64,000 nucleotides of DNA, from assembly GCA_038239345.1 (NCBI GenBank), contig JBBSEX010000013.1, positions 15,103 through 79,102 of the forward strand, written 5' to 3'. Under the pieces are notes generated by a model, which saw only the letters and a program-made list of their open reading frames with translations, had not been told where the DNA came from and did not search any database. This document shows, piece by piece, positions 1-64,000 of the stretch; the stretch's first letter is position 1; each line of letters begins with the position of its first letter. The position numbers were made by a program, and so were the translations under genes. Source of the stretch: Bryobacterales bacterium. Its GTDB lineage: Bacteria > Acidobacteriota > Terriglobia > Bryobacterales > Bryobacteraceae.

Positions 1-816
1 GGGTGCGTATACCGCTGTGTCGCTCAGTTGCGAATTGGATATGGCGACTTGGGCATTCGCCCGGTCAATCTCAGCTCGCCGGGTATTAATTTCCTGTTCC
101 TTGCGCTTCAGTTCAAAGCGATTCGCCTGACTCATACGCAACGCCGCCTGGGATCGCGCTAATTGCGCCCGAGCTGAAGCGATCTCCTCCTTACGAGGCC
201 CTTCCAGCACCATCGCCGACTTCTCCTCGGCCTGCTTCAGGAGTGCCCCCGCACTCTGAAAGCGAGCGCGAAATTGATCGTACTGCGATGTCGAGATGTC
301 TTCGTTCTTGTAAAGCGTTTGGGCCCGTTCCCAGTCTCTACTTGCCTGGTCTTGCTGACTGCGCGCATCGGTCACCATCGCTTGGGACTGGGTGATTTCC
401 TGCCGGCGCGAGCCCGCCAAAAGCTCGTCCAGATGGGCCTGTGCCTGCGCGATCTCGGCTTTCCGCAATTCGATATCCGCTTCCAGCGTGGCTCGCTGTA
501 GTTGAACGGATGTATTCATCTGCACCATTTGTGTTTGGGCGGAGTCCGCTCCTGCTTCGTCGCGCTGCTTCTGGCGTTCATTCAAATCGCGATCAAGCCG
601 GGCGATCAACATTCCCTTCTTTACAGTCGCGCCTTCGTCGACAGCTCGTTCCACCAGTTTCCCGGCGATCTTGAATGAGACGTCTACTTGCGTCAACTCA
701 ATGTTGCCCGAAACCTTCAGAACATTTGGATCGTCCGTCCGAAACTTTCCAGCCCACCATAGCCCTGCCGCTGTCAGTGCGATTAAGACGATAACAATCG
801 GGATAATCTTTTTCAT
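1..816 (-). CDS. HlyD-family efflux periplasmic adaptor (membrane fusion protein), partial; C-terminus runs off the window edge
   Basis: The minus-strand frame is open from the ATG at 816-814 through about position 480 in my hand translation (I did not translate 1-480), and it is absent from the ORF track, probably because it has no stop inside the window. My translation is MKKIIPIVIVLIALTAAGLWWAGKFRTDDPNVLKVSGNIELTQVDVSFKIAGKLVERAVDEGATVKKGMLIARLDRDLNERQKQ... This shows an N-terminal membrane anchor, a lipoyl-like hairpin and a long coiled coil. It lies 8 nt downstream of the TolC-like gene. Confidence 0.75.
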   Translation of the reverse strand, partial: MKKIIPIVIVLIALTAAGLWWAGKFRTDDPNVLKVSGNIELTQVDVSFKIAGKLVERAVDEGATVKKGMLIARLDRDLNERQKQRDEAGADSAQTQMVQMNTSVQLQRATLEADIELRKAEIAQAQAHLDELLAGSRRQEITQSQAMVTDARSQQDQASRDWERAQTLYKNEDISTSQYDQFRARFQSAGALLKQAEEKSAMVLEGPRKEEIASARAQLARSQAALRMSQANRFELKRKEQEINTRRAEIDRANAQVAISNSQLSDTAVYAP

Positions 817-824
817 GCAATCTC

Positions 825-2150
825 CTAGTGACCTTCCGTAAGCGCGGTTTGGATGTTGCCCACGGATGTAGCTAAATCGATGCGGCCGAGATTGTAGTTA
901 TAAAGAGCATTGATCTGGTTATCGCGAGCACGGTCCAACCGGGTCTGCGCATCGGTCACTTCTAAACTATTGGCAACCCCCGCCTGATAGCGCCTGCGTG
1001 CCTGCGCCAGTTCGTTTTCGGCCAGTGTTAAGCCTTCGCGAGCCGCCGCGATTTCCGCTTCCGCTGAAACAATGCTGTCCAATGCGAGTCGAACTTCAAG
1101 GTCCACCTGATCGCGCAGATCTCTGCCACGAATCCTGGATTGGCGGTACAGCGAGAGGCTCTCCGCGCGCCTTGCATCCCTGCGGCCGCCATCGAAAATC
1201 GGAAGCCGCAATGAAACGCCAACCGTGTGTGTTGGAATCGAGTTGTCGATCGCCGTCCCGCTCGGTCCATAATCGGCGAAGGCACCCACCGACGGCAGGC
1301 GCTCCCATTTCACCGCGCTGTAATTCAGGCGGGCGTTCTCTTCGCGCTTGTCCTGTGTCTTCAATTCCGGACGGTTGTCGCGCGCAAGATTCAGCGCCTG
1401 CGTCATCTCCAGTTTGTCTACCGGCACATAGGCCAGCTTGTCGGTCAATTGCACTTGTACTTCCAGCCGCACACCCATCGTTTTCAGCAACTGCAGCAGC
1501 GCCCGCCGCCGATCGTTGTCGGCAATAACCTGACGTTGGCGGTCATTCGCTAATTGAGATTGCGCCCGAGTAACTTCAATGCCGGTGCCTGTTCCGGCCT
1601 CCTTCTGCGAACTGGCCAATTTCAAAAGTGCTTCCGACAGCTCAACGTTAGCCTTGGCGGTATCGAGCGCGGCCTCGGCCCGGAGCCCCAACAAATAAGC
1701 GCGGGCGACTTGGTCGGCTACTTGATTTCGCGTGCTCTCGTTATCGAACTTGGCGGCCGATATGCCGGTCTTCGATGCCTGATACCGTCGCACCGCGCTG
1801 AAATCGAAAACGCTCTGCGTCACACTCGCCCGAGTGTCGAAAACGTCGAACGGCCCCACTACGGTCGGCAGCGCAAACGGAAATCCCGCGGCGGTTCCGA
1901 AGTTCAATCCGAACGTAGAAAGATTGGTAGTTTGTTGCTGATATCGAATCGCGCCTTCCAAATCCGGAAGTAGTGCCGCTCGCGACTGTCCAGCTACAGC
2001 CTCGGCTTGCCGAATGGCCTCTTGCGAAAGTTGCGCTCGAGGGCTACCATCCGGCGCCAGGGCGATTTCCACCGCTTGTTTTAAGCTCAGCGCCATGGTC
2101 TCCGCCGCTAACGTGTATGCGGTGAACAAGAGTAATAACGCACTTCGCAT
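825..2150 (-). CDS. TolC-family outer membrane efflux protein
   Basis: The 441-aa product has a signal peptide (MRSALLLLFTAYTLAAE) and two-fold repeated coiled-coil/beta architecture. The C-terminal motif LYNYNLGRIDLA is typical of OEP/TolC. The gene sits between tetR and the hlyD-like gene. Confidence 0.85.
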   Translation of the reverse strand: MRSALLLLFTAYTLAAETMALSLKQAVEIALAPDGSPRAQLSQEAIRQAEAVAGQSRAALLPDLEGAIRYQQQTTNLSTFGLNFGTAAGFPFALPTVVGPFDVFDTRASVTQSVFDFSAVRRYQASKTGISAAKFDNESTRNQVADQVARAYLLGLRAEAALDTAKANVELSEALLKLASSQKEAGTGTGIEVTRAQSQLANDRQRQVIADNDRRRALLQLLKTMGVRLEVQVQLTDKLAYVPVDKLEMTQALNLARDNRPELKTQDKREENARLNYSAVKWERLPSVGAFADYGPSGTAIDNSIPTHTVGVSLRLPIFDGGRRDARRAESLSLYRQSRIRGRDLRDQVDLEVRLALDSIVSAEAEIAAAREGLTLAENELAQARRRYQAGVANSLEVTDAQTRLDRARDNQINALYNYNLGRIDLATSVGNIQTALTEGH

Positions 2151-2154
2151 AGAG

Positions 2155-2793
2155 TCAGGCCGCCTTCTTTCGACTGTTTCCGCTTAGCATGCCGGCTGAG
2201 ACGAACTCCACAATCCGCTGGGTCAGGCGCGGCAAATCGTCCACGCTACACACTCCACCCGTGACCTTAGGGATCACCCGCATCCAGGCGATCGTGTGGG
2301 ACATAGCTCCCGCCATGAACTGGATGCGCCACATCCGATCCTCAATCGAGAGGTCGGGTAGAGTCTCGGCCAAAGCCTGGTTGAATCGCAGCGCGACATG
2401 CATCAAATGGGTGCGAAATAGCCTCTCGATGAAATCGTCGGGGGCGGTGAAGGCTCGGCCCAACAAGCGCTGAAAGCTGGGAGAAGAACTCTCTTCGAGA
2501 ACCGGCCTAACGAACGCCTCGACAATCTTTTCGATGGCGATAGGCTGACCGTTCGCTTCCAACTCAGCCGCGTGCAGCATAGCCAGACGCTTCTCATTCA
2601 CTGGCCCTAACGCCCGTGCCGTGACAGCGTCCGTTAGAGCTTCCTTTGATTGGAAATGGTAATTCACCGACGCCAGATTCACCCCAGCTTCGCGAGTGAT
2701 ATCGCGCAGTGAGGCCTTTTCGAAACCTTCGGTTGCAAATAGTTCTTCGGCGGCATCCAGGATGCGGTTCTTCGTATCCTTGCTTTGAATCAT
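2155..2793 (-). CDS. TetR/AcrR-family transcriptional regulator
   Basis: The 212-aa product has the N-terminal HTH segment RILDAAEELFATEGFEKASLRDITREAGVNLASVNYHFQSKEAL, the canonical TetR_N signature. It is first in the efflux operon. Confidence 0.9.
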   Translation of the reverse strand: MIQSKDTKNRILDAAEELFATEGFEKASLRDITREAGVNLASVNYHFQSKEALTDAVTARALGPVNEKRLAMLHAAELEANGQPIAIEKIVEAFVRPVLEESSSPSFQRLLGRAFTAPDDFIERLFRTHLMHVALRFNQALAETLPDLSIEDRMWRIQFMAGAMSHTIAWMRVIPKVTGGVCSVDDLPRLTQRIVEFVSAGMLSGNSRKKAA

Positions 2794-2818
2794 ACGTATG
2801 TTTCAATTATACGTATGA
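2791..2818. promoter_or_regulatory. Candidate TetR operator: two copies of the palindrome ATACGTAT(G), 17 bp apart
   Basis: I read CATACGTATG (2791-2800, a perfect 10-bp palindrome) and TATACGTATG (2808-2817). They lie in the 33-bp divergent gap between the tetR start (2793) and the pta-like ORF (2827). Confidence 0.4.
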
Positions 2819-2826
2819 TTTAATTC

Positions 2827-3813
2827 TTGGCAAGAACTTTCCGAAGTAAGATGGGAACGCCAATGGCAATGCCTGACTCCGCTGCGGAATTTCTAGAACG
2901 GCAGACTATGCGCCTGCGTTCCCAAAAGCGTCGCCCGAAGATAGTTTTCCCCGAAGGAGCCGACCCGCGCGTTCAAGCCGCCGCCACCCGTCTGGAAGCG
3001 GAAGGGCTGCTTGAGCCCATTTTGCTTGAGACTTTGACTACCGACGATCGGCTGGCGGCGCTGTACTTCGAACGCCGCCAGCACAAAGGGCTGGCCGAAT
3101 CGGAGGCTCGCTATATATCTGACCGTCCACTTTTCCGCGCCGCACTTATGGTTTCAGCGGGAGACGCCGATGGCTTCGTTGGTGGCGCGGCAAATACAAC
3201 AGCCGAGACCGTTCGCGCCGCGCTGCAATGCATCGGACCGGCACCCGCTGTCAACACCGTATCCAGCGCTTTTATTATGTGCGTGCACGATCGATCGTTC
3301 GGGTACGATGGAATTCTCGCCTTCGCCGACTGTGGAATCGTGGTCGATCCCACCGTTGAGGAGCTTGTGGAAATCGCCGTTGCTACCGCTAGCACTACCG
3401 CGCGCATCATCGGGGCCACGCCGCGCATCGCGATGCTCTCGTTCTCGACGAAGGGCAGCGCCGTGCATCCGCACGCGCAAAAGATGATAGACGCCACGCG
3501 CCTGGTGCGCGAGCGATTCCCCAGCCTCACGATCGATGGCGAACTGCAGGCGGACGCAGCTTTGGTGTCCCACATCGCGTATGCGAAAGCGCCGGAATCG
3601 TCGCTGGCGGGTAATGCAAATACGCTGATCTTTCCCAACCTATCGGCAGGGAACGTCGCTTACAAGTTAGTAGAGCGCTTGGGCGGCGCCGTTGCTTTGG
3701 GACCTTTGTTGCAAGGCCTCGCCAAGCCGGCCAACGATCTTTCGCGCGGCTGTTCAGCCGACGATATTTATTGCGTCAGCATTCTTACGGCTCTGCAGGC
3801 CATGGACAACTAA
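2827..3813 (+). CDS. pta: Phosphate acetyl/butyryl-transferase (PTA_PTB domain only)
   Basis: The 328-aa product contains [30 protein letters not shown], ...[15 protein letters not shown]... and ...[13 protein letters not shown], typical of short Pta/Ptb enzymes. The true start may be an internal Met a few codons downstream. Confidence 0.8.
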
Positions 3814-3814
3814 T

Positions 3815-4696
3815 TTGCCGGCGCTCCGCCTTATCTACCATCCCGGCTACGATTTAAGTCTCGGCGATCACGTTTTTCCATCTCACAAATATCGTCTGAT
3901 TCATGCCCGTCTTTTGGCTGAAGGATTTGGGTTTGTAGAACCCGCGCCCGCCACAGACGCCGACATGTTGCTGGTGCATGACGCGGAGTGGATCGATAAG
4001 CTGCGCGAGGGAACACTTACCCAACGCGACATATTGCGACTGGAAATCCCCTATTCTTACGCTATGGTGGATGCGTTTTGGCTTGCCACTGGCGGCACGA
4101 TCCTGGCCGCTCGCAATGCCCTGCAGGAAGGGATCGGGTTCAATATCGGCGGTGGTTTCCATCACGCCTTCGCGAATTATGGAGAGGGTTTTTGCGCGAT
4201 AAACGATGTCGCGGTGGCGATTCGCCGTTTGCAAAAAGATGGACTGGTCAGAAGCGCTTTGGTAGTGGATTGCGATGTTCATCACGGCAACGGAACTGCC
4301 GCGATCTTTGCCCGGGATCCGGACGTTGCGACGCTGTCGATCCATCAGTTGAATAATTATCCCTTCGAAAAACCGTCGTCGACCATCGACATCGATCTAC
4401 CCGATGGTACCGGCGATGAAGAATATTTGCGCCGCTTGCACGATGCCTGCGACATGGCCGCGGGCTATGCACCGGACATTATTTTCTATGTTGCCGGAGC
4501 GGATCCGTTTCACGGCGATCAACTAGGTGGCTTGCGATTAACCATCGAGGGTCTTCGCCGCCGTGACAAGCTGGTAGTTGACTTCGCCCGCACCCGAAGT
4601 ATTCCTCTGGCTATTGTGCTCGCCGGAGGCTATGCCGCCAACGTCGAAGACACCGTGACGATTCACTGCAATACCGCGAAGGCCGCCGCGCTATAG
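3815..4696 (+). CDS. Zn-dependent histone-deacetylase-family amidohydrolase (AcuC/acetylpolyamine-deacetylase-like)
   Basis: Motifs GGGFHHAFANYGEGFC, DCDVHHGNGT and AGADPFHGDQLGGLRLT match the HDAC catalytic His pair and Zn ligands. The track ORF starts at 3692, which overlaps pta by 122 nt. I prefer the in-frame TTG at 3815, 1 nt after the pta stop. The start is uncertain. Confidence 0.8.
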   Translation: MPALRLIYHPGYDLSLGDHVFPSHKYRLIHARLLAEGFGFVEPAPATDADMLLVHDAEWIDKLREGTLTQRDILRLEIPYSYAMVDAFWLATGGTILAARNALQEGIGFNIGGGFHHAFANYGEGFCAINDVAVAIRRLQKDGLVRSALVVDCDVHHGNGTAAIFARDPDVATLSIHQLNNYPFEKPSSTIDIDLPDGTGDEEYLRRLHDACDMAAGYAPDIIFYVAGADPFHGDQLGGLRLTIEGLRRRDKLVVDFARTRSIPLAIVLAGGYAANVEDTVTIHCNTAKAAAL

Positions 4697-5797
4697 GTTC
4701 CGCTTTAGAAAAGAACAAATGTGATACCCGTCCATGAATTTAAACGGGCTCTCACCCAGCGTGTAATGCCCGCACGGCAATACGACGCTCTTGTGATCCA
4801 GATTCAATTCGCGCGCGGCAACCACAACCTGCTCCGATAAGTGCGTAGGAAACGTTGTGTCGTAGGCGGCATAAATGAATAACGATTTCTTTTTCTTGGG
4901 AGCGAATTTCGCCATGAAGTTCGGTGGGCTGATACCGCTCCAAACTTCACGCAGCCGGTCGAGATCGATGTTGCCTTCCAACCCCTGGCGGATATGCTGC
5001 GTGGATAACCCCGTCCAGACCACGTCGGCGACATACGTCGAGCAATGATTGAACGCGTTCACCGCCAACCGGTCGTCGTGCGCGCTGGCAAGAAACGCAT
5101 AGCAGGATCCAAGGCTTGTTCCGACAATTCCCAGCCGCTCAAACCCCTGCGATTCCATCCAGTCCAGACAGCTTCGAATGTCGATCACCGCTTGTCTGGT
5201 TGCGTCCATAGTGCGGGCGATGTTCGATGATACAGCGTAATCAGCCCGCTCCAGTTCCGCCGGCATCCGGTAATCGTGATAGGGAAGACTCAATCGCATG
5301 CAGGAAATTCCCAGAGCCGCGATGCCCTTGCACAATCCAGCATGCTGATCGGCCGATGCATTCCAATGCGGCAACACCAGCACCGCTTTACGTGGGGACT
5401 TAACCGGTTTCTTCGGATCCGTTCGCGCCGGGAACCACTTCCCGTGCACGATGTTGTTTTCGGGGTAAGCCGTTTTCACGGCCGACGTGAATCGCAAAAC
5501 ACCTTCATGGAGACGGAAATCGGTCGGTACTTCGTAGCCGAAAAACGTATCACTATCGTCGATAATGGCCTGATTCAGGGCCTTCAAATAAGCTTCAGGA
5601 TCGTCTTCGGAAACATCCGGTTTCTTAATCGGCCAATCGCGGGTCCACTCCAGGCCCCAGTCGAAAGGACGTACCACGCGATTCGTAGAACGAAACGCGA
5701 GACGGTTTTCCCAATTGCTCATCCATCTGCCGTAGGCCTTTTTCATTGAGTCCAGTGCTGACTTAAATGTAGCAGAGGGGATGCCATCCACTGGCAA
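4691..5797 (-). CDS. Alpha/beta-hydrolase-fold protein of unknown substrate
   Basis: The 368-aa product has the nucleophile elbow GTSLGS and a C-terminal LPCGHY (candidate His of the triad). It lies 9 nt downstream of lpxI on the same strand. Confidence 0.7.
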   Translation of the reverse strand: MPVDGIPSATFKSALDSMKKAYGRWMSNWENRLAFRSTNRVVRPFDWGLEWTRDWPIKKPDVSEDDPEAYLKALNQAIIDDSDTFFGYEVPTDFRLHEGVLRFTSAVKTAYPENNIVHGKWFPARTDPKKPVKSPRKAVLVLPHWNASADQHAGLCKGIAALGISCMRLSLPYHDYRMPAELERADYAVSSNIARTMDATRQAVIDIRSCLDWMESQGFERLGIVGTSLGSCYAFLASAHDDRLAVNAFNHCSTYVADVVWTGLSTQHIRQGLEGNIDLDRLREVWSGISPPNFMAKFAPKKKKSLFIYAAYDTTFPTHLSEQVVVAARELNLDHKSVVLPCGHYTLGESPFKFMDGYHICSFLKRNL

Positions 5798-5806
5798 TTG
5801 TCGACG

Positions 5807-6634
5807 TCAGCCTTCAATGGGGTCTTCGTCCACACGATAACCGACGATCGTGATTCCGGCGTTGTTCGCGGCAATCATCATTTCCTCTCGATCCAGAAAC
5901 AATGTGCGTCCCGCATCCACAGCCAACGCCGTCGTATTCGTTTCCTGCATCACGGCAATCGTCGCCGGACCCGCTACGGGCACGTCAAACAGCATATGCC
6001 GGCGCCGCCCTGAACCCTTCACCAGCCGCAGCGGTTTTCCGTTTACCAGCTTCGAAGCCCGGCGCAGCATCGCATCCGTGCCTTCCATTGCTTCCAGCGC
6101 GACACAAGCTCGATCGGCAATCGCCACACTTTGCCCGATATCAAATCCGGAAAGCGCCTGAGCGATTCTCCTGCCATAGGCCAATTCCTTGTTCTCATCG
6201 GCTGTCGGCCTGCGCTTTGAAAGTACACCTTCGTCCGCCAGTAACGATTTCAACAGCAGCGTGGAATCCACCAATCGAATGCCTTCGCCGGCCAGCACCT
6301 GCACTACGCCGCCGATCAATGCATCGGTATTCTTCTGCCGCAACGACGTTAGTAGCTTCAGCAAACGCCAGTCTGGACTTAGCGATGAAAAGATGTTGAC
6401 GTGCTTTACCTGTCCGCACATCATGATCTCGGTGATCTTCTCTTCTTTCAAGATCTCAATCAGCCGGCTCAGCTGCCCGATGGAGATCCAATAACAACGC
6501 GCTGCCAGTGCCTCAATATCAGGCGAGGCTTCTTCCTCAATGCCGATAACAACTACGTCCACGCCGAGTTTGCGAGCCGACTCCAGTGCCAGTATCGGAA
6601 ACCGTCCGTTCCCCGCCAGCAAACCGTATCGCAT
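5807..6634 (-). CDS. lpxI: UDP-2,3-diacylglucosamine pyrophosphatase LpxI (DUF1009)
   Basis: The 275-aa product contains LLAGNGRFPILALESARKLG and GQSVAIADRACVALEAMEGTDAMLRRA, characteristic of LpxI. It is immediately downstream of lpxA. Confidence 0.85.
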   Translation of the reverse strand: MRYGLLAGNGRFPILALESARKLGVDVVVIGIEEEASPDIEALAARCYWISIGQLSRLIEILKEEKITEIMMCGQVKHVNIFSSLSPDWRLLKLLTSLRQKNTDALIGGVVQVLAGEGIRLVDSTLLLKSLLADEGVLSKRRPTADENKELAYGRRIAQALSGFDIGQSVAIADRACVALEAMEGTDAMLRRASKLVNGKPLRLVKGSGRRRHMLFDVPVAGPATIAVMQETNTTALAVDAGRTLFLDREEMMIAANNAGITIVGYRVDEDPIEG

Positions 6635-6636
6635 CG

Positions 6637-7413
6637 CTATTTGACGAACCCACGCTCGCCGGATTGCAGGAATTCAATCAATTCGTCAACCTCCGCGATC
6701 GGCGGAACTTCCTCGCGAATTCGCTCCAGCGCCTGCGAAGTATTAAGGCCCGATCGCGTCAATAAACGAAATGCTTTGTGCAACGCGTCAATCGTCTCCG
6801 CAGAGAATCCCCGCCGCTCCAAACCAGTCGCATTCGCGCCAAAAACTTTGATCTCCCGCGGACTCACCGTCGTCGAAAACGGCAAAACGTCCTGTGTCAC
6901 CACGCTATATCCGCCGATCATGGAATGGCGTCCTACCCGGCAAAATTGATGCACGCCCGTGAAGGCCCCAATCACCGCCCAATCGCCCACCAACACATGT
7001 CCCGCGAAGGTCACTCCATTCGCCAGCACCGCGTTGCTGCCCAATTGCACGTCATGCGCGATGTGCACATAGGCCATCAGTAAATTATCGTCGCCGATGC
7101 GCGTCGTCAAGCCGCCGCCTTCAGTTCCGCGATGTATGGTGACGAATTCGCGAATATTGTTGCGCTGGCCGATGTGGGTTTCCGCGCGCTCGCCTTTATA
7201 CTTTTTGTCCTGCGACGCGACGCCGATGCTGCAGTACGGATAGAATACGTTGTCTTCGCCGATGAATGTAACGCCCTCGACATAGACATGGGCCTTCAGG
7301 TGAGTTCGCGACCCGATTTTCACGTCCGCGCCGATGATGCAATACGGACCGATCTCCGCTGTCTCAGCGATGTGCGCGCTGGGATCGATCAGAGCGGTCT
7401 GATGAATGGACAT
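6637..7413 (-). CDS. lpxA: Acyl-ACP--UDP-N-acetylglucosamine O-acyltransferase
   Basis: The 258-aa product has left-handed beta-helix hexapeptide repeats (IHQTALIDPSAHIAETAEIGPYCIIGADVKIG...) and the LpxA C-terminal helical domain (GLERRGFSAETIDALHKAFRLL). Confidence 0.93.
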   Translation of the reverse strand: MSIHQTALIDPSAHIAETAEIGPYCIIGADVKIGSRTHLKAHVYVEGVTFIGEDNVFYPYCSIGVASQDKKYKGERAETHIGQRNNIREFVTIHRGTEGGGLTTRIGDDNLLMAYVHIAHDVQLGSNAVLANGVTFAGHVLVGDWAVIGAFTGVHQFCRVGRHSMIGGYSVVTQDVLPFSTTVSPREIKVFGANATGLERRGFSAETIDALHKAFRLLTRSGLNTSQALERIREEVPPIAEVDELIEFLQSGERGFVK

Positions 7414-7421
7414 GCGGCCGA

Positions 7422-7880
7422 CTACAGGTTTCCAGCTACCGGCGTCCGCTTATCTTGCAACGCACAGAGCACTCGCGCTTCGGCAACCACCTGGCCATCC
7501 ACCAGCGCCCGACCGGAAATCTTCGCCACGCTTGCCTTGCGCTTCTCGATTTGAACTTCCATGCGGAGTTGATCGCCCGGTCGTACCGGCCTCCGGAACT
7601 TGGCCTCTTCCACCGACGCCAGCAGCACCAATTTATTCTTTCGATCCGGCAGGAACTTCAACACCAACACGCCAGCCACCTGCGCCATAGCTTCAATAAT
7701 CATCACGCCCGGCATCACCGGGAACCCTGGAAAATGTCCAATGAAGAAGGGTTCGTTGATAGTGACGTTCTTGATGCCGACAATTTTCGTCTCGTCGATT
7801 TCCAGAATACGATCGACCAGAAGCATCGGATAGCGATGCGGCAGAATCTCTAGAATCTCATCGATATCCAAGGTGGGCAT
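7422..7880 (-). CDS. fabZ: 3-hydroxyacyl-ACP dehydratase
   Basis: The 152-aa product carries the FabZ hot-dog signatures LPHRYPMLLVDRILE and FFIGHFPGFPVMPGVMIIEAMAQ. Confidence 0.95.
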   Translation of the reverse strand: MPTLDIDEILEILPHRYPMLLVDRILEIDETKIVGIKNVTINEPFFIGHFPGFPVMPGVMIIEAMAQVAGVLVLKFLPDRKNKLVLLASVEEAKFRRPVRPGDQLRMEVQIEKRKASVAKISGRALVDGQVVAEARVLCALQDKRTPVAGNL

Positions 7881-7904
7881 GCAATGCCGCTATTATAACA
7901 AGCG

Positions 7905-9044
7905 ATGGATGCATTTCTTTCGCAGTGCCGCAAAAAACAAAAAGACATCATCGCGTTGATTCGCGAGTTCGTCGAGTGCGAATCACCCAGTGATCACGCC
8001 CCCTCCGTGGACCGTTTCGTCGATCTGGTTGCCGCCAAGGTCGCTGGAATCGCCAAGGTGAAAGTTATTCCGGGAAAGCCGTTTGGCCGGCATCTGCGCT
8101 GCGAGTTTGACCTTCCCGGAACGAAGAAGTCCGGCCAGATCCTGGCTCTCGGCCACTCCGATACCGTTTGGCCGCTGGGTACGTTAGCCACAATGCCGTT
8201 CCGCGAAAACAAAGGCCGCCTCTGGGGGCCTGGCGTGCTCGACATGAAAGGCGGCATCGCATTCTTCCTCTTTGCCGTCCGGATTCTTCGCGAGTTAGAT
8301 CAGCCGGTATCGCGCAAAATCGTTCTGCAGTTGAACTCCGATGAAGAAGTAGGCAGCGTTAGTTCCCGGCCGCTGACAGATGAGATCGCGCGCAAGAGCG
8401 CCGCAGTATTGGTGCTGGAACCTGGAACGGGGCTTGCAGGAAAGCTGAAGACTGCCCGAAAGGGAGTGGGAAATTACACGGTGACGGTTCACGGCAAAGC
8501 TTCGCACGCCGGAGTCGACTTCACTAATGGCGCAAGCGCAATCGTCGAATTGGCGCGGCAGATTGACGTCATTGCCGGGTTTACGCAACTTGATCGCGGG
8601 ATCACGGTAAACCCTGGCGTGATTAGCGGTGGGACGCGAACCAACGTGATCGCGGCCGAAGCTCATGCTGAAATCGATATCCGCATCGCGCGATTAAAAG
8701 ATGCCACCATACTTGATCGCCAGTTTAAGAAACTGCGGGCGATCGACACTCGCTGCACGCTGGAAATAGACGGCGGCTTAAATCGACCGCCAATGGAACG
8801 CACCGCTGAGATTGGAAAGTTGTTTCAGAGGGCGAAGGACCTGGCGCTGGAGCTAGGCGTCGATCTGGAAGAATCGTCTACCGGCGGCGGATCGGACGGC
8901 AATTTCACGGCGGCGTTCGGTATCCCTACTTTGGATGGGTTAGGCGCCGTGGGTGAAGGTGCCCATGCGGCTAATGAAAGCATCCTCATTAACCGCATAG
9001 CGGACCGCACGGCTTTGATCGCCAAGCTACTACAAGTAATTTAG
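7905..9044 (+). CDS. M20-family metallopeptidase (carboxypeptidase G2-like)
   Basis: The 379-aa product contains LGHSDTVWP, DMKGG, LNSDEEVGS and HGKASHAG, the M20 metal-binding and catalytic motifs. Confidence 0.85.
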   Translation: MDAFLSQCRKKQKDIIALIREFVECESPSDHAPSVDRFVDLVAAKVAGIAKVKVIPGKPFGRHLRCEFDLPGTKKSGQILALGHSDTVWPLGTLATMPFRENKGRLWGPGVLDMKGGIAFFLFAVRILRELDQPVSRKIVLQLNSDEEVGSVSSRPLTDEIARKSAAVLVLEPGTGLAGKLKTARKGVGNYTVTVHGKASHAGVDFTNGASAIVELARQIDVIAGFTQLDRGITVNPGVISGGTRTNVIAAEAHAEIDIRIARLKDATILDRQFKKLRAIDTRCTLEIDGGLNRPPMERTAEIGKLFQRAKDLALELGVDLEESSTGGGSDGNFTAAFGIPTLDGLGAVGEGAHAANESILINRIADRTALIAKLLQVI

Positions 9045-9751
9045 CGGCGTCCACCGTTGCCGACGCGAAGCAACAAATTGAGGATCGAAACGAATACGTT
9101 GAACAGACCGGCGAACAAAATTAGCGCCCCGGGAATGGGGCTATCGGCCTCCGGATTGTGAATCACTTCACTGGTCCCGTATACCAGAATGCACACACCC
9201 AAAATCCCGATACCGGCGGCGATAATGATTCCCAGCAGGCCGATGTTCAAGAACATATTCAAGACGGTAGCGGCGACAATGCTTACAAAAATCCCCGTCA
9301 TTAGGCCCTTTGGAGCCGAAAATGTGCGGCCGGAGCTCATAACATATATCGTCACCGTTGCGAACACGACGAGGGTCATCACAGCCGCGATCTGAATCAT
9401 GCCTGGCGCGAACTGGCTGGCATAAAACAGAATCGGAGTCAGGACCAGACCCGAAATAAATCCGTCCGCCACCAGCGCCGTCACTCCCAATACCGGATTG
9501 TGCCGCGCGGCGATCGCCACCCGGGGCATCACGAATAGAAGTCCCATCGCCACCAGCCAGCCGATCCGGCTTCCAAAAAACTGGACGACGGGTTCGGACG
9601 AAAGACCTAAATAGCCCCCGCAAAATGCCGCAACTACGCTGAGGCTGAGCAAGAGATAGGTCTTTTTGATGACCTCGGAACGGTCGCCCACTAAGTCGTG
9701 AACGCCGAAGAATTTCTCGCCCATGCCCAAGCCATTGCTATTCGTTGCCAT
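9041..9751 (-). CDS. Bax-inhibitor-1/YccA-family integral membrane protein
   Basis: The 236-aa product has seven hydrophobic segments and a C-terminal basic tail (LLLRVGNGGRR), with the overall BI-1 pattern. Confidence 0.8.
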   Translation of the reverse strand: MATNSNGLGMGEKFFGVHDLVGDRSEVIKKTYLLLSLSVVAAFCGGYLGLSSEPVVQFFGSRIGWLVAMGLLFVMPRVAIAARHNPVLGVTALVADGFISGLVLTPILFYASQFAPGMIQIAAVMTLVVFATVTIYVMSSGRTFSAPKGLMTGIFVSIVAATVLNMFLNIGLLGIIIAAGIGILGVCILVYGTSEVIHNPEADSPIPGALILFAGLFNVFVSILNLLLRVGNGGRR

Positions 9752-9782
9752 GAGTAGTCACCTCTCTTAAGCCTAACATTGT

Positions 9783-10805
9783 CTATAGTGATTCGACCTC
9801 GAAATTGACGTCCACGCGCCATTTCCGGCCGTCCCGTTGCAACTTGTCGGCGCGGAAATAATAGCGCCCTCGATAATCTTCCAGGCGAACCGGTAGCGTC
9901 ACCGGATCCTGCCAACACGTAATTGCATAGCCGCTTTGCAGCAGTGATTCCAATAGTAAATTCACCGCTGCGGAATCGAACGCCACGGCAATGTCGATAT
10001 CGTGCGCCTCCACGGGATCACCTTGTAACATTGCCGCGAGACTTCCAATCACCGTAAAAGATACGCCAGTCTTCGCCAACTCAGCCAGAATCGCCCGGGC
10101 GTCGTCGACAGCAATTCCTCGGTCCGGCTTTCGCGCCACGATCGCATATTCATGGGATCTATTGGTGTGGAGCGGAAATAATCCCGGCGCGCTATGCGGT
10201 TTGGCATATACGATAAGGCGTTCGTCGCACAATTCCAGCCGGCGCCCGATGGCACGCGCCAAATCCCACGCTAACGGAACGAAGCCACCGTCCGGTAGAC
10301 GAATATTCTCCGCCATGGCGATCAGGAACCGGCCCGGCCGCAGATGCGTTTTCAGCGTCCGCAGTATCTCGTCCATCTGCTCCCAATAATCGGCATAGGT
10401 CTCCGCCGAATACAGTTGCAAAGTGCCGCCAGTGCCTGTATAGCCAGACCCGAAATAAGGCACGGACGTCAGAATCAAATCGACCGGCTGGCGCAATGCA
10501 AGGCAGGTCCCACATCGGATTTCGGCCGCTGGAACACGCTTCCTGGCCAGTTCAACTCGTGATGGTTCTATCTCAAAACCTAATGCCCGGCGCCCTTCCG
10601 TGCCCGCGGCTAAGAGCGTAGTGCCAAATCCCGCGAAGGGATCTAGAACCAGTTCACCGGGCTTGCTGAACTGTCTGATGAATGGCCGCATCTGCTCCAC
10701 CCATCCGCAATCGCGTCCGGCGAACTCATCACTTTCGCGGACCAGCGGATCCAGTTCGTACGCCGGATCCTGATTCGTTAAATGAATCCAGCTATTCGGC
10801 GGCAC
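9783..10805 (-). CDS. SAM-dependent methyltransferase fused to a C-terminal Pol-beta-type nucleotidyltransferase-like domain
   Basis: The 340-aa product has motif I, VLDPFAGFGTTLLAAG (aa 53-66), followed by a motif IV-like ILTSVPYFG (aa 111-119). This I-then-IV order resembles UPF0020/Trm11-type methylases. The C-terminal roughly 110 aa carry IGS-x13-DIDIAV (aa 253-274), matching the hG[GS]-x9-13-Dh[DE]h NTase signature. Confidence 0.6.
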   Translation of the reverse strand: MPPNSWIHLTNQDPAYELDPLVRESDEFAGRDCGWVEQMRPFIRQFSKPGELVLDPFAGFGTTLLAAGTEGRRALGFEIEPSRVELARKRVPAAEIRCGTCLALRQPVDLILTSVPYFGSGYTGTGGTLQLYSAETYADYWEQMDEILRTLKTHLRPGRFLIAMAENIRLPDGGFVPLAWDLARAIGRRLELCDERLIVYAKPHSAPGLFPLHTNRSHEYAIVARKPDRGIAVDDARAILAELAKTGVSFTVIGSLAAMLQGDPVEAHDIDIAVAFDSAAVNLLLESLLQSGYAITCWQDPVTLPVRLEDYRGRYYFRADKLQRDGRKWRVDVNFEVESL

Positions 10806-11952
10806 TGGTCCTCAACAGAATTTGCTTCTCCGGATCCCAATCGCCGCATAAATTTCCATTGGCATGATAGATCAGTTTGTATACGCGGCCAGATCTATGC
10901 AAGCTCTTCATTTCGGTATAATCCGAGGTCTCAAAGGTAACCCGCACATCATCGGCGAAGAGGATGCCAAGGTTCCAGAAGTAATATCCCGCGGTGCAAT
11001 GAAGCGGCTGCGTCATGCCACAAAACTCTTCATTCGCCAAGCAATCCTCAATCAGGTCTTCGATCGAGAAACGTGTTTGCTCAATCGTAATCATCGTCTT
11101 GTTTGGCCGGTACAGGCCGCCCAACCGCGACAACTCGCGAAAGACGATATCAGTAACGCCGAGGGATCTGGCCCAGGAAATATATCGCAAGACCGCGGCC
11201 GCCGAATCGACGCCGCCGCGTTGTACGATGCAGACCAGCCTCACCGGGACGTGCTCCAGTACGTCCCGAACGGTAGCGTCGTAGACATCCTGGTGGACGA
11301 TTGGCTGCCCCGCGCGAAATCGCATGATGCGCTGATTGATTTCTCCGCTGTAGTAATGGCGGGACATCTCGGCCCGGGTCAGGTTAAATTGCGCTAGTCT
11401 GGGCAGTAGAACATCGCCTGTGGTCTCGCGGCAAAGACCGGCGGCATTGGTATAGAGAACACGCTCCTCCACTGTGCCCCCGGTGGCTGCAAAGCAATCC
11501 AATTGATCCAGCAAACGAAGCAGCCAACTGGCATCGTCCGTATTCTCTAAGCCCGATAAAGAAAACGATAAGGGCAGATGTTTCAGTTCCTCCAGCGCCC
11601 GGCGCAAGCCGTCGAAATAGTCCGCCTGGGGCCGGATGGAAGCCGACAATAAGTTGGAATCGCGATGCTGCAGCGTCTCTGAACAGAAGGTGCATCGCGC
11701 CGAGCAGGGCTTCGCCGAGGCAAACGGAGTAAACGTAATCGGCTGTCCAAAAAGATATTCAATCCCGCCGATTGTGTGGTGAAGCCATCGCTCATCATCG
11801 GCGCTCGGCGTTCGCAATGCGACACTCGGAACCCAGCACTGCAAACGGGGAAACAGCCGCGAGCGTCCAAGCATTCCTAGTCGGGCAAGCGGAAGACTTT
11901 GGGCGGGAAACGTCGGAAGCATTCTCTCTAGCGTATCCGACCGGGTAAGCAT
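10792..11952 (-). CDS. Radical-SAM enzyme of unassigned subfamily
   Basis: The 386-aa product has CSARCTFC (aa 83-90; verified at nt 11706-11683 as TGC TCG GCG CGA TGC ACC TTC TGT), which is the CX3CX2C [4Fe-4S] motif. A C-terminal Cys group is present: [16 protein letters not shown] ... LCGDWD. The gene overlaps the downstream methyltransferase gene by 14 nt. Confidence 0.7.
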
Positions 11953-12003
11953 CGGAAGTCATATAAGATAACAGGACACGCCGGCACAGGAGATTTCATT
12001 CGT

Positions 12004-12444
12004 ATGTCAGTGACAAAAGAGTTTAGAGAATTCGTTATGCGAGGGAATGTTCTCGATCTGGCGGTCGGTGTCATCATCGGCGCCTCGTTCGGGAAGATCG
12101 TCTCATCGCTGACCAACGATGTCATCATGCCGCCCATCGGCCTGTTGCTTGGCAAGGTCGACTTTTCCAATTTGTTCGTCAACTTGTCGCCCGTCGCGTA
12201 CGCTTCTTTGGCGGAAGCGAAAAAGGCCGGCGCGGCCACGATCAACTACGGAATCTTCCTCAACACAATTCTTGATTTCGTAATAGTCGCGTTCGTTATT
12301 TTTCTCATCGTGAAACAGGTCAACCGTTTTCACAAGGCGCCGGAAGCAGTGCCGGTGATTGTCACCAAAGAATGTCCCTATTGCCTCAGCAAGATTGCTC
12401 TCGGAGCCACGCGATGCCCGCAGTGTACGTCGGAGTTGAAGTAG
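12004..12444 (+). CDS. mscL: Large-conductance mechanosensitive channel with a C-terminal CxxC...CxxC tail
   Basis: The 146-aa product begins [44 protein letters not shown], the canonical MscL TM1 region. The tail is [20 protein letters not shown]. Confidence 0.95.
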
Positions 12445-12507
12445 CGACGTAAGCAAAGATTTTCAGCGCTTACTCACAGGTTTTTCAATAGATTTCAACA
12501 GCTTCTT

Positions 12508-14181
12508 CTACTTCGCCGAACCTTCTTTCAACGTCAGGATCTGATTCGCCTTCACGTTGGTATACACTTCGCGAAGGCCCAGCGGCCAACGAATTTCTAT
12601 ACTCGACGCCTCATCCGCTTCACCCAACCCGAAGTGCAGCCGTAAATCGCTTTGGGAATAAAAACTGGATTGGCTCAACACATCTTGCCGCTGCCTGCGT
12701 CCGCCCGCGGTCAGGATTACGGTTGCACCCAGCGCCGTCCGGTTTGACTTTGTGCCGATCAGTTTTAATTTCAGCCAGTGATTCGCCGCCTTCAAATCAT
12801 TCCGCAATAGCGACGGCGGTTCCCCCATGTTCATCACCAGCACGTCGATATCGCCATCATTATCGAAGTCGCCGAACGCACATCCGCGGCTGGAATGCGG
12901 CTCCAGAATTGCAGGACCCGCCTGTGCGCTGATGTCCTGCAGCACACCGCCACCCTTGTTGTGAAACACCACCCGGGGATTCTTATATTTATACTCGGCG
13001 AACGATTGCTCCACTTCCGGATATACATTTCCGTTGACGAAAAAGAGATCGGGCAGGCCATCGTTGTCCAGATCCACCAAACCTGCTCCCCAGCCCACAT
13101 AGCGCGTCAAAACGCCGAGCGAAGCCTTGGTCGTGACGTCTTCAAACAGCCCGCCGCCTTTGTTGTGATAGAGCACCGGAGTGTCATCCGCGAAATGAGT
13201 TTTGAACAAGTCCAGCCGTCCAGAATTATAAACGTCGCCGATCCCGACGCCCATACCCGCCTGCTCCCGGCCATCTTCGTTATAGGCAACACCCGACTCG
13301 AGGCCGATATCGATGAACGTACCGTCATGCTGATTTTTATAGAGGATGCTAGCCGTGGAATCGCAGGCGACGAAAATATCTGGCCATCCGTCGCCGTCGA
13401 AATCGGCCGCCACCGCCGTCATGGCGTAGCGCTTATCGGCCTTGGCGATACCAGACGCCTCAGAGACATCCGTGAACGTTCCATCGCCGTTGTTCTTGTA
13501 CAGCGCGTTCCGGCCTGTCGGCAAGCCCTTCGGACCGCAATTGACGGCGATGCCTTTCCACATGCAATTTTCCGCGGCACCAGGCTTGGGGGTCGTTTTC
13601 GGATCGAAATCGAGGTAAGTGCTAACGAATAGGTCGAGAAATCCGTCGCGATCGTAGTCGATGAAAGTGCACCCGGCGCCCCATCGCGGCTTAGGATTCA
13701 GCAGACCCGCTTGCTTCGTCACATCGGTGAATGTTCCATTGCCATTGTTGCGGTAGAGAATATTCTGGCCCCAACAGCTCAGGAAAAGGTCGTCAAAACC
13801 ATCGTTATTATAATCGCCAATACAGACTCCTGAAACCCACGCAACGCGCTCCAGGCCAGCTTTCTTGGTGACATCGCTGAATGTCCCGTCGCGATTATTT
13901 TTGTATAAGCGATTGCTGGTGGCAGGCGGCGCAGCATCCAGCCGTGAACCGCCAGGCACAAAGATATCGAGCCAGCCGTCATGGTCGAAATCGAAAAAAG
14001 CGATGCCGCACCCATTCGTTTCCAGAATGAATTGTTTATGGTCGGGCGCGCCGTAAACGATGGGTTCCGTCAAGCCCGCTTTCGCCGCAATATCGACGAA
14101 ATACGGCATTGCGTCCGCTTCCTTCGCGCGAGCCAACGCAGGCAATAGCAGCGGAAGCTTCAACAAATCGCGGCGCTTCAC
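12508..14181 (-). CDS. CRTAC1-family protein (FG-GAP/VCBS beta-propeller plus ASPIC/UnbV domain), Tat-type signal
   Basis: The 557-aa product has a KRRDLLK twin-arginine leader and repeated DxDxDGxxD loops (DFDHDGWLDIF, DYNNDGFDDLF, DYDRDGFLDLF, DFDGDGWPDIF, DLDNDGLPDLF, DFDNDGDIDVL). The C-terminal segment NRTALGATVILTAGGRRQRQDVLSQSSFYSQSDLRLHFGLG is the UnbV_ASPIC domain. Confidence 0.85.
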   Translation of the reverse strand: MKRRDLLKLPLLLPALARAKEADAMPYFVDIAAKAGLTEPIVYGAPDHKQFILETNGCGIAFFDFDHDGWLDIFVPGGSRLDAAPPATSNRLYKNNRDGTFSDVTKKAGLERVAWVSGVCIGDYNNDGFDDLFLSCWGQNILYRNNGNGTFTDVTKQAGLLNPKPRWGAGCTFIDYDRDGFLDLFVSTYLDFDPKTTPKPGAAENCMWKGIAVNCGPKGLPTGRNALYKNNGDGTFTDVSEASGIAKADKRYAMTAVAADFDGDGWPDIFVACDSTASILYKNQHDGTFIDIGLESGVAYNEDGREQAGMGVGIGDVYNSGRLDLFKTHFADDTPVLYHNKGGGLFEDVTTKASLGVLTRYVGWGAGLVDLDNDGLPDLFFVNGNVYPEVEQSFAEYKYKNPRVVFHNKGGGVLQDISAQAGPAILEPHSSRGCAFGDFDNDGDIDVLVMNMGEPPSLLRNDLKAANHWLKLKLIGTKSNRTALGATVILTAGGRRQRQDVLSQSSFYSQSDLRLHFGLGEADEASSIEIRWPLGLREVYTNVKANQILTLKEGSAK

Positions 14182-15911
14182 GATTTCGGCGCTTTCCCTT
14201 CCACAACCGTCAGAATTTGATTTACCGTCGTACCAGGGTACTTTTCTACTATTCCACTGGGCCAGCGGATCTCAATGTCGGCCTTCGCCGCCTTGCCTAA
14301 TCCGAAGTGCACGCGCATGTCATTCTGCGAAATATAACTGCCGCCGCTGCGAACCTCGTCCATTTGCCGGTGCGGACCATCCGTTGTACAAATGATGCGA
14401 GCCCCAATGCCGGAGCGGTTCGACTTCGTTCCCACCGTCTTCACCTTGATCCAGTTGTTCTTGATCGTCTGATCGCAGCGGAGCAGTTGCGGAACATCGT
14501 TGATGCAATTCACAACCACGTCGATGTCGCCGTCGTTATCGAAATCCCCAAAGGCACACCCACGCCCCGGCACTTTTTCCAGAATGCCAGGACCACCATC
14601 CATCGACACATCGGCGAACTTACCGTTACCCAAATTGCGGTACAACACCTTGCGCTCTCGATAACCGGACTCGGCGTCATTCTCGCCAACTTCCGGGTAC
14701 ACGTGTCCGTTGCACACGAAAATATCGGGCCATCCATCGTTATCGAAATCAAGAAAACCCACACCCCAGCCAAGGAAGCGCGTATTCTTTCCCAAACCGG
14801 TTTGAAACGTCATGTCTTCAAAAAATCCGTTTCCCTGATTACGATACAAGCTCGACGTATCGCCGGCGAAATTGGTTTTGACAATATCGAGTTGGCCGTC
14901 ACAATCGAAGTCCACGGCCGATACGCCCATTCCCGCTTGCGGCTTACCGTCGGCGCTATAAGCAACGCCGGCTTCGATTGCTACATCGGTAAACGTGCCA
15001 TCGTGGTTGTTCTTATAGAGTGCCGATGAGGTGGAATCGTTGGCCACGTAGATGTCGGGCCAGCCGTCATTATCGAAGTCCGCTACCAACACCCCAAGCC
15101 CGTATGTTCCCGGCGTTTTAAGAATGCCCGAGGTCTCCGATACGTCAGTGAACGTACCGTCGCCGTTGTTGTGAAACAGAATATTCTTTCCCCCTTGTAA
15201 GCCTGGAGGACCGCAGGCGACTACCAACCCTTTATAGAGACACGGGCCCGATTCGGGCAGAGGCGCGGTCTTCGGATCGAAGTCGATATAGTTGGCCACA
15301 AATAAATCCAGGTGGCCGTCACGATCGTAATCCAGGAATGCACAGCCCGTGTTCCAGCGCTGCAGACCAGTAGTTGTACGGCTAGTCACACCCGCCTTCA
15401 ACGCGACATCGGTAAACGTTCCGTTGCCGTTGTTTCGATACAGCGCGCAGTCGCCCCAATACGTTACGAAGAGGTCCTCATGGCCGTCGTTGTTATAGTC
15501 GCCCACACAAACGCCTTGCCCCCAGCCCGTTCTAACCAGACCCGCTTTAGCGGTTACATCGGTGAAAGTACCGTCGCGATTGTTCTTGTAAAGACGGCCC
15601 GTGGGCTCTTCCCCCTTGGCATATTTCGCTTCAAAGCGCGTTCCATTCACCAGGAAGATGTCCAGCCAACCGTCATCGTCATAGTCGAAGAACGCGACGC
15701 CGCATCCGGTAGTCTCGAGCAAAAAACGATTCCGCTTTTCGCTGCCGAACGTGGTCTTCATGCGCAATCCGGCCTCGCGCGCTACATTGACGAATTGAAA
15801 ACCTAAGGGAAGTCCTTGCACCAATTGATCGAAAGTGAAGACGCCTGCGGTGGCGCAGATCGATTGTATAAACCTCCGGCGCGTCGGCACTACGGCCTTC
15901 CTTGTCGACAC
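14178..15911 (-). CDS. CRTAC1-family protein (FG-GAP beta-propeller plus ASPIC/UnbV), paralogue of the downstream gene, Tat-type signal
   Basis: The 577-aa product has a TRRRFIQS leader, seven FG-GAP Ca-loop repeats (DYDDDGWLDIF ... DFDNDGDIDVV) and a C-terminal NRSGIGARIICTTDGPHRQMDEVRSGGSYISQNDMRVHFGLG. It overlaps the next gene by 4 nt. Confidence 0.85.
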   Translation of the reverse strand: MSTRKAVVPTRRRFIQSICATAGVFTFDQLVQGLPLGFQFVNVAREAGLRMKTTFGSEKRNRFLLETTGCGVAFFDYDDDGWLDIFLVNGTRFEAKYAKGEEPTGRLYKNNRDGTFTDVTAKAGLVRTGWGQGVCVGDYNNDGHEDLFVTYWGDCALYRNNGNGTFTDVALKAGVTSRTTTGLQRWNTGCAFLDYDRDGHLDLFVANYIDFDPKTAPLPESGPCLYKGLVVACGPPGLQGGKNILFHNNGDGTFTDVSETSGILKTPGTYGLGVLVADFDNDGWPDIYVANDSTSSALYKNNHDGTFTDVAIEAGVAYSADGKPQAGMGVSAVDFDCDGQLDIVKTNFAGDTSSLYRNQGNGFFEDMTFQTGLGKNTRFLGWGVGFLDFDNDGWPDIFVCNGHVYPEVGENDAESGYRERKVLYRNLGNGKFADVSMDGGPGILEKVPGRGCAFGDFDNDGDIDVVVNCINDVPQLLRCDQTIKNNWIKVKTVGTKSNRSGIGARIICTTDGPHRQMDEVRSGGSYISQNDMRVHFGLGKAAKADIEIRWPSGIVEKYPGTTVNQILTVVEGKAPKS

Positions 15912-16082
15912 GAAAAAGGTTGGCGCGAAAAAGCGTGCCGCAGTTTACATGTTTCCGAGGGAATAATTTTGTCGTCAGTGAAAGTAAATGCAATCACTGG
16001 CGGAAGCATCCAAAACACAAAGATGAGCGACTTCGGAAGCATGCTGGAGAAGGACAAATGTGACCGGCCGCCCGTTTCAACT

Positions 16083-17639
16083 ATGTTACCGAATGTTATG
16101 AAGTATGGGGTGATTTGTTTTGTCATCACCTTGGCTGCGGCGTTCGCGGAGGAACCTGCCTGCGCGAGTTGCCATCCCCGGGAGACCGCTAACTATCGTC
16201 CTACCGCGATGGCAAACTCCATTTCGGCTCCTGGCGACAATGGCGGTGGGCGAATCGTTCACAAGCCATCGGGCAGTACGATCGACATCATTCAACTTAA
16301 CGACACGATGATTCATCGCCTAAGCGAAGGTGGACGTTTCGCCGAACATCCCGTGGCTTATGCGGTAGGCGCCGGCATAGTGGGGAAGAGTTTTCTGGTT
16401 CGGATTGGGAAATACCTGTTTCAATCGCCGGCATCGTATTACACGACACGTAAGGGTTGGGATCTGACGCCTGGTTATGAACCGGAACGTCACCTCGACT
16501 TCGATCACGAAATTTCGTCCGGCTGCCTGTTCTGCCATACAGGGGCGGTGCATCTGATTGAAGGAAGCAACAATCGTTATCAAGAGATCCCGTTCACTTC
16601 GATCTCTTGCGAGCGTTGCCATGGACCCTCGGCCGCCCATATAGCGCACCATTCCAAACAGAACATCGTAAATCCAGCTACGCTCAGTGCGCGGGCCCGC
16701 GATAGTGTCTGCGAGCAGTGTCCCCTGGAAGGCGCGATGCGTATCTTGAATCCTGGCAAAGACTGGTGGGATTTCCGTGCGGGTCTGCCATTGGAGCAGG
16801 TCTTTTCGGTATATGTAGCGAAACCGGTCATAGACCTCCGGGCTGTCAGTCAGGTAGAACAGCTTGCCGATATCGCGTGCGCTCGCGGCGGAACAGTGTG
16901 GTGCGGCACTTGTCACGATCCTCACGGCGATGTGGTCGCGGATCGTAAGCGGCAAGTGAGGCAGATTTGTACTTCGTGCCATCAACAGCTTTCCCAAATC
17001 TCACATCCGCCGTCACTCGCCGAGTGCACCAGCTGTCACATGCCATCGCGCGATGCGAACGATGTCGCGCATGCAGCCGTAACCGACCATCGAATCTTGC
17101 GCCGTCCCGATGTTTCAGTCGCGAGCGTCAGAAACCCGCCCTTGCACGTAGCCGCCTGGCATGAGCCGGACGTCAGCATCAGGCAGAGAAATTTCGGACT
17201 GGCCTCTTTGGCAATTGCCGAAGAGCATCGATCGTCGACGATGGCGCTTGAGTCCGTGCGCCTATTAACTACTACTCTTCCGCAGCCGATTTCCGGGGAT
17301 CCGGAAGTACTCGAGGCGCTCGGATCCGTGCTCCTCCAACAATGCCGGCCCGCTGACGCAAGGGGATTATTCTCCGCGGCTCTTGCTAAAGATTCCAACA
17401 ACGCCGTCTTGGCGCTCGACCTTGGAATCGCTTGCGAAGAAGCGGCCGATCAGGGTTGCGCCATTCGTAACCTCAATCGCGCAATCCTACTCGACCCTTC
17501 GCTGCGGCGGGCCTACTTCGAACTCGCAAAAGTATATGGAACCGGCCGGCAATCCGTGGCTCGGCGTCAAGTTCTGCAACGATACTTAAAGCCATTCCCG
17601 GACAGTATCGCCGCCCAATTATTGCTTGCCGCCGACTAG
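16083..17639 (+). CDS. Secreted multiheme c-type cytochrome (six CXXCH) with a C-terminal TPR region
   Basis: Heme motifs are CASCH, CLFCH, CERCH, CGTCH, CTSCH and CTSCH, plus a degenerate CEQCP. The signal peptide MKYGVICFVITLAAAFA follows the Met at 16083/16098. The C-terminal roughly 150 aa are TPR-like. The track ORF start at 15816 overlaps the divergent neighbour and was rejected. Confidence 0.8.
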   Translation: MLPNVMKYGVICFVITLAAAFAEEPACASCHPRETANYRPTAMANSISAPGDNGGGRIVHKPSGSTIDIIQLNDTMIHRLSEGGRFAEHPVAYAVGAGIVGKSFLVRIGKYLFQSPASYYTTRKGWDLTPGYEPERHLDFDHEISSGCLFCHTGAVHLIEGSNNRYQEIPFTSISCERCHGPSAAHIAHHSKQNIVNPATLSARARDSVCEQCPLEGAMRILNPGKDWWDFRAGLPLEQVFSVYVAKPVIDLRAVSQVEQLADIACARGGTVWCGTCHDPHGDVVADRKRQVRQICTSCHQQLSQISHPPSLAECTSCHMPSRDANDVAHAAVTDHRILRRPDVSVASVRNPPLHVAAWHEPDVSIRQRNFGLASLAIAEEHRSSTMALESVRLLTTTLPQPISGDPEVLEALGSVLLQQCRPADARGLFSAALAKDSNNAVLALDLGIACEEAADQGCAIRNLNRAILLDPSLRRAYFELAKVYGTGRQSVARRQVLQRYLKPFPDSIAAQLLLAAD

Positions 17640-19517
17640 TTGGGCGCGTACGCGGTCAAGGTTCTGCCTCGCCACCATGTTGTCGGGTTTCAGTTTCACA
17701 GCGCGTTCAAATAGATCGCCCGCCGCCGTTAAGTCGCCTTGCATGGCCAGCGCCACACCCAGGTTCGTGCAGGCATCGGAGCTGTCCGGAGTCAATGCCA
17801 CTACCTCGCGGAAGTCGGCCGTAGCGGACCGCAAGTCGCCAGCGCGAGCGAATTTGTGTCCCCTTACTGCAAGCGTATCCGCCAGATACTGGAGCGCCCT
17901 TGCATCGCCGCGCCGCGATCGCAAAACTTCGCGCAGGTGCGGGATCGCCTCGTCAACAGCGTCTCGTGAAATCAGCAGCAGGGCAAGATTGTAGTGCGCG
18001 TCGGGATACTCCGGCCTCACCTTCAACGCTTCTCTATATTGCACCTCCGCTTCCTGCGGCTTATCGGCCAGTTGAAGGAACGCCCCCAGGGTATTGAGCG
18101 CCACTTCGTCGCGCGGATGAAGACGTATCGCTGCGCCCATCTCGGTTATGGCACCGGTGTGGTCGCCTTTGGCTTGCAGAAGACCACTCAGATTGAAATG
18201 CGCCGTGAAATCTTTCGAATCGCGGAGCAGCAGTTTGCGCATCACGGCTTCGCGAATCACCGCACGCTTGTCGCCCGGGCCGCGCGGTAGGATCTGCAAC
18301 CAGACGTGCCCCATTTCATCGGTAGCCTGATCGCCGGCGGTTACGCGCTGCGGTGGCCGATTTGGATTCGCCGGATTCGCGCTTGAATTATCGTACGTCC
18401 AGCGCATCGAAATCGTCGTCCCCATCGGCAGATAAACTGGCGACTTGTAACGATAGACTGCTTGCCATTTCACATCCCAATGGCGGATGTGGAGCAGTTC
18501 ACTCTTCCCTCCGCCAGGTAATTGCGCGATGACTTCGACGTCCTGGCCCAGATAATGAGCATGCGGATAAATGCCGAGAAGATCGACGGCAACGGGCAAC
18601 GTGAATTTGTCCGTCACGGAGAAAGCGCGCGCATCGGCGGGAATATCAAGCGCCGCGTCATTTTCAAGTTGCAAAAGCAGGGGACGCAGACGTGGCGGCT
18701 CTTCGGAGAAATATAAACCAATCGAGGGCTGTACGGTCTCAGGCTTACCCGAGGGCTGCATGTGCATATTCAAGACCAGATCGGTGCCTGGCTCGATTTG
18801 CCAAGCCATTCCCGGCGATTCCTGCGCCAGCACTGAGCCCGGCTTCCAAAAAAGGAAATGACTTTCCGGATCAAGGACGGCCGTTTCGATCTTCAGGTCC
18901 ATTCCCGGGAAACCGGTTTGTCCATCCTGGTGATCCTTCCACCGCGTTGATTGATTCCGGTCGATCAGCAGATTGGCATGGTGCACAATGCGTTCATTGC
19001 CCGGGCGAATCTGGAGCGCCCGCACATTCCTCAGACTATCGAGAGGAAAGTGAAATAGAAAATTCCGGTACACATCCGGACCCTCCGCGGCAAGCGTGTA
19101 AGGCTCAGCCAACGTCAGCACCAAATCCGGTTCGCCGAGTTGCCAGCCGCTTGTGAATTTAGGCGGCGCAGGACGGTCGCTTGCCAAGCCTTCCTGGCTT
19201 CCCGCGACAACCCAGCGGTTGATGAGCTGAATTTGAGAGTCGCTTAGCCGGCGCTCTTCGGCAAATTTGAACACACCCGCATCCGGTAGCCAGGGTGGCA
19301 TGAAGCGACTTTTCGTGACCGCCGCAATTTGCTTGGCGTGCTTCAGGACGTCGGTATAAGTCAGCAAACTGAATGGCGCGGATTCGCCGGGACGATGACA
19401 GGGGGAACAATTTTCGAAGATTAGCGCAGCGATGTCTTTATTAAAGGTTGGAAGCACTTGCGCGATCACACCGGGAGTAATCGCGAGGAAGACGGCCAAT
19501 GGAACGGCTTGATTCAT
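17619..19517 (-). CDS. Secreted fusion: monoheme cytochrome c domain plus PHM/DBH-like copper monooxygenase-like core plus C-terminal TPR repeats
   Basis: The 632-aa product has a signal peptide, then IFENCSPCHRPGESAPFSLLTY...FMPPW (a planctomycete-type cytochrome c module). His/Met motifs follow in the PHM order: VHHANL, NMHMQ, YPHAHYLG, DEMGHVW. About 200 aa of TPR follow (YPDAHYNLALLL, ACTNLGVALAMQGD). Confidence 0.65.
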   Translation of the reverse strand: MNQAVPLAVFLAITPGVIAQVLPTFNKDIAALIFENCSPCHRPGESAPFSLLTYTDVLKHAKQIAAVTKSRFMPPWLPDAGVFKFAEERRLSDSQIQLINRWVVAGSQEGLASDRPAPPKFTSGWQLGEPDLVLTLAEPYTLAAEGPDVYRNFLFHFPLDSLRNVRALQIRPGNERIVHHANLLIDRNQSTRWKDHQDGQTGFPGMDLKIETAVLDPESHFLFWKPGSVLAQESPGMAWQIEPGTDLVLNMHMQPSGKPETVQPSIGLYFSEEPPRLRPLLLQLENDAALDIPADARAFSVTDKFTLPVAVDLLGIYPHAHYLGQDVEVIAQLPGGGKSELLHIRHWDVKWQAVYRYKSPVYLPMGTTISMRWTYDNSSANPANPNRPPQRVTAGDQATDEMGHVWLQILPRGPGDKRAVIREAVMRKLLLRDSKDFTAHFNLSGLLQAKGDHTGAITEMGAAIRLHPRDEVALNTLGAFLQLADKPQEAEVQYREALKVRPEYPDAHYNLALLLISRDAVDEAIPHLREVLRSRRGDARALQYLADTLAVRGHKFARAGDLRSATADFREVVALTPDSSDACTNLGVALAMQGDLTAAGDLFERAVKLKPDNMVARQNLDRVRAQLVGGKQ

Positions 19518-19537
19518 GACGCGGAAATTTGGCCTGC

Positions 19538-19576
19538 AAAAGTAAAAGGGGAGCGGTTTCCCGCCCCCCCTTTTTA
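19538..19576 (-). terminator. Rho-independent (bidirectional-looking) terminator after the TonB-dependent receptor gene
   Basis: The plus strand reads AAAAGGGGAGCGG-TTTC-CCGCCCCCCCTTTTTA. This forms a GC-rich stem (19548-19556 / 19561-19570) flanked by an A-run and a T-run. It lies 17 nt downstream of the receptor stop (19593) on the minus strand. Confidence 0.55.
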
Positions 19577-19592
19577 TATCGACCAGATTCGA

Positions 19593-22500
19593 CTAGAAGT
19601 CGAAGCGGACCGCGAACTGGAACCGGCGCATCGTACCGAACGCACCCGGCAGGCCGGTGATCTGGCCAACCGTGGGGCTGGTAATGTCGTTATTCGGATT
19701 ATCCAGGTTCGTGTGGTTGAACACGTTGAACGCTTCGGCTCGTAGTTCCATGCGCAGGCGATTCTCACCGATAAGCGAGAAGCGCTTCGCCAACGACATA
19801 TCCTGCTGAATGAACTTGGGTCCAAACAGCGTGTTGTAGCCGTAGTTGCCAAAGGCGTTGTTTGCGGGGATCGCGTAGGCTCCGCTCAATCCGCTGGCAG
19901 GATTGCCAGGAATGTTGTAAAGGCCCGCGAAGAATTGATTGCGGTCGCCGGTGGCTCCGCCAGCCGAGTAGGCATCTGCGGTGCCCACGTCGGGACGGCC
20001 GCTAGGTCCAACGTTCGGGCGTTGCACTCCTGCGGGGAAGGTCCCGATATTGGGAGTAAACGTGCGGCCACTGGTGTAAGTGGTAACGCCATTAATTGCC
20101 CATCCACCCACTACCCAATCGAGTGGTCTGGACATATTGGCGCCATACTTCTTGCCCTTGCCGAATGGGATATCCCAGTTCTCGGCCACCGTGACAAGAT
20201 GGCGGCTCAGGCCGTCGCTGTTGCCGTACCCAAGCGGTCGATTATAGAGGAACGTATAGCTGTCGCCGTTATCGCCGATAGTACGCTGCAAGGTGTAATT
20301 GAACTGCACGGTCGCACCCGCCAGGTTACGTACGGTGGCCTGTACCTGCAACGAGTCATATCGGGTGTTAGCACAGTCGCAGTAAAAATCGATGTCCTGC
20401 GTCCAGCCAAACTTCGCGAAATATGGCCTGTTAAGGTTCAAGTTTGAAACTCCAGGTACGAAAGCGGGCTGATTGGCGTTGATCACCTGGCCGCTAGGCA
20501 AATTAAACGCATGGCGTCCAACGTTGCCCACGTAGCCGGCCGAGACCACGAATTTGTTCGAGATGGCGCGCTCAACGGTTAGGTTATAGGCTTCCGTGCG
20601 GGGTAAGCGCACATCGGCCGGACGTACCTTACCATTGACGCCCGTCGGCAGCGGTGTTGTCCCCGTCGTTTGGTTGATCGGGCTTAGCACCAGAGTCGGG
20701 GGACCTTGAGCGAGTGTAAACACCCCACCGAATGCCGTCGGTGCGTTTAGATTCTGGTTGGCCAGAACGGGGACGTTTTGAGTTACGTTGTGGCCGAAGC
20801 TGGTTCCAAAGGTTCCCAGCGAGTAAGCCCAGCCGTAACCGGCGCGAACAACGGTCTTCGGATTGATCTGGTAGGCAATACCGATGCGAGGAGCGAAGTT
20901 TGCCCAGTTCATATTCTGAATACCGTGGCTGGAAGTTTGGCCAACACCAAAGACGTGCAGGAGTCCATCTTCCAGACTGAGGTTGGCGCCGTTACCGGCC
21001 TTATTCACAGTCTCCGGGAAGATCATTTCCCAGCGCATGCCGTAATTAATCGTCAATTTGGGACTGAGGCGCCACGTATCCTGTCCGTAGAAGAAGAAGC
21101 GTCTCTGGCGTTCCTGCGCATCCGTACTGCTGCTGACGTAGCGGTTGAAGTGGGTAACCTCGCCTAACAGAAACGTCGCCAAACCCAATCCACCGGAGGT
21201 ATTTCCGTTCGACGAAAGAACATTGGCGGTGTAGCCCGGGGCAGACGTCAATTCACCAGCGCGGTGCGAATCGCTGGGCACGCGCAGGTTTAAGGCATAA
21301 CGCAAATCGGCGCCGACCTTGATGGAGTGATTGCCGCGAATCTTCGTCAGGTTATCAATCCACTGATATTGCTGTTCGCGCTGATTCAGGGGACAGTTAC
21401 ATTGATTGGCTCCCAAGCTGTAGCCGAACTTCTCTTCGGCATCGCCCTGGAGATCAAAGTACGGTAGACCCGATGTATAGAAAGGATCGATGTTCAGTCC
21501 AGGGATGCCGGCTGCGGTTGCCGGCGAAGTACCAAGGCCGTTCGGCAGTACCTGAACCCGATAACGCATATAGCCGAAACGCAATTCGTTTACAAGCGTT
21601 GCGCTGAACGTGCGGTTGTATCCGATAGCGATGCTCTGATTTTTCACGTCGGAAACACCGGCGAAATTGATGTTGTCCAGCGCCGGACCACCAGCGAGAG
21701 CGCCAAACGCTCCTGCTGCGTTCTGCGTATAGGCCTGGTTGCTATAACGCCCAAACAAGGAAGACTTCTCGTTAATGAAGTAATCCCAGCGTGTATCCCA
21801 GGAATTGACGTCGAAGGAACGCGAACCGCTCGCCACATAGTTGTTACGATAGGGGGCGCCCGGATCGCCAGCAGAGTTCGGCAGTGGAATTAGCTTCAGC
21901 ACGTTCAACGCTTGCGGGCTCAAAAGATTGGTCGGAATCACGTTGTTCACAAACGGTTGCCGCCCCAAACCCGTGGTCGGGTCGCCCGTGAACGGATTGT
22001 AAATGATGTTGTTGCCAGAGTTGATGTAACCGCTTAAGTCGCCGTTACGGGCGGCCGCGGTTGGCACCGATGTCTTCACGCTCGATCCATCGCGGCGGCG
22101 GGTAAGCTGCGCATCGCCAAAATAGAAAAGCTTGTTCTTGATTAGCTTGCCCCCGATAGCTCCACCGAATTGATTCCACTTTGTAGGCGGAACAGTGGAA
22201 TTTTCAGCCGAGTTGAACGGGTTTCGGGCAAACGACTGGAATCCCGGCGAATTGTTGCGGAGGAACTCAAACAGCGAACCGTGAATCTGATTCGTACCCG
22301 ATTTGGTGGAGACGTTTACCAGTCCCGCTCCCGTGTAGAAGAATTCCGCGTCGTAGTTCTGTCCCGAAACGCGAGCTTCCGTTACACCGTCCAGGTTCGG
22401 ATTGATCACGATAATGCCAAGGATAGGATCCTGATTTGTCGTGCCATCCAGTTCATATCCGGTTGCGCTAAATGGCTGGCCGTTCACTTGAATCTGTTCG

Positions 22501-23051
22501 CTACCCTGCGGGTTTTCGCTGGCTGCGTGGTTCCACGTCAGCCGCTGGGCGCCTGGGGTGAGCAGTTCAAAAGCCTGAAAATTGCGATCGAACGAAGGAA
22601 GATTCAGCAATTGCTGCGTGTTATAGGTGGTGGCCACGTCGGCCTTGTCGGATTGCAACAGCGGCGCGGCCGCCGTCACTTCCACCTGTTGGGTGATATC
22701 GCCGATTTGCAGACCGAAATCGATGCGAGCAGTCTGATCGACACTGACAACCACGTCCCGGCTGACTGCGCCACGGAATCCCGAGGCAGCGATGTCAATC
22801 CGATATGTACCAGGAATCAGCTGATTCTTCTGATAGTTGCCAGATTCGTTGGTGACCATTTCGGAAACGGTCCCTTTGTTTTGATCTGTGACCGTCACCT
22901 TAGCGCCCGGAATTCCCGCGCCGGTGGGGTCAGTAACTGTACCAACAATATTGCCGAATATCTGTTGCCCGTATATGTTGCTGATCAGCAGCAATGGTAA
23001 ACACAGGGCAAACAAGACTCGAAGGCCAACTCTAAACGGTGAGTCGCTCAT
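19593..23051 (-). CDS. TonB-dependent outer-membrane receptor with an N-terminal carboxypeptidase-regulatory-like domain (Oar-type)
   Basis: The 1152-aa product has a signal peptide and the CarboxypepD_reg segment (GTVTDPTGAGIPGAKVTVTDQNKGTVSEMVTNESGNYQKNQLIPGTYRIDIAASGF). A plug region and a long beta-barrel follow, ending in the aromatic terminus FAVRFDF. An AGGAG Shine-Dalgarno sequence lies 8 nt upstream. Confidence 0.85.
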   Translation of the reverse strand: MSDSPFRVGLRVLFALCLPLLLISNIYGQQIFGNIVGTVTDPTGAGIPGAKVTVTDQNKGTVSEMVTNESGNYQKNQLIPGTYRIDIAASGFRGAVSRDVVVSVDQTARIDFGLQIGDITQQVEVTAAAPLLQSDKADVATTYNTQQLLNLPSFDRNFQAFELLTPGAQRLTWNHAASENPQGSEQIQVNGQPFSATGYELDGTTNQDPILGIIVINPNLDGVTEARVSGQNYDAEFFYTGAGLVNVSTKSGTNQIHGSLFEFLRNNSPGFQSFARNPFNSAENSTVPPTKWNQFGGAIGGKLIKNKLFYFGDAQLTRRRDGSSVKTSVPTAAARNGDLSGYINSGNNIIYNPFTGDPTTGLGRQPFVNNVIPTNLLSPQALNVLKLIPLPNSAGDPGAPYRNNYVASGSRSFDVNSWDTRWDYFINEKSSLFGRYSNQAYTQNAAGAFGALAGGPALDNINFAGVSDVKNQSIAIGYNRTFSATLVNELRFGYMRYRVQVLPNGLGTSPATAAGIPGLNIDPFYTSGLPYFDLQGDAEEKFGYSLGANQCNCPLNQREQQYQWIDNLTKIRGNHSIKVGADLRYALNLRVPSDSHRAGELTSAPGYTANVLSSNGNTSGGLGLATFLLGEVTHFNRYVSSSTDAQERQRRFFFYGQDTWRLSPKLTINYGMRWEMIFPETVNKAGNGANLSLEDGLLHVFGVGQTSSHGIQNMNWANFAPRIGIAYQINPKTVVRAGYGWAYSLGTFGTSFGHNVTQNVPVLANQNLNAPTAFGGVFTLAQGPPTLVLSPINQTTGTTPLPTGVNGKVRPADVRLPRTEAYNLTVERAISNKFVVSAGYVGNVGRHAFNLPSGQVINANQPAFVPGVSNLNLNRPYFAKFGWTQDIDFYCDCANTRYDSLQVQATVRNLAGATVQFNYTLQRTIGDNGDSYTFLYNRPLGYGNSDGLSRHLVTVAENWDIPFGKGKKYGANMSRPLDWVVGGWAINGVTTYTSGRTFTPNIGTFPAGVQRPNVGPSGRPDVGTADAYSAGGATGDRNQFFAGLYNIPGNPASGLSGAYAIPANNAFGNYGYNTLFGPKFIQQDMSLAKRFSLIGENRLRMELRAEAFNVFNHTNLDNPNNDITSPTVGQITGLPGAFGTMRRFQFAVRFDF

Positions 23052-23367
23052 TCTATTCTCCTAGGAATAACCTCTGACGGGATCTTACTAAAAAGGGCGT
23101 GCTACGTTGCCCTGACGAACCCCTGATTTGGATCGGTTCTCAGTTTATGGCGTTTGTGTGAAGTACGCAAGCTGTCGTGAGTTTGATACTGTTAAATCCT
23201 TTTAGACCATTAAATTGTTGAGCATACGCAGTTTGTTACGCATTTGTTAAAAAAGGTTACTATCCGGATGTGCTTGAATTTGCTGGTGACGGTCGCAGTG
23301 CTGACCTAGTATGGATCCATTACGCCGCTCTAATATGGATAGATTAGTAGCCGGCCTTACTCACGGC

Positions 23368-24591
23368 TTACTTCCGTTTGAGCATCTCGCCGAGCTCTGC
23401 TTCTTTGTGTGCTTTTGCCCGCGCACCCTCGGCAAACGCCGCCCTACTTCCCTCAATGTCACCCTTTTGCCGCAGAACCTGACCCAAGGTATTGTAGGGA
23501 CCGGAATCCGAGGGATTTAGCCGGATCGCCTCCCGCAGTGCAGCCACCGCACCCTCTAAATCACCCTTTTGCTTGCGGGCCGTGCCCAGCATAAAGTAAG
23601 CCTCCGCATACTCCGGGCGTAGGCGAATGGCCGTCTCCATCTCAGCAATCGCCGCGGCAAAATCCCCGCTTTGCCAGGCAATGATACCGAGCGTGTAGTG
23701 TGCCTCACTCATGTTGGAGTCGAGCGATAGGGCGAGCGCGAGTTCGCGATTCGCGTTCTCCAGGTCGTCTCTGGCCTTCAGCGCAACCGCTAAGTCGTAG
23801 TGTGCAATAGCCGAACCGGGATGATCGGCGATCACGCCGCGAAACTGGCTGACAGCCTTTTCCAGGTCGGCCTTCTGTAAGTAAGCGAATCCGATATTGA
23901 TTCGCGCCATCAGATTGGCCGGATCCAGTTCCAGAACTTTTTGAAATTCCCTGATTGCCGCATCGGCTTCTCGCGTATTAACAAGGTTTATTCCCAAATT
24001 GTTCCGGGCCTCGACATCCCGCGGTTCTATTTCCACTGCCTTGCGGAAGGCTTCGATTGCACGGGGCAAGTCGGCCAGACGCTGTCTCGCCAGCCCGAGC
24101 TCATTCCACAGGCCGGCGTATTTCGGCCGGAGCCTCAAACCCACTTCCAGTTCGCGGATCGCCGAGTCTGTCTGGCCCACTGCGTTGTAGGCCGCCCCCA
24201 GGCGATACCGATATTCGGCATCCTCTTGGCGCAATCGCACGGCCTCTTCCAATTCAGGAATGCTCTTGGTAGCGTCACCCGCAAGCCAATAAGCGACACC
24301 TAAATGGTAATGCGCCGGCGAATATCCTTGATCCAGCCGAATGGCGCGGCCAAAATGAACGATCGAGTCAGGTTGACGGCCTGTCGCCGCCAGCAGAAAA
24401 CCGATTTCATCTTCGATTTGAGCCGATTTCGGATCCAGTTCCGCAGCTCGTTCGAATGCACTCAGCGCATTGACAGCATCGCCTTTGGCCTTCAGTTCCT
24501 GCGCCCGACGAGCCCAATCCTGCGCGGTTTCCGCCGCCCATACTACCTCGGCAAGCAGGTACAGGCAGATTAGCAGGCGGCTCGATATCAC
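23368..24591 (-). CDS. Secreted tetratricopeptide-repeat protein
   Basis: The 407-aa product has a signal peptide (LLICLYLLAEVVWAAE) followed by about 10 TPR units (AHYHLGVAYW, AEAYFMLGTARKQKGD and others). It has a GTG start. Confidence 0.8.
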   Translation of the reverse strand: MISSRLLICLYLLAEVVWAAETAQDWARRAQELKAKGDAVNALSAFERAAELDPKSAQIEDEIGFLLAATGRQPDSIVHFGRAIRLDQGYSPAHYHLGVAYWLAGDATKSIPELEEAVRLRQEDAEYRYRLGAAYNAVGQTDSAIRELEVGLRLRPKYAGLWNELGLARQRLADLPRAIEAFRKAVEIEPRDVEARNNLGINLVNTREADAAIREFQKVLELDPANLMARINIGFAYLQKADLEKAVSQFRGVIADHPGSAIAHYDLAVALKARDDLENANRELALALSLDSNMSEAHYTLGIIAWQSGDFAAAIAEMETAIRLRPEYAEAYFMLGTARKQKGDLEGAVAALREAIRLNPSDSGPYNTLGQVLRQKGDIEGSRAAFAEGARAKAHKEAELGEMLKRK

Positions 24592-24612
24592 AGTTCCGAT
24601 TATAATTGGATT

Positions 24613-25482
24613 GTGTTAGTAGCTTTGCTTTCCGCCCTTCTTTCCTACCAATCCATCCCCTCCACCCCGCACCAGGATGCCTTGACGCTCTATAAGCAGC
24701 GCCAATACGTGAAAGCCGCCGAAGCGTTCATAAAGACGCTGGAATCGGAGAGCGAGGGCTCGAAAGACCACCGCGAATCGGTGTTGCTTCTCGGGCAAAG
24801 CTTTTACCTTTCCGGCAAAGTTCGGGAAGCCATTCCATGGTTGGAAAAGGCCTCCCAGTCGGGCGTAAACGGCATCGAAGTCAACTATATGCTAGGGAAT
24901 GCCTACGCCCAAGCCCGTCAACCTGACAAAGCCATGGCGGCCTATGCGGTGATGTTTGGGGTTGCCCCCAACTCAGCGGCCGCGCACCTGCTAACAGCCC
25001 AGTTGATGGTTCGCCAGGAGTTTGAAGAGGACGCCCTCAGTGAACTTGGGAAAGCCCTGGCCATCAATCCCCAGTTGCCGGAAGCGCATTACCTCTTGGG
25101 AGAATTGGCTATCTATCGCGCGCAAATCGACAAAGCGGTGGAGGAGCTGACTCAGGAAATCGCTTTAAATCCTAACTTCGCGATGGCTTATTACAAGCTC
25201 GGCGATGCCTACACGCGCCGTGAGCAGTGGGATCTTGCCATCCCGCAACTGCAGCGCGCTATCTGGCTGAACCCGAACTATAGCGGCCCCTATATTCTTT
25301 TGGGGAAATCCTATTGGAAGCGCGGCGATCTTCAAAACGCCGAAGGCATTCTGCGGCGGGCGCTAGTGCTTGACCCGCGCAACGCCTCCGCCCATTACAT
25401 CCTGGGTCAGACGATGATCCAGGCAGGCAAGACTGATGAGGGCAAGAAGATGTTGGAGCGATCGCGAGAGTTGCAGCGTTAG
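24613..25482 (+). CDS. Tetratricopeptide-repeat protein
   Basis: The 289-aa product has repeated TPR units ([44 protein letters not shown]). It has a GTG start only 21 nt from the divergent gene. Confidence 0.75.
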
Positions 25483-27347
25483 CCCACGTGCACCACCGGC
25501 CGGCGTTTCGGGTCGGGTACCGCGCGTCGCAAAACCTCATGGACAATCGGCGCGACATCGCCTTCCCCAAGAAATAGAAACTTGAATAGGTTGCCGATGG
25601 GGTTACCTTCGGTCCACTTGAAATAGCCGTGCGGCAGTTGTCCGGTGGTCTGTTCCAGGTGGATCAGCATCGCCGCCACCGCATTCGCCACCACTGGACT
25701 TCGGGCCTTCAGAATCGCATGCTTTCCCAGACGTTCACCCATCACCTGCAGAGTCTCTTCGAATTCCGATGCGTCTCCCCGCTCGAGTTCGAAAAAGATA
25801 ATTTGTTCTTCTGGGCCGAGGTTGTGAACGTAGCGGATTTCGCGCTCGGCGTCGTCGAGCGATGCCTCGGTTTCGACGCGGGGCCGCCGCGCCACCAGCC
25901 TGATAATCTGGTCCTCATCTTCGGCCAGCAACGCTGTTGCCACGTCGTCCAGTTCCAGATTGCAGATCCGCAATTCAGTGGAGCGCATTGCCCGCGATAC
26001 CACGGAAGTAAAGATCATTGCGCCAATAAAGAACGACGCGATCTTGATTCCTTCCGGACGTTCATAGACATTCAAAGCCGTGGTGTAAACGAAAACAATC
26101 GCGATCAATAGAAATGGCCAGCGAAGAGCGCTCTTCCACACCGAGATGGTAACCGCGAACGCCGCTGATGTGATCAACACCAGAACGCCCGTTGCGTACG
26201 CGCCGCCCTGGGCGTCGACGCTGGCATTAAATAAGTAGGTGACGGCAAATGAAATAGCCATGAACACCAGAACCAGCGGCCGCGAAGCACGGGCCCATTC
26301 GGGCGCCATTCCGAACCGGGGCAGGTAACGCGGAATCAGGTTCAGCAAACCCGCCATGGCCGATGCTCCCGCGAATGCCAGAATCAAAATCGTGCTGATG
26401 TCGTATAGTGTTCCAAATCCATCGCCCAGAAATTTGTGCGCGAGATAAGCCAGGGCCCGGCCGTTTGCTTCGCCGCCTTCTTTAAACAATGGAGCGGGAA
26501 TCAGCAGCGAAGTCAGAAAGCTGGTGGCCATCAGGAAAACGCTCATGATCACCGCGGCGGTCCCCAGCAGCTTGCGCGTATTCTTAACGCGCTCCTCGGC
26601 GTCCTTCGCTCGTATCAGCGGCATCACAGCAACACCGGTTTCAAATCCCGACAGGCCCAGCGCTAATTTCGGAAATAGGAACAGACAGAGGCCGATCATC
26701 GCCAGCGGATTACTGTTCTGGGCAAGCACGGCATTCTTCCAGTTGGTGATCAGTTCAGGATTTTCCAGCACACGGGAAATCCCGACCACGGTCACGATTA
26801 CGTTGAGACTCAAGTACAGCGCTACCAGGACGACCGCGATCCCGATCGCTTCTCTAAATCCGCGAAGGAAGATCGCACCCAATATGATAAGCAGCACGAT
26901 CGTAACGCCCATCTGGCTTTTCATGAACTCGGGCACAAACGGATTTTGCGTTACGTGAGCGGCAGCGTCGGCGGCGGAGAGTGTGATCGTGATTACGAAA
27001 TCCGTGGTCGCGAACCCAAGCAGGACCAGCACAAAAGTTTTGCCGGTCCATCGTGGAAATATTTTTTCCAACATACCGACGCTGCCGTTCCCATAAGGAC
27101 TCGCTGCCGCCACGCGATTATAAACAGGGAGCGCGCCGAACAGCGTCACCAGTACCAGGATGAGCGTCGCTAGCGGCGATAGCAGACCCGCGGCGAGAAA
27201 AGCGATGCCGGGTTGATACCCGAGCGTAGAAAAGTAATCCACACCGGTGAGGCACATAACCCGCCACCAGGAATGCTCGGATTCCGGCGCGCTATGGACG
27301 CCCTTCGGCAGGCGAACATCCGCTAATAACCAATCGGCAAAGGACAC
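25479..27347 (-). CDS. Polytopic membrane transporter, APC/amino-acid-permease-like, with a roughly 170-aa cytoplasmic C-terminal domain
   Basis: The 622-aa product has about 12 hydrophobic segments, then a soluble acidic tail. The family assignment rests on overall architecture only. Confidence 0.55.
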
Positions 27348-27401
27348 GTGCCAGTATAACCAAAGATGCTTTCGAATCGGCTACAATGGTGAAAGTTTCG
27401 T

Positions 27402-27490
27402 GGCCGAGTGGCGGAACTGGCAGACGCAACGGACTCAAAATCCGTCGAAGTTCACTCTTCGTGTGGGTTCGACCCCCACCTCGGCCACCA
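27402..27490 (+). tRNA. tRNA-Leu, anticodon CAA, with encoded CCA
   Basis: I folded it by hand. The acceptor is GGCCGAG/CTCGGCC and the D arm is GCG-GAACTGGCAGA-CGC. The anticodon arm is ACGGA-CTCAAAA-TCCGT, giving anticodon CAA. There is a long variable arm (CGAAG-TTCACT-CTTCG) and a T arm (GTGGG-TTCGACC-CCCAC), then discriminator A and CCA. Confidence 0.9.
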
Positions 27491-27553
27491 ACAATTCCTT
27501 GTGGTTCGCTGAAGGTCGATTGATTTAGTTAAATCGTCCGCGCCGCAGTGGAA

Positions 27554-29131
27554 TCACACGACCAAAAGTTGGTGATCGTGACAATCGACACGCACGTTTT
27601 CGTAAATCTGATCGATCAGGTCCAGTCCGTGTTTGGCGAGAAACGGCAGGATGGAATAGAAACGTTCCTGCAGATGTTTTTGCGGATCGATCAGGCCGGT
27701 AAGGAATTCGGCATCGTCGATAGCGCGCTGGTCGCGACGCAGGGCTTCGCGTCCGGCCTTCTGGCCGATCTTTTCCAATTGATACAAAATCTTCGCCCCG
27801 CTCTTATCTAAAGCCGATGCCAGCGTAGGATCGAACGCCAGAAAATCCTGACGCAATCGCCCCAGCTGCCGTGAAACCTCGGCGGTGGTATCGGAGACGC
27901 GCTGGTGCAGCGCAGGCGGCACAATGGCCCGTGAAATCGATTCCCGCAGTGCGCCATCGCCTTTAAGTATGGCCGGCAAAGTCAGATGATAGCGCCGCAT
28001 TAGCTTGTCGGCGCGCGAATCCAAAATGGTAAACCCGCTGCGAGCGGTCATTACCGGCATCCGGCCCAATAGCGATTGATACAGCACCTGCCCTTGCGCC
28101 ATATAGGCCAACTCCGCCGGGCCTCCAACATACGAAACCGTCGGCAACAAATAATCTTGAATTACCGGGCGCAATAACGCGTTTGGCGAAAGCTCTTCAG
28201 CGCGTTCCGCAAGCTCGGCCGGCGAATAGCGATGATCCTTGGCGACATAATCCTGTTCCTGCTGCCGCAACGTAATTCGCTTCCCGTTATCGAGCAAAAA
28301 GAACAGTGACGTTCGCGGCTCAATATGAACTTGCGCATGGTAACCGGCCGCCGCTAATTCTTTATTCCGTTCCAGCAAGCGAGCTTTCAGTTCCGAGGCC
28401 GAAGCCGCCGCTTGGCGCAAAATCGGAGCCGCAATCTTCCGAATGTCGGCATGCAGTGGATCCAGGTAAAGGATGCCGTAGCGGCTCAATAAAGATTGCA
28501 AGAGCCGCCGAAAACCCTCGCCCAATGTGACGCCGGCCGGATATGCCGCGGCAACTAAATCCGTAACCTCGCTTCCGAAAGGAAGATCGGATAGAGCCTT
28601 GCGCAACTCGTCGATTGGAATAGATTCGAGTTCCACTCCGCCAACCGGCCGCTGTCCGGTATTCTTCCCGTCGACATGAAATCCGATCGGCTGCTGGGCT
28701 TTACCGAACACCCAGGCATGATCGACTTCGGCGAAGTCATGGTCCTCCGTGGCGAGCCAGAAAATCGGGACCGCCGGCACATTATTCGCGCTCAGTTCGG
28801 CAGCCAGCCGCACCGCGCTTAGCGCCTTATAAATCGTATAAGCGGGACCGGAAAACAATCCGACCTGTTGCCCCGTAACGACGGCTACCGTATTGGGCTT
28901 CGCCAGAAGTTCGAGCGACGGAGAGTCGCCATTTTGCACACGTAATGCAGCCACCAACGCAGCTCGTCGTTCGGCGGGATACTCAATTTCTCCGGCAGCC
29001 GCGGCGAATGAATTGAAATCTGCCGGATTATGGGAATAAAATTGCCGGACCCGATCAAAATGGTAAAGGAAGTCGGCGAAGAGCCGCGACGTGTGAGGCA
29101 AGTCGGTGTGGCGAAGACAGGCAGCGTCCAT
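27554..29131 (-). CDS. bshC: Bacillithiol biosynthesis cysteine-adding enzyme
   Basis: The 525-aa product contains LPHTSRLFADFLYHFDRVRQFY and VVTGQQVGLFSGPAYTIYKALSAVRLAAEL....PVAPIFWLATEDHDFAEVDH, the BshC/UPF0747 signature. Confidence 0.8.
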   Translation of the reverse strand: MDAACLRHTDLPHTSRLFADFLYHFDRVRQFYSHNPADFNSFAAAAGEIEYPAERRAALVAALRVQNGDSPSLELLAKPNTVAVVTGQQVGLFSGPAYTIYKALSAVRLAAELSANNVPAVPIFWLATEDHDFAEVDHAWVFGKAQQPIGFHVDGKNTGQRPVGGVELESIPIDELRKALSDLPFGSEVTDLVAAAYPAGVTLGEGFRRLLQSLLSRYGILYLDPLHADIRKIAAPILRQAAASASELKARLLERNKELAAAGYHAQVHIEPRTSLFFLLDNGKRITLRQQEQDYVAKDHRYSPAELAERAEELSPNALLRPVIQDYLLPTVSYVGGPAELAYMAQGQVLYQSLLGRMPVMTARSGFTILDSRADKLMRRYHLTLPAILKGDGALRESISRAIVPPALHQRVSDTTAEVSRQLGRLRQDFLAFDPTLASALDKSGAKILYQLEKIGQKAGREALRRDQRAIDDAEFLTGLIDPQKHLQERFYSILPFLAKHGLDLIDQIYENVRVDCHDHQLLVV

Positions 29132-29225
29132 TGAGCGGTTCCAAGGTTAGCAGATGCTATGACTCTGATGCTACGAATGAGACGGCGGACGCGGAAAAAG
29201 GTTATCTTTAAGTTTACTGGCCTTT

Positions 29226-29552
29226 ATGGATGATCAGGAGTTTAAAAAACGTGCCGACGAGGCTCTGGAAGGCCTCTACAATAAGCTCTCGGCCGCAGCC
29301 GATGAACACGGCGTCGAAGCGGATTTCAACTCAGGCGCTCTGGCCATTGAGTTCGAAGAGCCGCCTGGCAAATTCGTAGTCAGCCCCAATGCGCCGGTGA
29401 AACAGATCTGGGTATCGGCCCATTCCAAGAGCTTTAAACTTGTCTGGGATCCCAGTCGCGAAGCGTTCGTACTGCCCGAAACCGGTGAGACGCTGAACGC
29501 TCTGATCGCTGCCGCCATCAGCAAGCAGATTGGTGAAGAAGTCACGCTGTGA
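29226..29552 (+). CDS. cyaY: Frataxin-like iron donor protein
   Basis: The 108-aa product contains FKKRADEALEGLYNKL....DFNSGALAIEFEEPPGKFVVSPNAPVKQIWVSAHSKSF, the CyaY/frataxin pattern. Confidence 0.8.
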   Translation: MDDQEFKKRADEALEGLYNKLSAAADEHGVEADFNSGALAIEFEEPPGKFVVSPNAPVKQIWVSAHSKSFKLVWDPSREAFVLPETGETLNALIAAAISKQIGEEVTL

Positions 29553-30643
29553 AGCCCTGCGGCGTGTACATCGCTTATCCTTTTTGCAGCCAGAAATGTA
29601 CTTTTTGCAATTTCGCTTCAGGCGTATTGCCGCGCGATCTGGAGCCCCGTTATCTGGCGGCGCTCCGCGTTGAGTTAACGTCATTTCCCTGGCCCTGCGC
29701 GCCGGATTCGGTATACCTCGGCGGCGGCACGCCCAGTCAAATCGACCCGGAAGCATTAGCCCCGATATTATCTGTCATCCCCGGCGATTGGACGGAGGCC
29801 ACCATCGAGTGCGCACCGGGCAGCATCACAGCGGAGAAAGCGAAAGCGTGGCGCAAAGCCGGCATCAATCGCGCCAGCTTAGGCGTGCAATCTTTCGTTC
29901 GTAGCGAACTGGCGCGGACCGGCCGTAAACACAGCGCTGAAACCGTTGCCGCAGATGTCGCCATCCTTCGCGACGCGGGAATTGATCACATCAATCTGGA
30001 CCTGATTGCGGGCTTGCCAGGACAGAATCCCGCGAGTTGGCAGCAGTCGCTCGATGGGATAAAACGGCTTGCCCCGGATCATGCGTCCATTTACATGTTA
30101 GAGGTGGATGAAGAAAGCCGCCTGGGCAAAGAGATGCTGTTGGGCGGCGTGCGATACGGTGCGTCCGATGTTCCCAGCGAAAACACGATCGCAGATTTTT
30201 ACGACTCGGGCGTGGAACAATTTGCCGCCGTGGGCTTATTGCGCTATGAGATTTCCAACTTCGCGCAAGCGGGTTGCGAGTCGTTACACAATCTGAAATA
30301 TTGGCAGCTTGCGCCGTACTTCGGTTTTGGAAGCGATGCCCATTCCTTCGACGGAGTCTGGCGCTGGCAGAACGTCGAGAACGCCGCCGATTACGTCAGC
30401 CTTACCGAACGGAGCGAATCCACACGAATTGAAAGCACCGCGGCAAATTCGGTGGAGGAGCGCTTCTTTGTGGGCTTGCGTCTGAGTGCCGGCATCAGGC
30501 CCGACGTTGCCGAATGGCAGCGATACGCTGAGCCGATTCATCGCTTCCTGGAAGGTGGTCTGCTGGAGACCGATGGCCAGACGTTGCGCTTGACCGATCG
30601 TGGCGTGCTGCTCTCGAACGAAGTTTTCGCCCAGTTTATTTAG
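29549..30643 (+). CDS. hemW: Radical-SAM heme chaperone (HemN-like, oxygen-independent coproporphyrinogen-III-oxidase family)
   Basis: The 364-aa product has YIAYPFCSQKCTFCNF (CX3CX2C), YLGGGTPS and a C-terminal HemN_C-like region (RLTDRGVLLSNEVFAQF). It overlaps the cyaY stop by 4 nt. Confidence 0.85.
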   Translation: MKPCGVYIAYPFCSQKCTFCNFASGVLPRDLEPRYLAALRVELTSFPWPCAPDSVYLGGGTPSQIDPEALAPILSVIPGDWTEATIECAPGSITAEKAKAWRKAGINRASLGVQSFVRSELARTGRKHSAETVAADVAILRDAGIDHINLDLIAGLPGQNPASWQQSLDGIKRLAPDHASIYMLEVDEESRLGKEMLLGGVRYGASDVPSENTIADFYDSGVEQFAAVGLLRYEISNFAQAGCESLHNLKYWQLAPYFGFGSDAHSFDGVWRWQNVENAADYVSLTERSESTRIESTAANSVEERFFVGLRLSAGIRPDVAEWQRYAEPIHRFLEGGLLETDGQTLRLTDRGVLLSNEVFAQFI

Positions 30644-30646
30644 GAC

Positions 30647-31690
30647 ATGCATCAGCACATCATCGATCTCCGCAGCGATACCGTCACTCGCCCCACTGAC
30701 GCGATGCGGCGCGCCATGGCCGAAGCCGACGTGGGAGACGACGTCTATGGAGAAGACCCCACTGTCAATCGCCTGGAACTGCGGGCGGCTCAAATATTCG
30801 CTAAGGAGGCCGCGCTTTTCGTTCCTACCGGCACCATGGGAAACACCATCGCCATTAAGATGCACACCCAGCATGGTGAAGAAGTAATCTGCGATTCGCG
30901 GGCGCATATTCTCGATTGGGAACTCTCCATGACGGCGTGGTTCTCGGGTTGCCTGGTGCGTCCGATTACAACCGAAGACGGCATCCTGCGCTGGCCGGCC
31001 ATTGAGCGCCACCTGCGCACTTTCGGTCCGCACAACGCACCGACGTCGTTAATTGAAATCGAGAATACGCACAACATGGCCGGCGGGGTTGTCTATCCGC
31101 TGGAGGTGATCGGCGAAATTTGCGCGAATGCCCACGAGCGCGATTTGAAAGTCCACATAGATGGCGCGCGAATCTTCAACGCCCAAGCCGCCAGCGGTCT
31201 ACCGGTGGCGATTATCGCGCAACCAGTGGATTCCGTGATGTTCTGTCTGTCCAAGGGATTGGGCGCGCCGGTGGGATCGATGGTGGTTGGCAGCGCGGAT
31301 GCAATCGCCCGCGGCCGGTTGTATCGCAAGCGGCTTGGCGGCGGCATGCGCCAGGCGGGCGTGTTGGCGGCTGCGGGAATAATCGCGCTCGAAGATATGC
31401 CCCAGCGTCTTTCCGAAGATCACGACAACGCGCGCTTCCTAGCCCAACAGCTCTCTCTGATCCCGGGAGTCGCCATCGATCCGGCAAAGGTTCAGACCAA
31501 CATCGTAATTTTCGATATCGCCGGAAGCGGGTTGACGCCGGCGGAATTTAGCCAGCGCTTGCAACTGCATGGCGTTCGCATGAATGGAGTCGGTGGAACA
31601 CTGGTCCGGCTTGTCACTCACTACGATGTGCCTCGCGCCGATTGCGAGCAGGCACTTCTGGCAATTCAGCAAGTGCTGAAGCCCGTTTAA
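30647..31690 (+). CDS. ltaE: Low-specificity L-threonine aldolase (PLP-dependent)
   Basis: The 347-aa product contains [39 protein letters not shown] and [13 protein letters not shown] (PLP-Lys). Confidence 0.85.
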
Positions 31691-34107
31691 GTCTTGAGTT
31701 CCACGACAGTAGCGCCCGTACCGCCTTCCGCTGGCGACGCCGGATAAAACTTCTCGACGTGGGGATTTTTCGTTAGCAGATCGGTCACGGCCTTGCGAAG
31801 AATCCCCATTCCGTGACCGTGAACCACACGCACCCGGTCCACCTGCGCCAGTGCCGCGCTATCCAAAAACTTGTCTACCTGTTCGCAAGCTTCTTCGGCC
31901 CGTTGTCCGATGATATTGACTTCCCGATACGATATATCCCAGCGCGGGCCCTGCGTATAGGAGACACCCTTGGGCAGCATCGCCGCATCGGGCAACGCAT
32001 CCAGAACCTCTTCCACATCGTCCACCGTAATCTTCATCTTCATGACACCGGCGTCCACTTCAAGCGTGCCGTCACCCAGAATCCGCCGGATCCGAGCCGG
32101 TTGCCGAACCCCCTTCATGCGAATGCGAGCGCCCTCCACGATTTTTAATCGCGCCGGCTGAGCCGATTTTTCAGCGCCGGATCCGGCATGGATTTCCGCG
32201 TCTAACGCTTCCGTAAACTCGCGCTTGGTCTTCGAGACTTTGCGCAGAGCGTTCTCCGATGCCTTGCGTTGTTCCAGCCCCTGGGCGATTTGTTCAATAG
32301 CTTGCCGCGATTGTTCTTCAAACTTCGCGATTACCTCTGAAGCGCGATGTTCCAGCTCGCGAATTTTGGTCTGACCCTTGCGTTCCCATTCTTTCTCCAG
32401 GGCCGCCTCGCGCGCCGCCAGATCTAATTCTTTCTGCTTCAGCAGCGATTCCAAAGCGGTGGTAGTTTCCAGTTTCAGATGCAGGTCGCTCAGGAACCGG
32501 GCTATGTCGCGCTCGCTGGAACTCATCGCCGCGCGGGCCCGTTCAATCAGGTTTGGCGATAGGCCTAGCCGGCTGGCGATGTCGAGTCCAGCGGATTTAC
32601 CGGGCGCTCCCAGCCGCAGAATGTATGTCGGCTGCAGCGTCTCATCGTCAAATCCCATGGAGGCATTTACTACACCCTCCGTATTCGCCCCGTAAATCTT
32701 CAGCGCAAGCAGATGGGTGGAGGCCAGCGTGAAAGCCCCGCTGCGGCGAAAGGAATCCAGAAACGCGACTCCCAATGCACCACCCTCTTCGGGATCCGTC
32801 GCCCGGCCCAGCTCATCCAGCAACAGCAATGAATCGGGGGTGGCTTCGTCCAGCATATTGCGAAGATTCGCGATGTGCGCGGAGAACGTGCTGAGACTTT
32901 CCTGAATCGATTGATTGTCGCCAATATCGGCCAGCACGCGATCGAACAACGGGAATTCCGCTTCGACGCAAGGTACCGGGAAACCGGCGTGGGCCATCAA
33001 TGCCAGCAGCCCGACGGTCTTCATCGAAACCGTTTTGCCGCCGGTGTTAGGACCGCTGATCAGCAGGGTGCGGCGGTTACTTTCCAGATGCAGCGAAATC
33101 CCTACAATGGGTTTATGTTGCTTACGTAGCAGGTCTTCCAGCAGTGGATGACGGGCCTCGCGCAGGATTAAACGCCGGTTTGCATCGGGGCTGAATCGCG
33201 GAATCACGCACTGAAATTCGCGGGCGAAAGCGGCTTTGCCAAAGATCAGATCCAACCGGCCCATGATGTCCACCGCGGCCGCGATGGCTGGGGCGTGCTC
33301 GCGCAGGCGTTTAGTCAGGTCAAACAAAATCCGCGCGATTTCCTGCAACTCTTCTTCCGTCAGCCGCACAAGCTCGTTGTTAAGATCTATGGTCTCCAGC
33401 GGCTCGACAAACAAAGTGTGGCCGCTACCACTGGCCCCGTGAATCACGCCGTCCACCTTGCGCCGCTGTCCCGCCACAACCGGCACCACGAAACGTTCGT
33501 TGCGGATGGTGACGAACTCTTCCTGCAGTGTGCCGTCTTCGCGATGGGCTTTTAGAAAGCGCTCCAGCGACGAATGAATTTCTTTCTGCTGGCGTTCCAT
33601 GTCGCGCCGCAAACGCCGCAAAGCTACACTCGCATCGTCGGCCAGCGTTCCATCGGGAAGCACCTTGCCGCTGACGTCTCGTAGCAACTGGCGGAAATCG
33701 CCAATACCTGCGACGATCTTCGCCAGGCGCGGAAACCGGCCCTCCACCACGGCAAGAATAGATCGGGCGTCGCCGGCGCGGTCTAACAATTGCGTCAGAT
33801 CGTAAATCTGGCGCGCTTCCAGACTCGATCCTTCAATGCGCAGCAGTTGTATGGCAGTGATGGAATCGGGTAGCGAATCAAAATTCAAGCTAACAGCCGA
33901 CCCGCGTGCACCCTGCCGCGACAGCGCCACCGACCCCAGATAGTCGATAGCTTCGCCGGCATCGGCCAGCGCCCCTTCCAGCTTCTCGCGGTCCATCCCA
34001 GGGTCGATCTTACGCAGCTCCGCCTTGCCCAAAGGACTGCGCACAAATCGGCCGATAAGAGCGCGCAGCGATTCGAATTCCAGAATATTAGAACTGGTTA
34101 CGAGCAT
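31687..34107 (-). CDS. mutS2: Endonuclease MutS2 (MutS domain V ATPase plus C-terminal Smr)
   Basis: The 806-aa product has the Walker A motif [11 protein letters not shown], then [16 protein letters not shown], a coiled-coil linker and an Smr domain ([22 protein letters not shown]....[16 protein letters not shown]). Confidence 0.92.
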
Positions 34108-34130
34108 AGTGGGGCCAATAGAACCGCCGG

Positions 34131-34559
34131 TCAGCGTAGTTGGAATGCTTTCTGAATTACGGGGAGCGTGCCTTCCGTTAGTTGATATGACGAGAGCTTT
34201 TTTTCACTTACCCAGGCAACATTACTGACATCGTCGCCCGGACGAACATCGCCACTTACTACTCTACAAAGATAATCGACCAAAACGTAGTGATACTCCG
34301 GTTGGCCTTTCCTGTCGAGCATAATTCGCTCAAAGATTTCCAGGACGGAAAGCGGCTTGACCACCAATCCAGTTTCTTCCAGAACCTCGCGGCGGATGCC
34401 CGCTTCCAGCAGTTCGCCCAACTCCAATACGCCGCCGGGGAGTGACCAGTATCCCTTCAACGGCTCGCGCCCGCGCTCCACCAAAAGGATTGCGTTCCGG
34501 CGGAAAATCAGCGCGCCTACCCCCAATATCGGACGCTCGGGATATTGTCGCGAGTTCAC
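34131..34559 (-). CDS. NUDIX hydrolase
   Basis: The 142-aa product has the Nudix box GGVLELGELLEAGIRREVLEETGL. Confidence 0.85.
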   Translation of the reverse strand: MNSRQYPERPILGVGALIFRRNAILLVERGREPLKGYWSLPGGVLELGELLEAGIRREVLEETGLVVKPLSVLEIFERIMLDRKGQPEYHYVLVDYLCRVVSGDVRPGDDVSNVAWVSEKKLSSYQLTEGTLPVIQKAFQLR

Positions 34560-34563
34560 GCGT

Positions 34564-35424
34564 TTAATACTGCACTGCGCCTTTCACGCTAAGCCTCACG
34601 CGGTATACCGACGTTTGGGCCGTAATATAAAGTCCCTGGAAATCCGCGTCGCCAAACGCGCAGTTAGATGGCGTCTCGGCCAGTTCTATGACTCCCTTAG
34701 CCGTGCCGTCGGCGGAATAAATTAGCAATTTACGAGCGGCAATATAGAGGACGCCCTTTTCGTCCACAGCCATCCCACCTGGAATTCCCTCTATTCCGCT
34801 AATCAGAATTCGTTCGTTGGCCGCCGCGCCGGCGCGGTCTAAATCATAGGCGCGAATATTTCTCTCATCGGCATTGGAGACATACAGGATCTTGCCATTG
34901 GGCGAAAGCGCCACTCCTTTCGGCCGCCCGGCTGGCTTGGCAATCACTTCGATTTCGCCCTTTGGCGTGATGTGATACACCCCAAAAAAATCCAGTTCGC
35001 GCGTGTCGTTTTCTTTGCCGAATGCAGGATCGGTAAAGTAAACGTGGCCGTCATGACGCACCACGATGCCGTTCGGGGCGTTCAGACGCTTGCCCTCCCA
35101 CCGATCGGCAAGCACTTCCACCTTGCCCTTCTTATCCACTCGAACCACGCGCCGCGCATGGGCTTCGGTGACATACAGGCGTCCCCGCTCATCCAGAGCA
35201 TTTCCGTTCGCGCCCTCTGTCTTGTCGCGATACGGCACCACACCCTCGCCCGGCACAATCTGATGCTGCGTGCTGGTAGGAATGTCGCTGAAGATCAGAA
35301 AACCTTCCCGCGACCACACCGGGCCCTGAACATAATGAAAGTTCGACGCCACCCGTTCCACCTGAAGGAGGTTCGGACCTTGGGCATACAGCGCAAGAGT
35401 AAAAAGCCAAAGAGATAGTTTCAC
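34564..35424 (-). CDS. SMP-30/gluconolactonase/LRE-family beta-propeller protein, secreted
   Basis: The 286-aa product has a signal peptide, then GPVWSREGFLIFSDIP, ANGNALDERGRLYVTE, PNGIVVRHDGHVYFTDP and PKGVALSPNGKILYVSN, the six-blade lactonase pattern. Confidence 0.8.
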   Translation of the reverse strand: MKLSLWLFTLALYAQGPNLLQVERVASNFHYVQGPVWSREGFLIFSDIPTSTQHQIVPGEGVVPYRDKTEGANGNALDERGRLYVTEAHARRVVRVDKKGKVEVLADRWEGKRLNAPNGIVVRHDGHVYFTDPAFGKENDTRELDFFGVYHITPKGEIEVIAKPAGRPKGVALSPNGKILYVSNADERNIRAYDLDRAGAAANERILISGIEGIPGGMAVDEKGVLYIAARKLLIYSADGTAKGVIELAETPSNCAFGDADFQGLYITAQTSVYRVRLSVKGAVQY

Positions 35425-36734
35425 GATTTGCTGAAATAGAGTGTGACATTCACGATGTGTGTCGCCTCATCAATCGTTCTTTCCGAACGCGTGTTACCTA
35501 GATGTTCGAACAGATCCTCTTCGCGAATTCGATTCAGGAAGAAATCGGGATAATCGGAATCGAACGGCTTGCCGCCCTGTATACTCCAGAGCTTGCGAAT
35601 CGCCGGTTCCGTCTCGATGTCCAAGCCAACAATCGTCAGTAACCCGAGCACAAATTGCGGACCCGGTATGACGTGGATCACGATGTCCACCGTCTTCTTC
35701 TGGTCGTCGATCTTTCGTTCCACAGTGGTTGTCGCGTGAATATAGCCATCCCGCCGCAGACGCTTGCGCACCCGGTCTTCCCCGGCGCGGACCTCATCGA
35801 AATTCGCCGGCTCACCCGTTTTTATCTTCGCCAGCTTCACGATATCGGCGGGAGAAGGATCTTCCGAACCATCGCCGCGCACCGTTCCCAACGTATAGAC
35901 CGGACCCTCAATCACCGTAACAGTCACAATCAGCCCATCGATATCTTTCGCCGCTGCCGGTGCTGTTTCCAGTTTCGGAAACGTCACCCGAATCAGGCCT
36001 CGGGCATCGTACAAGGGCCGGACGTTGCTGTCCAGTAACTGCCGGATTCCGGGCTCGGTGTAGGGAACCCCGACAGCGACCTCGGCGAGTTTGTTCCGCA
36101 AAACTTCCGGCTGAATCACCTTGCTATCAAGAAACTTGATTTGCGCAACCACGGCCCGGGCGCGCGCCGGGCGGAAGACCACAACCAGATTCGCATTAGG
36201 ATCGGGATCCAGCTTCGATACTAATTTTTCGGTAAAATTCTTCGCCCCAAGAAAGTCGCCGATCTCTTTCGTCAGGCGCGCCAGCACTTCCTTCGTACCG
36301 GGAATCTTATCGCCGAAGAGCGGCTCTTCTCTCTTCAGCATCGCCCGCAATTCGCCATCGCTCACGGACAATTCTTCAAAGCGATAGGGATATACCTGTT
36401 CCACTTCAGAAATCTGGAATGTGCCCTTATAGCCTTTGCCGCCGGGGTCGGGACCAAATTCGTATCCAACACTATTGAACGCCGCCGTGGCTAATAACCG
36501 GTTGCGTGCCGCCTCGAAATCTAACTTACCCGCGGGCTGACCGATCTTCAGGCCGGACGCAGCCAGTATCTGCTCTCTGCTGTACAGCTTATTGCCCGTC
36601 ACCACCAAGGAAACAATCGGCCACTCACTCGGGGCCACTGCGGGGTTCGGGGCCGGCGGTTTTGGCTTCGTTTTGGCAGTCTGCGCAGCCAGCGGTAGAA
36701 GTCCTAAAACCAGCCATAAAATCGGATTCTTCAT
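35421..36734 (-). CDS. Secreted multi-POTRA-like repeat protein without a recognisable beta-barrel
   Basis: The 437-aa product has a signal peptide and a Pro/Lys linker. At least four units follow of the form I..v.v.G......i......l..G........l......l...G (for example VSLVVTGNKLYSREQILAASGLKIGQPAGKLDFEAARNRLLATAAFNSV). It ends at ...LYFSKS with no barrel-length C-terminus. Confidence 0.5.
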   Translation of the reverse strand: MKNPILWLVLGLLPLAAQTAKTKPKPPAPNPAVAPSEWPIVSLVVTGNKLYSREQILAASGLKIGQPAGKLDFEAARNRLLATAAFNSVGYEFGPDPGGKGYKGTFQISEVEQVYPYRFEELSVSDGELRAMLKREEPLFGDKIPGTKEVLARLTKEIGDFLGAKNFTEKLVSKLDPDPNANLVVVFRPARARAVVAQIKFLDSKVIQPEVLRNKLAEVAVGVPYTEPGIRQLLDSNVRPLYDARGLIRVTFPKLETAPAAAKDIDGLIVTVTVIEGPVYTLGTVRGDGSEDPSPADIVKLAKIKTGEPANFDEVRAGEDRVRKRLRRDGYIHATTTVERKIDDQKKTVDIVIHVIPGPQFVLGLLTIVGLDIETEPAIRKLWSIQGGKPFDSDYPDFFLNRIREEDLFEHLGNTRSERTIDEATHIVNVTLYFSKS

Positions 36735-36822
36735 ACTTCCGTCTTCCCAGTCATGGCGAACCCTTTCGATTGGTCATCTGAATGAAGGTATATTTCGGAC
36801 GCGGAAACTCGCGCGAATATAT

Positions 36823-38316
36823 CTATTCGAGCTCAACGGTAACGAACATCAGATGCCCCGCTCTTTCGATTTGCAAAACGGCGGCCTCGCCCGGCTTAAC
36901 ATTGTCCAGCGATTCCTTAAGCGCAATCAGAGTCACCGCCGGAATCGTATTCACCGCATAAATGACGTCGCCCGCCTGCAGTCCGTTCCCGGCGCCTTCC
37001 GATGACCGCGCCGCTACCACGATTCCGTACTCCCGGCGCAGTGTGGGAAACATTCGCGCCAGTTTTTCATTGATCTGAATAGCCAAAATCCCCAGCTTCG
37101 GGATCAAATTATCCGTTGGATTCACCATATCGGCGAAGCGCTGCGGATCGTCCTTGCGTTCAATCGCCTCCACCGGAATCGTCATCTTCTTGCTGTCGCG
37201 CAGTATTTCTATCTTCACCTTCTCGTCGAAAGGATGACGGAAAATTTCCAGTTCCACTTCGCGCGTCGTCTCCATTGGCTTGCCGTCGATCGCGGTGATC
37301 AGATCGCCGACCCTCAATCCAGCTTTCTCCGCCGGACCGTCCGGCTGCACATCGGAAACAATCGGACCCCAATCCTGCGCCAGATGTAGACCCTGGGCCA
37401 TCGGCGGAGTCACGCCTTGCACCGCGATCCCGATCTGGGCGCGATGCACGTGGCCTTCTTTTTTCAATTGTGTATAGATAGACCGGGCAAAGCTGCTGGG
37501 AATGGCGAATCCGATGCCCTCGCTACCGCCCGATTGCGAAATAATCAGCGTATTGATTCCTACCACCCGTCCCTCGACGTCCACCAGGGGGCCGCCGCTG
37601 TTGCCCGGATTGATGGGGGCGTCGGTCTGCACGTAAAGCATAATGTCGTCCGGCTTCAACTGCCGCGAAGTGGAGCTAATAATCCCCATGGAGACCGAAC
37701 TCTCCAATCCCAGCGGATTGCCGAAGGCCAGTACGATTTGCCCCTGCTTCAATTCGTTCGAATTCCCGAACACCAGATGCGGCAGCCCGTTCATTTCGAT
37801 TTTGAGTAGCGCGATATCGGTTTCGCGATCGATCCCCACAACGCGGGCCAGCAGAGTCTTGCCCGCTTGGCGTACCGGGGCATGGGGATTAGCCGGAAGC
37901 TTCACTTCAATTTTGCGGCCGCCCTGCACCACGTGGGCATTCGTGACGATGTAGCCATCGGGTGAAATGATCGCCCCTGAGCCGGTGCTGCGCTGTCGCG
38001 AAAGCAAGCTGCTAGTGGTGCTGGAGCCGTCCGATTCCTCGGGGGCCGCGTATCCTGTGGAAAAAATCTGGACCACGGCCGGACGGACGCGCGCCGCCAA
38101 ACTCTCTAGCGACATGCTGAAATCGCGGATGGAAGTGGGTGGAATCGCGGTCGATGCAGCCGGTGTCACGGCAACCGGAGGAGGGGCGACAGCCGATGGT
38201 GGCGGTGCTGGCGGTTGCGCTTGCGGCGTCGATTGTGAACTGCCTCCCGCGCCTCCGGGCGGAGTCTGTGCCAGAACAGTCGATATCACAAACATGAGAA
38301 GAGCGGTGCAGCGCAT
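36823..38316 (-). CDS. htrA: HtrA/DegP-family periplasmic serine protease with two PDZ domains
   Basis: The 497-aa product contains TNAHVV, DIALLKI and GNSGGPLV (the catalytic triad contexts), followed by two PDZ-like segments. Confidence 0.9.
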   Translation of the reverse strand: MRCTALLMFVISTVLAQTPPGGAGGSSQSTPQAQPPAPPPSAVAPPPVAVTPAASTAIPPTSIRDFSMSLESLAARVRPAVVQIFSTGYAAPEESDGSSTTSSLLSRQRSTGSGAIISPDGYIVTNAHVVQGGRKIEVKLPANPHAPVRQAGKTLLARVVGIDRETDIALLKIEMNGLPHLVFGNSNELKQGQIVLAFGNPLGLESSVSMGIISSTSRQLKPDDIMLYVQTDAPINPGNSGGPLVDVEGRVVGINTLIISQSGGSEGIGFAIPSSFARSIYTQLKKEGHVHRAQIGIAVQGVTPPMAQGLHLAQDWGPIVSDVQPDGPAEKAGLRVGDLITAIDGKPMETTREVELEIFRHPFDEKVKIEILRDSKKMTIPVEAIERKDDPQRFADMVNPTDNLIPKLGILAIQINEKLARMFPTLRREYGIVVAARSSEGAGNGLQAGDVIYAVNTIPAVTLIALKESLDNVKPGEAAVLQIERAGHLMFVTVELE

Positions 38317-38496
38317 TCGTTTGAGCCGTCAAGCCGGATAAAGCTGCAGAACCGGATGGCGGCTTACCTTTCTGACACATTTATCCTATCCTGTGTCCCG
38401 ATTCTTAGACGCTGTTTGGCCCCAAGCTGATCCGGGATGTTGTGATTCCGGAGTGCGTTGCGCTCCTACACAGTTAGGTAGTGGCCGTGAACGCCT

Positions 38497-39105
38497 TTGC
38501 TCTTACAATGGGCCATGCTCGAAACCGCTACCGGATCACCACGGCAACAGGTAACGCGGCTTCTAATGGAATGGAAGAATGGCAGCCGCGATGCCATGGA
38601 CCTGCTGACGCCAGTCGTTTACGAAGAATTGCGGCGCCTGGCAGGCAGTTATCTGCGCCACGAACGCCCTGGCGTCACGCTACAGGCGACGGCTTTGGTT
38701 CACGAAGCTTACCTGCGTTTAGTAGCCCAGGATTTGCCCGATTGGGAAAGCCGGGCGCACTTTTTCGGCGTCGCGGCGCACGTTATGCGGCAAGTCCTGG
38801 TGGATCAAGCGCGCCGTCGCAAGAGCAAAAAGCGCGGGGGCGCAGTGGAGAAATTGCCTCTCGAAGAGGGCCTGCAGGCGGCTATCGGACGCGATAAAGA
38901 CATTGAAGACCTTGACGAAGCCTTAAAAGCTTTGGCTGAATTTGATCCTCGTAAGTGCCAGGTTATCGAACTCCGCTTTTTCGGCGGCCTCAGCGTTGAC
39001 GAAGCCGCAAAGGCTCTGAATCTCTCCCCGTCTACAATCGGACGCGAACAGCGAATGGCCGAAGCTTGGCTCCATCGCCGGCTTAACGCCACAACCCCGG
39101 CATGA
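38497..39105 (+). CDS. ECF-type sigma-70 factor of the kinase-associated class (no adjacent anti-sigma factor)
   Basis: The 202-aa product contains VTRLLMEWKNGSRDAMDLLTPVVYEELRRLAGSYLRHERPGVTLQATALVHEAYLRL (region 2) and CQVIELRFFGGLSVDEAAKALNLSPSTIGREQRMAEAWL (region 4). The real start may be the Met at 38515. Confidence 0.85.
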   Translation: MLLQWAMLETATGSPRQQVTRLLMEWKNGSRDAMDLLTPVVYEELRRLAGSYLRHERPGVTLQATALVHEAYLRLVAQDLPDWESRAHFFGVAAHVMRQVLVDQARRRKSKKRGGAVEKLPLEEGLQAAIGRDKDIEDLDEALKALAEFDPRKCQVIELRFFGGLSVDEAAKALNLSPSTIGREQRMAEAWLHRRLNATTPA

Positions 39106-41915
39106 GCGGGAATCGCTGGCGTCAGGTGGAGGACATCTTCCAGGAATCGGAAGATATTTCCGTCGCCGATCGTCAGGCATGGCTGCGGATTCGCTGCCAA
39201 GGCGACGAAGACCTGCTGGCCGAGGTTTCTTCACTGCTGGAAAGCGAGGCTGCCGCCGCGGGTCAATTCATGGAGGGCGCCTTCAAGCGGGCCATTGTCG
39301 ATTTCCACGATGGGGAGCGCGAAGCCACCAAGGATCGCCGTATTGGCACTTATCGCGTCGTCCGCGAACTCGGCCGCGGCGGCATGGGCACCGTTTTTCT
39401 CGCCGAACGCGCTGACGGCCTGTATCAAGGTCAAGTTGCCATCAAGCTGATCCGTCCTGGCATGGATACGGAGTTCATCCTTCGCCGTTTTCGCCGCGAA
39501 CGTCAAATTCTGGCCCGTCTGCAACACCCGAATATCGCTCGCCTGCTGGATGGCGGCAACACCGACGATGGCGCTCCTTACCTGGTGATGGAATACATCG
39601 ACGGGTCGTGGATCACCGATTATTGCCGCATCGCCAACTTGAGCGTCGAAGATCGCCTACGAATATTTCTACAGGTTTGTTCCGCCGTGGAATGCGCTCA
39701 CCGGAACTTCGTCGTCCATCGCGATCTGAAGCCCGGGAATATTCTCGTCGATCGGAACGGCTCGCCAAAACTCCTCGATTTCGGCATCTCCAAACTCCTG
39801 ATCTCGGAATCCAGTGAGTTGACCGATCTGACGCAAACACGCGAGCATTCGCCGTTGACGCCGGACTATGCCAGCCCCGAACAAATTCAAGGGGACGCCA
39901 TCACCACGGCTTCTGATATTTACTCGTTAGGCGCGGTGCTCTATGAGTTGCTTACCGGCGCCCGGCCCCACCGCATCGACCGGCCTTCGCCAAGTGGAAT
40001 CGAAAAGGCGATCTGCGTCGAAGACATCATTCCCCCCAGTCTTGTAACGCGTCAGGATAAGGCGCTATCACGCCGCCTGGCGGGGGATGTCGATAACATC
40101 CTGTTGCGCGCCATGCAGAAGGAACCTGGGCGGCGGTATGGATCGGTTGAGCATTTCGCCACCGATATTAGCCGGCATCTGAATTTCCTGCCTGTCGAAG
40201 CGCGCCCTGATACTTTGTTTTACAGAGGCCGAAAATTCCTACGGCGCAATCGCGTCGTGGCACTGGCTAGCTCAGTGGTAGGGATCTCCCTGCTGGCCGG
40301 CACGCTGGTGACGATGCATCAGGCGCGGATCGCCAAACAGCGTTTCGAACAAGTCCGCCGTCTCGCTTCCACGTTCGTGTTCGATGTCGACAGCGCCGCA
40401 AAAGACCTGCCGGGTTCCATTCCACTGCGCCGCCTGATCGTCAAGACTGGCCTCGAATATCTGGATAACCTCGCCCTCAGTTCCAGCGGCGATGTCGATT
40501 TACAACGCGAACTGTCTGCCGCCTACCGCCGGATTGGCGACGTCCAAGGGGGCCCGGGCGATTCCAATATCGGAGATAGCGGAGCAGCCCTCATCAGCTA
40601 TGACAAGTCGCATACTCTGCTTGACGCTGTCGCTGGACGGGGCGAAGTCAGACGGTCCGATGAAATCGAACATCTGGTGCTGCTGGCTCATCTGGCCGAC
40701 CTGCAATCCTACACCGCAGACTCGCGCAAAGCATCGGCCACTGTCGCCGAGGCCATCGCTCTAGCCGAAAAAAACACTGCAAAATACCCCGCGGACAATA
40801 CAATGCTCGTCGCGGCGGCCGACGTTTTTCTAGTTTCGGCTCGGGTGGAACGTGACGGCGACGATCTTCGGAAATCGCTGGAGAACGCCACGCGCGGGCT
40901 GAAAATGCTGGAGCGGATCCAGGCTTCCGGAGGAGAGAACATAAATCTCCGCCGTGATCTGGCGGCCGCCTATTCGAACCTTGGAGTAACTCAGAACCGC
41001 ATCGCGCGCAATCGGGAAGCGCTGCTAAACTATCGCAAGGCGGTGGCGGAATTAGAAGAATTGTGCCGCTTGGAACCTGTGAATACTCGCCATCGCCGCA
41101 ATCTGATGTTCGCCTACAGCCACATCGGAGATGTCTTGGGTAATCCCAGTCTGGATAGTTTAAACGATCCAGCCGGTGCGCTTGAATCCTACGGAAAAAT
41201 GCTGACCGCCGCGAAAATTCTTTATGCAGCCGACCCGTCGGACATGCGCGCCGTTGGAGACTATGGCATCGCGCTGATGCGAGTGGGCAACGCGCTGCCC
41301 CTACGCGATGCTTCCAAGCGGCTACAGATCTTTGAGGAATCCCTGGAAGTAATCAAGCGCGCCTCTCGGGCGGATCCGAAAAACACTATGCTGCTCGTAA
41401 ATATCGCTTTCTTAGATCAGCAAATCGGGGATACCCTGGCGCCCGCGGGCGAAAATGGCGCCGCTCCCTGGTATCAAGACTGCTTGGAGACGGCGGAGTT
41501 AATTCTGGCGCGCGACCCTACAAATCCTTCAGCCACCCGGCTCTTCGTAACGGCAGGGCGAAAGTCCGCCGAAGGTGCCGCCCGCTCCGGTAACCGTAAA
41601 ACAGCGCTAGCAACAGTGGCCAGGGTGGTGGACCTGGCGGAAAAGACGGTGGCCTCCGCACCCCAAGGCTTCGTCGGAGTGCGGGTTGTGGAGCCTCGCG
41701 CCTATGCCACCGCCGGCAGCATCCACTCGATCCTTGGACAAAAGAACCGCCAGGATAAGGAAGAAGCCGCACGATGGTACGAAAAGTGCCTCGCTTCCTG
41801 GAAGAAATTGGAAGGCCAGCCCGGGTTCTCCGGCAAGAATCGTGGGGAAATGCAGGTGGATCTGAAAGAACTTTCGTCTCTGCGTGCGCGATTTCCCCGG
41901 TCGCTTACGCAGTAG
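39102..41915 (+). CDS. Membrane-anchored Hanks-type Ser/Thr protein kinase with a large TPR-like C-terminal domain
   Basis: The 937-aa product contains GRGGMGTVFLAER, VAIKLI, HRDLKPGNILV, DFGISK and TPDYASPEQ. A single TM segment (VVALASSVVGISLLAGTLVTM) is followed by about 500 aa of TPR-like repeats. Its ATG overlaps the sigma-factor stop (ATGA). Confidence 0.9.
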   Translation: MSGNRWRQVEDIFQESEDISVADRQAWLRIRCQGDEDLLAEVSSLLESEAAAAGQFMEGAFKRAIVDFHDGEREATKDRRIGTYRVVRELGRGGMGTVFLAERADGLYQGQVAIKLIRPGMDTEFILRRFRRERQILARLQHPNIARLLDGGNTDDGAPYLVMEYIDGSWITDYCRIANLSVEDRLRIFLQVCSAVECAHRNFVVHRDLKPGNILVDRNGSPKLLDFGISKLLISESSELTDLTQTREHSPLTPDYASPEQIQGDAITTASDIYSLGAVLYELLTGARPHRIDRPSPSGIEKAICVEDIIPPSLVTRQDKALSRRLAGDVDNILLRAMQKEPGRRYGSVEHFATDISRHLNFLPVEARPDTLFYRGRKFLRRNRVVALASSVVGISLLAGTLVTMHQARIAKQRFEQVRRLASTFVFDVDSAAKDLPGSIPLRRLIVKTGLEYLDNLALSSSGDVDLQRELSAAYRRIGDVQGGPGDSNIGDSGAALISYDKSHTLLDAVAGRGEVRRSDEIEHLVLLAHLADLQSYTADSRKASATVAEAIALAEKNTAKYPADNTMLVAAADVFLVSARVERDGDDLRKSLENATRGLKMLERIQASGGENINLRRDLAAAYSNLGVTQNRIARNREALLNYRKAVAELEELCRLEPVNTRHRRNLMFAYSHIGDVLGNPSLDSLNDPAGALESYGKMLTAAKILYAADPSDMRAVGDYGIALMRVGNALPLRDASKRLQIFEESLEVIKRASRADPKNTMLLVNIAFLDQQIGDTLAPAGENGAAPWYQDCLETAELILARDPTNPSATRLFVTAGRKSAEGAARSGNRKTALATVARVVDLAEKTVASAPQGFVGVRVVEPRAYATAGSIHSILGQKNRQDKEEAARWYEKCLASWKKLEGQPGFSGKNRGEMQVDLKELSSLRARFPRSLTQ

Positions 41916-41919
41916 TAGT

Positions 41920-42333
41920 ATGTCGGCTATTACGCCCCAGCAAAAGCGTCTTGTTCGCGAAACATTTGAGGAAATTGCTGAATCCCCCATCGAAATAGCG
42001 CTTCTATTATACGGCCGGCTCTTTGAATTGGATCCATCGCTGCGGCGTCTGTTCCACACCGATTTGCGGGAACAATCCAGAAAGCTGGTCACGATGCTGA
42101 ACACCATTGTGCAAGGCTTAGACCGCTTCGACGCCATGCGCCAGGAATTGGCGGAACTAGGCCGGCGTCATGTCGCGTATGGCGTAAAGCCGGAACATTA
42201 CGTCACGCTTTCGTCGGCCCTGCTATGGGCCTTCGCCCGCTCATTGGAACCCCATTTCGACGCCGAGACGAAAGCCGCCTGGGGCGCGGTCATCGAAAGC
42301 ATCAACGAAGCCATGCTCAGCGTCGAGCATTAA
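41920..42333 (+). CDS. Single-domain globin
   Basis: The 137-aa product is MSAITPQQKRLVRETFEEIAESPIEIALLLYGRLFELDPSLRRLF....LGRRHVAYGVKPEHY. It shows the globin A-B-E-F helix pattern with a candidate proximal His in RRH. The ATG is 4 nt after the kinase TAG (read as TAG TAG T ATG). Confidence 0.75.
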   Translation: MSAITPQQKRLVRETFEEIAESPIEIALLLYGRLFELDPSLRRLFHTDLREQSRKLVTMLNTIVQGLDRFDAMRQELAELGRRHVAYGVKPEHYVTLSSALLWAFARSLEPHFDAETKAAWGAVIESINEAMLSVEH

Positions 42334-42347
42334 ATCTCCCTCGACCA

Positions 42348-42944
42348 TCACGCCCGGGCTTCCAAACGCTCCTTCACCCATGGCCACTCCGTGTCCAGGA
42401 TGCTGAAATACACCGAGTCCCGCGGGCTACCGTCCGCCATGATCATATGCTTCCGCAGCGTGCCTTCTTCTACCGCGCCCAAGCGCAGCATCGCCGTCCG
42501 CGACTGCGCATTATTAGCATTCGTCTTTAATTCCACCCTCCGAACGCCCCACGTTTCAAACGCATGGCGCAGCATCAGATACTTCGCCTCGCGATTGATT
42601 CCGGTCCTTTGCCACGGCCGCATAATCCACGTCCAGCCGATTTCAACCCGTAAATTGGCGCGGTCGATACTGCCAAATCTAGTAGACCCGACCACTGTCC
42701 CGCTACTCTGCTCGATCGTCGCGAATGGCACCGCCTGGCCGCTTGCCTGATCGCTTAAACCGGCTTCCACCCACTCCCGGATCCGCGCCGGCGTGTTCAT
42801 CGGAACCGCGAACCAGCGAAATATATCGGGATCCGCTGCGCCCACCGACAGCCCCTCTAGATGTTCTATGGTCAGGGGCTCCAGCCGCACCAATCGTCCC
42901 GCAAGCCTAATCGGTTTCGGATCAAACGACCGTTCTTCCGGCAT
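42348..42944 (-). CDS. GNAT-family N-acetyltransferase (RimJ/RimL-like)
   Basis: The 198-aa product contains RLVRLEPLTIEHLEGL, WQRTGINREAKYLMLRHAFETWGVRRVELKT and NAQSRTAMLRLGAVEEGTLRKH. Confidence 0.85.
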   Translation of the reverse strand: MPEERSFDPKPIRLAGRLVRLEPLTIEHLEGLSVGAADPDIFRWFAVPMNTPARIREWVEAGLSDQASGQAVPFATIEQSSGTVVGSTRFGSIDRANLRVEIGWTWIMRPWQRTGINREAKYLMLRHAFETWGVRRVELKTNANNAQSRTAMLRLGAVEEGTLRKHMIMADGSPRDSVYFSILDTEWPWVKERLEARA

Positions 42945-43047
42945 CTGATCAGCATACTACCCCACGCCCTGCTCCCCTCCACCCGCGTCCCTCTTGCGTC
43001 CGTCCTTTAATTCAGCGACGATAATTAGGATCTTCCAAGGAGAAATC

Positions 43048-43659
43048 ATGCATCGTTTCCTGCTCGCCGGCGTTCTCGCCGCCACGTCGCTCTGTTGGGG
43101 CGCGGATACCTTAACTCAATCGGAACGCGACTTCGCCATGAGCCAGCTTCATGCCTCGCGTAAATTGTTCCTCGATTCGCTCGACGGCGTTTCCGACGCT
43201 CAATGGAACTTCAAAGCTTCCCCCGAGCGTTGGTCCATTGCCGAATGCGCTGAGCACATCACCATCAGCGAAGATTTTATGTTCGGCCTCATCCGTAGTT
43301 CGCTGAAGGGCACGGCTACACCGGAAAAGGAATTGGATGCCGCCGCCACCAAAGCCAAAGACGAAATGCTGGTCAAGAGCGTGCCTGATCGCAGCCGTAA
43401 GTTCCAGGCGCCGGAGCCCATCAAGCCATCCAATCGTTGGAAAACGAAAGATGAGATGATTGCCCACTTCAAGGAATCCCGCGACAAGAACATCGAGTTC
43501 ATCGAAAATACGCAGGAGAATATGCGCGCCCACTTCACGCCGCACCCCGCCGCCGGCCCGCTCGATGCCTATCAGTGGACGCTCTTGATGTCGGGCCATA
43601 CCGAACGCCACACGCTTCAAATTAACGAAGTGAAGGCCGATCCGAATTATCCGAAATAA
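43048..43659 (+). CDS. DinB-family four-helix-bundle protein, secreted
   Basis: AAGGAG lies at 43037-43042, 5 nt before the ATG at 43048. The product has a signal peptide (MHRFLLAGVLAATSLCWG). WSIAECAEHI ... HTERHTLQINEV shows the DinB His-triad pattern. Confidence 0.75.
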   Translation: MHRFLLAGVLAATSLCWGADTLTQSERDFAMSQLHASRKLFLDSLDGVSDAQWNFKASPERWSIAECAEHITISEDFMFGLIRSSLKGTATPEKELDAAATKAKDEMLVKSVPDRSRKFQAPEPIKPSNRWKTKDEMIAHFKESRDKNIEFIENTQENMRAHFTPHPAAGPLDAYQWTLLMSGHTERHTLQINEVKADPNYPK

Positions 43660-43667
43660 GCATCGTC

Positions 43668-44216
43668 ATGGCGACACTCACTGAGCTCGAACGGCGAACG
43701 ATTGTGGACCATCTGGGGGACACTCGCGGACGATTTCTGGCCGCCATTGGAGGCCTGAATCAGGCCCAGTGGACATTTCAGCCGGATGCTGAAACCTGGT
43801 CGGTTGGCGAATGCGCCGACCACGTGGTTGTCGTTGAAAACCGCATCTATCAATCGATCATTAAGATGTTGGACAAGCCGCCCGACCCCGAGCGATGCGC
43901 CTTAATCGCCGGAAAAGAGCGCTTGATTCTGAAGCGTGTTCCCGACCGTAGCGTCAAAGTTAAGGTCCCGGTTTCGCTTTCCCCTACCGGCCATGGCGAA
44001 TCGCCCCAACAACTGGCGCTGCACTTCCAGGAAGTCCGCGATCGCACCGTGGAGTTCACCCGTTCCACCGCGGAGCCGCTTCATCACCACGCCTTTCCAC
44101 ACGGCGTTTTCGGCGATCTCGACAGCGCCCAATGGCTGCTGCTGATTTCCCTTCACACCGAACGGCACCTCGCCCAAATGGACGAAGTCAAGGCGAATCC
44201 GGAATATCCGGCGTAG
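43668..44216 (+). CDS. DinB-family protein, cytoplasmic paralogue
   Basis: The 182-aa product contains WSVGECADHVVVVE ... HTERHLAQMDEV and has the same architecture as the upstream gene, but no signal peptide. Confidence 0.75.
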   Translation: MATLTELERRTIVDHLGDTRGRFLAAIGGLNQAQWTFQPDAETWSVGECADHVVVVENRIYQSIIKMLDKPPDPERCALIAGKERLILKRVPDRSVKVKVPVSLSPTGHGESPQQLALHFQEVRDRTVEFTRSTAEPLHHHAFPHGVFGDLDSAQWLLLISLHTERHLAQMDEVKANPEYPA

Positions 44217-44315
44217 CGTTTGCCGGGCGCTTTCTTCACTGCGGAGTCTTCGCCTAAGCTTCTCCTAATATTTATGTATCCGGCATCGGCGCCGCGCGCT
44301 ATACTGAATGCTTCT

Positions 44316-45407
44316 ATGGAAGAAAAAGAGCGGACTCGGGCGCTTGGCGCGGCGCTAAGCCAGATCGAGAAGCAATTCGGCAAGGGGTCCATTCTCCGGC
44401 TGGGCTCTCGCGATAGCATTGTCCCCATATCGTCGATTTCCACGGGATCTATCTCCGTCGATTTCGCCCTCGGCGTCGGCGGTTTCCCGCGGGGGCGCAT
44501 CAACGAGATTTTCGGTCCGGAATCGTCTGGCAAAACCACCGTAGCTCTGCAAGTGATCGCCGAAGCGCAGCGGACCGGCGGCATGGCTGCGTTTATCGAC
44601 GTCGAACACGCGCTCGACCCGATCTATGCCCGCGCCCTGGGCGTCGACGTCGATAATCTTCTCGTCTCACAGCCCGATTATGCCGAGCAGGCCTTGGAAA
44701 TCACCAGCGCCCTGATTACCTCCGGATCTATCGATGTCGTCGTGGTTGATTCCGTAGCCGCGCTTGTTCCCAAAGCCGAACTCGACGGCGAAATGGGCGA
44801 TGCGTTCGTCGGCATTCAGGCCCGCCTGATGTCGCAGGCCATGCGCAAGTTAACCGGCATGGTTTCCAAATCGAATACCTGTCTGATCTTCATCAATCAA
44901 ATTCGCGAGAAGATCGGCGTCATGTTCGGCAGCCCTGAAACCACTTCCGGTGGCCGGGCGTTAAAATTCTATTCGTCTGTTCGTGCCGACATCCGCCGCA
45001 TTGCCGCCATTAAGGAAGGCGAAGTCGTTACCGGCAACCGCACCAAGATCAAGATCGTTAAAAATAAACTGGCCCCGCCGTTCCGTGAAGCGGAGTTCGA
45101 CATCATCTATGGCGAGGGTATTTCTAAGGAAGGCGATCTGCTGGATCTGGGTGCGGCCCACAACATCATCGAAAAGAGCGGGTCCTGGTACAGCTATAAA
45201 ACCGATCGCATTGGCCAGGGACGCGAAAACGCCCGGCAGTTCCTGAAAGATAATCCCGACGTCAAAAAACGGATCGATATCGAATTGCGCACTCATCTCG
45301 GGTTGATCAAAACCGACGCTGTGGAACCCGCCGCCCCGGTTGTCGACGGCGTAGCTCCCGTGGCCCCGCCGCCTCGGCCCGCTGCCGCTCCACGCGCCCG
45401 GTCCTAA
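44316..45407 (+). CDS. recA: Recombinase A
   Basis: The product begins [30 protein letters not shown] and contains the Walker A motif GPESSGKTT, then [10 protein letters not shown] and [35 protein letters not shown] chose the start at the Met that matches the canonical RecA N-terminus. The track start at 44220 adds 32 non-homologous residues. Confidence 0.97.
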
Positions 45408-46534
45408 GCGAACTCTTCGCGAATCCGCGTATTTTGCTCCCCGATCGCCGGTGGCCTAAGGTACTGCGTCTCCACTCCCGCCGCCCGCATCGGATTTCCC
45501 ACCATCCGTAGGCCGCCGGCATCGATCACCGTCCCCCGCTCCTTCACCTGCGGATGCTCAAAGATTTCGGCGATCGTCAACACCGGCCCCGTTGGAATTC
45601 CATACTCTTCCAGAACCTGAAGCCAATGCGCCGCCGGCCGTTGCAGCATGACACGGGAAATCTCCGCCAACACCACGGCGCGATTCCGATTCCTTGCCGG
45701 ATTGTCGAGAAAGCGCGGATCCTCCAACCAGTGAGGACATCCCGCTGCCCGGCAGAAACGTTCCCAGATACGATTGTTTGGGACGCCCACGATCACCGGA
45801 GCATCCTCGGTGGCGAATACCTGATACGGAACGATATTCGCCTGTCCCGCGCCAAGTGCGCCGGGATCCTCACCCGTCAGCAGATAACAAGGAGCGACGG
45901 AACACATCGTGGCCAGCAATCCTTCCAGCAGTGAAACTTCCAGATATCGCCCTTCACCGGTCTGGGCCCTGCGATACAACCAGGCCAGTATTCCCTGCCC
46001 GACGAACATCGCAGCCATCACGTCGGCTACCGGAAACGCAACTTTCATCGGCGGTCCACCGGGCAATGCGTTGGCCAGCATCAAGCCGCTCATCGCTTGA
46101 ATCACCAGGTCGTATCCCGGCCTCGCCCGCTCCGGCCCGTCCTGCCCGAATCCTGAAACCGAGGCGTAGATCAGCCCCCGGTTGCCGGCACTCAATTCCT
46201 TGTAGCCTACCCCCAGACGATCGGCCACACCAGGGCGAAAATTCTCAATAACTACGTCGGCCTTTTTGGCAATTCGTCTCAGTAGCGCCAGATCTTCTTC
46301 GTTCTTCAGGTCAACCGCCAGGCTTTCTTTATTGCGGTTCAAACTCAAAAAATAGGCGCTTGTATCGCCAATAAACGGAGGACCCCAACGGCGCGTCTCA
46401 TCGCCAATGCCAGGCTCTTCCACCTTGATCACCCGGGCTCCGAGATCGGCCAAATTCATCGTGCAGAAAGGCCCGGCCACGGCGCGCGTAAAATCGAGCA
46501 CAAGGATATCCTGCAAAGGCGGACAATTGGACAT
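45404..46534 (-). CDS. Family III CoA-transferase (CaiB/BaiF)
   Basis: The 376-aa product contains [30 protein letters not shown] and [12 protein letters not shown]. Confidence 0.88.
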
Positions 46535-46564
46535 TGTTCAATCCTGCCATACTAGACCAATCCA

Positions 46565-47830
46565 ATGAGGACTCTACTTCTCTTCCTATCTATCGCCGCA
46601 TCCGCCGGCGCGGCGACTACCGCCGTGCGCTGCGGAAAATTGCTGGATGTCCGTAGTGGCGCGCTGCAGGCCGATATGGTGGTGGTCTCGATCGACGGCA
46701 AGATTCAGCAAGTCGGCTCGGCATCGAAAGTGTCGCTGCCGGCAGGCGTGACGCCGCTCGATTTGTCGAAGGGCACATGCATGCCGGGGTTGATCGATGT
46801 CCACGATCACCTGACTTCCGATCCTTCTCATTCCGGCTATAGCGGATTGGGTGTATCGGTTCCCCGGTCAACCGTTACAGGAGTCAAAAATGCTCGTCTG
46901 ACTCTGATGGCCGGCTTCACAACCGTGCGCAATGTGGGCGCTGGTGGTTATTCCGACGTAGCCGTACGCGATGGCATCAACGCCGGTGAAGTCGATGGCC
47001 CGCGGATGTTCGTATCGGGGCCGGCATTGGGCATCACGGGTGGCCATTGCGACAACGACCTGCTTGCGCCGGAGTTCAAATATACTGAAGACGGCGTGGC
47101 TGACGGACCCTGGGCGGCGCGCAAGAAGGTTCGCGAAGTGGTGAAGTATGGCGCCGACCTGATCAAGATCTGCGCCTCCGGCGGCGTGCTCTCGAAAGGC
47201 GATCAGCCCGGCACCCCGCAATACACTCTGGAAGAAATGCAGGCCATCGCCGAGGAGGCTCACAAGCTCGGCCGCAAGGTGGCGGCGCATGCCCACGGGA
47301 CCCAATCCATTAAAGACGCCATCCGCGCCGGCATCGATTCCATTGAGCATTCCAGCCTGATCGACGATGAAGGCATCGCCCTTGCCAAGCAGCACGGAAC
47401 GTTCCTCGTATTCGATATTTACAACGACGACTACATCCTGCAGGAAGGCGCGAAGATAGGCATGTTGCCCGAATCAATCGAAAAGGAAAAGCAGATTGGA
47501 AAGTTGCAACGGGCGAATTTTCGACACGCCTTTTTAGCCGGCGCCCGTATCGCCTTCGGCACCGATGGCGGCGTTTATCCGCATGGCGATAACTGGAAGC
47601 AGTTCGGCACCATGGTGGAGTTCGGCATGAAACCGATCGATGCCATCCGCACAGCCACCACCGAAGCCGCCGAGCTTGTGGGTTTTAAGGACACCCTGGG
47701 GGCCATCGAAACCGGTCGCTACGCCGATCTAATCGCCATTGACGGCGACCCGCTTCAGGATGTCAACGCCATCCGCAACGTCCGCTTCGTTATGAAGGAC
47801 GGAAAAGTCTATCGCAACGATTGGAAGTAG
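46565..47830 (+). CDS. Secreted amidohydrolase-superfamily metallohydrolase (Xaa-Pro dipeptidase/imidazolonepropionase-like)
   Basis: The 421-aa product has a signal peptide, then GLIDVHDHL (HxH metal site), IKICASGGV, AAHAHG, FGTDGG and ADLIAIDGDPL. Confidence 0.85.
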   Translation: MRTLLLFLSIAASAGAATTAVRCGKLLDVRSGALQADMVVVSIDGKIQQVGSASKVSLPAGVTPLDLSKGTCMPGLIDVHDHLTSDPSHSGYSGLGVSVPRSTVTGVKNARLTLMAGFTTVRNVGAGGYSDVAVRDGINAGEVDGPRMFVSGPALGITGGHCDNDLLAPEFKYTEDGVADGPWAARKKVREVVKYGADLIKICASGGVLSKGDQPGTPQYTLEEMQAIAEEAHKLGRKVAAHAHGTQSIKDAIRAGIDSIEHSSLIDDEGIALAKQHGTFLVFDIYNDDYILQEGAKIGMLPESIEKEKQIGKLQRANFRHAFLAGARIAFGTDGGVYPHGDNWKQFGTMVEFGMKPIDAIRTATTEAAELVGFKDTLGAIETGRYADLIAIDGDPLQDVNAIRNVRFVMKDGKVYRNDWK

Positions 47831-47856
47831 AGCCGTCCGCTACACTGAAATTATTC

Positions 47857-48546
47857 ATGTCGAAGCGGATTGTGGTGGCCATCGATGGGCCTGCCGGAGC
47901 GGGAAAAAGTACGATTGCCAAGGGGATCGCCGCACGGCTGGGGTTCGTCTATGTCGACACCGGAGCGATGTATCGAGCGGTTGCGTTGTGGGCCCGACGG
48001 CTGAATATCGATACATCGGATATGCATCGTCTGGAGCAACTCGCTCTGGAAGCGAACATCGAGTTCGCCGCCGGAGAGTCCACTGTTCTGCTGAATGGCG
48101 AAGACATTACGGAAGCCATTCGCGAACCGGCGATTGCCGACGCCGCTTCACAGGTTTCCGCTGTTCCCGGAGTCCGCCGCGCTCTGGTGGACAAGCAGCG
48201 TGAGATGGCCGGCCAGAATTCGATTGTGATGGAGGGCCGCGATATCGGGTCGGTTGTATTCCCCGATGCCGCGGTGAAGATTTATCTCGACGCCGATCCC
48301 GATGTTCGTACAGCGCGCCGCACTGCGCAGTTGTTGGAACGCGGCGAAACAGTGGCGCCCAATTCCGTCGCGCGCGATATTTCAGTGCGCGACGCACGCG
48401 ATCGGACTCGCGCCGAATCCCCGCTAGTGCAGGCTCCCGACGCAGTGTACGTCGACACGACATCGCTCAATGCGGAAGAAGTCGAGGAAACAATCCTGCG
48501 TCTGGTCCGCGCCCGAACGTCCAACGGAAAGGAACTGGCACGTTGA
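47857..48546 (+). CDS. cmk: Cytidylate kinase
   Basis: The product contains IVVAIDGPAGAGKSTIAKGIAARLGFVYVDTGAMYRA and MEGRDIGSVVFPDA. I chose the start at the ATG at 47857 (the track gives TTG at 47821). Confidence 0.92.
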   Translation: MSKRIVVAIDGPAGAGKSTIAKGIAARLGFVYVDTGAMYRAVALWARRLNIDTSDMHRLEQLALEANIEFAAGESTVLLNGEDITEAIREPAIADAASQVSAVPGVRRALVDKQREMAGQNSIVMEGRDIGSVVFPDAAVKIYLDADPDVRTARRTAQLLERGETVAPNSVARDISVRDARDRTRAESPLVQAPDAVYVDTTSLNAEEVEETILRLVRARTSNGKELAR

Positions 48547-49970
48547 AAGACTTGTTGTTGATGAAGTTTGGCGGTACCAGCATGGGTTCCGCCGGGCGTA
48601 TGCGCATTGCCGCGGAGATAGTCGCCGACCAAGGCAAAACACGTCCCGTGGTCACCGTCGTCTCGGCCATGTCGAAGGTAACCGATTTGTTGCTCGATTC
48701 TCTTCGTAAGGCTGAGACGGGCGACAGGGCCGGCCTTGAGATGAACCTCGCTGCCCTCCGCGAACGGCACCTGACCACCAGCCGCGAGCTTTTGCCGCCC
48801 GAGATGCAGGAGCGGGTCAACGTCGGGCTGATGTTGCTGCTCTCGCAGTTTGAACGAATCTCCAGCGGAATTCTAATGCTGGGGGAACGTCCTCCGCGAT
48901 CCGTCGATGAAGCGATTGCCATCGGCGAACGGCTCTCCGCGATGCTCATGGCCAGCCATCTGGAAGCCGAAGGATTGCGCGGTGTCGCTATCAACGGCGC
49001 CGAGTTGATCGTCACCGACAATGTCTTCGGCAACGCCACTCCGTTGATGAAGCACACTCGCGAAAAAGCTTCTGCCCGCCTGTTGCCGCTGCTCAAGGAA
49101 AACATGCTGCCCATCGTCACCGGCTTCAACGGCGCCACGATGGATGGTAAACCAACTACCCTGGGACGCGGCGGTTCCGATTTCTCGGCGTCAATTTTAG
49201 CTGCATCCCTGGACGCCAGCGAACTATGGATCTGGACCGACGTCGATGGCATCATGACCGCCGATCCGCGCCTGGTATCCGATGCCGCCGTCCTTAGCGA
49301 AGTAACTTATCGCGAAGCCGCTGAGCTGGCTTATAACGGCGCCAAGGTTCTGCATCCCCGCACGCTAGCTCCGCTGGTGGAGCGGCAAATTCCGGTGTGG
49401 AGTAAGAATAGCTTCGCGCTCGATAAGCCTGGAACGAAGATCGTGACGCGCATTCAAGGTTCGCACGGGCCGCGCGCGGTTACTTCCATGGCCAATGTCG
49501 CGTTGATCGCCATTGAGCCCGCCAATGCCGCCATGCCCGGAGTGAAGTTGATGACCCGCGTTCTGGGTGCGCTCTCCCGATCCGGCGCGGAAGTGCTGGC
49601 CATCACCAGTTCCAGTTATCGCCAGACGTTTTGTTTCCTCGTTCGACAGGAAGAACTGCGTCCGGTTCTGGAACATCTGGAGCAGAATCTTTCCATCGAA
49701 CTCGCCCACGGCTACGTGAAACCGATTGAGGTGGATCGGAACGTCGGCTTACTGGCGATCGTCGGCGAAGGGATGCAAGGTACACCCGGACTCGCCGGCC
49801 GGATCTTCACGGCGATCTCCCGCGAAGAAGTGAATATCATCGCTATCGCCCAAGGTTCCAGTGAATTGACAATCGCCATCGTGGTGCGGCGCGACGGGCT
49901 GGAGAAAGCCGTGCGCGCGGTGCATAAAGAATGTGAGATGGGTGCCGTAAATGTGGTGCGGACGGCTTAA
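48543..49970 (+). CDS. Aspartate kinase with tandem C-terminal ACT domains
   Basis: The 475-aa product contains MKFGGTSMG, VVSAMSKVTDLL, GRGGSDFSA and WTDVDGIMTADPR. The TTG start overlaps the cmk stop. An alternative ATG lies at 48561. Confidence 0.9.
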   Translation: MKDLLLMKFGGTSMGSAGRMRIAAEIVADQGKTRPVVTVVSAMSKVTDLLLDSLRKAETGDRAGLEMNLAALRERHLTTSRELLPPEMQERVNVGLMLLLSQFERISSGILMLGERPPRSVDEAIAIGERLSAMLMASHLEAEGLRGVAINGAELIVTDNVFGNATPLMKHTREKASARLLPLLKENMLPIVTGFNGATMDGKPTTLGRGGSDFSASILAASLDASELWIWTDVDGIMTADPRLVSDAAVLSEVTYREAAELAYNGAKVLHPRTLAPLVERQIPVWSKNSFALDKPGTKIVTRIQGSHGPRAVTSMANVALIAIEPANAAMPGVKLMTRVLGALSRSGAEVLAITSSSYRQTFCFLVRQEELRPVLEHLEQNLSIELAHGYVKPIEVDRNVGLLAIVGEGMQGTPGLAGRIFTAISREEVNIIAIAQGSSELTIAIVVRRDGLEKAVRAVHKECEMGAVNVVRTA

Positions 49971-50602
49971 TGCTGTGTTGGCGCATCCACCAGTTCGACG
50001 CCCGGGGGCACCTTGAATTGGAACATCGCGCCGTTCAGCGAAGGATTTATCTTCTCATCGGCGAACAGATAATCGATGACGGAAAGATCCTGCCCGGTCA
50101 CCGATAATTTTAAAATCTGAAACTGCGGCGTCACCAGAAATGCAACTTGATTATAGGGCAGCTTGTCGGATTTCGGCTGTGCCGTCAGCAGCGTATTTTC
50201 GCCTTGCTGCTGCGCTTTGATGTCGCGAAATTCCTTGTTGAAATCTAAACGGCCCAGCAGGAACGCCAGCGGCGCTCGCATGTCTTCCGCTTCTTTCAAC
50301 TTCATCTTCTCCACTCGTTTCGCGTCGGGATTGTAGTAATAAATCTCTTTGCCGTCGGAGACGAACAGCTTGCCCGCGGGCGACTCGTATTCCCAACGCA
50401 TCTTGCCAGGCTTGCGTAGAAACAGTTGTCCACTCTCGGTCTTTCTTCCGCGGCCTTGCACAACGTAGGTCTCTGAAAAGTGCACTTGTAGGGTCTGCGC
50501 GCGGTTGTAATGCGACTCCACCGCTTTCATTGTCTGGTTCAGACTGGAATCGGCGGCCATCAGTATCGGTACAATCGCGAACAGAATCGCTGTCATTCTC
50601 AT
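49967..50602 (-). CDS. LolA-like outer-membrane lipoprotein carrier protein
   Basis: The signal peptide is MRMTAILFAIVPILMAAD. The segment YNRAQTLQVHFSETYVVQGRGRKTESGQLFLRKPGKMRWEYESPAGKLFVSDGKEIYYYNP is the LolA fold signature. The longer track ORF (to 50776) would overlap pdxH, so I rejected it. Confidence 0.75.
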   Translation of the reverse strand: MRMTAILFAIVPILMAADSSLNQTMKAVESHYNRAQTLQVHFSETYVVQGRGRKTESGQLFLRKPGKMRWEYESPAGKLFVSDGKEIYYYNPDAKRVEKMKLKEAEDMRAPLAFLLGRLDFNKEFRDIKAQQQGENTLLTAQPKSDKLPYNQVAFLVTPQFQILKLSVTGQDLSVIDYLFADEKINPSLNGAMFQFKVPPGVELVDAPTQH

Positions 50603-50624
50603 CCCATTCGTATTGACGGATTCG

Positions 50625-51269
50625 CTATGGAGAAAGACGTTCGATACGCCATGATTCCCCCTCCGGCCAATAGCGGATTCGATCGTGCAGGCGGCTGCGG
50701 CGTCCTTGCCAGAATTCGAAACAGCCGGGCTTAACGCGATAACCTCCCCAGAAATCGGGCAACGGAACTTCACCATCGGAATATTCCGCCGTCAAGCGAG
50801 CCATTTCGCTTTCCAGAAATTCGCGCCCCGAAATTACAGAACTTTGCCGGGAGATCGATGCTCCCAAACGGCTGGCCACGGGGCGCGTGCGGAAGTAGGC
50901 CCCTGAGTCTTCGCGGGTCACCTTTAGAACCGTCCCGGTGATACGGATCTGGCGCTCCAGTTCGGCCCAATAGAAAACCAAAGCGGCGTTCGGATTGCCA
51001 GCCAGTTCGCGCCCCTTCTGGCTCTCATAGTTCGTGTAAAAGACAAACCCCTGTTCGTCGAATCCTTTCAGCAAAACGATGCGCGCGTCCGGACGGCACT
51101 GCGAATCCACCGTCGCCAGCGTCATCGCGTTCGGCTCTTTTAACTCCGACGCCAGTGCTTGTAGAAACCATTTCTCGAACTGCCGTAACGGGTCGGGATC
51201 GACATCCGCCTCATTCAGCGCCGCCAATTTGTAATCCAGCCGTAAATCGGCAATGCTAAGCGGCTCCAT
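50625..51269 (-). CDS. pdxH: Pyridoxamine/pyridoxine 5'-phosphate oxidase
   Basis: The product contains NAMTLATVDSQCRPDARIVLLKGFDEQGFVFYTNYESQKGRE and FEFWQGRRSRLHDRIRY. The start ATG at 51269-51267 overlaps the upstream stop as TGATG. Confidence 0.9.
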   Translation of the reverse strand: MEPLSIADLRLDYKLAALNEADVDPDPLRQFEKWFLQALASELKEPNAMTLATVDSQCRPDARIVLLKGFDEQGFVFYTNYESQKGRELAGNPNAALVFYWAELERQIRITGTVLKVTREDSGAYFRTRPVASRLGASISRQSSVISGREFLESEMARLTAEYSDGEVPLPDFWGGYRVKPGCFEFWQGRRSRLHDRIRYWPEGESWRIERLSP

Positions 51270-52819
51270 CAGATCTTGAACTCTATACCCTGCGCCAGCG
51301 GAAGTTCGCTTGACCAATTAATAGTTACCGTCTGACGGCGCATGTAAGCCTTCCACGAATCGCTGCCCGATTCGCGTCCACCGCCTGTTTCCTTTTCGCC
51401 GCCGAAGGCACCGCCAATCTCCGCCCCGCTGGTCCCGATGTTGACGTTCGCGATTCCACAGTCGCTACCGCGTGCGCTAAGAAAGGTCTCGGCGGAAATC
51501 AGGCTCGTAGTAAATATCGCCGACGATAATCCTTGCGGAACATTATTGTGCCATTCGATGGCTTCTTCCAGATGGTCGAACTCCACCAGATAGAGGATCG
51601 GCGCGAAAATCTCCAGCTTCAGGATGGACATCCGCTCATGCGCCCGCACCAGTGTTGGCGTGACGTAGCAGCCGCCCGGTGAATTCAGCTCACTGCCGCC
51701 GGCGAGAATTTCGCCGTACTGTTCCTTGATGTCTTCAATGCCGTCCATCATCCGGCGAACGGCGCCCGGCTCAATCAGCGGTCCAACCAGCGTCTTTGGG
51801 TCAAGCGGATTGCCCACCTGCAATTGCTTATACACATTCACCAGTTGCTCGGTGAACTTTTGGGCGATCGGCTTGTGAAGAAATATCCGCCGAATGCTGG
51901 TGCAACGCTGTCCCGCGGTTCCCACGGCACCAAACACAGCGGCCCGTAAAGCCAAGTCGAGGTTCGCGTCTTCCATCACGATCATGCCGTTGTTACCGCC
52001 TAGTTCCAGCAGCGTTCGTCCATAGCGCGCGCCCACCACTTCCGCAACTCGAGCACCCATGCGCGACGAACCGGTAGCGCTGATCAGCGGAAGACGCTTG
52101 TCGATCAGCATCCGTTCGCCCACGGCTTCGTCGGTACCGATCACCAGATTGACGACGCCTTTCCACCCGTGCCGGTCAAGCACGCGATTACAAATATTCT
52201 GCACCGCGATCGCGGTCAGCGGCGTTCGCAACGATGGCTTCCAGACAACGCAATCGCCGCAGACCATCGCGATCAACGCGTTCCAACTCCACACCGCCAC
52301 CGGAAAATTAAACGCCGAAATCACACCCACGATTCCCAACGGATGCCACTGTTCATACATCCGGTGCTCCGGGCGTTCACTGTGCGTCGTCAAGCCGTAA
52401 AGCTGGCGCGAGAGTCCCACGGCGAAATCGGCGATGTCGATCATCTCCTGCACTTCGCCCTTACCCTCGGCCAGGATCTTACCCATCTCCAGCGTTACCA
52501 GAGTGCCAAGATCGTCCTTGTAACGGCGCAGTTCGTCGCCAATCTCGCGTACGATTTCGCCACGCTTGGGCGCTGGCAACAATCGCCATTTCTTGAACGT
52601 TGCCGCCGCATGCCACAGGACGTCGTCGTATTCTTCTTCTTCGGCCAGTCGGACGCGAGCGATTTCCTTGCCGTCAATCGGACTGATGGATGCGATTTCC
52701 TCACCCTCCGTATCGATCCACTCGCCCCAGCACGCGCCGGAATTCACGGCTTGAATTCCCAAACGCTCCAGTAACTCGCGGTAGTGCGTCGCTTCCACTA
52801 ATGAGTCCGTGCTAACCAT
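51269..52819 (-). CDS. ALDH7-type aldehyde dehydrogenase (alpha-aminoadipic semialdehyde / piperideine-6-carboxylate dehydrogenase-like)
   Basis: The 516-aa product contains LEMGKILAEGKGEVQEMIDIADFAVGLSRQLYG (ALDH7 hallmark), FNFPVAVWSWN, ELGGNN and GQRCTS (catalytic Cys). Confidence 0.88.
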   Translation of the reverse strand: MVSTDSLVEATHYRELLERLGIQAVNSGACWGEWIDTEGEEIASISPIDGKEIARVRLAEEEEYDDVLWHAAATFKKWRLLPAPKRGEIVREIGDELRRYKDDLGTLVTLEMGKILAEGKGEVQEMIDIADFAVGLSRQLYGLTTHSERPEHRMYEQWHPLGIVGVISAFNFPVAVWSWNALIAMVCGDCVVWKPSLRTPLTAIAVQNICNRVLDRHGWKGVVNLVIGTDEAVGERMLIDKRLPLISATGSSRMGARVAEVVGARYGRTLLELGGNNGMIVMEDANLDLALRAAVFGAVGTAGQRCTSIRRIFLHKPIAQKFTEQLVNVYKQLQVGNPLDPKTLVGPLIEPGAVRRMMDGIEDIKEQYGEILAGGSELNSPGGCYVTPTLVRAHERMSILKLEIFAPILYLVEFDHLEEAIEWHNNVPQGLSSAIFTTSLISAETFLSARGSDCGIANVNIGTSGAEIGGAFGGEKETGGGRESGSDSWKAYMRRQTVTINWSSELPLAQGIEFKI

Positions 52820-53649
52820 GAGAATCCTTCCGGCCCGGTGGCGAATCGCTTTCCCGCCAAGGCCGCCTTGTCTTTGATCTGCTGAATCACTTCGGCTTGA
52901 AATTGTGGATCAAGCCATTCTGAAAACGATCTCACTTTACTGATGCGCCAAGCCCCGTCGCCAGTGGTTGCGCCGTTACGCTTCACGGAGCGCACGTGCA
53001 GCGGATCTCCTATTAGATCATTGCCAGTCGCATCGATTACCGCCGTCACCAGATGCCCGATGTTCGAAGGCAACAGCGGCGAAAGCGTAGCGTAAGTCTC
53101 AATGCCAGCCTGCCGAAGTCGGCGGATGGTGGCAATTCGCTCCTCGAAGGTCGCGCAGAACGGCTCATACCAGCGGCGAACATCCTCGCGGTCTGTCGTG
53201 ACAGAAAAACTCACACGCAAAATCGTGCGCCGGGAGACCTCCAGCAGCTTCCCAAGATCCCGCAGAATAAGTGGCCCGCGCGTCTGCACAGTGAACGCTA
53301 ACGGTGGCGATTGAATAACACAATCCAGTATCCGGGGCATCATCCGCTCCGTTTCCTCAGCAGGCTGATAAGGGTCTACCAACGGCGAGCAATAGATGAT
53401 CTGATCGGGCCGCAAGGCCTTCTCCAATAGGCTTGGCGCGTTGCTCTTAAACGTTGTGAATTGTCCCCAGCGTTTCCAATCTTCCGGTTTTAGCCCGCCT
53501 TGCACGCGCATCGTCGGCACATAACAGTAGGTACAGCCGAACGTGCAATTCCGCGCTGGCGTCAGCGAATGCGTGAACCCGGCTTCGGCAATGAAGCCCG
53601 ATGTTCTGCTAAGAATGCTTTTCGCCTCGGCCCGGAGGATGGGGAACAC
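52798..53649 (-). CDS. Radical-SAM protein of the SplB/DNA-photolyase-like (COG1533-type) group
   Basis: The 283-aa product has NCTFGCTYCYV (CX3CX2C) near the N-terminus and the DPYQP motif. It overlaps the ALDH start by 22 nt. Confidence 0.7.
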   Translation of the reverse strand: MFPILRAEAKSILSRTSGFIAEAGFTHSLTPARNCTFGCTYCYVPTMRVQGGLKPEDWKRWGQFTTFKSNAPSLLEKALRPDQIIYCSPLVDPYQPAEETERMMPRILDCVIQSPPLAFTVQTRGPLILRDLGKLLEVSRRTILRVSFSVTTDREDVRRWYEPFCATFEERIATIRRLRQAGIETYATLSPLLPSNIGHLVTAVIDATGNDLIGDPLHVRSVKRNGATTGDGAWRISKVRSFSEWLDPQFQAEVIQQIKDKAALAGKRFATGPEGFSWLARTH

Positions 53650-53670
53650 GACTCCATTTTACGGGGCTGA

Positions 53671-55323
53671 ATGCCACGATTATTTGGACGTCAGGCTACG
53701 CTCCCCCAAGCGCGACCGTGCGACCCTGAGTCAGTGATCATTCGCTCTGCTTGCGCCATTGCCATCTTCCTGTTCCAAGTGGATAACATCGCGCCTCCGG
53801 CAATCGATCAGGGGAGCGTCGTGAATGCCGCCAGCCTCATCCCCGGCAGCCTGGCTAGTGGATCGCTGGCCCGCGGTTCGCGCTTCCGCCTTCACGGACT
53901 TCGCTTTGGTCCGGGCGCGGCCGTTTCCATCGAACAGAATGGTCATTCCACCGCCGCCCAGGTTCTTTCCGCGGACACAGAGACACTCGAAGCCTTGCTT
54001 TCCCCTGCGACGCCCACGGGCGAAAGCAACCTCATCGTTTCCTTCGAAGGCCGGCGGAGTCGCCCTTATCCTCTCCGCATCGTCGATAGCAGCTTCGGAA
54101 TCTTCAGCGCCAATCGCCAGGGCTGGGGACCCGCGATCCCGCCAACCCCCATCCATCCCGGACAGTCCGTTGTGCTCACTGGGACGGGCGCCGGCGTCCA
54201 GCCACATAACGTTCTGGTTACGGTTGGTGGCGTTTCGGCAATCAAATTTTCCGTCGATCCGGGTACCACCGGCCTGGATCGCCTTACCTTCACCATCCCC
54301 ATGAATTCACCCGCGGGCTGCTGGGTCCCGATTCAGGCTGAAATCGATGGCATCTCCAGCAATGTAGTTACCCTGCCGATCACCCATGAAAATGAGCCTT
54401 GCGCCACAAACGACCCCTGGTTCGCGAAATCGAAACCACGAGGCAGGTCGGCTTGGATTGTTCTCATGCGTTCGAAAATTCTCCTTGAGCTCCTGCCCGG
54501 CAAGCGCGTCGATTTCACCATCGACAGTGCCCTCGCCGGTTTTAATAATGCGCTTGCAGCGCCGCTGGACCCGACGCCATTTGAGCTCATCCCTCCCATT
54601 GGCGCCTGCGCGATGTACGCCACCAGAGTGGATGCCCAGTCCTTCCTGCTGCCATCGCTCGTGCGTCAAACCGTGTCCGGACGCGATCTGAATCTTGGCC
54701 CGAAAGTAGCCACCGAAACGAAGATGATTCCCGATCTCGATGCCGGTCCGGCCTTCCTCGTCAGCGGTCCACGCGGCCGACAAAGTGTCGAACGATCCAT
54801 CCACCCACCCCGCGTCTACACAGCCGTTTTAGGGGGCAATCCACCATTCACGCGCATTCAACCCAAGCCATTATTTCTCTCACCCGGGACTTACGTCGCG
54901 CATATCGCCGGGGGCGCCGATATTTCGGCTTTCGATAGCCGCATCAAAGTCCAACCGCCAATCGAATGGACGAATGAAAAAGAAATGACATCGCTCGATA
55001 GGAAAAGTGGATTCACGGTGCGTTGGCGCGTTCACGACAAAAGCTCCGTCGTTCCCATCCTCGCCGTAAATGTGGATCGTACAAACAGTACCGTGGGTGT
55101 TTGCGTGTGCCTGGCGAAAGGCTCCGCGGGTTCGTTCCGCATCCCGGCGCGGATGTTGGCAAATCTTCCCGTCACTGCCGAAGCGGGGACGGATCTCTCG
55201 TTGGGCTTCGTCGCCATCGGTTCAGCGCCAGCCAACCAGCCTGCGCCCATTCAGACACCGTCGATTGATTCCGGCTACGCTGCATTCGTTTCCATGGCCG
55301 GACGCAGCGTGCCTATTCGATAA
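53671..55323 (+). CDS. Hypothetical secreted protein with an N-terminal Ig-like region resembling the Solibacter-type (TIGR03437-like) domain
   Basis: The 550-aa product contains VVNAASLIPGSLASGSLARGSRFRLHGLRFG ... SFGIFSANRQGWGPAI ... PGQSVVLTGTGAG ... VTVGGVSA. The rest has no motif I recognise. The start codon and signal peptide are uncertain. Confidence 0.45.
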   Translation: MPRLFGRQATLPQARPCDPESVIIRSACAIAIFLFQVDNIAPPAIDQGSVVNAASLIPGSLASGSLARGSRFRLHGLRFGPGAAVSIEQNGHSTAAQVLSADTETLEALLSPATPTGESNLIVSFEGRRSRPYPLRIVDSSFGIFSANRQGWGPAIPPTPIHPGQSVVLTGTGAGVQPHNVLVTVGGVSAIKFSVDPGTTGLDRLTFTIPMNSPAGCWVPIQAEIDGISSNVVTLPITHENEPCATNDPWFAKSKPRGRSAWIVLMRSKILLELLPGKRVDFTIDSALAGFNNALAAPLDPTPFELIPPIGACAMYATRVDAQSFLLPSLVRQTVSGRDLNLGPKVATETKMIPDLDAGPAFLVSGPRGRQSVERSIHPPRVYTAVLGGNPPFTRIQPKPLFLSPGTYVAHIAGGADISAFDSRIKVQPPIEWTNEKEMTSLDRKSGFTVRWRVHDKSSVVPILAVNVDRTNSTVGVCVCLAKGSAGSFRIPARMLANLPVTAEAGTDLSLGFVAIGSAPANQPAPIQTPSIDSGYAAFVSMAGRSVPIR

Positions 55324-55325
55324 AG

Positions 55326-58300
55326 TTAGGGCTGGATCGCGACGGTCAGATTATCCTGCGAATTGCCGCTTCCAATGGTTACCAAAACCTTCTTATCGCC
55401 CGCCGTTGTGATCGCCACCGGAACGCGAACGTTTATCTGGAACACTCCCGCTACCACTCCGGGAACCGCTCCCGCATAGAGGATCTCCGTCGCCGCCTGC
55501 CCATCGATCGTGATCGAAACAGGTTGCGCGATCTTCGGATAAACCCCGTTCGCGATTTTTCCATTCACTCCCGCAGGATTGGTTTGGCCTTCGCCGGTTC
55601 CATAAAGAACGATAATGTCGCCGGGCTTTGCCGGGTTCTGGGCGGTGTTCGCCGAGCTGTTCTGGTTATAGATGGAGCCCTGCCCCGTGCCCTGTGAATT
55701 GATGGCGAACAGCCCCGGTTGCGATGCGCCCACATTCACGCTGAATGCCGGAGAGCTTAAGCCGTTCACCGTCACCACCACTTGCGTCGCCGTTTTTCCA
55801 ACCACATCATAGGGAACAATAACGCTGGTTTGCGTGCTTAACGCATACACGACCGGCGCCGCCACACCATCGAACAGGACTCGCGTCCCTGCCACACTCG
55901 TGTTCAGCGTGCCGTCCGGTCCATCGAAACCGGCCAAGGTCAGCGTCGCCGGTCCGATGCCTTTACCAAACAGCGTGATCACTTCACCGCCTGTTACGGA
56001 CCCCGTCGCGTAGCTTGCCCCGTTCGCGATCGCCGCAATACTGACCGGCGAATCCAGCCCCGGAATATCCGTGATCTTCGTCACGAACGCATCGCCGTAC
56101 GGCTCGGCATAGCCGCCTGAGCCCCCATAGGTTTTCTGCAGCGGAGTTGTAGTCAGAGGAAAATCGCTCGAGGCCGATGCTCCGGTTAAGTAGACGTTGC
56201 CGGCTCCATCAATCGCCAGGCCCGCGGCTGTATCGTCGCGTTTCCCGCCCAGGTAGGTCGCGAATAAGACGGTGTCGCCCGCCGGGTTCAGCTTCGCTAG
56301 AAAGGCGTCGCCAATCGGCTGGCTGGATCCGCCCGATCCGCCATAAGTTTTTTGTAGCGCTGCCGCGGTAACCGGAAAATCCGCCGAGTTCGTCTGCCCC
56401 GAGATATACGCGCTGCCTGCTCCATCCACGCGTATGGCCCATCCCGCGTCGTCGCCCAAACCTCCCAAATAAGTTGAGTACACCAGTGCCGAGCCCGCGG
56501 GATTCAACTTCGTCACGAAAGCATCGCCGTAAAAAAACGCCACCTGCTGCGCGGAGGATGTCGACGTCAGCGGACCTTTGAATGTCTTCTGGATGGCCGC
56601 CGCCGTAACCGGAAAATTGGTCGACGATGTTGCACCCGTGGCGTACACTGCTCCTGTATCATCCACCGCCAGGCCGAACACGCCGTCGTCTCTATTTCCA
56701 CCCAGCAGCGTGGAGTAAACCATCGCTCCGCTAGCGTTGAACTTAGCGATAAAGCCGTCGCCCAGCTTAAAAACCGGTTGATAGACATCGTCGGCGATTC
56801 CGCCCAGGGTTCTCTGGAACGCTCCGGCCGAGGTCGGGAAATCGCTAGATTGCGTGGAGCCGCCGACGTACGTATTGCCCGCGCTATCCACCGCGATCGA
56901 CGTCAGAATGTCGTCCTTGGATCCTCCCAGGTAAGTCGCAAATAACAGGCTCGAACCCGTGGAATTGAGCTTGGCGATGAATGCGTCTCCGCCATTGAAG
57001 AGAGGTCCGGACGGATCGAATTCGGGATTGCCGGCACCGCCTTTCAGCGACCCTTGAAATGCCCCTTGCGTCACTGGAAAGTTTGTCGAAAGCGTCACCC
57101 CACCCACGTAGGCATTTCCCGCGTTATCGACAGCGATCGCAATACCCCATTCATCGCGCGATCCCCCCAGATAGGTCGAATAGAGCAAGGCAGTGCCAGT
57201 CGCGTTAAGCTTCGTCACAAACGCATCGCCGCCAGGTTCCAAAGTGTTTCCGCCTGACCCTTGAAACGTCGTCCGAAAGGCTCCCGCGGTTGTTGGGAAG
57301 TTCGTCGAATTCGTGAACCCCGTCACGTACGCGTTTCCACTGGAATCGATCGCGATGCCCAGCCCCGCATCGTCGGCTGAGCCGCCCAAATAGGTCAAAT
57401 AGATCAGAGCGCTACCCGCCGGATTGATCTTCGCCACGAAGGCGTCGCCGGTGAAGAAGTTCAAGCTCTCGCCACCGTAAGCGGGTTGAAAGCTGGAGCC
57501 GCTTACAGCCAGATTCTTCGATGTGGTCGCACCGGCGATATAGGCATTGCCAGCGGCGTCGACCGCGATCGAACGCGAGGAATCATTGGACGCGCCGCCC
57601 ACATAAGTCGAATAAGAAAGCACCGGATCGATCACCAGCGGCCGTGTCCGGTCATAGTCCGATACAACAAAGCCCACGCGATTCTTCGCCTTTAGCCGAT
57701 ACTCGCCGCGTACGGTTTTACGGCTGCCGCCAATGTTCTGATACACCACCGGCTTCAGCCAGCTGACCTCGCCGGCGCTCGTCGCAATCACCAGATCGCC
57801 TTGCCCGTTCACTCGAAGCCCTTCCGCTCCATCGATGTCGAATTCAATCCGTGCCGCGCTGGCGCCAGACTGCAAAATGAAATCGTATTCCAGTTGCCGT
57901 CCGTTGCCGTAGAAGACCAGGTCGATGCCGGGCCATACGGCCGTGTACCGCACCCGCCCGAACGCCGCAACATTCGTCAGCCACTTCGTGCGATCCTGAC
58001 CGCGCAAATAATTGGTGATGCCGCTCAACGGGTCCAGCGCAGTCAATGCGACGTTATCTTTGGCGTGCCGGAAGCGCGTTCGAATCGTCGCTCTTTTCCC
58101 TGAGCCCGCAAGTTCCAGCGTGCTGCCAGCCGGAGACAGACCGACGGCGTAATCCTGCCCCCGGGCAAGATAAGAGATAGAAGAGCCGGCCTGTCCGGCA
58201 TTTGCCTCAAACCGCAACGGAAGGCTGTCCAGCAGGAGCGAGGCTTTGGGGGTATCGGCTGCCAGGGAGGAAAGGAACAGTGCCTCGATAAACGTTACAG

Positions 58301-58331
58301 TGATAAGGATTGCGGAAGCATGCTTACTCAT
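55326..58331 (-). CDS. Secreted SBBP beta-propeller-repeat protein with a C-terminal TIGR03437-like domain
   Basis: The 1001-aa product has about 10 repeats of the form D..GNAY(V/I)(T/G)G.T.S..FP.T..A.Q (for example GNAYVTGFTNSTNFPTTAGAF). The C-terminus reads PGLFAINSQGTGQGSIYNQ...PGDIIVLYGTGEG...ILYAGAVPGVVAGVFQINVRVP. Confidence 0.8.
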   Translation of the reverse strand: MSKHASAILITVTFIEALFLSSLAADTPKASLLLDSLPLRFEANAGQAGSSISYLARGQDYAVGLSPAGSTLELAGSGKRATIRTRFRHAKDNVALTALDPLSGITNYLRGQDRTKWLTNVAAFGRVRYTAVWPGIDLVFYGNGRQLEYDFILQSGASAARIEFDIDGAEGLRVNGQGDLVIATSAGEVSWLKPVVYQNIGGSRKTVRGEYRLKAKNRVGFVVSDYDRTRPLVIDPVLSYSTYVGGASNDSSRSIAVDAAGNAYIAGATTSKNLAVSGSSFQPAYGGESLNFFTGDAFVAKINPAGSALIYLTYLGGSADDAGLGIAIDSSGNAYVTGFTNSTNFPTTAGAFRTTFQGSGGNTLEPGGDAFVTKLNATGTALLYSTYLGGSRDEWGIAIAVDNAGNAYVGGVTLSTNFPVTQGAFQGSLKGGAGNPEFDPSGPLFNGGDAFIAKLNSTGSSLLFATYLGGSKDDILTSIAVDSAGNTYVGGSTQSSDFPTSAGAFQRTLGGIADDVYQPVFKLGDGFIAKFNASGAMVYSTLLGGNRDDGVFGLAVDDTGAVYATGATSSTNFPVTAAAIQKTFKGPLTSTSSAQQVAFFYGDAFVTKLNPAGSALVYSTYLGGLGDDAGWAIRVDGAGSAYISGQTNSADFPVTAAALQKTYGGSGGSSQPIGDAFLAKLNPAGDTVLFATYLGGKRDDTAAGLAIDGAGNVYLTGASASSDFPLTTTPLQKTYGGSGGYAEPYGDAFVTKITDIPGLDSPVSIAAIANGASYATGSVTGGEVITLFGKGIGPATLTLAGFDGPDGTLNTSVAGTRVLFDGVAAPVVYALSTQTSVIVPYDVVGKTATQVVVTVNGLSSPAFSVNVGASQPGLFAINSQGTGQGSIYNQNSSANTAQNPAKPGDIIVLYGTGEGQTNPAGVNGKIANGVYPKIAQPVSITIDGQAATEILYAGAVPGVVAGVFQINVRVPVAITTAGDKKVLVTIGSGNSQDNLTVAIQP

Positions 58332-58377
58332 GTGGTGCCAATTTAACAGAACACTTTGGCTATTTTCTATAGGACTG

Positions 58378-59157
58378 ATGGCCCATGTCCTGGGGTTCAG
58401 TCAAACCGTCGCGTTCGCTCACCACGATGGCCTAACTCTTTGGATGGATGTGTACTCACCCCAAGGGAACGGTCCGTTCGGTGCGCTCCTTTTCGCTCAC
58501 GGCGGACGGTGGACCGGCGGTGATCGTCACAGCGGCGTCGAGCCCATCGTCGAACTCTGCGCCGCCGCCCGCCTCGTCTGTTTCAGCATGGATTACCGGC
58601 TGGCTCCGCAGTTTCCCTTCCCCGCCGCTGTCGATGATGTCGAGGATGCCGTAAGCTATGTGCGCGCTCATGCGGCCGAATATAATGTCGATCCACGACG
58701 TATCGTCCTTTCCGGAGAATCCGCCGGAGGGCACCTGGTATCCTTCGCGGCGGCTCGCGACAATGCGCGGTTACAGGTGCGTGGCGTGGTCGCCTTCTCC
58801 GCTCCCCAGGATCTGTTGGCGCTCTGCAAATGGCTGCGCGGCGTAGGCGTCGTCCCACCCGAAATTCGGGCGTTCCTCAATGTGAAGGATTGGAACGCTG
58901 TGACTGAGCGGAAGATGAAGTCCGCCTCGCCTGTCTTTCAAGTCAATACCGCGGCGTCACCTTATTTACTGGTGCACGCAGTGGACGATCCTTTAGTGGA
59001 TTCCGCCCAACCTGCCGCAATGTGCCGCGCCGTCAAGCTGGCGGGAGGACAATGCGAGGTCCTGCTAGTCGCTGAGAACGAACATCGCGTAGCGGCGTGG
59101 ACGCATTCCGATGCCTGGAAATCAAGTGCCGTCGAATGGTTACGCCACCTACAATAG
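58378..59157 (+). CDS. Alpha/beta hydrolase (esterase/lipase, Abhydrolase_3-like)
   Basis: The product contains the oxyanion motif FAHGGRWTGGD and the nucleophile elbow GESAGG. I chose the start at the Met at 58378, because the track start at 58246 overlaps the divergent SBBP gene. Confidence 0.72.
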   Translation: MAHVLGFSQTVAFAHHDGLTLWMDVYSPQGNGPFGALLFAHGGRWTGGDRHSGVEPIVELCAAARLVCFSMDYRLAPQFPFPAAVDDVEDAVSYVRAHAAEYNVDPRRIVLSGESAGGHLVSFAAARDNARLQVRGVVAFSAPQDLLALCKWLRGVGVVPPEIRAFLNVKDWNAVTERKMKSASPVFQVNTAASPYLLVHAVDDPLVDSAQPAAMCRAVKLAGGQCEVLLVAENEHRVAAWTHSDAWKSSAVEWLRHLQ

Positions 59158-59592
59158 CCGTATGCGAAACTACCTGATTCTTTGCTAGACGCGATGCAGG
59201 AACCAACCTGGCTCAGACCGCTTCTCCGACAAAATTTATTCCCCCCTCAGACCTCATCGGAGTCTGGCAGGGAATGGTCAGTACTTATGAATTCGACATC
59301 GCGATGACACTACGCGTGCAGCCCTCAGGCGGTGTTGAGGTGAAGTTGGGTACGCAACTAAACACCTTACTCAGCAATCCCCGGTTCTCGGACGGCTTTT
59401 TCAGCGGCGTGATGAATGGGTCAATAGACATCAAAGATTTTGCTCGCCGGCCGTGCTCCGAAATGGATGAGAAAGACGCGTTGGTCTTGACGCAGTGGTG
59501 CGAGCTGTCCAAATAGTAGGTGCTTCCTGCAATGCCGCTTCGCTTGGATCCGTTTTGGCGGGGATCGGCAATGCGCGACTTACAATGGCCGT

Positions 59593-60287
59593 ATGATCCT
59601 GGCGATCGCGATGCTTGTCTTTTCGATTTGTGCAACAGCACAAACTAACGGGCACATCGAAGGGCGCATTGTGGATATGAGCGGCGGCGGAGTAACCGCT
59701 TCAATCCGAATCGTACAAACAGACACTGCGAAAACCATCGCTCGCCTGAAAACGGATCACTCGGGGGAATTTAGAACGCAAGCCTTGAGCGCGGGCTCTT
59801 ATACCGTATTTGCAGGAGCAACGCTCTCACCCGTTTAGCCACGGCTGCCACGGTGCAGAACGATAAGACCACCCAGCTAGGCGACATCGCGTTGAAGTTC
59901 CTTGGCTGCGATTCGCCGGGGGTAAATTGTGATTCCGTTCAAGAAATCTCGGAACCGAAAAACCTTGACGCGGACTACGGAGTCAGCGGCTACATGTCGC
60001 TGGGGATCCGCTGTGGCGCCGATATTGGGGATCGGAATAAGGTCTACTGCCAGCAATCGGCTGACGCCGACGGATTGGCAAGGATCGACGTCCAGTTTTT
60101 AAAAGAGAAAGACGAAGTCTACCTGCTGGCCGTAAACGGCGCGGCGATCTCAAACCCTAGCCCAAAGCAGGCGCACTGCAGCTACGCCATTTACGCTGAG
60201 GCCCGGCTTCGGATAACTGATTTCGGCCCGGAAATTGATCCATCGTCCGCGGCAAAAGTGGCGGGGTGTCCCACATCTATTTTGTAG
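59593..60287 (+). pseudogene. Carboxypeptidase-regulatory-like-domain protein apparently split by a frameshift near 59825-59840 (or a sequencing error)
   Basis: ORF 59593-59838 encodes a signal peptide and the first two-thirds of a CarboxypepD_reg domain (GHIEGRIVDMSGGGVTASIRIVQTD...HSGEFRTQALSAGSYTVFAGA), then stops. The frame of ORF 59853-60287 is already open from 59790 and continues with the expected end of that domain (ATAATVQNDKTTQLGDIALKF). Confidence 0.4.
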
Positions 60288-60361
60288 ATGAGGTCCAGCC
60301 GGATATTTCCGAGCTAAAGCTTTGGTACGTCACCCGCAAGCATTAATTCGGCGTCCGCTGC

Positions 60362-60850
60362 CTACGGCATCACAGCGGCTCGTTGCGAAAGAAGATATAC
60401 CGCTCGACCGGCAGCCGGCGCTTGAGTCACCAGCTGCAACGGCGTGCCCTCATATTTTCGATAAGAATATAAACTTGGCGGCATTCCCACTGCGACGATC
60501 TCAACCGACTGCGCCGCCGCTGGAATCTTCCCGCCAAACCAGCGCTCATCCTCTTGTTGCTTCCACGTGACCAGTGAAATAATCGACCCGGCCGGAAAGT
60601 CGCGCCCCCCGTTAGCCCGCGCGTAGCGCACGGCGGCGTCATTACCGAATAGAGTGGACATCGTCGAATTGCGCTTATCCAACCAGGACGTGATCACGCC
60701 ACCTTGCAGCGGGTTGAAGGAGAGATCTCCAGCCAAAGATGCCGCTTGATTGCGCCTCGTAGTCACGCGGGGATTTTCCCGGGAGCAACCGTTAAGACTC
60801 AACAGCAAGCCTACCGCGATCACGGAGACGATCTTCCTTTCCGCTCTCAT
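60362..60850 (-). CDS. Hypothetical lipoprotein (possible heme-less P460-fold partner)
   Basis: The 162-aa product has a lipobox-like LLLSLNGC and no CXXCH motif. It lies 2 nt downstream of the P460-domain gene. The fold suggestion is a weak impression only. Confidence 0.45.
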   Translation of the reverse strand: MRAERKIVSVIAVGLLLSLNGCSRENPRVTTRRNQAASLAGDLSFNPLQGGVITSWLDKRNSTMSTLFGNDAAVRYARANGGRDFPAGSIISLVTWKQQEDERWFGGKIPAAAQSVEIVAVGMPPSLYSYRKYEGTPLQLVTQAPAAGRAVYLLSQRAAVMP

Positions 60851-60852
60851 TG

Positions 60853-61788
60853 CTAACCTCGGCCTGTCTTAAAAAGGATCGGCATCGTGAAAACGTAATC
60901 GTTGTGCCGCAGGGGCATGTGGCAGTTAACGCATTCGCTGGCGAACCCGGCGTCCGCTCCATATGGTTTCAGATCGATGCCGTGCCAACGGGCCCATCCC
61001 CAACCCTTGGTGCTGGCGTAGGCCTTACTGTCGCGGATCATGAACGCCACCTGTAGAAACGCCCCCGCTCGCACTAAGCCCTCCCCATCGGACCGTTGTG
61101 CCCAGGCCACTTTCGCCAGCATGGTCCCATCCGGCCAAGGGTTGATATGGTTTGAGGCGATTGCCTCCATTGCGATAGGATTCCCCAGAACAGCTCGAAT
61201 CGTTCGATCGTCGAAGCGTTCCGTGCTGCTGATAGCCTGCCAATTCTTGTAATCCGCCGGAAATGCAATCCCGTTCAGAGCCGGTTGAACTTTTCGCGGC
61301 TCACCAACCGAGGGGATCCACTTCCCGGATTCCGGGGCCGGCGCGGCAGGGGCCGCCGTAGCGGCCGAAAGCTTCAGGTACGCCCGCAACACCGCCAACT
61401 GGCCATCTGTCACCACTGCTCCCGGATGCATGCGTTTGTAGGAAGGTAATGGCATCGCGCCAAGTTGGATGCGATTGATCGCTTCAAACAGCGTAGCCTT
61501 TTGTTTCGCGGCCGGTAGCGCCGCAATCTCTGAGAAGTTTATGTGCTTTCTGGCCTCTGTCACGTCGTGGGTCACCAGCCAATACGCCGGCACAACTCGA
61601 TCGAACCACGACAGTTTAGTTTCATTCGAGTGGCAGTTGTAGCAGGAGTTCCGCAATATTTGCCTCACTTCCGGCGGCGCTTGCAGTTCAGCCGTTACAG
61701 GCGGATCTTTCAGTTCCGGCCGTACCAGTTGCAAAGCCAGAAAAAGCAGCAACGACAACGGGATAAGCCACCGCCCAACAGACCGCAT
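60853..61788 (-). CDS. Membrane-anchored fusion of a heme-binding domain (Haem_bd-like, CYNCH) and a cytochrome P460-like domain (CVNCH)
   Basis: The 311-aa product has an N-terminal TM segment, then ILRNSCYNCHSNETKLSWFDRVVPAYWLVTHDVTEARKHINFSE. The C-terminal part reads FPADYKNWQAISST....GWGWARW.....ASECVNCHMP. Confidence 0.72.
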   Translation of the reverse strand: MRSVGRWLIPLSLLLFLALQLVRPELKDPPVTAELQAPPEVRQILRNSCYNCHSNETKLSWFDRVVPAYWLVTHDVTEARKHINFSEIAALPAAKQKATLFEAINRIQLGAMPLPSYKRMHPGAVVTDGQLAVLRAYLKLSAATAAPAAPAPESGKWIPSVGEPRKVQPALNGIAFPADYKNWQAISSTERFDDRTIRAVLGNPIAMEAIASNHINPWPDGTMLAKVAWAQRSDGEGLVRAGAFLQVAFMIRDSKAYASTKGWGWARWHGIDLKPYGADAGFASECVNCHMPLRHNDYVFTMPILFKTGRG

Positions 61789-61867
61789 TCGAAGCTCCTC
61801 ACCTTACTTCCACCAAAATCCGCCGAGCTTCGAATCGCTTCCAAGTAACCAACCGTCCGCAGTCCCG

Positions 61868-63724
61868 CTATTGAGTAGCAGGGCCTGCCAAGATGTCTAG
61901 CCGGTTGGAGAACTGCGCATCGATCACGGCGAATATACTGATGGTGCCCTTGCCAGCAAGGGAGCGCGGGAGTTGAATGTTTATCTGATCCAGACCGGCG
62001 AACTCTGACTGCGCACCCGCGTACAAGGGCGTGACCGCTATTCCGCCTACCAGGACCTTCACTTTATCGAGCGATGCGGCGTTGCGGAATCCCGTGCCGT
62101 AAAGAGTAAGGTATAGTGCGTCCGTTGGCGGGCCGAAGCCGATAGCTGCGGGGAGCTGCAGTCCCAGGGCGGCATTGAACTGGGCGAGCGGTTCCGTGGT
62201 CCGGGTGCCATCGGCTTTCACCCGGAGCAGCGTTCCCGCCGGTACTCCCTGGCCATCGCCGTTTGCCGAAAACCAGGCGGGAGCCACAGGATAAAACTGA
62301 GCGGCGACCGTCGTCACGTCGACAGTCCCGGAGCGAACGATCACCGATCCTGGGCCGGCGGCGGTGTCCGCGGGCACGATGAAATTGATTTGGGTGGAGG
62401 CGTTGAGATAAAGCTGGGCGGGTCTTTCGGCTCCGACACTGTCTTTAACGGCAACCGTGGAGTTCACCGAAAAACTTGCGCCGAACAGGCTCGCTATGCT
62501 GCCGGGCGCAAGGTTGCGGTCTGAGTAACTGGCCGCGTTGACGAGCGGGGACGGCGCGGGCAGAGGTGGCGCAAGGCGCGGCAAGCCGATCTGGCTGTTG
62601 AAGAAGGAAATGGTCCGCAAGTCCAGTTCGTTAAAAAAAGAGTGTTCCGTAAACGCCTGGCGCAGTTCATTTTCAATTTCGTTATAACTCCCGCTGTACT
62701 TCGCTGGCAGAGCGGCTTGATAAACACCACTGAAAGGGTCGGCCAGAATCACGCCAAACTCATCCAGCAAGCCGGCGTCGAAGTATGCCTGGTAAATGGC
62801 GCTTGAATCCGCCGCCGAGATTCCGGCAATGCGCGTAAACCGCGTTGGATTCAGTGGCGTCGCTTTGTTGAAGTACAGTTCGGCGGGCACGCCCCGTTGC
62901 AGCAGAGTCTGGAAATTTCGTTGCGCGGAAGAGATGCCGTTATAGCCGATGCCAGCGGCGTCCCCAATGGTGCCGTCGAACTGTTCGAGCCCGAAAATGG
63001 TGGGGACCGTTGAATTCAGAGTGTTTATGCCCGCCTCGGCGCTGGAAATGTAAATCGCCTGGGCTTTGGCATTCAGATAAGGAGCATAGACCCCGGCAGC
63101 GCCTCCGCCATTCGATTCGCCCTGGACAAAAATCGGGTCCGACGCGCTCATCAGACCCTGGGCGGTAAGGGCCTGCAGTATCCCCTTTATATTCACCAGA
63201 TCGGGATTGGTGGCGGCGGCGGTACGGGCATCCCATTGTTTGGTCTGCCGGTTGGAACTGTCGGGCGAAACGATTCCGAACCCGGCTGCTATCAACTCAT
63301 CGGCGAACTGCTTACCGTCGGGGCGGCTGAACAACGAACCCCCGGAACCGCCGGTCCCATGAAGCCTGATCACGACCCCGGCATGGATTGCGGGGACGTA
63401 GTAGTAATAGTTGCTTCCCTGAATTACGGCGGAAACGGGTTGATACGCGGGTACCGCTTTGTAAGTGGCCGTTATAGTTACCGGAGCGGTCCTGGCAACC
63501 AGGGATGTGTGCCAGGAATAAGAATCTGCCAGCGTATTTGTATCACCGGTCCAGTGATCGAAAATCTGTCCGGCGGGGGCGGTATTGGCCCAGACGTTTA
63601 CAATCCGGCCAGCCGCGTAAACGCCGCTTCCAGACCCTTGGTTGACTTGGAGTGCAAGGGTTTGCCCATGACCGGAACGAGCCGCCAGCAAAACCATGGT
63701 TAAGAATAAGAGCGGTGATCTCAT
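61868..63724 (-). CDS. Secreted alpha/beta-hydrolase-like protein with a C-terminal TIGR03437-like domain
   Basis: The 618-aa product has a signal peptide, then VVIRLHGTGGSGG and the GESNGG nucleophile elbow. The C-terminus reads PAWFSANGDGQGVPAG...LYLTLYGTGFRN...LYAGAQSEFAGLDQINIQLP. Confidence 0.6.
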   Translation of the reverse strand: MRSPLLFLTMVLLAARSGHGQTLALQVNQGSGSGVYAAGRIVNVWANTAPAGQIFDHWTGDTNTLADSYSWHTSLVARTAPVTITATYKAVPAYQPVSAVIQGSNYYYYVPAIHAGVVIRLHGTGGSGGSLFSRPDGKQFADELIAAGFGIVSPDSSNRQTKQWDARTAAATNPDLVNIKGILQALTAQGLMSASDPIFVQGESNGGGAAGVYAPYLNAKAQAIYISSAEAGINTLNSTVPTIFGLEQFDGTIGDAAGIGYNGISSAQRNFQTLLQRGVPAELYFNKATPLNPTRFTRIAGISAADSSAIYQAYFDAGLLDEFGVILADPFSGVYQAALPAKYSGSYNEIENELRQAFTEHSFFNELDLRTISFFNSQIGLPRLAPPLPAPSPLVNAASYSDRNLAPGSIASLFGASFSVNSTVAVKDSVGAERPAQLYLNASTQINFIVPADTAAGPGSVIVRSGTVDVTTVAAQFYPVAPAWFSANGDGQGVPAGTLLRVKADGTRTTEPLAQFNAALGLQLPAAIGFGPPTDALYLTLYGTGFRNAASLDKVKVLVGGIAVTPLYAGAQSEFAGLDQINIQLPRSLAGKGTISIFAVIDAQFSNRLDILAGPATQ

Positions 63725-63904
63725 ACAGACCCTAACTCTCCTCTGGTCCTAGAGTTGCAAAACTGCAATGCAAGGGGCTTGTTCGTTCATTGGGCCCGTA
63801 TCACCCCCGCCGCCGGGCACTAGTACCCAAATCGGGATACCCCGCTAACGTTTTGCCCAAATCCCGCCGATGAATTGCTGTAGTTCGTAGTGTGAGGCCT
63901 CAAA

Positions 63905-64000
63905 ATGGAACTAGGTCGACTTGTCACAATTGGTTTGATTTTCGCGCTGCTGCTGCCCGCTCAGGATGGCGCTCCCGTTAAGAAAGATGCATTCCAGAAC
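63905..64000 (+). CDS. 5' end of a gene for a secreted protein, truncated by the window edge
   Basis: The ATG at 63905 opens MELGRLVTIGLIFALLLPAQDGAPVKKDAFQN, which is signal-peptide-like. Only 32 codons are visible. Confidence 0.35.
   Translation, partial: MELGRLVTIGLIFALLLPAQDGAPVKKDAFQN

Follow-up and report, generated by a model that had tools for sequence, protein, structure and literature searches.

The 64,000-nucleotide stretch of Bryobacterales DNA analysed here (the window) carries a two-gene cassette in which a radical-SAM (rSAM) enzyme, gene 1, overlaps a methyltransferase–nucleotidyltransferase (MTase–NTase) fusion, gene 2. Gene 1 founds a deeply divergent, uncharacterised rSAM family that lacks an auxiliary cluster and whose predicted fold resembles MoaA and viperin. 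The rSAM enzyme and the NTase are the conserved core of the cassette, to which the MTase is an optional, lineage-specific addition, and in about half of the related loci the pair is found in NAD-salvage operons or beside NrtR or NrtR-type operators. Our tentatively favoured reading is that the cassette works as a self-contained module that tailors nucleotides, with a substrate related to NAD or ADP-ribose, and is not a phage defence system.

The locus and its relatives

The features of the cassette are collected in Table 1. The NCBI gene calls on the identical contig (P0390, 386 aa, and P0121, 340 aa) have the same lengths as the two ORFs, and at E<=1e-3 there are 327 homologues of gene 1 and 222 of gene 2. 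With hundreds of homologues for both, the ORFs are real genes and not chance reading frames. Both ORFs and their overlap lie exactly where a sequence-only reading of the window had placed them, and the distance of 51 nt that it gave between the cassette and the divergent mscL start was correct when measured; the spacer to the yccA-like start is 31 nt. The 14-nt overlap suggests translational coupling, and in related loci the rSAM gene and its partner are as a rule closely spaced. No Rfam element was found in 11953..12003.

Table 1 Features of the cassette in the window.
Feature	Position	Strand	Basis
Gene 1, radical-SAM enzyme, 386 aa, ATG start	10792..11952	-	ORF call
Gene 2, MTase–NTase fusion, 340 aa, GTG start	9783..10805	-	ORF call
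Overlap of gene 1 end and gene 2 GTG start, 14 nt	10792..10805	-	ORF coordinates
CSARCTFC codons, C83-x3-C87-x2-C90 (CX3CX2C, radical-SAM [4Fe-4S] ligands)	11683..11706	-	Cys positions and alignment A1
Class-I SAM methyltransferase, ~aa 1-225 of gene 2	10131..10805	-	PF01555, motifs, AF2, Foldseek
Minimal Pol-beta-type NTase, ~aa 228-340 of gene 2	9786..10124	-	PF10706, motifs
Divergent spacer between gene 1 and mscL, 51 nt, without NrtR-type operator, unlike locus L001	11953..12003	.	Sequence read

The same reading had thought that the cassette looked, from its context, like an inserted accessory module, and had added hand counts of G+C from samples that it called too small to be conclusive. 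The counts themselves were right (0.483 at 10801-10980 and 0.633 at 13081-13140), but they reflect local noise and no anomaly. The G+C of the cassette is 0.559 against a window mean of 0.5675, corresponding to the 34th percentile of equal-sized windows, and its GC3 of 0.61-0.64 was recorded as inside the range of its neighbours (given as 0.63-0.69), values that are ordinary and do not bear out a recently inserted, compositionally distinct module.

In 72 of 80 related loci, or 72 of the 77 with enough sequence, the gene immediately following the rSAM gene encodes the NTase; of the eight loci without it, five have room for one and three are truncated contigs. Myxococcota, Nocardia, Planctomycetota and Hymenobacter carry the NTase as a gene of its own, Actinomadura (L014) has the MTase and the NTase in two separate genes, and the window's fusion of the NTase to an NPPY-like N-methyltransferase is shared by most Proteobacteria. 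Single-chain fusions join the rSAM enzyme to the NTase in five proteins (P0273, P0289, P0291, P0297 and P0269) and to the MTase in one (P0294). The rSAM enzyme and the NTase form a functional unit, and the proposal of an uncharacterised, co-conserved cassette is borne out by the downstream position of the NTase and by the fusions. The family spans at least five bacterial phyla and a eukaryotic offshoot, and searching a 50%-identity protein library returned 727 representatives at E<=1e-3. The division into a conserved core and an optional MTase had been missed in the sequence-only reading.

Folds and active sites of the two proteins

The CX3CX2C motif that had been read in gene 1 is present, and C83, C87 and C90 are invariant across 32 homologues (alignment A1). 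So are A85, R86, F89, S91 and E92, and the invariant basic residues are R86, R107, R198, H199, R211, R213, R272, R294 and K359. A C-terminal group of four further cysteines had been proposed to hold an auxiliary cluster. The group exists in the window protein, with spacing x6/x7 (C304-x6-C311-x7-C319 plus C369) instead of the x7/x7 first given, but the cluster finds no support in A1, where C304, C311 and C319 are not conserved and the only conserved cysteines outside the motif are C241 (invariant) and C369 (at least 90%). Neither SPASM nor Fer4_12 of Pfam matched gene 1.

The impression that gene 1 could not be placed in any characterised rSAM subfamily was confirmed by the profile searches, since gene 1 had no match in Pfam and matched zero families of NCBIfam and PADLOC at E<=1, and its profile found nothing among PDB sequences. 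The generic rSAM model PF04055 had no match at E<=1 in the window protein and precomputed or weak matches in a few homologues; this model misses the family, which is too divergent.

The AF2 model of gene 1 (pLDDT 95.2, pTM 0.93) gave 59 Foldseek matches in the PDB at E<=1e-3, virtually all of them rSAM enzymes. According to the model, gene 1 is predicted to share the partial (beta/alpha)6 TIM-barrel of solved rSAM enzymes, together with an N-terminal extension (~75 aa, structured) and a C-terminal domain rich in beta structure (~90 aa). The best matches were MoaA and viperin, at 12-16% identity, followed by DesII, BlsE and SPASM enzymes. TM values of about 0.5 make the predicted likeness to MoaA and viperin a modest one, and SPASM-type peptide enzymes score nearly as high.

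Both MoaA and viperin act on nucleoside triphosphates. MoaA, the GTP 3',8-cyclase of molybdenum cofactor biosynthesis (2fb2, TMq 0.54, TMt 0.63), holds its triphosphate by conserved Arg and Lys residues and has its CX3CX2C motif at the same N-terminal position as gene 1, and the strand motifs 'YTNxxG', 'xSxxxx' and 'VFRExS' of gene 1 may, judged by eye, be equivalent to the xTNG-like and hRFhE-like motifs of MoaA. However, the two have no sequence-level relation, and gene 1 matched neither Mob_synth_C nor the NCBIfam MoaA model. The C-terminal auxiliary [4Fe-4S] cluster with which MoaA binds GTP (three conserved Cys) is absent in gene 1, and unlike MoaA the pair is not associated with moaB/C/D/E. 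Viperin and the prokaryotic viperins (pVips), which make 3'-deoxy-3',4'-didehydro-NTPs (ddhNTPs), are the second-best structural class (6q2p, 5vsl and 9dfw; TMq 0.45-0.48, TMt 0.57-0.65), with an rmsd of about 5 A, 13-16% identity, a common core and different N- and C-terminal domains. Like the predicted gene 1 protein, viperin is a single-cluster rSAM enzyme without an auxiliary cluster, and the distant eukaryotic branch of the gene 1 family resembles eukaryotic viperin in having an N-terminal membrane helix. The gene 1 family is set apart from viperin by its N-terminal extension and C-terminal domain, by an obligate Pol-beta NTase partner that pVips do not have, by the lack of a defence-island context and by the lack of a match to the PADLOC and NCBIfam viperin models.

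In gene 2 the motifs DPFAGFGTT (motif I) and SVPYFG (motif IV-like) and the Pol-beta NTase signature (GS...DIDI...D), all named in the sequence-only reading, are present and conserved. The MTase half matches PF01555 at 2e-18 (67.6 bits, cutoff 26.7), but the best stretch covers profile positions 170-220 of 221 only, the C-terminal part. Motif I (DPFxGxGTT, aa 55-63) and its preceding helix strongly resemble the beta-class N6/N4 DNA MTases of this Pfam family, in which the order is IV (DPPY/SPPY), target-recognition domain (TRD), I (FxGxG), whereas in gene 2 motif I lies ahead of the motif IV-like [ST][SN][VIL]PYFG (aa 114-119) and there is no TRD. The PDB alignments are permuted relative to the beta-class enzymes, and the AF2 model predicts a compact 7-strand core with no TRD-sized insert. 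The residues D55, P56, F57, G59, P116, Y117 and F118 are invariant. Foldseek returned generic MTases with Trm11 and TrmN among them, which share with gene 2 the I-to-IV order and the compact fold. Motif IV is an aromatic P-Y-F motif, [SN][VIL]PYF instead of (D/N/S)PPY, and unlike the Trm11/RsmC/HemK type the MTase is fused to an NTase and has neither a Trm112 partner nor a THUMP domain. The PADLOC matches of gene 2 are to generic MTase models only, many of them 'MTase_II', and its homologues carry the source annotation 'DNA methyltransferase', while UniRef calls several of them 'TRM11 family'.

The best Pfam match of the NTase half is PF10706 (aminoglycoside-2''-adenylyltransferase), which it passes at 2.4e-6 with 28.2 bits against a cutoff of 21; family NTases that stand alone reach no more than 14 bits, under the cutoff. 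Its Pol-beta residues G254-S255, D269-x-D271 and D332 are invariant in alignments A2 and A4, except S255 (at least 90% in A4), and a W, a Y and an R are also invariant in fused and stand-alone versions alike. The NTase belongs to the Pol-beta superfamily (hG[GS]-x9-13-Dh[DE]h and a third acidic residue), and judged from these motifs its active site appears catalytically intact. It resembles the minimal NTases (MNT of HEPN-MNT, AbiEii/MenT, ANT(2'')-Ia and TM1012/DUF2204) in its length of ~110-160 aa, hG[GS], DxD and third acidic residue, and the family has weak matches to PF10706, PF09970, PF14907, TM1012 and the AbiEii/MenT toxin 8an4. The best PDB sequence match, also weak, was an AbiEii/MenT tRNA-modifying toxin, and the NTase profile had no significant match in the PDB (E=0.24). 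The family differs from MNT in having no HEPN partner and in its own invariant W, Y and R, and from known minimal NTases in always being paired with or fused to an rSAM enzyme.

Association with NAD salvage and NrtR

When 132 neighbour proteins from 20 genera were scanned in bulk against Pfam, they matched NUDIX (9), NAPRTase/NAMPT (6), NMNAT-type CTP_transf_like (5), NAD synthase (3) and NrtR_WHD (2), and the identities of the NAD genes were confirmed in follow-up searches. Genes of the NadV–NadM(Nudix) operons and the NrtR regulon (PMC2330246), that is nadV, nadM-nudix, pncB or nadE, lie close upstream in 32 of the 80 loci, and in 31 of these the pair comes next on the same strand, the exception being the divergent L073. 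The order nadM-nudix, nadV, rSAM is found in 22 loci and the order pncB, nadE, nadM-nudix, rSAM in 8. The nrtR gene adjoins the pair in 14 loci, five of which are nrtR<>rSAM divergons in Massilia/Pseudoduganella. In an Elusimicrobia locus (L010) a tight operon reads nrtR-rSAM-MTase-NADK-like-pncB-nadE, with a NAD-kinase homologue (E=2.3e-11) in the position of the NTase. The genomic association with NAD genes and NrtR holds in the relatives, through at least six architectures in five phyla. The Xanthomonadales loci, numerous as they are, may descend from a single ancestral arrangement. This setting had also escaped the sequence-only reading.

A 21-bp palindrome, TTAGT-N11-ACTAA, had 21 matches in 1.5 Mb, 19 of which fall in promoter regions, either those of the cassette or those of its NAD operon. 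A perfect TTAGTGT-N7-ACACTAA is found at -54 in an Acidobacteriota locus (L001), a palindrome box at -60 in a Polyangiales locus (L017) and related boxes at -48 to -114 in three Nocardia loci; candidate NrtR boxes are present in L001, L017, L003, L007, L008, Massilia and Oxalobacteraceae. The published NrtR consensus is a 21-bp palindrome with a GT-N7-AC core, and NrtR is a repressor that responds to ADP-ribose (PMC2330246). The boxes in the family promoters fit this consensus and are putative NrtR operators.

The window copy is stand-alone, with no NAD genes or NrtR box nearby: tblastn found no NAD genes in the 64-kb window, a pattern search found no NrtR box in 11953-12003, and the sole box-like site in the window, at 52781, is inside coding sequence. 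Roughly one locus in two (Variovorax, Burkholderia, most Myxococcota, Actinomadura and Tahibacter) showed neither NAD genes nor a recognisable operator.

An NrtR-regulated operon of unknown role, nrtX-nrtY, has been described in Streptomyces, Frankia, Kineococcus, Proteus (mirabilis) and Hahella (PMC2330246), and its architecture, nrtR<>X-Y, is the same as that of the nrtR<>pair arrangement in Massilia. None of these genera was found among the best 120 homologues of the window protein or of an actinobacterial member, and therefore identity of nrtX-nrtY with the pair is not supported. A literature search for NrtR, nadV or nadM together with radical SAM returned nothing relevant.

Candidate functions

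An operon neighbourhood indicates functional association and not a substrate. Since the pair is repeatedly co-operonic with nadV, nadM-nudix, pncB and nadE and under NrtR, the substrate is most likely a nucleotide of NAD turnover, that is an adenine or pyridine (di)nucleotide such as NAD, NMN or NaMN, ADP-ribose, or ATP feeding these. The nucleotide-handling logic suggested by the sequence-only reading is plausible, with MoaA and viperin as the nearest folds and intact motifs in the partner NTase. We infer the substrate class, the order of the steps and the physiological role as follows. The rSAM enzyme, with its MoaA/viperin-like barrel, one predicted [4Fe-4S] cluster and numerous invariant Arg, His and Lys positions, would cleave SAM to a 5'-deoxyadenosyl radical that abstracts a hydrogen from a phosphorylated nucleoside substrate. 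The NTase would use an NTP to nucleotidylate a hydroxyl on the same metabolite, its precursor or its product, and the MTase, if present, would N-methylate an exocyclic or amide nitrogen.

A more specific version, which we regard as possible but doubtful, is that the pair makes or repairs a new nucleotide derived from NAD or ADP-ribose, such as a dinucleotide that is ribose-dehydrated, cyclised or 2'/3'-nucleotidylated, and is induced through NrtR upon ADP-ribose build-up. It would then open a new branch in pyridine-nucleotide metabolism, and might act as an inducible response when NAD is depleted in the way that NADase immune effectors or phage attack deplete it. To our knowledge, the routes of NAD biosynthesis and salvage are regarded as mapped in all essentials, none of the known ones uses radical chemistry, and the described NAD pathways contain no rSAM enzyme, Pol-beta NTase or NPPY-type MTase. 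That the pair is repeatedly joined to nadV/nadM and pncB/nadE operons and to the NrtR regulon would imply an unrecognised NAD-related nucleotide reaction with a role in salvage, repair, signalling or as an antimetabolite, a question that is directly testable because the candidate substrates are few. An answer would give a function to a sizeable family of 'hypothetical proteins' and correct the widespread 'DNA methyltransferase' label on the partner protein.

Anti-phage defence, which the sequence-only reading had named on an equal footing with tRNA or nucleotide hypermodification, is an unlikely alternative. A viperin-like antiviral or conflict module, in which the rSAM enzyme makes a chain-terminating or toxic nucleotide analogue that the NTase and MTase process or deliver, would agree with viperins being among the closest solved folds and with the patchy taxonomic spread and changing genomic locations of the family, which suit an accessory gene. 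ADP-ribose is moreover a product of NADase immune effectors and is sensed by NrtR (PMC2330246), so induction at NAD depletion could serve defence. However, the cassette has no PADLOC match beyond the generic MTase models. Among the 132 neighbours from 20 genera there was no enrichment of defence genes (the 'PDC-S07' matches are the Nudix box only), and the neighbourhoods that were surveyed held no nucleotide kinase as a partner. No family copy was found in IMG/VR contigs, one megaplasmid copy was found among 72,556 plasmids, and the one match in phage records has 21.6% identity. Within genera, for example Variovorax and Lysobacter, the pair also keeps a stable, syntenic position.

No more probable than defence is a role in tRNA or rRNA modification, where a Trm11/RsmC-like N-MTase, an NTase acting on an RNA 3'-end or ribose and the rSAM enzyme would share one RNA target, possibly NAD-capped RNA. 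The I-to-IV order and [SN]xPYF of the MTase recall RNA m2G/m6A enzymes, as do the Trm11 and TrmN folds and UniRef names, the NTase points weakly to tRNA-modifying MenT/AbiEii, and RlmN, TYW1 and Elp3 come further down among the fold matches of the rSAM enzyme. But the MTase is missing in many lineages and therefore cannot define an RNA pathway, neither protein has a THUMP, PUA, S4 or OB domain, a sporadic distribution would be odd for a core RNA modification, and the NAD-salvage/NrtR setting is left unexplained unless the target is NAD-capped RNA.

Modification of, or resistance to, an antibiotic or xenobiotic is distinctly improbable. Here an ANT(2'')-like NTase would inactivate an aminoglycoside-like compound that the rSAM enzyme and the MTase tailor or detoxify. 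The fold matches of gene 1 include DesII and BlsE, rSAM enzymes whose substrates are sugar nucleotides or nucleoside antibiotics, the family is hosted by soil bacteria with abundant secondary metabolism, and one Firmicutes-like fusion sits among glyoxalase and GNAT genes. The PF10706 match of the window protein would also agree with this, but as mentioned above the stand-alone NTases fall under the cutoff. No recurring biosynthetic-cluster, efflux or resistance context was found, the pair is nearly absent from plasmids, and the NAD context is again unexplained.

Very improbable is an orphan or restriction-linked DNA methyltransferase with accessory genes, which the PF01555 and 'MTase_II' matches and the database names would suggest, because the models match the motif-I segment only (about 50 aa), the motif order is I to IV in a predicted structure without room for a TRD, no endonuclease neighbour was found in the inspected neighbourhoods, and the MTase is dispensable in many lineages. 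Equally remote is a role of the pair in maturing a RiPP or other peptide from a small precursor: SuiB, anSME and CteB (SPASM-type) are among the fold matches and NTP_transf_5-like NTases are present in some RiPP clusters, but gene 1 has no SPASM or twitch cysteines, no conserved small ORF lies beside the pair (the window spacers are 51 and 31 nt), and no RRE, protease or transporter neighbours were found in the inspected neighbourhoods.

As a minor observation on the closest structural relative of gene 1, a genuine MoaA is separately present in one of the related loci (L096).

The overlapping gene pair and its setting

The cassette consists of a radical-SAM (rSAM) gene (gene 1) and, downstream of it, a gene for a methyltransferase-nucleotidyltransferase (MTase-NTase) fusion (gene 2). 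The sequence-only reading had described two overlapping reading frames; both were confirmed here, on the minus strand, with the extent and the 14-nt overlap that it gave. The NCBI gene calls for the identical public contig give the same lengths (P0390, 386 aa; P0121, 340 aa), and we take the two products to be co-translated enzymes. In the Logan gene call (P0001) an alternative start of gene 1 is placed 26 codons downstream; the long form was retained because homologues align across this region and confidence in the AF2 model is high from roughly residue 10 onward.

Coordinates of the cassette and of the flanking genes in the window
Feature	Coordinates	Strand	Product	Basis of assignment
gene 1	10792..11952	-	386 aa, ATG start	
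gene 2	9783..10805	-	340 aa, GTG start	
lpxA-like	6637..7413			reading of translation
fabZ-like	7422..7880			reading of translation
M20-type peptidase	7905..9044			reading of translation
BI-1/YccA-type membrane protein	9041..9751			reading of translation
mscL	12004..12444			Pfam calls, identical contig
two tandem FG-GAP/ASPIC-UnbV proteins	12508..15911			Pfam calls, identical contig

The cassette does lie where it had been placed, between the BI-1/YccA-type gene and mscL with a 51-nt upstream spacer, and its flanks (6637-9751 and 12004-15911) are ordinary housekeeping genes, whose content points to an Acidobacteriota-like genome. From this context it had been taken for an inserted accessory module, and two local G+C counts (0.483 and 0.633) had been offered with reserve. 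The counts are right but are local noise. Over its whole length the cassette has a G+C of 0.559, the window averages 0.5675, and among windows of the same size the cassette ranks at the 34th percentile. The GC3 values (0.61-0.64) are similar to those of the flanking genes (0.63-0.69), and composition gives no support for a recent insertion. No Rfam element, the NAD+ riboswitch included, was found near the cassette in the window.

The radical-SAM protein and its nucleotidyltransferase partner

Gene 1 carries C83-x3-C87-x2-C90, the CX3CX2C radical-SAM motif that had been noticed by eye, and the three cysteines are invariant in an alignment of 32 homologues. Searches at E<=1 against Pfam (PF04055 included), NCBIfam and PADLOC gave no match, and sequence searches of the PDB, with the single query or with a 32-sequence profile, gave nothing meaningful. 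The AF2 model (pLDDT 95.2, pTM 0.93) contains an N-terminal extension, structured and about 75 residues long, followed by an intact radical-SAM barrel and a C-terminal beta-rich domain of about 90 residues. Nearly all Foldseek matches in the PDB were radical-SAM enzymes, in the order MoaA (TMq 0.54), viperins (TMq 0.45-0.48), then SuiB, DesII, anSME and BlsE, at 12-16% identity, while a BFVD fold search returned generic rSAM folds only. A confident fold, such distant structural neighbours and the lack of a sequence-model match together indicate that gene 1 is, as far as sequence and model can tell, a genuine radical-SAM enzyme of a branch far from every characterised one, in line with the earlier failure to place it in any characterised subfamily. 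A word-indexed search yielded 327 homologues, and an exhaustive 50%-identity library held 727 representatives at E<=1e-3 and 120 at <=1e-30.

The nearest folds, MoaA and viperin, both act on nucleoside triphosphates, and the family would work most like these two NTP-directed enzymes. It belongs to neither, differing from them in its lack of a sequence-model match, its terminal domains and its partner, and the auxiliary cluster of MoaA is missing. Such a cluster had been proposed for gene 1 from a C-terminal four-Cys group. The group is present, but with x6 and x7 spacing (C304-x6-C311-x7-C319, plus C369), and the auxiliary cluster is unsupported because C304, C311 and C319 are unconserved in the family; the only conserved cysteines outside the cluster motif are C241 (invariant) and C369 (at least 90%). 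The invariant residues R86, R107, R198, H199, R211, R213, R272, R294 and K359 are compatible with a phosphorylated substrate.

The description of gene 2 as a SAM-methyltransferase joined to a Pol-beta NTase-like domain was borne out by motifs and Pfam matches. Its MTase half matches PF01555 (N6_N4_Mtase, 67.6 bits) through the motif-I segment only, with motif I (DPFxGxGTT) at aa 55-63 and a motif IV-like [ST][SN][VIL]PYFG at aa 113-119. This order, I before IV, is the reverse of that in beta-class DNA methylases; the AF2 model (pLDDT 85.8) has a compact seven-strand core without a target-recognition domain, and Foldseek returned generic class-I methyltransferases, among them Trm11 and TrmN, two tRNA enzymes of the NPPY type. 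The usual annotation of gene 2 homologues as DNA methyltransferases is therefore doubtful, and against this motif order and the missing target-recognition domain a DNA methylation system is highly improbable. The NTase half, the C-terminal 110 residues, is a minimal nucleotidyltransferase of the Pol-beta type, scoring 28.2 bits on PF10706 (cutoff 21), with an intact catalytic triad; G254-S, D269-x-D271 and D332 are conserved in both fused and stand-alone NTases, together with W, Y and R residues peculiar to the family. A profile search of the PDB with this half found no close solved relative, the best match being AbiEii/MenT at a marginal E=0.24.

Loci with related cassettes were surveyed in one genome per GTDB species, with downstream partners identified by HMMs built from gene 2; 184 loci were found and the best 80 retained. 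In 72 of these best 80 of 184 the gene that directly follows the rSAM gene, in the same direction, encodes an NTase, so that the pair is co-conserved elsewhere; three of the other eight are contigs that end too early. The MTase-NTase fusion occurs in about 60 of the 80. A stand-alone NTase (160-190 aa) without MTase is found in Planctomycetota, Nocardia and Myxococcota (L002-L005, L007-L009, L011, L017) and on a Hymenobacter megaplasmid, and MTase and NTase are separate genes in Actinomadura (L014). Single chains join rSAM to NTase (P0273, P0289, P0291, P0297, P0269) or to MTase (P0294). Adjacency, fusions and MTase-free lineages indicate, on comparative grounds, that rSAM and NTase are the conserved functional unit and the MTase a lineage-specific addition.

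Departures from this pattern include a solo rSAM gene in three Myxococcota and, in Nannocystis punicea, a DUF6368 protein that replaces the NTase after the rSAM gene (L026 11039-11641; L086 9213-9728); no literature was found on DUF6368. On the metagenomic contig L096 the closest gene 2 homologue besides the identical P0121 (P0122, 8001-9017, 53% identity) is a solo MTase-NTase with no adjacent rSAM gene of the family; its surroundings include a genuine MoaA (4 kb upstream) and a Nudix gene (2 kb downstream). In L095, the context of P0004 (55% identity to the window protein), the rSAM gene is preceded immediately by an ECF-type sigma factor gene and followed by an unrelated 312-aa protein with CxxC pairs (9221-10159) that has no Pfam, MTase or NTase match.

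NAD genes and predicted NrtR operators beside the cassette in relatives

Neighbourhoods were analyzed by bulk scans of the 132 nearest proteins from 20 genus-diverse loci, with genes called by a GC3 criterion because antisense ORFs in high-GC DNA confounded plain neighbourhood clustering. The commonest Pfam families among these neighbours were NUDIX (9), NAPRTase/NAMPT (6), NMNAT-type CTP_transf_like (5), NAD synthase with CN_hydrolase (3) and the winged helix of NrtR (2); the NAD gene identities were confirmed by individual scans. Among the best 80 of 184 loci, 32 have NAD genes a short way upstream of the rSAM gene, on the same strand except in L073, and nrtR, the gene for the ADP-ribose-sensing repressor, adjoins the cassette in 14.

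Arrangements of NAD genes, nrtR and the cassette in relatives (MT/NT, MTase-NTase fusion; <>, divergent)
Arrangement	Lineage	Loci
nadM-nudix -> nadV -> rSAM -> MT/NT	Lysobacter, Xanthomonas, other Xanthomonadales, plus Paraburkholderia	22
nrtR <> pncB -> nadE -> nadM-nudix -> rSAM -> MT/NT	Herbaspirillum and relatives (Oxalobacteraceae)	8
nrtR <> rSAM-MT/NT divergon	Massilia / Pseudoduganella	5
nrtR -> rSAM, nadV + nadM divergent	Pseudomonadales MAG (L073)	1
nrtR-rSAM-MTase-X-pncB-nadE, translationally coupled operon	Elusimicrobia (L010)	1

At least six distinct NAD/NrtR architectures in five phyla make the association hard to ascribe to one shared ancestral arrangement. In the Elusimicrobia operon, X (11577-12551) takes the place of the NTase; it is a divergent homologue of NAD kinases (human NADK2, E=2.3e-11) with no Pfam match at 1e-4.

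A 21-bp palindrome, TTAGT-N11-ACTAA, is present in the Massilia divergons. A search of 1.5 Mb that allowed one mismatch gave 21 sites; 19 of them fall in the promoter of the cassette or of its NAD operon, and two of these 19 belong to lineages without a visible nrtR gene (L001 and L017). In Acidobacteriota L001, the closest genomic relative of the window protein (56% identity), the rSAM gene has a perfect TTAGTGTATAGATTACACTAA at -54; the site in Polyangiales L017 is at -60, and three Nocardia loci have TTAGTC...GACTAA palindromes at -48 to -114. These predicted sites agree with the NrtR operator as published, which is palindromic, 21 bp long and built around a GT-N7-AC core, and from which ADP-ribose frees NrtR (PMC2330246).

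The window copy is unremarkable in its context. By tblastn no NAD genes were found throughout the 64 kb, and there is no NrtR box in the 51-nt spacer upstream of gene 1. The sole box-like site in the window, GTAGTGCGTCGCTTCCACTAA (52781-52801, three mismatches), lies where the minus-strand ORFs 51269..52819 and 52798..53649 meet and is probably meaningless, since chance alone predicts 0.66 sites of this kind. Copies in Variovorax, Burkholderia, Tahibacter, Actinomadura and most Myxococcota have no NAD neighbours or recognisable box. It is at the level of the family that the NAD link is surprising, and there it is directly testable. An uncharacterised NrtR-regulated two-gene operon, nrtX-nrtY, is known from Streptomyces, Frankia, Kineococcus, Proteus and Hahella (Rodionov et al. 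2008, PMC2330246) and has the architecture of the Massilia divergons, but its identity with the rSAM cassette is unsupported, these five genera being absent among the close homologues listed. Literature searches turned up no paper that connects a radical-SAM enzyme with NrtR, nadV or nadM.

Two further neighbourhoods were noted. In Pseudomonas indica (L047) about 14 nt separate the rSAM gene from the end of a co-oriented HAD-family phosphatase gene (9241-9894), and a gene for a 185-aa Nudix protein (8616-9173) lies just upstream on the opposite strand; both are possible extra pathway members. In Nocardia sp. NPDC058058 (L082, about 1-16 kb) the rSAM-NTase pair, whose NTase ORF is missing from the public annotation, adjoins TerD, AIM24, PRTase_2/TRSP/StiP/PELOTA_1 and C-C_Bond_Lyase genes, with Dak1/Dak2/EIIA-HPr genes directly upstream. 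We take the TerD/AIM24/PRTase_2/C-C_Bond_Lyase genes to be the "Ter-associated nucleoside-like metabolite" set of Anantharaman, Iyer and Aravind.

Candidate substrate and competing readings

We rate the family as belonging with nucleotide-tailoring rSAM modules, and tentatively favour an NAD- or ADP-ribose-related nucleotide as the substrate. MoaA and viperin abstract hydrogen from the ribose of a nucleotide; the rSAM enzyme would take hydrogen from a nucleotide too, most plausibly from the ribose. The NTase would put an NMP on a hydroxyl of the same metabolite, its precursor or its product; one candidate, hinted at by the NAD-kinase homologue that replaces the NTase in L010, is a ribose hydroxyl on an NAD-like dinucleotide. 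In some lineages the MTase would add a methyl group; an aromatic P-Y-F motif is typical of N-methylation on planar amino or amide groups. To our knowledge, no described NAD pathway employs radical-SAM chemistry, and on a more radical reading the family may represent a new branch of NAD/ADP-ribose metabolism, perhaps inducible on NAD depletion.

A viperin-like antiviral module, one proposal of the sequence-only reading, has the fold neighbours of gene 1 on its side but is unlikely. PADLOC has no model matching gene 1 and only generic MTase models matching gene 2, and its bulk scan of the 132 neighbours from 20 loci gave no defence signal, which argues against a defence island: there were scattered single matches and eight to "PDC-S07", which were rejected as defence genes, being a generic Nudix box. 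Literature searches gave nothing relevant on rSAM, NTase and MTase defence systems or viperin-like operons. The family is also nearly absent from mobile elements, with no relatives in IMG/VR, one carrier among 72,556 plasmids by tblastn (the Hymenobacter megaplasmid) and one weak match (21.6% identity) among 50,697 phage records, and a mobile-element or phage origin was rejected on these results. Neither is it carried by the 1,961 NadV-bearing phage records, which represent phage NAD-salvage modules. Flanking genes vary between phyla and stay stable within genera. The sole phage match, in Dulem virus 40 (L094, PP511379.1, 5081-7234), is a distant "MoaA-like" rSAM gene; the genes on its two sides encode a NAT-superfamily acetyltransferase and another Fe-S oxidoreductase.

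RNA modification, the other earlier proposal, can point to tRNA enzymes among the fold matches of the MTase half and is a shade less probable still. We give modification of an antibiotic or xenobiotic a smaller chance again, and RiPP maturation as slight a one as DNA methylation; what probability remains goes to something else.

Finally, a distant rSAM subfamily (P0283, at L089 6001-7242; P0276; P0287; P0303, at L092) has the motif FTPYADxxxCxAHCxFCSE and an N-terminal transmembrane helix. The other genes of the L089 contig (about 1 Mb) are eukaryotic-looking (TRAPP, RCC1/WD40, F-box LRR, fragmented exons); other members include one on a TARA ocean scaffold and one opening with an apparent translated adapter, presumably an artefact typical of eukaryotic transcriptomes. 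These sequences suggest a eukaryotic, membrane-anchored branch of the family, which recalls viperin.
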